Assembly (NCBI GenBank): GCA_009103225.1
Contig: RHPI01002699.1
Coordinates: 58,110-97,262, forward strand
DNA: 39,153 nucleotides
Direction of reading: 5' to 3'
DNA from: Chlorokybus atmophyticus
Taxonomy: Eukaryota; Plantae; Mesostigma and Chlorokybus algae
Below are positions 1 through 39,153 of the stretch, in pieces (the first letter of the stretch is position 1; the number at the start of each line of letters is the position of its first letter). The position numbers and the translations under genes are program-made. The notes below the pieces were generated by a model that made no database searches, was not told the DNA's origin, and saw nothing but the letters and a program-made list of their open reading frames with translations.

Positions 1-1690
1 GGAGCTGAATACATGAACATCAACCGAAAGTATGACGCACCCACACCTGTGCATGCAGTTCAGACTCGTGTGGGATCCCACAAACTGTGCTTATAATCAC
101 CTGAGGGAGGAAGCAGGAGAAGGTTCTGAAGACGAGGCCATGCCGAATGCACAGTGTCAACTCGAGCTGAGCGCGAGAGGGAGATCAGCCCAAGGCAAGA
201 CTGGGCAGCGCCCTCCCTCGCTCAAGCCTGAGCCCAGATAGGAGAGTGGTTCATATGAATGCGGAGCTCATGGCTGGCTTGGTCGCTATGCGCCAGGGCG
301 GCGATGGCGGCAAAGTCCAGCGCAGCCACAGCAGCGGCCTTGCTGTCATCCCCATCGCATCCATCCCCTCCGTCCCGCATCGTCCCCGCCTCGCATGTAA
401 CAGTAAGCCTAGATCTGCCCTGCCAGCTGCTGGCTCAGGTGGCTGACTTGAGCGTCTGCCCCATACACAACATTCAAGCACATGGACACAGGCACACACA
501 GCACACCTTGGCACACAGCCAGCATTCGCCACGCTGCAGTAGTACCGCGCATTGCGGCTCAGCAGTAGTACACTTCCGCCTAAGCCTCAACGCTAGGCTC
601 ACTTGAATCCATCATTGGCTGAGCACTACGTAAGCAGGCCGAATGTACAAAACCCGCACATCATCACTCCGGTTCATTGAAGGTTTTACCGCCGTGGTTG
701 ATGACAGCATGGCTCAACCTCTGGAGTCGCCTAGGAGCTGCCTATTTGCGTGGTGTTTTCCCGCTGCGACAGGGTCATCGCTCCGTGCAAGCTGTACCGT
801 ACGGTCAGTAGCAGGGTTAGCGCGATTGGATCGTCAAGTGGGAACCTGACCGGCCGCGCTGCTGTATCCCGCGCCTGGCTCACTGACCGGAATTTGCACA
901 CGGCGCGGACCTTTTCCCGTCGGCGCCGCCTTGGTTGACCTTGAATTGGGATTCATGTCGTCAGCCGCTGACATGTAACTGGCATGCGTCTGCTTTTGCC
1001 TGTCAGCGCGGGGCCTGGCTCATGCTGCATAGGCGATCAGGCGGTTGTGACCGGCATTCACATGCACGTTCAGGCAGTTGGGCAACGACTGACCGACTTG
1101 AACCGGCTGTCAGCTGCTGGCGAGGAGGTCCACCGCGTCAAAGGTTTCGTACAGGGCGCATCTAGGCTTATGACAAGTGGATAAGCATATGGCTCTCCGA
1201 TTGCAGCGGTTCAGTGATCAATTCACACTCGGTGGCTGGGCAGCTGCACGGCTCAGTAAGCCGCAATGCGTTTGTGAGCCTGACGCATACATGACTCATG
1301 CACAGCCCCCACCACGACATGGCATCATGCCATTGGCATAGCAAAATACATATACTATTGTTGAACCCAGAACGGGGAGGTCTGCAACCAGATCACTGAT
1401 CCTGGTTCAGTGCACAAGCAGACTTCCCTGTTCGGTTTAAGAAGCGTATCTCAAAAAAGGGACGAGGCACGGAAAAGCCGGCGTTGCCCCTATCACGCAC
1501 GCTTTGTCTGATCAACCTGCATTCATTGCATTGCACGTGCCGGTGTACTTGGCCTGCACTACCTCGGCACTCAACACCTACCTTGTGGTACAAAGCCTAG
1601 TGTCCTGCGGACACGCCGACTCAGGGTCTTCTCCGACACTCCTGTCAACTTCACTGGCGTATTATGTTTTAATACGCAGACGTTTAACGT

Positions 1691-1740
1691 TACGACGTTA
1701 CCATGTGCACATTAACCAATGTGCACATGGTAACGTCGTA
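1691..1740. repeat. Perfect inverted repeat (23-bp arms, 4-nt loop)
   Basis: Left arm TACGACGTTACCATGTGCACATT (1691-1713), loop AACC, right arm AATGTGCACATGGTAACGTCGTA (1718-1740), its exact reverse complement. Confidence 0.95.
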
Positions 1741-2596
1741 GTAATATGAAGTCGCTGTGGCGTAGCAACAGGGAACTTCTGGGCTAGCCCTACCACATAC
1801 AAGTACAGCATGTTTTTGCCTTTGTTGTTTTGTGTACATTGTACCTATGGTGTTGCGCTTTGAAGCCTCCGAAAAGGAATCTGAGTCCCAGCCACAACAT
1901 GTTTGCATGTGTAGAAGTTTACATGAACAGCGCCTCATGGCGATACGATGTCACCCAGAGATTACTGAAGATGGTGTCTATCGTTGGGTAGTTCTCGGCG
2001 TGATGTGTCCAGGAAACTTAGCCGCGTCAAGTCGCAGTAGTTGAACAGTAAAACTCTAACTAATGCAGCAATGTCTCACACTGTGGTTAGGGTTAATACC
2101 CTACAATCGCTGATGGGATCCAATCGAGGCACCCAACGGATTCATTTTGTATTCAGATAGGAGTAACTTCTTATACAATATGGAGCTTGCAACAATGTAT
2201 TAATAAAAATGGTTCTACTCGACGAGAAGTGGTAGTCAAAAAGCAAATGAGCGCCGCGAAATTCCTACACATGCAGCCGTTTGCACACTTTAAAGGCCCT
2301 TGCATAACTGTACCAAAATTGTACAATTATGCAAGGGGCCTTTTTGCAATTTCTATGCTTGGCGAGGAACAATTTGTAACAGTAATAGTTAATCATGCTT
2401 CAATGTTGCACACTTGTTGCTCATAGCGCAAAGATGTGTGCATTAATTTTGATATATGAAATAATAATATAAAACCTTATGTAAACATTAGCAACATTGT
2501 AGCAATGCCAAGCACATGAGCTAGCTTAATGTACATCAAGTGTACAATATGCTAAAATCTTTATGCTAAAATCTTCGGACAATTTTTTACAATGAG

Positions 2597-2662
2597 TTTT
2601 GATTGCGGCTTTCGTGAAATTACCACAGCTTTGTGGTAATTTCACGAAAGCCGCAATCAAAA
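2597..2662. repeat. Perfect inverted repeat (31-bp arms, 4-nt loop)
   Basis: TTTTGATTGCGGCTTTCGTGAAATTACCACA (2597-2627), loop GCTT, then its exact reverse complement at 2632-2662. Confidence 0.95.
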
Positions 2663-3966
2663 GCTTGTGAATGCATATGTGTAACATCAGCGCTCAACGA
2701 CGAGGATATATTGTTGCTATATGAGAAGCCACATATCAATAATATATACGGAATAACCGTATACACAAGTACATGACAGTTTGAGCCTCATATGCAGTGC
2801 ATCAAAGCTGCTCTAAGGTGTTTCATTATAAAGTGAGTCAAGTTTGCGAATCTTAAAGTCAACAACATTCGCAAAGTCATTATACAATTATATATTATAT
2901 ATTATATAATGGTTGTAAAAATAGCCATGTGTGTGAGCTGCGATACAAGATGATTGCGGGCAATTATGAGTACATATTTATTAAAAGTGTGCCAGGTAAC
3001 ATACGTAATAGGCCTGTTGGTTGACATTCAATCATGACACATAATCTTTTCCATGTCTTGTGCACGTGTGTAATTTGAGAGGTTAGGCTGTATAGATAGA
3101 TCATTGCATCTTAACAAGCTAAGGCATGCTTAGCCTTTACCCTGATGCATTGCACTTCAACTATTGTCCATTACGTTAGGGAGAAAGTGGCAATTGCTGT
3201 TGAGTTGCATTATAAGCGGAATACGTTTGCGTTAATGTAACAACATTATGATACAATTGTATGATACAATTGTATAAAAATATCACAAAGTAACTACATT
3301 ACAAGTACGTAATTTCACGTGAGTGACAACTCATTTCACCCCTCTTTCTGCAACAAAGATTCAATGGCCTTATTTTAAGCACTCCATTAATAACGGTATT
3401 GCTGAGGCGGTCAATAGCCATTGGTATAATAATATATGTACCAACTTGATTACCAAGGTATTCACGGTACGCGGTGAGCTGCCGGCCGCGGGTCGCCATG
3501 TCGATCTCTCGCCGGCCTGCTGCGGGAGACCGTCACGCATGACGCTCCCACAACGCGCTACGCGTCACAGCTGCACCGCTCCTGCCACGTGAGCGGCAAG
3601 TGAGCTGATGCGCACACTCGCCTTGTCTCTCTCCCTTGTAACAGCTTACCTCAGATCAGTGGGCAGGTTGTGGGCGGAAGCGAGAGGGGAGATGTATATA
3701 TACACATACACATGTATATATGCATATGTATATATACATATAATGATAGACATACATATACATATATATATGTATATATATTCATGTATACGGCTGCCGG
3801 TATCGGTACTTTGTTCTTAAAACATGATGACGTGAAGGAAACTACGGTAATGTTGGTGACTTGAGGATGAAGAATGTGTTAGACCCGCCGTCCCGTCCAA
3901 TCGCAACGCTGACTTATCGGCAGGTGTTTACATTATGTTCCCTACGCCACTTGTTGGCAAGGTTGT

Positions 3967-3993
3967 CCGCGGCCTGCTACTAGCAGGCCGCGG
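3967..3993. repeat. GC-rich perfect palindrome (13-bp arms, 1-nt loop)
   Basis: CCGCGGCCTGCTA-C-TAGCAGGCCGCGG. Confidence 0.9.
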
Positions 3994-6900
3994 GGTTGAA
4001 CTTGGCAATGATGAGGTCGTGATATTATTTGGGTTTGTAACAGTCCGAATTGATAATCGCATCACATACCTTGTTAAGTATACATTTTTGTACTTTTGAC
4101 GGACCCCAGCACAACGTAAATGATAATGTGTATAGCTTTAGCATGCACCATCAATGCATTTCGTACTGTCGCCGCGTCCTCAATTGCGTTGGGGAGTATA
4201 GTCGCATTGTTAATGATCTGTTTACAGCTGTAACCACGATTACACAAGCCTTTCTCACGACCTAAACCTTTAACTACGTTAACACCGAATTCTCAATGTT
4301 GTTGAGGTTTGGTGCTTACGATTGTCAACGGCAGATTGCCGTTTGTGACAGGTTGTAACAATATTTCGGCTACAGTCATAAAGTACATATATACTTTATA
4401 TACCCGGATCCGCAGTGAAATTTACAGAATCCGCATTTTATGTTCAGTGCCGTCCATTACAAAGTTGCGGCTCCAGCCTGACTTGCCGAAACCCATTTCT
4501 ACAGGTGATCTCTCGTTACTTAAAGGATGGCGTTGTTGGGTTTGAGCACCATGAGCCCTCCATTGAAGTACGCGTTGGTGCGCTAGCGGCAGCCGCCAGC
4601 CCATGGTGGTAAGTCTCGCTACCTCATGGTGGTAAGTCTTGCTATCTCCCGCTTCCCAAGCAGCTTGCACAAATGGCCTTGCCTCAGGTGCAATACTTCG
4701 ACTAGACAGAGAGACTCCTTCAAGCTCGCAGGAGCCGCTCCTCCTGCTGGCAGCTTTCATGCACACGTGCCAGCAAGGGCTGTCTCTTTCTCTCTGAGTG
4801 CTTGTCTTTGTGCATAAACACGTGCGCATGCAGCCCCAAGTGCAATGCATAAAGAGGCTCGAAAAGGAAAGCCGCATGCACCCAAGTTGCGTGATCATGG
4901 AGGTGCCATTCGCACAGCTTCGGCGTTATAGGTCAATGCACCCAAGCAAGGTGGGGGCTGAAAGCTCTTTCCGTGAAGGAAGAGGCGGTTAGCAAGCGCC
5001 AGGCTTGCAGAATGCAGAAGAGTTGCCAATTGGCAATTGTTTGACTACTACTTGCATGGTTCAATGACCTATTAGCTAATTAATTGATTGTTTGTTCTTT
5101 GCCGTTCTGCAAAGGTTGACCACTGCGGGGGTTGTTGTGCGACAGGCAATCATACAAGGCGCATTCAGTGTGCCAGTGTGCGCAAGCATGTGTGCATGCG
5201 GGTCGCATCCCACAGCAGTGCATGCAGTCAACAATCAACCACAGCTTGTGGTTGTTGAACGTGCAATTATCTTTGCAAAGTCACTCACTTCGTCACAATG
5301 GCCGCAAAATGCTATATATAATTAGCCCATAGCGCATCATTGCACTTGAAGTACCAAAATGTGGTTGTTATAAAATGTTAAGCACAAGTTGTGATAACGA
5401 TATTACCATATTGGTTATGCATTTTGTCGCAAAATGGTTAAGCACAAGTCGAATAATCCATGTTCAGCTTAATTTGTGAGGTGTTAGATATATCGTTATG
5501 ATTGAGATTGTTGGAATGGTGCATCGCGCACATATTGTTGCTATAATGTAATGGTATCAATAGTATCGTGACGGTAATACCATAATCGTACAGCAAAAAT
5601 ATGTGCATGTGCTACCATGATTGGTGTATAGCATCAACATTGGCACATCGGATATCGATCTGTAACATGTTACATCGAAGAGTTGTTAGACATTTGGGTC
5701 ACCGTATCATACTCACAATTACGTCAACATAAGTGGAAGCCTGCTGGCACCCAACAGCAGTCCACACATGCAATGATGACTTACTTTCAACTACAGCACA
5801 ACAAGGACTGCTTTTATTGCATAGCAAACGGCTTGCAGAAGCATGCCTTTTCTTTCTATCACCTGCTCAGCTACTTCCCAATGTTTGGCAAGTTGCTCAC
5901 TTTATGGTCAACTGTTGTCTCCTGGCGTGCAAGCAAGATGATCAATCTGAGCGACATCAATGTAAAATGCGCTTAAAAGGCACAAAAGTAGGGACGAGCA
6001 TGCTGCCCGATATGCCGCAGCCTGCCGGTAAGTTGTATTGGCTTGAACTCAACCAACCTCATGCGCTGATAAATTCTTGCGATCGTGGAACGCTTGAAGA
6101 TAGCTAATTGAGTACTCTTGCAGTACATGCATTATACTTGGTCTCTCAACATCATGCTATTTAATGGACCTTAGGTGCATCAACTGGCATGCACATCATC
6201 ATCAATGATGATGACGTGCTCGTGCGTTCTGTATTTAAGTACATGCAATCATATATGTAAATCTGAACAAGCCATTATGATCGCATGAATGCCTCGAAAC
6301 TGCTGTTGTAAGAGTTCTGCATAGGAATGGAGGTTATCAGGGCTTTAAAGTCAGAATCCGCATCTGCAAGCAATGTGCATTAAATTAATTTATGGCTAAC
6401 GCTGATTGCAAATGTGATGGATAATGAATAACGTCACATTTATGAGTTGATGACATATGAATTATGCAGCTCGAATCATAGTTGTTATGTAGTATACTTA
6501 ACGCATCATGTCAAATCCATTATGGCAATCATTGGTCAAGCAACAATAATTAAAGCATTTCACGCTGATACTATAAATTAACATAACTTGTGACTCAATG
6601 TTTTGGCTTGTTTTGGATTAAACAGGACATCCGTATGACATTAAGTTTGCATGTTTAATAAACGTTCATTGCAAATGCTAACTAATTGTATTAGGGTCAT
6701 TGCAAAAAGCTAACACTGTAATGGCTATCATACTATCGTAGCACAACAGCGTGATACAAAACACCAAAAACTTTAATATTCGTAATAGTAATAAAAGTAT
6801 TAAGAATATGTCATCTTTAGCCATCAATTTGCAAACTGTGTGGTAGTGACATATGCTCGAGTTATATATGATTATGCACAATTTAAAAGTCAACATGAAA

Positions 6901-8405
6901 AAATCTATGTTGAGATGTTTACGTTTATAGTGTAGCACCCCAATAGTTTTCAAATCATATCAATATGGCAGCAAAGCTTGACCTTGAGGTTAAACAATCG
7001 GTAAACATGAGGTCACACATGGTATGACATATCATGGCTATCAACTTTGCAATGTCATTATTACATGCCAATAAACACATGTCGTAATCAGTTGCGCACA
7101 TTTAACCAAGTTTGAGATGTTGTTTAACTGATTACATTTTATTATACCACATTGCACAGCTGCATGATGCGGAATTATTAGCATTACAACTTTATTCGAC
7201 ACATCACATTTGTACACAAATTTGCTAAGGAGTATTTTTCTACACATGCACACATATTATAGAACGCTCTCACAAGAGGGTGTGGATTTTTAGCGTTAAC
7301 ATTCATTGAATGTATGCTACAACACGCACACGCACACGCATACACACGCACGCACATACGCACGTTGTAGCATGTCACATAAGTTGCATAGAAGTAGTTA
7401 TAGACTCGGCCTGTACCCGCGGCAGGGTTAATGGCCAGCCTAATGGTAAACAATTACATACAAATTTAAAGTGTTTGGGAACAGGGTAACCTGCAGCTGA
7501 TTGCAATACCATGCAAATTCACATAACATGAAGTGATTTGACATAAAGTTACAAATGTACATATGAACGTATTTGTGGTAGTATCGTGGCCTTTAAAAAG
7601 TGGGAAGCACGATGAAACCACTCGACGATGATTGATAGCATGTCGCCTAGCTCACTGGTATCCATGACCATGATCATGGTTATAGAGATTGTCGACAGCA
7701 TGGCGATGTCATTCAAGCCATCAATGTGATGAGCCCACCAAATGTGGTCAAGCTCTTCAACAGCAAGCACGACGGAGGCCCATCCTATCATGTATATGCG
7801 GACTTGTGACCTGTACCCTTCAAACCAGAATTGGTCGGAGCTCCAATACTGCGAAGGCTGTGGCAGTGAAGTTGCCAGATGTCACAATGCGCTCCAGGTG
7901 GGCTTAATGTTTGTTATTATTTGTCACGTTATGCTACGGAAGTATATGCTTGCTTGAAGCTTGTCTACATGAGTTCAGCACAATCTGTTAAGCTAGCTAG
8001 ATTGAAATTATAAGCAGATTTAACGTACGCTTATGAGTTATTGTAGAACACATCATTAGTATGCTTGCACATACTGGTAAGCTGCGGACACATGAATATC
8101 TTGCAAGACGACATGTGTGCGCGATATGGTAAATACATATATGCACATGCACACTGAGTACATAATGTATATACGGTGTGCATACACATTTCACATACGT
8201 ACACGTGTGCATATTCAAACATGCATATGACAATATTTAGCAATAGCCGAAATTGTTGCACATACGTAAAGCATTGCCAAAAAGGTGCTATGGATGATGC
8301 GCTGTACGTTTACTTTTCACAACATAAGGGTCCAACAGCTTCCATCACACATGATGTATGGGCCATCCATTGCATCGTTAGTGCCACGGGGCGCTTGCTT
8401 TAACC

Positions 8406-8415
8406 GCCACGTGGC
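8406..8415. promoter_or_regulatory. Palindromic G-box-like motif upstream of the DnaJ gene
   Basis: GCCACGTGGC lies about 350 bp upstream of the ATG at 8762. The G-box (CACGTG) is a known plant bZIP/bHLH site; function here is not shown. Confidence 0.3.
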
Positions 8416-8761
8416 ACGTATTCGAAAGTTTCACCCTGATGCAGCAACGTACAGACGTATATGTACCTATGTAGCTCCGTACGTGCTGTACCGGTACATG
8501 CGGGAGCTGCGGCGAGGGTGTTGCCGTGGTTCAGGAGGCGGGCGTGGAGAGATAGGGCAGAAAGCTCAGGTGGCGCCGTTGCACTTGCTTTGTTAGGAAA
8601 CACTGTGCCGCCGCAAGGCAGAGAGACGGGGGCAGGCAGTCTGGTGTGAGCTTCAAGGCTTAATACAGACAGGGCGAGAGTGGGTGAGGCAGAGTGTGAG
8701 AGAGAAAAAAAGAGTGAGTTTTTGTGTGTGGTTGTGTGGCTATCGGTAGAGCGCGGTAGGA

Positions 8762-11329
8762 ATGGCTGCCGTGGCGGAGACGCACTATTACGAGGTATTG
8801 GGCGTGGCCACCGATGCCACGCCGGAGCAGATCAAGAAGGCTTACTACCTACAGGTACTTCCTTGACACTTTTTGCATGCGTGCTTGGTATGATCGAGTT
8901 GGGATTCAACACACGCATGCATTCAATACAACAACGCAATACAGGCGCGCAAGGTTCACCCGGATAAAAACCCTGGCGACCCGACAGCTGCCCGCAAGTT
9001 CCAGGTCAGCGCCAATGTGCTTTTGTTTTTCATGCACAATATTGTTCCACGTCCAGGATGCAATGGTTGACATGCATTCTGCAGGCATGCATGAATTACG
9101 TTGTTGCTGCTGTTGTTGCTGTCGCTGTTGTCGTTGTTGTTGTTGTTGATGAAATGTGTACACAAATGTAGTTTCGTCGTGTCCCAATCGTTTTTGAAGG
9201 CGGCCTGATATGGTTGTGTGTGCAGGAGCTGGGAGAAGCCTACCAGGTGCGTGCGTGTGTGACTACACGTGTGCATGCGTGTGGGGACGTTGCACCTCAG
9301 TCTCATGCGTGATGCCCCAACAAACCAACCAACCCAACAACCCAACATTACCAACACGCGAACAGGTGCTGTCCGATCCCGCGCAGCGCGACTTGTACAA
9401 CCGCTCCGGTCGTCAGGGCGTGTCGGGGCAGCCCATGATGGACCCCGCCACCGTCTTCGGCATGCTATTCGGCTCGGAACTCTTCGACGATTACGTCGGA
9501 CAGGCAAGCGCGCGCTGAGTCGTGTGTGTGTTCTCGTGTGGCGTATCTGCATCATGCTGGTGGACGCTCATGACTGCATACAACGCACATGCGTTCTTGT
9601 TGTTGTTGCTGTCGTATCAATGCTTCCGTCCTGTGTAGCTTGCTATGGCCAGCCTTGTAACACTTGCTATCGACGCCGGCGGGAGGCAACTCACGCAGCA
9701 AGAGGTGCAAGCCAAGATTAAGGTAAATAGCCATGTGGACTTGTGTGTCAGTTTGTTTGCCCTGTTCTGTCAAATGTCATCTCCCTGTAATGTTGGGTTT
9801 GTTGTTATGCAGGTTGTGCAGCTGGAGAGGCAGGCGAAGCTGGTGCCGCTGTTGCAGAGGCGTCTGCAGCCGTACGTGGAGGGGGATAAGGTGGGGTTTG
9901 TCAATTGGGCCACGAAGGAGGCAGACAGGCTATCCCAAGCATGTGAGTGAACTGTGTGGGAAAATTCTTATGCAACATGTGCACGCGCTTGTCGGTGGCC
10001 ACATGCAAGCAAATGCCTACGCACACAAGAGAACACGCATGCTCGCACGTGCGCACACGCGCATGAACAGGCATGCGTTCACACACATATGCGCACGCAC
10101 ATGTACATGCACACATGTGGCATGTGCGCATCGCCATGTACATTACGCATGATTCTCTGCATTTCATTGGACGTACAGTTGCATGGGCACTTGCAACATG
10201 TCCACCAGTACACGCATGTACCTATGCATGTGGCATCGTCATACACATTGTCACGCACAAGTCTCTGTGTACTTTCTCAACTGATTGTACAGCTACATGA
10301 GCACACATGCATGCATGCTTGCATGTGTGTATCTGAATACGAGTCGCTACCACCACGTGATACATGCGTACCCGCACGTCACAGCTTTCGGCGAGGCGAT
10401 GCTCCACACGATCGGTTACATGTACGAGCGTCGCGCGGCGGCGCACCTGGGCAAGTCCCCCCTCATGCTGGGCGTGCCGTTCGTAGGGGAGTGGGTCAGG
10501 CACAAGGGGCACGCGCTCAAGAGCCAACTGGACGCAGTCAGAGGTGAGAGGCATTTGTGGTGTGTCAGAGTGTGTCTGTGATTCTCTGCGTGCGCTCGTG
10601 AGCATGTGCGTGCGCACGCGTACATCTGTGTGTGTATGTGTCTCTCAGTCAGCACGTGCACAAATGCGCCCGTGTGTGTGTGTGTGTGTGTGTGTGTGTT
10701 GTCGTGCACCGCGCATGTGTGCATGTGCAAACTTGTATGTTTTGAGGGTGCACACACCCGCGAGGGTGCACACATCCACACGAACGCACGTGTATGCGGG
10801 TGCTTTTGTGTGTCTGAGAGCAAAGGCGTGTGCGCGTGCACAAGTACGTTCGTGCATGTGTGTGCGCTATGCTATACGTGCATGCATGTGCACGTGTCGG
10901 TGTTTGCGCTGTGTCGCATAGATTTGTGATATCAATCGACCTCGTTCTCCAGGCGCTGTGGACTTGATGGTGATGCAGAAAGAGGCCGAGCGCCAGTTCG
11001 CCGCCGGCAACGTGACCGAGGCCGCTGCCGAGGCCTTCCTGCAGCAGCGCGTCCCCAAGGCATGTCCTCTACGCATCCCCCCACTCACACCCACTCTCAC
11101 CCTCTGACTCTCCTCCTCCTCCTCCTCTCAGGTGATGAACTCCCTGTGGCAAATCAACGTGGTGGACGTGGAGCAGACCCTGACCTCCGTCGTCGACGCG
11201 CTGCTGGGGGACCGAACCGCCCCGAAAGCCACCACGACCGCGAGGGCCAAGGCGCTGCAGAAGATGGGGAGGGTGTTCCAGGGGGCGAAACCGAAGTACC
11301 AGAGGGCGACGAGGTGGGTGGGTGGATGG

Positions 11330-11380
<51 letters not shown>

Positions 11381-12161
11381 CATGCGCGAGCGCGTGCGCG
11401 ATCAATGAGTGTGCGTGTATGCACAGTTGAAGCTGTCCGTTCGTGCTTCCTCCGATGGTTGTTTGTCATTCTTGCATTGCAGTTTGAGATCAGAGGTCCC
11501 GCTCGGTGCTGGCCTGGGAGCCGCAGCAACGTCGCCGCAGCAGGCAGCGGCGGGCCCTGCTCCCCAACCAGCTTCTGCCCCTCGGGTAAGCACAAGTGTG
11601 GACTCACTCTGCCGTTTGCATAGCATCACATCGGGGGCTAACTTGGGTGCGCACACATATATGCACACTTGCGCGCTTGCGCACACACGCACACGCACGT
11701 ACACACGCGCATGTGCTCGCGCTTATTGCCAGTCGGTTCTTTTGCAGTGATCCCAGACAGCCTGCCTCACACACGTGCCCACACTTTCCTGTGTGCAGCA
11801 ACCGTACCCAACACAACAAGTCCACCCACAAGGCCACACCAACCCATACCCTACATACCCCACACCCCAACCCCACTCCCAACCCTCCCCCCACGGATAC
11901 GCCCAACCCTACGTCCCACACCCTCTTCACCCCACTCCTCCTCCAACACAACAACAGTACCAACAACAGCAACGCGGCTCTTCCCCGGCCGGTCCCGTGC
12001 CCGTCCCGCTGTCGGACGTGCCGGACTTCGAGCAGATGAGTGCGGCTGATCTGAGGAGTTACTTGAAGGCGAGAGGCGTGGATGTGGCGAAGGTGGGGGG
12101 AGATGATAAGGGGGAGATGGCGAGGAGAGCGAGGGAGGTGTACTTTGCGGGAAGGCGGTGA
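8762..12161 (+). CDS. DnaJ co-chaperone with DnaJ-X domain (plant ATJ10 / yeast Caj1-Djp1 type), 11 exons, about 479 aa
   Basis: Exons 8762-8854, 8945-9004, 9226-9246, 9366-9503, 9639-9722, 9813-9942, 10385-10543, 10953-11059, 11132-11313, 11483-11585, 11799-12161 join in frame (1440 nt). J-domain: YYEVLGV...[18 protein letters not shown] (HPD motif)...[14 protein letters not shown]. Then [26 protein letters not shown] and DnaJ-X motifs [51 protein letters not shown]. Two donors are GC (9504, 11060). Confidence 0.9.
11332..11378. repeat. (GT)n microsatellite in DnaJ intron 9
   Basis: Uninterrupted GT dinucleotide run; one of many CA/TG tracts in the introns of this window. Confidence 0.9.
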
Positions 12162-13017
12162 TGGGGATGCGAGTGGATGTGGGTGTGGGTGTGTGTAGAT
12201 GTGGTAGCGTGCGTGTGCGTGTGCGTGGACTTTGTGGTACTGTTGGTTAGTGAGGGCGTGTCTGCGTGCTCGATTATTTGCCTGGTCTTGTGTCCATGTA
12301 CATGGTTTGATGCGCAAGGACGTTGCACGTAAAGGGACACAGCGCAGGCACAAGCTTGCCAGCGTGTGTTTTGCGTTTGACCACATACGAAATGCTTGGC
12401 TTCCGCGAGTTAAAACCGCGTGGTGAAGTCACTAATGTCAATGTGATGAACTGTTAGCAAACGTGCATGCTGCGCTGATGCATGTCAGTAAAGACATTCA
12501 CCGCGAGGACAGGTTCTGATGTTACATAGTGACTGCATGGGTGGGTTACGCACTCAAACCAATCAATCTCCCTTTGCATACATTACTTCGCAGACTACAC
12601 CAGCAGTCACAACCATATCTGAATAACAATCATGGTATGTGAAAAATGAGTCAGCCCCTGCATTTCAGTATGATGAATATACTACTCCTGTCAGCAACTG
12701 ATGGAGGTATGGACCAGATCGGTGAGTTGATGAGTGATGAGGAGGCCAACCCAACCCAGCCCAGGCCAGGGCAGGCCCACTGGACAGACTGCTCATCCCG
12801 ACAACAGCTCTCACCACGTTGAATCCTGCGCATGTGCCGCCACCGCCACCGCCACCGCCACCGCCACCGCCGTCGCCGTCGCCGCCCACGCCCGCAACAC
12901 GATTTCTAACAACAACAACAACAGCGGCAAGAGCAACGCCAGTATCTTGATGACTCAGGTGGCGGCGGCGATGGCGTTGAGCATGTGTCTAGGGAGGTAA
13001 GAAGGAGGCCCTCAAGC

Positions 13018-16000
13018 ATGTGGGTGCGTGTGGGGGCGCTGGTGTTCGCCGCCGCCGCCGCTGCCCTCGCATCCCGCCGGCGAGCAGCTGCAGAACGCAA
13101 GCACAGGGAGCAGGAGGAGCAGGAGCGGGAGGAGCAGGAGGAGAAGGAGAAGGAGCAGAGGGAGAGGGAGGAGAAGGACAGAGAGTGGGAGAGGGAGAAG
13201 GATGAGGAGAGGGTGAAGCAGGAGGAAGAGGAGGAGAAGAACAGGCTTTATCAGTACCTTTCTTCTTTGCTTCCTCCGCCTCTGTCTCCTCCTGGTCCTC
13301 CCCGTTTGCCTCCTCAGGTGCGTGGTGTGTGCATAGTGCCTTTACACCACTGAGCATGCCCATGAATATGTATGATATGCAGCATGATGATGTTGTTGCT
13401 GATGATGATCATCACCATCATCTGGACATGCATCGAGCCTGTTTCTGCATTTTCCGTACAACCAGGCCTTGCGCTGCAAGTCAATGACCCACACCACCTG
13501 AACTAACTGAACTGAACTGATCTGAAGTGAACTGAACTGAACTACCGAAAAAGAGCTGATGGATACTGTGCTCCTCTGTGTGATTGTGTCATTCTCTCAC
13601 TGTGATTGTGTGCACGTGTATGTGTGTCTGCCTGCCTCTCTGGCAGACAACCGACACAAAACCAACTTCCCCACCTGTTCCACCCCCTATCCCGCAACCC
13701 CTCACCCCTCCTTACACTCTCCTCCCTCCCTCTCCTTCTCCACCTCCTCGCCATCCTTCTCCCCCTCCTCTTCATCCTGCTTCTCCACCACCCCGCCCAC
13801 AACCTTCTCCTCCTCTTCATCTTTCTTCTCCTCCTCCTCTTCCATCCCTTCCTTTTTCTCCTCTTCCATCTCTCCCATCTCTTCCTCCTCTCCTCCCGCC
13901 CGAACAACAGCTCTCATTCCTCCAACGGGACCCCAAACCTCATCACAACAACAACAATCACAGTAACAACCACCACACCCCACCACAACAACAACTACAA
14001 CAATCACCACCACAGTTGCGGTTCTTCAACGATGAGCAGGAAGTGTCTGGGCCGTTCTCACCTCCACCCGAGCCTGAAACTAGCTCGAGTTTGCAGCCAA
14101 AGCAGTTGACTTTTGATGCAAGGTGTGATGAGATTAGTAGTATTGGTTTGCTCTGTGTGTTGTTGTGTGAGCATGTGTTGAACAACAGCATGTTTGCAGT
14201 AACCACTGTTTGGACAACAACGAGAATTTCTCGCCCGATGGTCGCTTTTTGGTGTACGACACGCGGCCGGACGACGCGCACATTGCCAATTGCACAACCA
14301 TAGAGCAAGTTGAGATCGCCACGCAGAAGGTACATGGCGATGGTGTGTGTCCTTCTGGTTTACAATACACAACATGCTCTCACACACGCGCATGCACTTA
14401 CGCAGGCACGCACGCATGCATGCAGGCACGCACGCACACACACGCGCACACATACACAGAGGCACACGCAGACAGACATTTACGCACACACACACACATA
14501 CACACATACACACACTCACAGCTTCTTCTCTCATTCTGCAGATTACCATCCTGTACAGAGCTCCCAACCCCGTCCCCGACGCCGGCCCCGGTGTCGGTGC
14601 CGTATCTTACCACCCGATAGACAACAAGGTACACTGATCTTATCTCTCTCTCTCTCTCTTCATCTCTGTCTCATCAACTGACTGTCACTGCCTGCGCAGA
14701 TTGTGTTCATACACGGCCCGAACGTCACGGGCCGAGGAGGCACGCGATACAAGTATGCGAAGACGCACCGCTTCGGGATGCTCATGTCAACAGGTGGGGT
14801 GTGGGTGTGGGTGTGTGGATGTGATACACCAGTGTAGTGATTAACATTCAACAACAGAGACTCCCGGGGTTGCGGCCAACATCGATGCGCGGGACGTGGT
14901 GCCGCCGTTCACGCCAGGCGCGCACCGCGGGGGCACGCACCGCCACGAGTTTGACGGCTCCTCGCAGGTGAGAGTAGGTCGGGTGTTGTGCAAGAGCATA
15001 CGCACGCAGGCGCACATACACACGCACACGCACGTGTGCTTGTGTATGCGCGTGTGCGTGCGCATACATGTGCGCGCGGGCACGCGTGCGCACATGCAGT
15101 CACAAGCACGCACGCATGCTCGTCCCAACACGCACGCGCACCCACATTTACAAGAGTGGGTTTGTCCTCCTGTGCAGTGGATCGGTTGGACGTACAACGA
15201 CGCGTACATGGCGACGCTGGGGCAGGACCTGCGCACCATCGGCGTGACCAAACTAGGACAGCAGGTGCGCGTGCCCGACGGACCGGGAAACAGAAGCGGA
15301 CTAGGCTTCTCAGGTATGCACGCATTGGCATGCACACGCGCTGTATGCTCTACCATATGCGAGTTGTGTATGCGCACAAGCACTCTTACACAAGCGCACA
15401 GAAAGCCCACTCAGATGCGCGCGCGTGCGTGCAGTCGCGCGCACGCACAGATACGCATGCACACACACGCACACAACACCTGTATCACCCTCACAACACG
15501 CATCATCTGCCGCAGCCATCGTTGTCAAAGTGGTGCCCAACCCCGCCCCCGGCTCCGACGAGATCAGGCAAGCAACTGGAACCCCATCCCCCACTCTCTC
15601 TCCTCCTCCCCCTCCCCCTCTCACCCTCTTTGTGTCCCCCCCCCCCCCCCNNNNNNNNNNNNNNNNNNNNNNNNNNNNNNNNNNNNNNNNNNNNNNNNNN
15701 NNNNNNNNNNNNNNNNNNNNNNNNNNNNNNNNNNNNNNNNNNNNNNNNNNNNNNNNNNNNNNNNNNNNNNNNNNNNNNNNNNNNNNNNNNNNNNNNNNNN
15801 NNNCCCCCCCCCCCCCTAAAACAGCGAGGCCACCGACGACAGCTGGGTCGGTTTCAACGGCTACATCGTTGGCGACGCCGACGGCTCCCACTTCCGTCGC
15901 CAGCGCGCCCGCGCCTTCATCGGGTCCACTCGCTCGTCCTCTGGAGACGTGTTGAGGGAGGTGTTCATCGTGGATATCCCAGACGATATCACCAGACCGA

Positions 16001-17487
16001 GCTCGTTGAACGGGCCGATGCAGGGGACCATGGAGGGGATGCCGGGGACGCCGATGGGGTGCAGACAGAGGAGGATCAGCTTCACGGAGGTGGGAGGGGA
16101 TGCAGTGTGTGTGTGTGTGGGGGCGTGTGCGTGTGTGAACGATGCGATGTACCAGTGCTCATGCATAGGGCACACAGTCCACATGCTCATGCACCTGACC
16201 ACAGTGTGCGTGTCAGTGTGTGCGTGCGTGCACGTGCGCATGCGAGTGTATCAAATGCGATGCGGTGTGTAGGTAGGCATACGCCTATGCATTTTCGTAG
16301 CATTGTGAATGTGCGTATGCATGCACGTACTTAGTCTGCGGCTCGTGGACCATTGGGGTGCATAAATGTACGCGTCTGCATTTCTTTTGCAGTTGTTTGT
16401 TCAACCATGATGTGTCTAACCAAGCTGCCTGTTCCCTACGGTTGTGCAGCACAAACCATTCCCGGGGTGCAGAGGGATTGTCCGGTCGCACCCCAAAGGC
16501 CACTGGGTCTCATTCCTGGCAAGGTGTGTATGTGTGTACGTACCTGTACAGTCAATCCCATGCAGCATGAATGCATGTGTGTGCTCGTGTGCGCAACCTC
16601 GAGCAAGCCTGAAGCGTGTGCATGCTCTGATTCGAGCGCGTGCGCAGATCCGACGATGATGGGACCTGGCAGGTGTTTCTGGTCCGGCCTCAGCCCGGCA
16701 TGTGGACACCCCACCAGTTGTCTCATGTACCAGGCACGTCCTTGCTTTGTCATGTTGTGAAGGCTCAATTCATGCCCCGTTACCTGCGCTCATGTTGCCT
16801 TGCATCACAGGTGGACTGCTTCATGCACCAAGGTGGCTCCCATCAGGGAAAGCAGTTATAGCCATAGACACAGAGGCAAGCTTTGTTTTTCATCACGCAC
16901 ACATGCATGTGCGCGCGCGCACACATATGCACACACAGATACACACACACACACATATAGTGCATTGCATTGTAAATACACACTGGCATGCACGAGTGCA
17001 CATACCCTGTTCTGTACACACGCACACACACCAACTTACGCGCGCGTGCACTCACGTCCACGCACAAGTGCACGAATGCCCTGTACACGGCAGCTGTACA
17101 CGCGTGCGCGCACACACTGTCATACATACACACACTTATGTCCCCCTGTCTCTCCCTATCCAGCACCGCCTCGTCTCCATCTGCGCCGTCCGTTCCAGCC
17201 CCCGCTACGGTCTCCACTCCCCCCTCACTCCCTCCTCTCCTTCCTCCTCCCCCCCCTACGCCCACGTCATCTCCCGCGACGGCTCCATGATCGCCTACAA
17301 CAAGGACGTGGCGGGAGTGGACGGCGTGAGGAGGAGGCAGATATACATCGTGCCGTATGACGAAGGGGAGGACGGGTTGCCGAACAACAGTGTTGGTGCG
17401 GAGGAGGAGGGGGAGTATGTGCATAGGGAGGAGAGTCAGAGTGGGATTGGGTTTAGTCCCTCTGTGTCTGAGTTTGAGTTTAGTTGA
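13018..17487 (+). CDS. yidR: YidR/DUF3748-like (TolB-like beta-propeller) protein with N-terminal hydrophobic anchor, E/K/R-rich segment and Pro-rich linker; 13 exons, about 732 aa
   Basis: Exons 13018-13317, 13647-14122, 14200-14329, 14542-14628, 14700-14793, 14858-14967, 15178-15313, 15516-15567, 15825-16089, 16450-16523, 16648-16733, 16811-16875, 17164-17487 join in frame (2199 nt). The spliced product is collinear with bacterial YidR as I recall it: KQLTFDASNHCLDNNENFSPDGRFLVYDTRP; VFIHGP; DARDVVPPFTPGAHRGGTHRH; WTYNDAYM...DLRTIGV; PNPAPGSDEISEATDDSWVG; EVFIVDIP; RQRRISFT; WQVFLV..QLSH; ISRDGSMIAY. The start codon is uncertain because the frame is open back to 12910 and an upstream exon is possible. 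Confidence 0.85.
13505..13544 (+). repeat. (AACTG)n pentamer tandem repeat in intron 1 of the YidR-like gene
   Basis: AACTG AACTG AACTG ATCTG AAGTG AACTG AACTG AACTA. Confidence 0.8.
15651..15803. other. Assembly gap (Ns) between poly-C runs, inside an intron of the YidR-like gene
   Basis: N run flanked by C homopolymers. The exons on either side join in frame without needing the gap sequence. Confidence 0.95.
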
Positions 17488-19093
17488 GGGAGGGGTGGGG
17501 TGGGGTGTTGTATCACTGTTGTGGGTGTGTGGTGTTGTTGTGTTTGGGGGGTTGTGGGGTTGTGGGTGGGGGTGGGGGGGTGAGTTTGCACTCGATGAGA
17601 ACTTCGAGGATGATGATGGCGAGGGCGAGGATGACGGGGAGGAGGAGGAAGAAGAGGATGATCAGCTGGATGGGGGTGAGACCCATTGCCTGGCCGCAAT
17701 AGTCCACTTCTGCCTCTTCTTGTTCTTGTTGAGCTGCGTGTTGTTGGTCTTCTTGTTGTTGGTGGTCTTGTTGTTGGTCTTGTGGACTCGAACTCTGCAT
17801 GCATGCACGATTATTCTCGCACAAGTTCTGAACAAAAGGTTGGGAGGGCGACCGAGTGCCTCAACCTTTGCTTGTGTGTGTGCCATGCGTACAAAGATGC
17901 ATACGCTCAGGCGCAGTTGTGAACGCAGCTCCGGTACTGCTGCATGCATGCATGAACACCATCTCACAACTTGGCTCAGCAACATTGAAGCAGCATTAGC
18001 GCAGACTGCTACAAGGCTGGGTTATGAGCGTTATATAGCAGCGCTATATAGTCGCACAGAATGGGATGCAATTGCAAGACCAAAAAAATAAGAGCACACG
18101 CAAGCATGAGTGAAGACCATCGCACGTTACCTCCTGCATCTGCCCGTTTTGCTGTGGACTAACTTGCCTCATGGCTGCTGCCCTCAACCTTCCCTCCCTC
18201 TCTTCCTTTCTCTCCTTTTCTCAGAATTGAACCCCCCAGGCCTAGCAGCTCAAGCCCCTACCCATGCATGGCAAAGCGTTTCCCTGTACAAGCGTTTCCC
18301 ACTTTTGACTATGATTTCATTCCTTGAAATCAATGTCAGTCAGTGAGTGAGAAAGCGATGGATAGATAGGTAGATATCCGCGTGCAGTCCATCATGTACA
18401 TCGCCTTCATTGATATCCGCGCGACTTCGCTGATATGATTGATTTTTCTCGGCTCGGCTGAGCTGACACACGAAATCTGTCTGCTGAGGTGGCCGTTAGC
18501 AAGGATCAGGCGGAGGACGAGGCGGCGGAGGAGGAGGAGAGGGGTGAGGCGGGTGGTGGGTGGCGACGGAGGCGAGGGTGCTGCAGCTGTCGGTGGGAGT
18601 AAGGGCGCCGTCGCCGCCGGTGTTGGCATCCGGTATCTGTAGGTGTGCATGTTGGCAGCTGGTTGTTACAACACACTCAATCATTCACTCTTCTACGCAT
18701 GGTGACAGCGCACTTTGCAATGCCACGTACGCTTCTGTGCTGTTGGACTTGGCACTACCAAAGACTCCTTCCCTGTACACGCATGTGCACGCTTGTTTTG
18801 GTCACGTCTCATGCGAGGCGCAGAGAGAGAAAAACTACCTTGGATGAATTGCCATGTGTGGTCTGGTTACTTTTGTTTGCCATGCGGTGGATACACTGAA
18901 ATCAAATCACACGTTCTGCATCTGTGTGTTTGTGTTTGTCAACACATACACAAGCACATCTCTTCAAACACTACACCCACACATCTACCATACCAGGTCA
19001 CACTCGCACCCAACCCGCCCGTCAACCAGAAGAGGCTATCACCATTCGCATCATCACCCTTCTTACCGTCACCGCCGTCTCCTCTCCCTCACC

Positions 19094-21201
19094 ATGGACG
19101 CCGGCCACCTCGCCGACGCGGTCCACAACAACCTGGACGCCTTCAAGGACAACATCCAGGACGCCATCAAGGAGAACATCCACAACCCCGCGATCGGATG
19201 CGCGTACGCCGCGCTGCAGGCGGGGCAACTGCCGTCGATGCAGTGCGTGGCGGATGTGGTGAAGTCGGTGAAACTGAGCTACTTCAGCCCCACGGTAGGA
19301 TGATGATCACACACATGCATGCAGAGGTGCATGTACACGCAGAAGCATAGCCACACACACCAACACATACCCATGGTATGCACACTTGCGCGCGCACAAG
19401 TACGCGCGCGCGCAGTGCAAATACTCGCATACGCACTTGCACACACGCACATGAGCTCATGCACGCACATCAACGCGCTTGTGCGTGCACACACACACAC
19501 ACACACACACACTCATTATCCTGTATCCTCCTGTCCCAGTCCTGGACCTGGTTCGGCCTCCGCTGCGCCTACTCCGCCCTGACCAAGGGTCGCCTCCCCG
19601 ACCCGGACTGCCTCAGCCTCGTCATCAGCCGGCTGCTGGGATACGCGCTCGTCGCGGGGGGAGCGCTGGTCAAACTGCCGCAGGTGGGGATGATGCGTGC
19701 GTGTATGGGTATCAGGTTGTTTCGACGCATCACCTTACAACGCGTCCATATCGTCTTGTGCATGTGTCCCACTCATACACATGGTGGATCATGTGGGTAT
19801 GTGGGTGTGCGGGACACATGCACACATATGTTTGTTTCACACAACCCACATAATTCAACATGTGTCCACATTTGTCCCCACACACCCACACGCACACCCC
19901 TTGCAGATTTGGGCTGTTCTGAGCGCCAAATCGGCCGACGGCCTCGCGGTGGAGTCGTACGAGGCGGAGACGCTCGGTTACGCCATCGCCCTGTGCTACG
20001 CGCTCAGACAGCCAATACCGTTCTCGGCGTACGGGGAGCTCGCGTTCCTACTCGCAGAGAGTAAGCACGTGCATGCATGGGTGTATCAGCAACTCTCTGT
20101 GCGCGTACATTTGTATTGAGAGCGTGTTGTGGGTGCGTGCGTGTGTACTGAGCATATGTAAACCACTGTGTGTGTGATACACAACAGATAGCTACTTGGT
20201 GGCCCTGCTGTACAAGTTCAGCAAGTCCAAGCTGCCAACCACCACGCCGCTCAAAGTGACAGGGTATCGCCAGAATCACATGCGTTTACGGTTGCACAGC
20301 GGTGCATATGACACCTTGTTGTATTGAGCGAGTAGCATATGTGCTCATAACCACAACTTCTCTCGTACAGGTTGGTAGCGTTCCTCGGGGCGGCTCTCAC
20401 GGGGGCGCTGCCCAACAAGTACCTCAACCCACTCTACGTGAGTCATGCATACAGCAAGCACATTAAGTTTGTTGCTTCTGGCCTCCAGGGCGTAGCACAG
20501 AGTTTTCTAGTTCTTTTTCATTCGAGTAACTCTTGTTTTACTTGCAGCACATGTCCCACTTCATCTTTTTCTACGCCCGCATTCCTCAGATCCTCCTCAA
20601 CTTCAGGGTGAGTGCCAGTATGGGGGTACAGTTACCGTCTTGGTGGGGATGTTGTGTCAACCGAGTACGTTGTTTTATTTAATGACAATGTTGTGTCGCA
20701 GACCAAGGCCACAGGGCAGCTGAGCTTCGCCTCAACTCTTCTCATGACTGCTGGCGGATGCGGTATGTACTAACTTGTATACCACAAGAGAAGTCGTGCC
20801 GTTGTTATCGATACTTTGTTGTTGTTCAGCAGCATGTTGTGTTGGAGATTGTATCTTTTGGATGTATGTGGTTGTGTATTGACTATGTAATGGCATCTTC
20901 GCAGCCCGCATCTTCACAACAATCAGAGAAGGCGGCTCCAGAAGCAGTAAGTAGCAGTGGGTCTGCTATTATGCCATCATCATTGTCGTTGTTATCGTTG
21001 CTGATGATGATATTGTTGTTGTGGTTGTTGTTATGGGTGGTGTTGGTGTTGGTGTTGGTGTTGATGGTGATGGTTTGCCTGGTTGGCTATGCAGTGTTGT
21101 TTGGTGCGACGGTGGGCTCCCTGCTGAACCTCATCCTGCTGCTGCAAATCCTGGCGTACGCCCCCAAGCGCACCGTGCCAAAGTCGAAGAAGACCGCTTA
21201 G
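19094..21201 (+). CDS. MPDU1: Mannose-P-dolichol utilization defect 1 homolog (PQ-loop protein), 9 exons, about 303 aa
   Basis: Exons 19094-19294, 19540-19683, 19907-20060, 20188-20263, 20371-20437, 20548-20607, 20702-20762, 20905-20946, 21095-21201, all GT-AG and in frame (912 nt). Two PQ loops (LVKLPQIWAVLSAKSADGL; ARIPQILLNFRTKATGQLSF), the motif PFSAYGELAFL, ARIFTTIRE, and a C-terminal KKTA (KKxx ER-retrieval signal). Confidence 0.92.
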
Positions 21202-21569
21202 AGAGATGATTAGTTGGGTGCATTTGTCTTTCTTTCGATTTGTTGCATACGCTTACCCTTCATAGATAGACGCTAGGAGCCAGAACTGCATTTGGTGTAG
21301 TCTGTTCGTTTATGTTTGTGTGGAAAGTGCATGGGCGCATATGCACAGAGGCTCGCATGCGCTCGCACACGACCACGTACACGCGGGCAGGCACACATGC
21401 TCACTTGCATTTGCATGTGACGTTTGATTGCGAGCGCACACGCACAGACTAGGCGGACCAGAAAATGGCCCAAATAAACAATGATTCAATCAACCAAGGG
21501 ACAATAGCATCTGAAGCACTATCCCTAACGAACTCAGCCTACCAACAGAAACTGCCAAAAAAAAGTCAC

Positions 21570-21594
21570 AACTCAACTCAACTCAACTCAACTC
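21570..21594 (+). repeat. (AACTC)5 pentamer repeat between the convergent MPDU1 and PIEZO stop codons
   Basis: Five exact AACTC units. Confidence 0.8.
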
Positions 21595-21635
21595 ATTTCA
21601 CAAAACAATAGGTCGCTTTAAACACACTCCTTCCG

Positions 21636-24600
21636 TCACTCCTCTCTTCTGGCCCAGTGCATGAGGCTCGCCGGATCCCTGTACACGTGCACGAGCATGG
21701 CGTACAGGCTCTCCTCCAGGGCCAGCTCGCCCTCCGCGCGGGCCGCGTATATATCCTCGCACAGGGACAGCAACCTGTGAGGGTGCAGTGTGAGTATGGT
21801 GGGGTGGGGGTGTGGTGGGGGTGAGGATGGGGGAAGAGTGTGTGGGTTACCGTTCGGGGTTTGGGAGGGCCTCGTAGGGGAGGCGAAGGACCATGCCACC
21901 GCCGTAGGTAGCGCGTAACAGGCGGCCGATAGCCAGCACGAAGCCTGTGTGCATGTGCGGGTGCGTGGGTGGGTGCGCAAGTGCATAGGTGTGGGTGCGA
22001 GAGCACACATTATGCATTCCCTCTTGCATCTTTTGTACATACGCACACACGTGCGCGCGCGTGTGACTTGACTAATGAAAGGAGACATGCAAGCATAACA
22101 GTGCATACCCACATGTGCTTACCGAGGTAAAGCCCGGTAAGTCCGATTGCACCCACAGCCGACCCAAACACGCCCTCTGCATACATGGGTACACAGCATG
22201 AGGAACATCACAGTGTTTCTCATACAATGAGAAGTTTTCTCATTCTCTCCTCTCTTACGTGGAACTTTTTCTGAGACGGCCACGATGCGCGCCCCGCCCG
22301 TCTCCTCGCACGTCCCGGCGAGGGGGCCGTCGGACACGTGGTTGAACTCCCAGTAGCTGAGGTGATTGGAGGGGTCGGAGCGGAGGGACAGAGTGCCGGA
22401 CTCGTACAACTGCAAGCGTGCGTGTGCGAGCGTGTGCGGAAGTGCCGGACAGTGCATAAGTATGTGCATTTGTGGTAAGCAAGCCCACATGCATACATAC
22501 ACACTTGCAGATGCACAGACTCACACACGTGTGCGCGCACGCACGCAGCCACACACGAACACGCTACACATACGTGCAAATACGCTTGCGTGTGTGTGCA
22601 TGTGCGTATATACGCATGTGCGTGCGCGAGTACAGAAGCGTACGTGTCAAACTCACCATCTCTGTCCCCGGCATAACTCTCGGTTCCCCCGTCCCCCTCA
22701 AATTCACCACCGCCGGATACACCCCTCCAAAACTCGCATTCTCCCTTCTCCCCTCCATCACCTCTCCCAACACCCTCACCCCACCCACCCCACCCACCCC
22801 ACTCACCCCCATATTGGTCACCATCTCCACCACCTGATTCGTTACCGGGTTCTCCCTCGTAAACACCCACTTAGCTACAAGATACGACGAGGGTGAGTAC
22901 AACAGTAGTGAGGTCAACTCTGCTCTTGAAGGTGAGGGGAGGTCCCAACTCGAGTCTGATGTTGGGTATAGACAGAGTGACTGGACTTGAGAGGGGGAGT
23001 AGCCTTGCAGGGAGAGAGAGATGGTGTGGGATGTTGGGTGATAGTTGGAGGTGATGGAGCGACGCATGCCGGATTGGTAGATGGGGAAGGCGCCGGAGGG
23101 GGTCTGAGCCGTGATGGAGAAGGAGACGGAGGTGACGGGGTTGGGCTGGTTTGCGGGGTAGCTGCTGCTGAACCTGGTGGGTGGGTGGGGGTGTGGGTGC
23201 GGGTGTGCATGTGCTGAGCAATGTGTTGTGTTGCTCCGGGTTGCGAGTGAAGAACATTATCTTCCACCACAACACAACAAGAGCTTACAAGAACATGGGG
23301 AGCCATATGATAGCCACCAGCGCCACAAACAGCCCCGCTCCCTTTCCCACCTGCGCAAGACCCACAACAACAACATCATCAACCACACCCCCACACCCAC
23401 CCACCTCCACCAACACCACCCACCTTCTCTCCCCTGGTGCGTCTCTGTCCCAACTCTCTCCTTTCTGCGTTGTCGGCGCGGTTGCGTGCGGCCCACAGAC
23501 CCGCGCGGATGTCCTCGAGACGGAGCCAGTCGAGCAGGGAGAGGGAGGTGGGGATGCAGCACCAGTCGAGGAGAGAGCGTAACTGGGGGAGAGAGAGGTG
23601 TGTGGGGTGGGGGGGTGACTGGGTGTACTGGGGTCACAGGCACACTCTATGCGTGCGCGTGCGCGTGTGCGTGAGAGTGTCACCTCTGAGAGGAAAGGCA
23701 GGGCTCTGTAGATGGTGTAACCAGTCCTCCGTGTCTTGCTATCCCCGCGAAGGAGGTACTGCCCTCCCACCGCTCGGTAGCTTGGATACCTATTGTCACA
23801 CACGCACACGCACACGCAGAGATATCATCGCTGGTTGCCCAACACCTCAAACAAGAAAACTCTCACCCTCCTTACCTGTATCGTATCTGCAACGCCGCGA
23901 GTGCCCACCCCACGCACTTGATCATATAGAACACAACCATGAGTCCCCTCGCCTCTCTCTTACTCTCATCATGGTACCACCCCATCAACAACCCACTAAT
24001 CCCCACAAACGTCGCCACATGCACCCCAACTTTGGCCCTGACGTTGGCCGTCAGATACAACACTCTATCCACCGTTATGAGCAGAAACAACCCGAGCAGG
24101 ATGACCACATATGAAGTCGGGAACTGAGACTGAGTGAGTGACTCGGAGAAGGAGCCTCTGTGTTGGAATGAAGATTGGTAGAACAACACAACTGTGAAGA
24201 AAGCGAGGGATTCTATGCCGGCGGAAGCAGCGTAGAAGTCGGGGGCGGGAGGGTGAGCGCATGACTCGGCGGTGAGGTTGGCCCAACCTTTGTGTTGCAG
24301 TGTGTGGGAGTGAAGTAAAGATGCGGCGTCTTGAGCAGGTGTGATGGAGGTTGTGTTGGACTTGTCTTTGAGGACTACTTCCAGCACGGTGGAGATGACG
24401 TGTGGATCCGCTGCATGAACAGCAGCACTGGCAAGGAGAAAGGTGAGTGTGTCTGTGTCGTGCTTGTGCGTGTGTTGCGGAGGATTACAAGTTGATACAA
24501 GCACACACACACGGACTCAGGCACACACGCGCATGCACACACTCGCAAGCGCATCCTAGCACGCATGCTTTTGTGTACGGTGGCAGTTCATGAGTATACG

Positions 24601-27600
24601 GTGTATGCACACATGCACGCACGCATGCACGCACACATACACACGCGGGTGTAGCACACGACACACATTAGGCGTTACCTATGCAGTCGTAGTGGCATGG
24701 CCGGTGTTGTCCCCGCCTCCCCCACCTCCCCACATCGTTCCTCCCCTTCTTCCTCATCATCCTCAAGGCTCTCAACCTGGTGTGGTTGTCCCGCCATCTC
24801 CACTCCCCCCTTCCCCAACTCCTCATCAGCCTCCTCCCGCTCTGTGACCTCTGCATTGCCTCCCTCCACTCTCTTCTCCCCCTTCTCTCCCTTCCCTCCC
24901 TTGTCTTCCTTCTCTCCCTTGTCTCTCTCTTCTCTCCTTGCAGTCAACAAGGCCTCGTTTACAGCCAACTCGAACCCCGCCAAGTCCACGTGCGCATCCG
25001 GCGGGGGGTCCACGTCGCTAGTCTCGTCCCGATTGGCAGTGGTGGCGCTAGTGATAGCAGTGAAGGCGTCGAGGTGAGGGGCAGGGTCTGATGTGACAAG
25101 GGGTGGGGGTGGAAGTGGTATGGCGCGTGCAGTGACCTGTGAAGCAAGTGCAAGCGATACGTGTGTTGTGCATGCCGTACGGCGATGCGCGCACATCCAC
25201 ACACGTGGGCGTGCATACCAACATGCACACGGGCACGCGCACGCGCACACTCATGTCTGCCCCACCTGCAGGAAGTAAGGTGGTGCCTCTGCCCCGCACA
25301 TCATCCGTCTCCAGTACCTTCTCCATCCCTCTTTCACCCTCACAACCCACCCACCACCCCTCTCTCCACCCTTCTCTCCAACAACACTCGCGATGTCGTC
25401 CGGCCACTTGCCGCGGTGCGCCTTGGTCGCAGCGTGAACGAGGACGGAGATGTAAACAGCAACCAAGGGGAAGGCCTGTGAGAGAGTGGGGGTGGGTGGG
25501 TGGGGGTGGGGGTAGGTGGGTGGGTGTGTTGGCCCTTACTTGGCGTACGAAGGTGTGGGGGCCGAGGTAGCGTAAGCCCAATGCGCGCAGAGTGCGCTGG
25601 GATGAGTCCACAACCCAACCGGCTGTTGCGGGCACCTGAACAAGTGTGTGTGTGTGTGCGTGTGTGTGCGTGTGTGTGCGCGTGAAAGTGTGCAGTCATT
25701 GGCAGAATAAATGTATACGTGTGTGACGACGACCCACGTACCTGCCATATGTATAGCACCAATAGGTACACTTCTGCGCAACGCAGCACGAAGCGCCAAT
25801 ACTTCCTGAACCAAAGTGACACACAGAATGACAATGGCGGCTGACAACTGCCAGGACGCATTGCACACGCAACTTTCACACGCGCCAGCGCACGTGCGCA
25901 CACACATACACTTCTTTCTGTTTCTCGCAATTGCGAGGATGCGCACGCGTACGCACACGCAAGCTCACACACACACTCCCATGCGCACACGCCCTCTCCC
26001 ACCCACCTTCGTGGCGGCGGTCCCGGGCACGCGATCGCGTACATCAACGCTGTCGCCAGTAGCACCATTGCCATGATCGAGAAGTCCCACAGGAACAATG
26101 TTACAAACAGCACGTAGCAGAGGGCGTCTGTTCTCCTAACAGCGTGGTGGAGGAGAACACTTCTCATAGAAGAAGCTTTGCCCTCTTTGTGAGGAGAGAG
26201 TGTGTCTGAGTCGTGGGTTTTGTTGTTGGATTTGCTCAGGAGTGTAGTTAGCTTGAGCTTTGCTCTGATACAAGCAGTGCGCGAAATGGATATCAAGCGC
26301 TGAAGACGTGTCGTGGTCGGTTTCAGGTCTTTTTCTCTGCTAGGTGATGTTGACATCGCTATCGAGTCTGCGATATCACCTTTATCCTTCGTATGCAGGA
26401 CCGCTATATCCTTCTTCTCACCGATATCCCCATCATCCCACTTGGCCTCCTCCTTCGATATCTCCTCGGATTGCTCCAGCATCTCTCCCACAGATGCCTT
26501 TCCCCCTCCTTCCAATATCGACGACGGCGTGTGAAACTCCATGCTCGCATCCACGCAATCCTCACCCTCTACGACGCAGCACAGCGGGTTGAGTTTGACG
26601 TCGTACGCCCTGGCGATATCCACTGGGACGAAGTGGCTAGGGCTGAGTGGCGTGAGCGGCTGCGCGTGAGGGGAGGAGGAAGGAGAGGAGGTGAGAGGGA
26701 GGAGAGCGGGTCGGCGACCGGATGGGAACCACATCTTGGGGTCGGAGGGACGGAGAGTTGAAGCGTTGGGACTGGAGGAAGAGGGACTTAGAAGTTGTAA
26801 ACCCTGCTTCAAGCGCTCCACCTGTATGACACTCGTATGCGAGGATGTTGTACACGCGTACGCGCACATGCACGCGCACATGCTTCGACGCACGCACAAT
26901 GTCATACCAAGCTAATCTCATGTCTGGGTACGCACACATGCGTGCGTGTGAGTTCGTGGATGCATGTGCATATGTGCATGAACACGCGTGCCCGTGTGTT
27001 TGCCGTGAGCACGTATGCTAGTGTGTGCATACAGCAGCGTACTGAGACAGCTGCAACACTCACCTGGCGTTTGCGTTCCCGCTGTTTGCGCTGGAACCCT
27101 TCAAGCTTCTCGAGCTGTCTGTCCTTCCACGCGACGCGCTCGGCCCGGGCTCTCTCCCTCGCACGCACCCTCCCTTCCCTCACACAGGCCATCTGAACCC
27201 AACAAGCAAGGGTTTTACCACGAAACTCATACTTACAACCACCACACACACACACACACACACACACCACTGCGTGGTATTCGGGTGTTGCCAAAGCTGC
27301 GTGCAGGAGTCCCGCGAGGGCCCATATGGCCATGTCGGGGAGGGACGCCTCGCCCGTGACACGCGTGAGACCGATGAGGGCGCAGGCATCGCATCCCCTT
27401 CTGGAGGACAGATATGGCATCTGTGTGTGGAGTGAGTGTGTATGTGAGTGTGTGTGTGTGTGAGTTGTGTCATCTGCACACATACACATGAGAAGTGCTC
27501 TCGCACCTGCCATAGGGCAAAGAGACAGAGCACCGCGTAATTGTACACGCGCAGGTAGACAATCATCTTAATGTTGCTGTTGTTGTTGTTGTTGTGTTCA

Positions 27601-30600
27601 ATGTGGGCCCTGTGGCGGAAGAGTGCGAGTGCGAAGATGAGGTACCCGCCGTGCACGAGGTCGTACTCGGAGGTCCCGATTGCAAAGATGAGCAGTGTGA
27701 CAATGCTGAAAGCGTGTCGATACAGCGTGTATCTGAGCTTGTCGAGTAGAGTCCACATGTTGCTCTTCGCGTGGTCGAATCCCGTCCATGGCACGACAGG
27801 GCCAATGTCCACATCAATATTGGCTTTCTTCTTCTCCCAGTTTGTGTATGTTGTGACTGTGGCGAAGAGGGCCGCAAAGAGGGTCCAAAGAGGGTGAGAG
27901 GAATCCACTTCGGAGCCAAACCAGCAGCGCTTGCAGTAGCGAGAGTCGTTGTTGCTACCGTCCTGGCATTGTGAGCAGGTGAGAAAAGAGCTCGGCTTCT
28001 CAATGGCTGATGGTTTTCCCAGCCAAGCCACGTATTCCGCTACCAGAACCGTAGCGATGACTAAAGTGGCTATCCTCCAGTGCTTGCGCAACCGGCTTTT
28101 GGGTAGCCACATGCAGAGGCCCAGCAGAGCCAGAAACAGAAGGGAGATTGCTGTGCGAAGGATGAAAGCTACTATCAAGTAAATGCACATGCAGGTCTCC
28201 AGTCCCAAAGTCTCCCAGAAGCGCTGCAGAAGGGTGACAGCTTTGGCTACAAGACCCGCGAACTGTCGTTTCAGCAGGGAGCCAGCAGCAAAGCGTCCCT
28301 CCAATCTCACGGAATGAATGGCTTCTGTCTTCCATTTGCTGCTGGCTTGCTGCAGCACGCAAATGGCTATCAAACAAGCTTCTGGCCTTAGCCCTCGCTC
28401 CATGCCATGGTAGCCGGACTCGAAGTGGCTGAAGCCGATCCAGCGAAGCCAATTTGGATCAGCTCCTGCCAGATGCCTCTCCACGGTCTGATACAAGTAA
28501 CCAGCTACCAGCATCTGGACAGAAGCAAGAAGCAAGAAGACTCTTCCCGGCACCTGGGAGCGCTTTGGAAGCCGAAACAACACCAGTAGAGCCACTATCA
28601 CACCCAGCCACACCAACCCAAACACGTTTGCTCCGGAAGCCATGTTCCCAAATGCAGCAAAATACACCGCTTTGTCCACATGCAGAGCCACAATCCTCTT
28701 TATTATCACCACCAAGTGTTTCTCCTTCACCTTTCTCACACTCTTGTTGTCTCCTCTCTGGCGATACAGCTCCAACACAACAAATAGCAGAGCCAGGAGC
28801 CACACTTGTCTCTCCTCCTCGCTGTGCGCGAACCCAACGTACTCTTCACGCCGGTCGCCCATGCGCGGGAAGAGTGAGGGAAAGGCTGTGAACACGTATG
28901 ATGCAGAGAAGGACGCGAGCGTGTAGAGGGTGAGAGGGTGCAAGAAGAAGGGTGAGAATAGGACGGAGAGGAGGAGAAGGAGCAGGAGACCCACGCCGAG
29001 GTAGCTCGGGGAGACGGAGTAGACAACCTGAAGGGGAATGTGTGTGTGTTGTTGTGAGCGTACAGAGTGTGTGTGTGTGTGTGGTTGTGAGAGTTTACCT
29101 GTAGTGTGGCGAAGAAGCAAATGTACATGCCAATGCTTCGGGTCGTGTGCTGGAGTGCTGCCCACACTTTGGCAAGAGTTGACGCGCGCCATTGTGAAAG
29201 CACTCGGCTCGCTGTGACATGTATGTAATATGAAGACACACGCATGCATGCACGCATGCATGCGTATGTCTTCATACACATATACAAGCACGAACGCAGG
29301 CACAGACGCGCGCACGTATAAACATGCAGGCACACACATGTGCGCACAGGTTAGAAAGGTGTTGCAGATGAGAGTATCAGCTGCCATCATACCTGCTGGC
29401 GAGTCCGTCTTGATTGCCTGTTAAACGTGGAGAGTGAGTCTGTATGGTGTGAATAGAGGTTGTGGTGGCTTGAGTGACCACAGGCTGACACTTACTCTGT
29501 GAGACAATAAGAGGAGAAGAGCCCATATGCCAGCAGTCTCCGCCCACTCGTTCTGCCATAGCCCTGTCCAAAAAAGACATGAACTGGTGTGCACACACAC
29601 ACACCAGATGCAAGCGAGCACCACACGTGCACATAGGGGTACACGCGCGCGCGCGCGCGCACAAGCGCATGCGCACACGCTCACACGCACGCGCCACATC
29701 ACACCACCAAAACTCAACTCACCAACAAGCTCAAGTGTGTCTTTATGCTCCTGGCTCCTCACCCTCTCTCTCACCCCTCTCAGTTCAAACACCCACACGC
29801 TCGCCGCATGCAGCGCGCACAACACGTGCAACGGCCTCATCACCCACACGCTTGTGATTGGCACACGTACGAGGACAACAAACGCCACAACTGGCAGGGA
29901 GAAAGAGAGTGAGTTTGGTTCATTATACACCAACATATAACAACTTGCAACATATAACACAAAGCTTCTTACCATATGTGGAGTGAAGGACATCATATGT
30001 GGTGAGGCCCACGATGCACAGTGCGAGTGCGGTTAAAGGCCGCGCGTGGACGGTTAGCGCTAATCGGGCCGCCGTTAGCAGGCGGATGATAAAGTTTCCC
30101 TCGCTGACATCGACGGTAGTAAGCTTGATGTCGGTCAAGGATACGGGCGTTTGGCCCAATTTGGGTGACAGGTTCTCCGTAACAACTTCGGTCTCGGTGT
30201 TTGGTGTCTTGGTATGGAGGGGAGTGGTTCTCCTCTGTCGCGGTGATGTTGGGAAAATTGATATGGACGCCTCGTCAAACACTCTCACACTCTGCTCACA
30301 TTTCTCAACCCTCCCATGTGAGCACACCTGCACATCACCCATGTTGCACCTGCGCATGCACACACGCACACACACGCATGCATGCACGCACGCACATGCA
30401 CATTTGCACGGGCATGTATGTTTACGTGCACACTGATACTCACAAGTACGAATGTGAAGCCAACTCCTACCCACGCTACCCAGCTCTCTCCTTTCACCCA
30501 CTCCGTGTGCACATCCCACACTCGCACACCACAGGCTGCGCATGCGTGGGCGATGATGTACAACTTGATGACTCTCTGCGGAATGTTGTTTGAGGCTGAT

Positions 30601-31506
30601 GATGTAATCAGAGAGGGATAGAATAGAGCAACCAGGGCCAGGATCAGATATGGAGCTGATAATGCGCTGGAAGAGGGAAGTGATGCCAGCACGAGCGCCA
30701 GCCATAACACCGCAGGGATGTGTGGAACTGTCAGGCAAGAGTTGGAGTTGTTGTTGTTGTTGTTGTTGTTGTTTGGGTTGTGGTTGTGGTTGTGGAAGCC
30801 CACTACCTGATAGTGGGTAGAGCCCACTATCAGGTAGTGGGCTCTACCTGATATGTGGAGGGGGGACTTGAGGAGGTTACTCTTGTTTGCGATGAAGGTG
30901 GAGAGGGCGGCCGCGATGGAGAGACTCGCAATCGTACACACAAAGTCTCCCTCATCACCACTAACACACAATGCAGCACTATATCACTCACCCACACTCA
31001 GCGCCTTCATATATCCATGCACATACAATCTGCACACCTGCTGTCTGCTCCGGTGAGCCAGTCTGGCACGCTGTCCCGAGCCACGCGTAAGCCTATGTGT
31101 GCGCCAATGAGGAGAAGGCTGAGCAGAGACAGCAGCCACCAGAGGACAGAATTTGGATACGTAGATTTGTGTTGCTTGTTATGCTTATGGTTGTGCTTGT
31201 TGTTGTTGTTGGTAAAGAGGGTGTGGAGGACAAGTAGGCCAGCCAGGAGCTGCACCAGGCCGAGCAGGCCGTGCAGGCCAGCAAGGGCACCTGAAAGAGA
31301 AACAGTACGACCACATGAGATGCTGATATCCGCAGCATGGTTGCAGATATCGTACTTATCAACAGCAGCGCCGCCGCCAACAATGCTGCCGCCGCCAGGC
31401 CAGCGCGCCTTAGCCCGCCTCCGGCAACCAGCTGCACCGCCGGCGGCGGCATCGCTGCTGCACTGTGGCGGCCTCCTCTTACGTCATATTCTCCTCCTTG
31501 TCCACA
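21636..31506 (-). CDS. PIEZO: PIEZO-type mechanosensitive ion channel (plant type), at least 25 exons, more than 2280 aa; 5' end unresolved
   Basis: Exons, 5' to 3' on the minus strand: 31506-31356 (tentative), 31290-31038, 30960-30426, 30234-29973, 29890-29723, 29563-29496, 29417-29393, 29211-29099, 29027-27507, 27420-27268, 27192-27064, 26821-26007, 25805-25742, 25635-25540, 25475-25266, 25136-24679, 24427-23876, 23789-23684, 23582-23424, 23350-23289, 23173-22657, 22409-22259, 22176-22123, 21944-21851, 21774-21636. Phases are consistent (6855 nt). Diagnostic motifs: PFxxEx6W (ALPFLSELRSLLDW), LRLEDI, TSEYDLVHGGYLIF, LRVYNY, GAEAPPYFLQV, ALQIRY, IIWLPMFLFSS, GLYLGFVLAIGRLLR, and the C-terminus EDIYAARAEGELALEESLY. 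Confidence 0.9.
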
Positions 31507-31953
31507 CTAGTCACCTCCGCCCGCCCTGTCCACACTGGCCTGGCCTGCTCCGCTGCGGCCTGGCCTGGCGAGCTGGCCGGCCTGGTGAGTATCTCCAATC
31601 ACGTGACAATGAACCGGATCGCGGTTGTTGAGAGCGAGTTGATCGAACCGTTTCCTGCTGCTTGCAGGATTGAGAGTCCACCGATCGAGACACACCTGTG
31701 TGTTTGAGGGGATGGGGTGGTGGTTGACATCAACACAATTGGCCTCGGCTTTTGATAGATAGGAAATTGTTGCGTACCTAGTGGATGTTGTTGCGTAAGG
31801 TGTACCTGGCTTGATTGTAAATTATGCCTTGATGCACATGCCTTACACACATGCGCGCGCACAGCGGGTGCTGAATATGCGATTCTTTGTATCTTTGTAT
31901 CTTAAGAGGCGCGGCGTAAGGGCGGATATCGTAATAATATGAAAAGGTGGGAG

Positions 31954-32211
31954 CCTGAACCAAAGTGACACACAGAATGACAATGGCGGCTGACAACTGC
32001 CAGGACGCATTGCACACGCAACTTTCACACGCGCCAGCGCACGTGCGCACACACATACACTTCTTTCTGTTTCTCGCAATTGCGAGGATGCGCACGCGTA
32101 CGCACACGCAAGCTCACACACACACTCCCATGCGCACACGCCCTCTCCCACCCACCTTCGTGGCGGCGGTCCCGGGCACGCGATCGCGTACATCAACGCT
32201 GTCGCCAGTAG
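31954..32211. repeat. 258-bp apparently identical copy of PIEZO segment 25805-26062 (one intron plus exon end), ending at a single N
   Basis: Same sequence at an offset of 6149; ORFs 25816-26076 and 31965-32225 translate identically up to the N. The second copy stops at the N at 32212. Confidence 0.9.
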
Positions 32212-33129
32212 NACATTTGGCGTGAGTGCAAGATTTCAACTTGATACCATCCTATAATGCAGTCATCGGTGCTGTCACTGTGAGCCAAACAAATGGCAAT
32301 TGCAAGTAGTGGTCACGAGGTTAATAGAGATGAGTTGTCACCGGTATTGGATAACTTCAATGTACGTGCACGGAATGTCAATTAAGCACTAAAGCAATGA
32401 AGCTAGCGTGCATCATCGCACAACTGCAGCACAATAGCTGTTCGGCCGCTTGAAAGTCATTTTTGCTTAACTTAGTGTGAGCGATGAGAATTTCATGGGG
32501 GTTCAATAAGTAGTATAATAGCACATGTGATTGATATGCCACATCTCTGCGGCATACCAGCTTCAGCTGATATGATGCATGCTATCACATGACTGTACAC
32601 TGTGCACTGTACATGTGCTTATCGATCATATGATTACTTTGATTCACCCCCGCTAAGACTGCGCTCCAAAAGAATAACCCCGCTTATAGCATAGAATGTG
32701 AGATTTTCAATGGTTTTACAGGCAAATATTGATGCTTTAAAGGATATGACCAACCGCGAAGAGCATATTTCTTTTTGATGAAATTCTTGCAAGTTTAAGT
32801 GTGCATATTCTTAACATCGAGGGCGGTGACATGATGAGTGCGGCATAAGGCGTGATGAGCATGACGATTAGAGCGTGATGGGCAGGGTGTGACGCGCAAT
32901 CAGCGTGATGGGCGTGACGTAATGCGCATGATGTAATGAGCGTGATGTTTATAGCATATTTATGCTCTTGACATCAAAGAGCATATTATGCTCTTAACCG
33001 CCAAGAGAATTACCCCGCCAAGAGCATAAGATAGCGGAGGATAAATTTTATGCTCTTAAAGGGGGTACACTATATATGGTCAATGGATACGCACATGTTC
33101 AGTGCACAATGTACATTGTACAGACCCCT

Positions 33130-33215
33130 TATTTACTTATACCTATTATACATCGAGCCGGGCAGGAGGGGGCCCCCTCCTGCCCGACTCGATGTACAAT
33201 AGGTATAAGTACATA
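33130..33215. repeat. 86-bp near-perfect palindrome with no loop
   Basis: 43-bp arms centred on GGGGG|CCCCC (33172/33173), with three mismatched pairs (33158/33187, 33148/33197, 33133/33212). Confidence 0.9.
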
Positions 33216-33625
33216 TTCAATAAAGACGGTACCCCAGGGTACCGTCTCTATCGATTTGCAAGTGTGATATACATGTCCACATCCCAGATGGGCTATTATA
33301 ACAGTCCCCCCCCTGCCTTTTCTTCTCTGTTATGCATTAAGTTCCTGGACGTATATCATGTATGTACCCGCATGCCTCATAATGAGCATGCAGGTGCACA
33401 TCGTATCGACTATTGCTATCATAGCAAAGACCATGGCATGACGTTGTTAAGCATCATTTTTAAACACATATAATGCATACTTGTCATTGCATTCTATTAC
33501 CTCGAGACAAATTTTGCTATTACGATGCTATTAGTGTACCGGCGACACGCCGTCCGTCGGCGTTAAACACGACGCCAACCGTTGTTTTCGATTATATTAT
33601 ACACACATAATGTATGCACTATGTG

Positions 33626-34589
33626 TGTGACGCGGCTAGTGGTTATGCTCTAAGTGTTTGGACATACGTGAGATAACCAACAAGCATGCATGCTTGCTGC
33701 TATGTAGTAAGAAGTTATACATGTTGATCTCTCACATGAATGTGATCATCCGACATATGTATGTTGGTATCACAACTTCGATGTTCATATTATAAAGACA
33801 TATGTTTGAAGGATATCAGAAGAGTCAAGCATTGTTGTCGCACACAAAGATGTGGATATGAGCAATAACTGTCCATATTGTAGCAGACAATGTGAATATC
33901 ACTGTGCATTTATGTGCATTTATATGAAAGGTACCAGAAGAGGCAGATGAGGATATTGCACGGATGTATGCTGATGTTGTAGACTGCAATATTGATATCA
34001 CAGAGACTGATATCTGCAATCTGTGGCTACGAGACCGTGTGGCCCATCCCATGAGATCATAGTACTGTCTCATTGGTTGCTCATACTTGGGGTAAGATAT
34101 CCTTCAAGATGATTGGTGTGAGTTTGGTAAGGGCAAGCGCAAAAGTGCTTGTCACGAGATGGTTGATCACCTTAGATTACACTAGTCCAAACAAGGCACC
34201 ATTGATGGTGACACCCACTACCCTTAGTGGCTAAGATAAGGCACAAGGGGTATATAAGTGAGCACGCTCAGTATGCAAGGTATTGGAGACTTGGGTTTAC
34301 CTTGCCTTTGCGTGCTCGCTCGTGTGGGACCTCGCGTGGGGTGTTAGGGTGAGAGGCCGCTCAAGGGGTTGCCAAAGCTCTTCAACCTCAAGGTGTGGAC
34401 GCTTGGCCTTGTGTAGCACTTATGTGTGAGTTATGTGTGAGTGTGAGTTATGTGTGAGTGTGTACAGTCGGAGAACGTGTTTACACTTGCATATGTGAGT
34501 GCATGGTGCTAACACTTGTGTGCGAGTGCTTGCACGAAGTAGAGTGCATGACCCTCTTATGTGAAAGTTAAGCCTAGGGTGGCATTACA
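33626..34589 (+). mobile_element. Solo LTR (about 964 bp) with 5-bp target-site duplication
   Basis: Begins TGTGACG and ends GGCATTACA (TG...CA). Flanked by ATGTG at 33621-33625 and 34590-34594. Internal TATA-like GGTATATAAGTG near 34250. No internal coding region. Confidence 0.75.
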
Positions 34590-34985
34590 ATGTGTATACA
34601 TGTGCACATCATATATACATATGTACAGGGCATCGTGGGGTTTGCACATAGCATCGACGCCTTTGCATTCATAACAAAGGCCATGGCATGGCCTCATTAT
34701 TAAGCACAATTCATTGTACACCCACACGAGACGACACACACCTCGCTTTATTTCATCATACTTAGTAGCGCATGCCACAGTTGAGCACTTGATGTGCGCA
34801 TACATTGGGCAGTAATTACGATACATGCCTTATGTAAGCGATTTTGTTTTATTTTGTTTTTTTGCTTGGTTGAATAACATTTTACTATCCACATGAACTT
34901 GTTTTATTATGAGGTCATAACATCATATCATAACCGCACAATGGTGTGTCATACTGACACCGTGTGCAGGTATCTTAACACTCAC

Positions 34986-35657
34986 TGTGACGGTGCTCGT
35001 GCCTTGTCACCTGTGAGTTGGTCCAATCCACAACCCTCTCACCAAGACACGGTATTCACACCGGAACCTTGCCCCCTCTGCCAAGCACACACGCGCGCCC
35101 CGCCACTCGCGTACGCACGCGCATGCGCTCGAAGCTACACACCGACTTGTGTAGCGCCTTGGATCGTCACACAAGCAAGCACACACCGGTGGGCACACGC
35201 TAGCAACCCCTGCTAACCACCACCAAGCTTGCACACCAGAAACTAGGGAGCTAAAGGTTGTATTGCAAGTTGTAGAATGTCACTTTTATACCTACCAGTC
35301 TGCACATGCTACTGTCTAGACGATTCTAGCGCTAGACGGAACTAGAAGCTAAGATATTCTTGCAGAATCTTGTAGTACACTTCTAGACCTTTTCAACGCA
35401 CCAAAGATCTCCTAATTTGCTGCTCATATGGTCAAGTTATACTACTTGGCGCCAGGCCCTTCCAGAAATCTGGTCGAGCCCTTCTCGACTGGCCCTCCGT
35501 TTTCTGGCACCTTCCGTACTGGTCTTGGGGCCCCGGTCGATATCCGCGGCAGACTCATAACTCGCCGATATCCGCCACAAGTCATTAAAAACATGTACCT
35601 TACAAATAAGGCCTAAAACGGCCATGAAAATCACAGAATTTGGCCTTGACTGTTACA
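34986..35657 (-). repeat. 3' LTR of the Ty3/gypsy element
   Basis: Starts TGTAACA directly after the PPT, so the 35657 boundary is firm. The far end is placed at ...CCGTCACA (34986) from the TG...CA rule only. TATAAAA on the minus strand at 35284-35290. Confidence 0.65.
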
Positions 35658-38600
35658 CTCCTCCCCCCCCAGGTGAGCTTCGTCCTCGAAGCTCGCGAGG
35701 TTGTCGTCGAGCAAGATAGGCACGCACAACGTCTTGAGCATTAGTCAAGTGTGCCTCTGGCTCCCAGGATGCTTCATGCAACGGATAGCCCTTCCATTTC
35801 ACTAAGAACTTGCGTACGCCATGCACAAACTTCTCACCAAGGATGTCTTCTACCTCCCACTCGGGTTCACCGTCCGTGCCAACTTCGGGGGGTGGCCTTT
35901 CTGGCGGTTGTCCTCGATATGCTTTCAGAAGGGAGACGTGAAAAACGGGGTGCACACGCATGGTGTCGGGTAGCTCCAACTTGTACGCCACGTCCGAGAT
36001 AACTTTGCTGACCTTAAATGGTCCCAACCAGCGTTCATTCAGCTTGCGAACTCCCGTACGCACCTGGACGTGCTTCGCGGAGAGTAACACAATGTCGCCT
36101 TCCTGAAACGTGAGGTGTCGGCGATGCGCGTCCGCGTACTGCTTCTGCCGATTTTGTGCCACCAATAACGCATCCCTAGCTGCCTTGTTAATGTCCGCGC
36201 ACTTTGTAAGGAAGTCATTAGCTGCCTCCACACGCACGTCATGTCGTCGCGGTGTCCATGCCGTCAACGGTGTCAATGGATGTTGCCCGTAGTTCATAAG
36301 GAAGGGAGTGACACCTGTGCTTGCATTGTGGTGGTTGTTGATCGCAAACTCAACCAACTCAAGCAGCTCCTCCCAATTGTCTTGTCGCGCGTTAACGTAG
36401 CAACGCAGCATGTCCTCGATCACACGGTTGGCCCGCTCCGTTTGCCCATCAGTTTGCGGGTGGAATGCCGTGCTAAACTTCAGTGTGGTACCCAGTGCAC
36501 TATGCAGCGCCTCCCAAAACTTACTTGTAAAGCGCGGGTCGCGATCACTCACAATGCTTCGTGGTAATCCATGAGAACGAAATACATGCTTCACGAACAA
36601 GCGTGCTGCCTCCGGTGCCGTGCAAGACTCACTACACGGTGCCAAGCGTACCATTTTGCTGGTTTTATCGACGAACACAAGTATAGCGTCGTACCCTTCT
36701 TTTGTCTTTGGTAGCCCCGTGATAAAGTCCATGGTAACTTGCTCCCACTTGGACAATGGCACAGGGAGAGGTTGCAGCAACCCACCTGGCTTTTGGTTGC
36801 TTGCCTTCACCCTTTGGCATGCGTCGCACAACGCCACGTAGTCGCGCACATCGCGATGCATCTCTCGCCAGTAAAAACGCTGTTTTAAGCTTGCCAAAGT
36901 CCTTTCCAACCCTTGGTGACCAGCAATGGGCACATCATGAGCTTCCTTCAGCAACTTCACACGGATATGCGCGACGTTGGGGATGTACAAGCGCCCATGG
37001 TGCCACAGCAGCCCGTCGCGCATTGACCAGTGCCCACTTGTGTCCGTAGCTGTATTTTCCAGCTCTTGCAACACTTTCACACCCTCCGTGTCTTCACTAA
37101 GCACTTGCCGAATCTGGTCGGTCCACTCGGGCTGCACTTGAGCGAGTGCCTCAATTGCATTAAGCCGGCTCAGCGCGTCAGCAACACCATTTGACGTACC
37201 GGGCTTGTACTTGATATCGAAGTCAAATAGTTGAAAGAACTCAAGCCATCGAGCTTGTCTGCGACTCAGATGAGGTTGTGTTTGTAAGTACCTCAGTGGA
37301 GAGTGATCCGTCTCAAGCACGAACTTTTTGCCTTCCAGAAAACAACGCCATTGTCGTAGCGCCATGACCTGCGCTAAAAGTTCCTTCTCGTGCACGGGGT
37401 AATTCAGCTCCGCACCACTCATTTTCTTGCTGAAGAATGCTATTGGTTGAAGGCCGTTGCCATGGTCTTGCTGCAAAACAGCTCCTACGGCTGTGTCGGA
37501 CGCGTCGCAAGCCAAAATAAATGTCTTTTTCATGTTGGGGTGAGCCAGGACTGGTGCCTCCGTCAGCGCCTTCTTCAACGCAGCAAATGCATGTTCCTCT
37601 GTTGCTGACCAGCGCCAATGCTTTCCCTTCTTGAGTAGGGTAGTCAAGGGAGCAGCTATGCGCGAAAACCCCATGATAAACTTGCGATAATACCCCGCAA
37701 GGCCTAAAAAGGACATCACCTCCTTTACATTGGTCGGGGCAGCCCACTCGCGCACCACCTGCACTTTGTTGGGGTCCGGCTTGATGCCTTCATGCGACAC
37801 AATGTGGCCTAGGTACTCCACCTCTCGAAGCAAGAATTTGCACTTCTGTAGCTGGGCGTACAACTTGTGTTCGCGCAAACGCTGCAACACGCGCCGTAGA
37901 AGTGCCACGTGCTCCTCCTTTGTTGTCGCGTACACCAAAATGTCGTCGAGGTACACGAGGACTCCCTTACCAATCAAGTCAGCAAAAACGCTGTTCATAA
38001 GCGTTTGAAATGTTGCCGGTGCGTTCGTAAGTCCGAAGGACATGACCAACCACTCGTAGTGCCCATAACGTGTGTTAAAAGCTGTTTTCTCCACATCCTC
38101 GGGCGCGATGCGAATTTGGTGATAACCTCCAGCAAGATCAAGNNNNNNNNNNNNNNNNNNNNNNNNNNNNNNNNNNNNNNNNNNNNNNNNNNNNNNNNNN
38201 NNNNNNNNNNNNNNNNNNNNNNNNNNNNNNNNNNNNNNNNNNNNNNNNNNNNNNNNNNNNNNNNNNNNNNNNNNNNNNNNNNNNNNNNNNNNNNNNNNNN
38301 NNNNNNNNNNNNNNNNNNNNNNNNNNNNNNNNNNNNNNNNNNNNNNNNNNNNNNNNNNNNNNNNNNNNNNNNNNNNNNNNNNNNNNNNNNNNNNNNNNNN
38401 NNNNNNNNNNNNNNNNNNNNNNNNNNNNNNNNNNNNNNNNNNNNNNNNNNNNNNNNNNNNNNNNNNNNNNNNNNNNNNNNNNNNNNNNNNNNNNNNNNNN
38501 NNNNNNNNNNNNNNNNNNNNNNNNNNNNNNNNNNNNNNNNNNNNNNNNNNNNNNNNNNNNNNNNNNNNNNNNNNNNNNNNNNNNNNNNNNNNNNNNNNNN

Positions 38601-38994
38601 NNNNNNNNNNNNNNNNNNNNNNNNNNNNNNNNNNNNNNNNNNNNNNNNNNNNNNNNNNNNNNNNNNNNNNNNNNNNNNNNNNNNNNNNNNNNNNNNNNNN
38701 NNNNNNNAAGTTGCTGTTGGCACCGCTATCAATCATGAGCTTACACTCTCTCCATCGTCCTTGGTCATCGCAAATGTGTGCTCGAAGCCCGAAGTACTTT
38801 GTTGTCTCCTCGTTTGCATAACTCACCACCATTGGCGCGTTCAAAGCCATCTCTTCTTGCTTCTTTAATGGAAATGTCACAGCATCCGTCCGTGCATGAG
38901 GCTCCTTCCTATCCCCAGCAGTAGCCTCCTCACCTACTGGGGGAAATCGTTTTCCTGCTCCACGCCATTTTGCTCCATGGTGTTGACGCGACGA
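35653..38994 (-). CDS. pol: Retrotransposon Pol polyprotein (aspartic protease, RT, RNase H, integrase, chromodomain); no own ATG, -1 frame relative to gag
   Basis: Protease IDSGAN; RT LDLAGGYHQIRI, KTAFNTRYGHYEWLVMSFGLTNAPATFQ, YLDD; RNase H CDASDTAVGAVL, EKELLA; integrase HDVPIAGH...CDAC, MDFITGLP, VSDRDPRF, HPQTDGQTER, GPF; chromodomain EWEVEDIL...FLVKWKGY...SWEP. The frame is open from 38994 (TGA at 38995-38997). No stops in the sequenced parts; 38143-38707 is Ns. Confidence 0.92.
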   Translation of the reverse strand, partial: SSRQHHGAKWRGAGKRFPPVGEEATAGDRKEPHARTDAVTFPLKKQEEMALNAPMVVSYANEETTKYFGLRAHICDDQGRWRECKLMIDSGANSNXXXXXXXXXXXXXXXXXXXXXXXXXXXXXXXXXXXXXXXXXXXXXXXXXXXXXXXXXXXXXXXXXXXXXXXXXXXXXXXXXXXXXXXXXXXXXXXXXXXXXXXXXXXXXXXXXXXXXXXXXXXXXXXXXXXXXXXXXXXXXXXXXXXXXXXXXXXXXXXXXXXXXXXXXXXXXXXXXXXXXXXXXXXXXLDLAGGYHQIRIAPEDVEKTAFNTRYGHYEWLVMSFGLTNAPATFQTLMNSVFADLIGKGVLVYLDDILVYATTKEEHVALLRRVLQRLREHKLYAQLQKCKFLLREVEYLGHIVSHEGIKPDPNKVQVVREWAAPTNVKEVMSFLGLAGYYRKFIMGFSRIAAPLTTLLKKGKHWRWSATEEHAFAALKKALTEAPVLAHPNMKKTFILACDASDTAVGAVLQQDHGNGLQPIAFFSKKMSGAELNYPVHEKELLAQVMALRQWRCFLEGKKFVLETDHSPLRYLQTQPHLSRRQARWLEFFQLFDFDIKYKPGTSNGVADALSRLNAIEALAQVQPEWTDQIRQVLSEDTEGVKVLQELENTATDTSGHWSMRDGLLWHHGRLYIPNVAHIRVKLLKEAHDVPIAGHQGLERTLASLKQRFYWREMHRDVRDYVALCDACQRVKASNQKPGGLLQPLPVPLSKWEQVTMDFITGLPKTKEGYDAILVFVDKTSKMVRLAPCSESCTAPEAARLFVKHVFRSHGLPRSIVSDRDPRFTSKFWEALHSALGTTLKFSTAFHPQTDGQTERANRVIEDMLRCYVNARQDNWEELLELVEFAINNHHNASTGVTPFLMNYGQHPLTPLTAWTPRRHDVRVEAANDFLTKCADINKAARDALLVAQNRQKQYADAHRRHLTFQEGDIVLLSAKHVQVRTGVRKLNERWLGPFKVSKVISDVAYKLELPDTMRVHPVFHVSLLKAYRGQPPERPPPEVGTDGEPEWEVEDILGEKFVHGVRKFLVKWKGYPLHEASWEPEAHLTNAQDVVRAYLARRQPRELRGRSSPGGGGV
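35658..35670 (-). promoter_or_regulatory. Polypurine tract (plus-strand primer)
   Basis: GGGGGGGGAGGAG abuts the LTR start TGTAAC; the pol stop codon TAA lies inside the LTR terminus. Confidence 0.85.
38143..38707. other. Assembly gap (Ns) within pol
   Basis: N run covering the end of the protease and the start of RT. Confidence 0.95.
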
Positions 38995-39152
38995 TCACGG
39001 CGAGGGTTACCATCCGGTGTTAACCTTTGCGTGCTTCGTTTGGGGCATCCGTACGCCAAATGCTCCGTCGACCCACACGCATAACACTTGCGCACACCTT
39101 TACCTCTTTCACCACGTCCGCCGTGCTTCGCCCCACTTCCCTGTGTGTGTAT
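38934..39152 (-). CDS. gag: Retrotransposon Gag C-terminus (partial)
   Basis: Minus frame IHTQGSGAKHGGRGERGKGVRK-CYACGSTEHLAYGC-PKRSTQ...EQENDFPQ*, containing a CX2CX4HX4C zinc knuckle; TAG at 38936-38934. Confidence 0.85.
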   Translation of the reverse strand: MHTQGSGAKHGGRGERGKGVRKCYACGSTEHLAYGCPKRSTQRLTPDGNPRRDRRVNTMEQNGVEQENDFPQ

Positions 39153-39153
39153 G

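Follow-up and report, generated by a model that had tools for sequence, protein, structure and literature searches.

A spliced gene for a predicted DUF3748/YidR-type beta-propeller, of probable bacterial origin, in the nuclear genome of Chlorokybus atmophyticus

Background

How does a gene whose product reads like a bacterial protein come to lie, interrupted by a dozen introns, in the genome of a green alga? The question is raised by a locus of Chlorokybus atmophyticus, which is among the streptophyte algae most distant from land plants. The gene occupies positions 13018-17487 (forward strand) of the stretch of 39,153 nucleotides analysed here (the window), and the C-terminal part of its product resembles the bacterial protein YidR, a member of the family DUF3748. 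To our knowledge, no structure has been solved and no biochemical activity is known for the DUF3748/YidR family. Our search of the literature on DUF3748 found no treatment of eukaryotic members, and no report of a transfer of DUF3748 into an alga was found.

Here we report an analysis of the structure, relatives, distribution and predicted fold of this gene. Very probably it is a gene of the DUF3748/YidR type, for a predicted beta-propeller, that was donated by a bacterium and is now a fully adapted nuclear gene of C. atmophyticus.

Exon structure, transcripts and the assembly gap

Reading of the sequence yields 13 exons, all on the forward strand, that together make up 2199 nt (732 codons plus stop). 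All 12 introns were confirmed, with 0 mismatches, by spliced transcript contigs from two independent studies, one represented by run X1 (contig of 2487 nt) and the other by run X2 (2172 nt). Ten of the joints are read directly in these contigs, and introns 4 and 5 follow from the coordinates of a contiguous X2 record. The spliced, multi-exon gene of the preliminary description is therefore borne out by transcripts.

Exon 1 (13018..13317), upstream of which the X1 contig begins at 13005, carries the start codon. It encodes a hydrophobic, Ala-rich N-terminus (approximately residues 5-18), next to which come RRR and a stretch rich in Glu, Lys and Arg; the exon is without bacterial counterpart, and a Pfam search with it returned weak low-complexity matches only. 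Exon 2 (13647..14122) is Pro-rich, with many runs of SPPP type, and then Asn/His/Gln-rich. No Pfam family was matched by exon 2, and bacterial homology starts in its final eight or so codons (KQLTFDA), aligned to residues 22-26 of P0002, a protein from an uncultured bacterium.

The predicted propeller begins in exon 3 (14200..14329; NHCLDNNENFSPDG..., aligned to P0002 residues 31-69) and continues through exon 4 (14542..14628), with 22 of 25 residues identical to P0002 residues 74-98, and exon 5 (14700..14793), aligned to residues 103-128. Exon 6 (14858..14967) encodes the core of the Pfam DUF3748 signature (ARD...PGAxRGGTHRHE), and exon 7 (15178..15313; WIGWTYND...DLRTIGV) covers positions 80-116 of the DUF3748 profile. 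Exon 8 (15516..15567) measures 52 nt and encodes IVVKVVPNPAPGSDEI, 12 of whose 16 residues are identical to P0002, while exon 9 (15825..16089) is the longest propeller exon (DSWVG...RARAFIG...VDIP...QRRISFT). Exons 10 (16450..16523; PGCRGIVRSHPKG) and 11 (16648..16733; SDDDGTWQVFLV...) are delimited by the transcript contigs and the alignment to P0002. Exon 12 (16811..16875; GLLHAPRWLPSGKAVIAIDTE) shares 13 of 21 residues with P0002 residues 365-385, and exon 13 (17164..17487) encodes the last propeller blade, a 33-aa tail found in the alga only and the stop codon TGA (17485-87). Also in exon 13 is the C-terminal sequence YDEGEDGLPNN, common to the algal protein and its closest bacterial relatives.

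Three of the 12 introns are of the GC-AG type. Intron 8 (15568..15824, donor GCAAGC) has its joint at 15564->15822, which, given three ambiguous letters, equals 15567/15825. Intron 11 (16734..16810, donor GCACGT; joint 16730->16808, four ambiguous letters) and intron 12 (16876..17163, donor GCAAGC; joint 16873->17162, two ambiguous letters) were each seen in X1, X2 and X4.

An assembly gap within the gene, together with the bacterial character of the family, might suggest contamination or an assembly error that fused bacterial DNA to a scaffold of the alga. The gap, a run of N at 15651-15803 with poly-C on its flanks, sits within intron 8. Both contigs pass from exon 7 through exactly 52 nt, exon 8, into exon 9, and across the exon 8/9 junction PGSDEI-R-S-EATDDSWVG matches PGSDEISRADGDSWVG of the bacterial relatives residue for residue; since contigs and bacterial alignment alike join exon 8 to exon 9, no exon is concealed by the gap, and the reading frame runs on without a break. 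Against contamination, moreover, the 12 spliceosomal introns cut the region of homology exactly at the codon level, a DnaJ-X gene of eukaryotic type lies just upstream, and the top bacterial identity among the matches listed is just 54%. The spliced transcripts refute contamination or mis-assembly, which we reject and to which we assign next to no probability. Because of its 12 spliceosomal introns, the spliced transcripts of two studies and the DnaJ-X gene upstream, the algal gene is physically integrated in the host genome and expressed, in agreement with the earlier claim of a domesticated bacterial gene as opposed to a contaminant.

The 3' end and the public gene model

At the 3' end (17482..18088, forward strand) the X1 contig, the X2 contig and the public model differ from one another. 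The X2 contig runs past the stop codon at 17485, up to 17500. The X1 contig omits 106 nt, with the joint lying within a 7-nt direct repeat (TGAGTTT), and beyond this joint it continues as an in-frame open reading frame that is first acidic and then hydrophobic. The public model instead has a splice at 17464-17584 and two extra exons.

This public model, Chlat1 3556 (EukProt Chlorokybus atmophyticus / JGI; P0001 below), is 100% identical to our reading over exon 9. It is without 41 conserved residues: exon 8 is shortened, the end of exon 11 is missing and exon 12 is absent, with the loss of the conserved PGSDEI motif and of one entire exon. We consider the model wrong in these three places because GC-AG introns were disallowed, and such introns are probably under-called more widely in the annotation of the Chlorokybus genome.

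Membership of the DUF3748/YidR family

Exon 6 alone (36 aa) matched Pfam PF12566 (DUF3748) at 41.4 bits (E 1.7e-10) and P0001 did so at 102.6 bits (E 2e-29), the gathering cut-off of this family being 27 bits; an NCBIfam search of the exons gave no match. The stretch of about 480 aa encoded by exons 3-13 runs collinear with bacterial DUF3748/YidR proteins, and the exons match P0002 residues 31-456 in consecutive order. Compared exon by exon with P0002 residues 22-456, 240 of 480 residues are identical, and identity reaches 54% across the propeller. The match is far beyond chance, and the algal protein counts as a full-length DUF3748 member.

Conservation extends to individual residues. Across 71 bacterial sequences, 20 columns of the family are invariant; the alga keeps 19 of them and has S for T in the remaining one. 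Where conservation reaches at least 90% (64 columns), the public model keeps 53, and the residues of exons 8 and 12 add four (57/64). It had been proposed, from the sequence of the window, that the C-terminal 480 or so residues follow YidR and that the gene has been retained under selection; the collinearity, the PF12566 match and the kept invariant columns uphold the first proposal and are in line with the second. The motifs quoted in the preliminary description were all found (NNENFSPDG in exon 3, GGTHRHEF in exon 6, RARAFIG in exon 9, GIVRS in exon 10).

Escherichia coli YidR (b3689; DUF3748 domain-containing galacturonate catabolism protein) has in common with the algal protein the PF12566 signature, collinearity over the whole propeller and the motifs RGGTHxH, TYND, LRxxGV, PGSDEI, GWVG, AFIG and QRRLTFT, and in a tblastn search it was collinear along exons 3-10. 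The two are 32% identical. E. coli YidR has neither signal peptide nor introns, whereas the algal protein belongs to a different subfamily, one that bears signal peptides, and carries a 260-aa N-terminal extension, the 33-aa tail and 12 introns. The closest relatives among the matches listed, at 51-54% identity, are proteins of uncultured bacteria (P0002, P0137/P0254 [MFH1742514.1], P0138, P0139 and L003). The clade of P0002 has the C-terminal motif YDEGxDGLP and end-to-end collinearity in common with the alga; unlike the algal gene, its members are bacterial, encode about 455 aa with an N-terminal signal peptide, are without introns and lie in compact, operon-style genomes.

Distribution and phylogenetic position

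With exon 9 as query (the exons being searched singly), a search of 5.8 billion proteins gave, among the matches listed, a single one of eukaryotic source, the public model of the algal gene itself; the database did not contain the spliced Chlorokybus products that the X1 and X2 contigs predict. A word search with P0001:250-690 gave 615 matches, the best 120 of which were bacterial or metagenomic save P0001, with 48% identity for the next best. None of the seven matches of a fragment search was eukaryotic, and the 30 clusters checked by name were all bacterial or metagenomic except the gene's own (P0001). An Atlas feature search returned only DUF3748 clusters labelled 100% bacterial, and the family is present at no fewer than 558 GTDB species loci.

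In the careful maximum-likelihood tree (60 rows), the alga groups with six sequences of uncultured bacteria (UFBoot 100, SH-aLRT 97). A quick tree of 90 rows placed it within successive clades of 4, 14 and 27 rows (SH-aLRT 97, 96 and 97, respectively). The algal sequence used was P0001:250-690, which is without the 41 residues mentioned above, and the tree is unrooted. In the trees, the clades adjoining the alga and its sister group belong to Omnitrophota and Planctomycetota. The sister clade itself carries no phylum label; on the contig of its closest member, a neighbouring dapA gene is 54-58% identical to entries labelled 'bacterium', Omnitrophota and Hinthialibacter. As the algal branch is long (1.12, versus a median of 0.38), the exact sister may reflect long-branch attraction. 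The gene is nested inside bacterial diversity and, by the nearest labelled clades, is not of cyanobacterial or alphaproteobacterial descent. Since a single eukaryotic sequence is known, the direction of transfer is argued from parsimony, with hundreds of bacterial species set against one alga.

These data bear on two other origins. Many bacterial-looking nuclear genes of algae stem from endosymbiosis, and the source could have been the ancestor of the plastid (cyanobacterial) or of the mitochondrion (alphaproteobacterial). One GTDB locus (L056) is in fact labelled Cyanobium, but its range of matches is the same as that of Emticicia loci, so this metagenome-assembled locus is probably a binning error. 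With uncultured bacteria, Omnitrophota and Planctomycetota as the nearest clades, and no other plastid-bearing eukaryote among the matches listed, we regard an endosymbiotic origin as highly improbable.

The other is vertical inheritance, in which an early eukaryote or the archaeplastid ancestor already had DUF3748, with loss nearly everywhere but in the Chlorokybus line. The long algal branch would fit such a history, distant eukaryotic members could exist beyond the best 120 of the 615 matches, and the Pfam text for DUF3748, in naming both bacteria and eukaryotes, would count in its favour. Very many independent losses would be needed, however, and the algal protein lies several well-supported nodes deep within bacteria, has its YDEGxDGLP motif in common with a single small clade of bacteria and is accompanied by no other eukaryote-sourced protein among 127 listed matches and 30 named clusters. 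Vertical inheritance is accordingly very unlikely.

Transfer from a bacterium to the alga, followed by the gain of introns and of the 260-aa N-terminal extension, is well supported, and the horizontal origin proposed in the preliminary description is upheld by the tree and by the want of any other eukaryote-sourced match among those listed. Its remark that some details look closer to Bacteroidetes-type versions than to E. coli is numerically right, identity to such sequences being 39-42%, versus 32% to E. coli, but the closest relatives among the matches listed (51-54%) form the uncultured clade beside Omnitrophota and Planctomycetota, not beside Bacteroidota. The donor may have stood in or near this clade. 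After integration, the gene would have gained its 12 introns, three of them GC-AG, and the bacterial signal peptide would have been exchanged for the eukaryotic extension of about 260 aa, in which a hydrophobic stretch, the putative leader or anchor, is followed by a charged Glu/Lys/Arg run and a Pro-rich linker of SPPP type. The long branch and the 12 introns suggest that the transfer is old.

Predicted fold and possible function

The AlphaFold model of the bacterial relative P0002, standing in for the algal protein, has a pLDDT of 95.6 and is all-beta, with some 26-28 strands. Its best full-length structural match in a VIA wide search was the propeller of an S9 peptidase (Z 29.1). The oligogalacturonate lyase 3C5M of Vibrio parahaemolyticus (family PL22) superposed over the whole chain with Z 27.2, rmsd 3.4 and 329 aligned residues, just 2-4 Z units above generic propellers, the WD40 background being Z 23-25. 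Foldseek against the PDB was less discriminating than the VIA search: it gave generic propellers only, at TM of about 0.5, and ranked 3C5M 43rd. When E. coli YidR or a 16-sequence profile was compared with PDB sequences, nothing but generic blades of TolB, PD40 and S9-peptidase type came back, and PL22 yielded no sequence match in Pfam (Pectate_lyase22) or the PDB, even at E 10. We reject membership in PL22: the likeness to 3C5M is one of predicted fold, alongside a galacturonate theme supplied by yidR, and comes with no detectable sequence relationship to the family of the algal gene.

Growth of an E. coli yidR mutant is impaired on galacturonate and gluconate (PMC5293155), and a bacterial GH31-DUF3748 fusion exists. 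A census of 58 flanking genes at 30 diverse bacterial loci revealed no conserved partner, only scattered carbohydrate enzymes, including glycoside hydrolases, a sulfatase, a PfkB kinase and a KDPG aldolase. A DHDPS-family gene beside the closest bacterial relatives, considered as a hint of a sugar-acid aldolase, was dropped, its relatives all being annotated as housekeeping dapA. In Cytophagales, a conserved gene of 740 aa, without Pfam family, lies upstream of the DUF3748 gene.

We tentatively propose an acidic sugar or oligosaccharide, of uronate type, as the ligand or substrate of the propeller. The invariant residues R122, R141, R153, H157, H159, Y172, D174, R187 and R308 (P0002 numbering) would line its central face as a putative active or binding site. 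Only slightly less likely is a TolB/PD40-type propeller of the same origin that has no catalytic or carbohydrate-related activity and acts as a scaffold or binding module, for example for a wall or membrane partner. In its favour, the sequence matches in the PDB are limited to blades of TolB and S9-peptidase PD40 type, a peptidase propeller domain heads the fold matches and the bacterial neighbours vary, but the dense set of Arg, His, Tyr and Asp residues invariant across distant bacteria resembles a catalytic or small-ligand site, and the sugar-acid phenotype of yidR and the GH31 fusion also speak against it.

Returning to acidic sugars, the N-terminal extension may tether the algal protein to a membrane or to the cell wall. 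The hydrophobic segment could be a signal peptide that is cleaved off, or else a signal anchor that leaves the bulk of the protein cytosolic. More speculatively, and with little probability in our estimation, a periplasmic acidic-sugar propeller of bacteria might have become a secreted enzyme on an extensin-like stalk, acting on the uronic-acid (pectin-like) polymers of the alga's own wall. If this were true, wall remodelling with a captured bacterial gene would represent an early, lineage-specific experiment, and DUF3748, a large family, would gain its first biochemical handle.

Conclusion

Published cases of comparable kind are the bacterial-type ferroxidase LPR1, transferred from bacteria to streptophytes (PMC9168544), XTH, of non-plant origin (PMC8711696), and the plant subtilases (PMC6713707). 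They agree with the gene described here in that a gene of bacterial descent has settled in the nucleus of a streptophyte, where it has introns and is expressed; they differ in having spread through land plants and in having known roles, while Chlorokybus is so far the one eukaryote with DUF3748 among the matches listed. With bacterial transfers into streptophyte algae already known as events, the earlier ranking of this gene as the best candidate for novel biology in the window was too generous.

We regard it as a fairly ordinary but well-supported capture of a bacterial gene, which adds a clean and well-documented case from a streptophyte alga and combines intron gain with a new N-terminal region for targeting and linkage, while the residues typical of the family are retained. 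That the large bacterial DUF3748/YidR family has a eukaryotic member under selection is a further reason to characterise it.

Gene structure and transcript support

Read in its three forward frames, the stretch 13000-17500 yielded a gene (13018-17487, forward strand) that runs from an ATG at 13018 to a TGA at 17485-17487 in 13 exons, with a coding sequence of 2199 nt (732 codons and a stop). Its introns measure 64-360 nt; nine are GT-AG and three GC-AG, the latter being intron 8 (15568-15824), intron 11 (16734-16810) and intron 12 (16876-17163), all on the forward strand. Contigs assembled from four sequencing runs of one organism were placed on 12900-17700. The 2487-nt contig of run X1 (study P1, 2021) and the 2172-nt contig of run X2 (study P2, 2013) match the exons with no mismatches, every intron being spliced out where predicted; ten of the joints are directly listed in the contigs, and introns 4 and 5 are deduced from the X2 contig, whose record coordinates are contiguous there. 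All three GC-AG introns are confirmed by spliced contigs, and a small contig from a third sample, X4, links exons 11, 12 and 13. Although the type of run is only guessed, the X1 and X2 contigs can hardly be anything other than RNA-derived, given that all 12 introns are absent from them. Frame reading and spliced contigs from two studies thus bear out the 13 exons and 12 introns of the preliminary description, and the four motifs it quoted are all found in the gene.

The assembly contains a run of Ns (15651-15803) that lies within intron 8 and is flanked by poly-C tracts. In both the X1 and X2 contigs, exon 7 is followed by exactly 52 nt (exon 8) and then by exon 9, and the exon 8/9 junction matches the bacterial proteins residue by residue; no exon is therefore concealed in the gap, and the reading frame is unbroken.

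The 3' end occurs in three versions. The X2 contig runs past the stop as far as 17500. The X1 contig omits 106 nt, from one copy of the 7-nt direct repeat TGAGTTT to the other, where canonical splice ends are absent; this skip removes the stop codon and keeps the frame, which proceeds into an acidic run and a hydrophobic run of about 30 residues, the open frame ending at 18088. The public protein model has a GT-AG intron at 17464-17584 and two more exons. The propeller is whole in all three.

The upstream neighbour, at about 9200-12900 on the forward strand, is a multi-exon, eukaryote-type DnaJ gene, whose DnaJ-X domain matches Pfam PF14308 at 11108-11620 (E 9e-14). Two long open frames on the reverse strand, of 523 codons (25343-26911) and 746 codons (27183-29420), had no Pfam match at E 0.001.

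Family membership and conservation

The exons were searched singly. Exon 6 by itself matches Pfam DUF3748 (PF12566; E 1.7e-10, 41.4 bits against a cut-off of 27), and the profile carries on into exon 7. In tblastn, E. coli YidR (from NC_000913) is collinear with exons 3-10, and exon-by-exon alignment to P0002, the closest bacterial protein and one from an uncultured bacterium, extends from residue 22 to the end of that protein, with 240 of 480 residues identical overall and 54% identity over the propeller. The alga keeps 19 of the 20 columns that are invariant among 71 bacterial sequences and 57 of the 64 conserved at 90% or more, exons 8 and 12 included, as expected of a working protein under purifying selection.

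Homology begins at KQLTFDA, which corresponds exactly to the start of the bacterial proteins once their signal peptides are removed. The roughly 260 residues encoded by exons 1-2 have no bacterial counterpart and comprise, in order, an Ala-rich hydrophobic segment and, directly behind it, RRR, a Glu/Lys/Arg-rich run and a Pro-rich stretch with many SPPP-type motifs. The leader could be a signal peptide cleaved at an ALA-S site, which together with the SPPP stretch would suggest a wall-tethered secreted protein; alternatively, it could be a signal anchor, the protein staying in the cytosol.

Errors in the public protein model

Exon 9 was compared exhaustively, by HMMER, with 1.84 billion representatives. 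The top match, at 100% identity, was a 747-aa protein, EukProt Chlorokybus atmophyticus P002839 (JGI Chlat1 3556); about 100 further proteins came after it, all at 57% identity or less. This public model is mis-spliced, departing from the transcript-supported gene at each of the three GC-AG introns, and also differs from it at the 3' end. Missing from it are 14 residues in the region of the conserved PGSDEI motif, along with about 27 residues spanning the end of exon 11 and the whole of exon 12, in total 41 conserved residues. GC-AG introns may be under-annotated across the Chlorokybus genome.

Possible function

All that is established for the DUF3748 family is that E. coli mutants in yidR are impaired in growth on galacturonate and gluconate (PMC5293155). 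The fold was predicted for P0002 in place of the algal protein, from an alignment of 72 sequences; the AlphaFold model is confident and all-beta (pLDDT 95.6, pTM 0.92). Foldseek matched it to generic propellers only. In an exhaustive structural scan, the best match was an S9 peptidase propeller (Z 29.1); the PL22 oligogalacturonate lyase 3C5M came next (Z 27.2 over 329 residues), and unrelated WD40 propellers reached Z of about 23-25. The likeness of the lyase to the predicted P0002 fold extends over the whole chain, although we found no sequence-level link between DUF3748 and PL22.

Bacterial DUF3748 genes have scattered glycoside hydrolases, a sulfatase, PfkB kinases and KDPG aldolase as neighbours, among which no conserved partner gene was found. 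Our best guess, a tentative one, is a propeller whose invariant Arg, His, Tyr and Asp residues bind or cleave an acidic sugar or oligosaccharide; a propeller that binds without catalysis is almost equally probable.

Several bacterial arrangements were also observed. In the bacterial protein P0009/P0132 (JGI metagenome, 1246 aa), a DUF3748 propeller forms the C-terminal part of a fusion with a complete GH31 glycosidase. P0027 (672 aa) carries a permuted or duplicated DUF3748 and ends in a sorting domain of the Bacteroidota secretion type. In Cytophagales, a protein of about 740 aa without a Pfam family is regularly encoded 5' of the DUF3748 gene (loci L013, L023, L034, L036, L040, L073, L075-L077 and L082); at L013 and L023, the two at which the scan extended to the downstream gene, that gene encodes a protein of about 810 aa with a GH67N/GH20b-like N-terminal domain. 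This Cytophagales group may be an uncharacterised polysaccharide-utilisation cluster.

Probable bacterial origin of the gene

In a word search with the propeller of the public model (P0001:250-690), 615 relatives were found among 5.8 billion proteins. The best 120 of these were all bacterial or metagenomic save the gene itself, with no other eukaryote, and the runner-up to the gene's own model stood at 48% identity. None of seven matches in a fragment-sized search was eukaryotic, and 30 clusters checked by name were bacterial or unnamed metagenomic, except the gene's own. Scanning one genome per bacterial species gave at least 558 DUF3748 loci in Planctomycetota, Omnitrophota, Bacteroidota, Fidelibacterota, KSB1 and others. 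One locus labelled as a Cyanobium sp. NIES-981 MAG (L056) may lie on a mis-binned contig, since its match range and identity equal those of the Emticicia loci L045 and L050.

The same P0001 segment represented the alga in the trees. In a quick maximum-likelihood tree (90 rows, LG+C20, rooted on E. coli YidR), it fell within a four-row clade (SH-aLRT 97) nested in a 14-row clade that included Omnitrophota and Planctomycetota (96), itself nested in a 27-row clade (97). A careful tree of 60 rows grouped it with six uncultured-bacterium sequences (UFBoot 100, SH-aLRT 97) as their sister (97/87), on a terminal branch of 1.12 against a median of 0.38. The C-terminal motif YDEGxDGLP is common to the alga and this closest clade, whose proteins are encoded on ordinary compact bacterial contigs, one of 2.56 Mb (ERZ21862645:ctg38511l); GCA_043820745.1 and the MAG of locus L003 also belong to the sister clade. 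The dapA adjoining P0002 is similar to 'bacterium', Omnitrophota and Hinthialibacter entries, at no more than 54-58%. The suggested closeness to Bacteroidetes-type proteins rather than to E. coli stands for identity (39-42% to Bacteroidota members, 32% to E. coli YidR) but not for closest kinship, which lies with the uncultured-bacterium clade (P0002 at 54%).

The proposed horizontal transfer from bacteria is supported by the nesting of the alga in bacterial clades, no other eukaryote appearing among the matches listed. With a single eukaryotic sequence, the direction rests on parsimony, and bacterium-to-alga is by far the simplest reading, hundreds of bacterial species standing against one alga. 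The length of the branch, the presence of 12 introns and the added N-terminal region suggest a transfer that is not recent. Bacterial genes fixed in streptophyte algae are already known, and this gene is a further instance of such an event.
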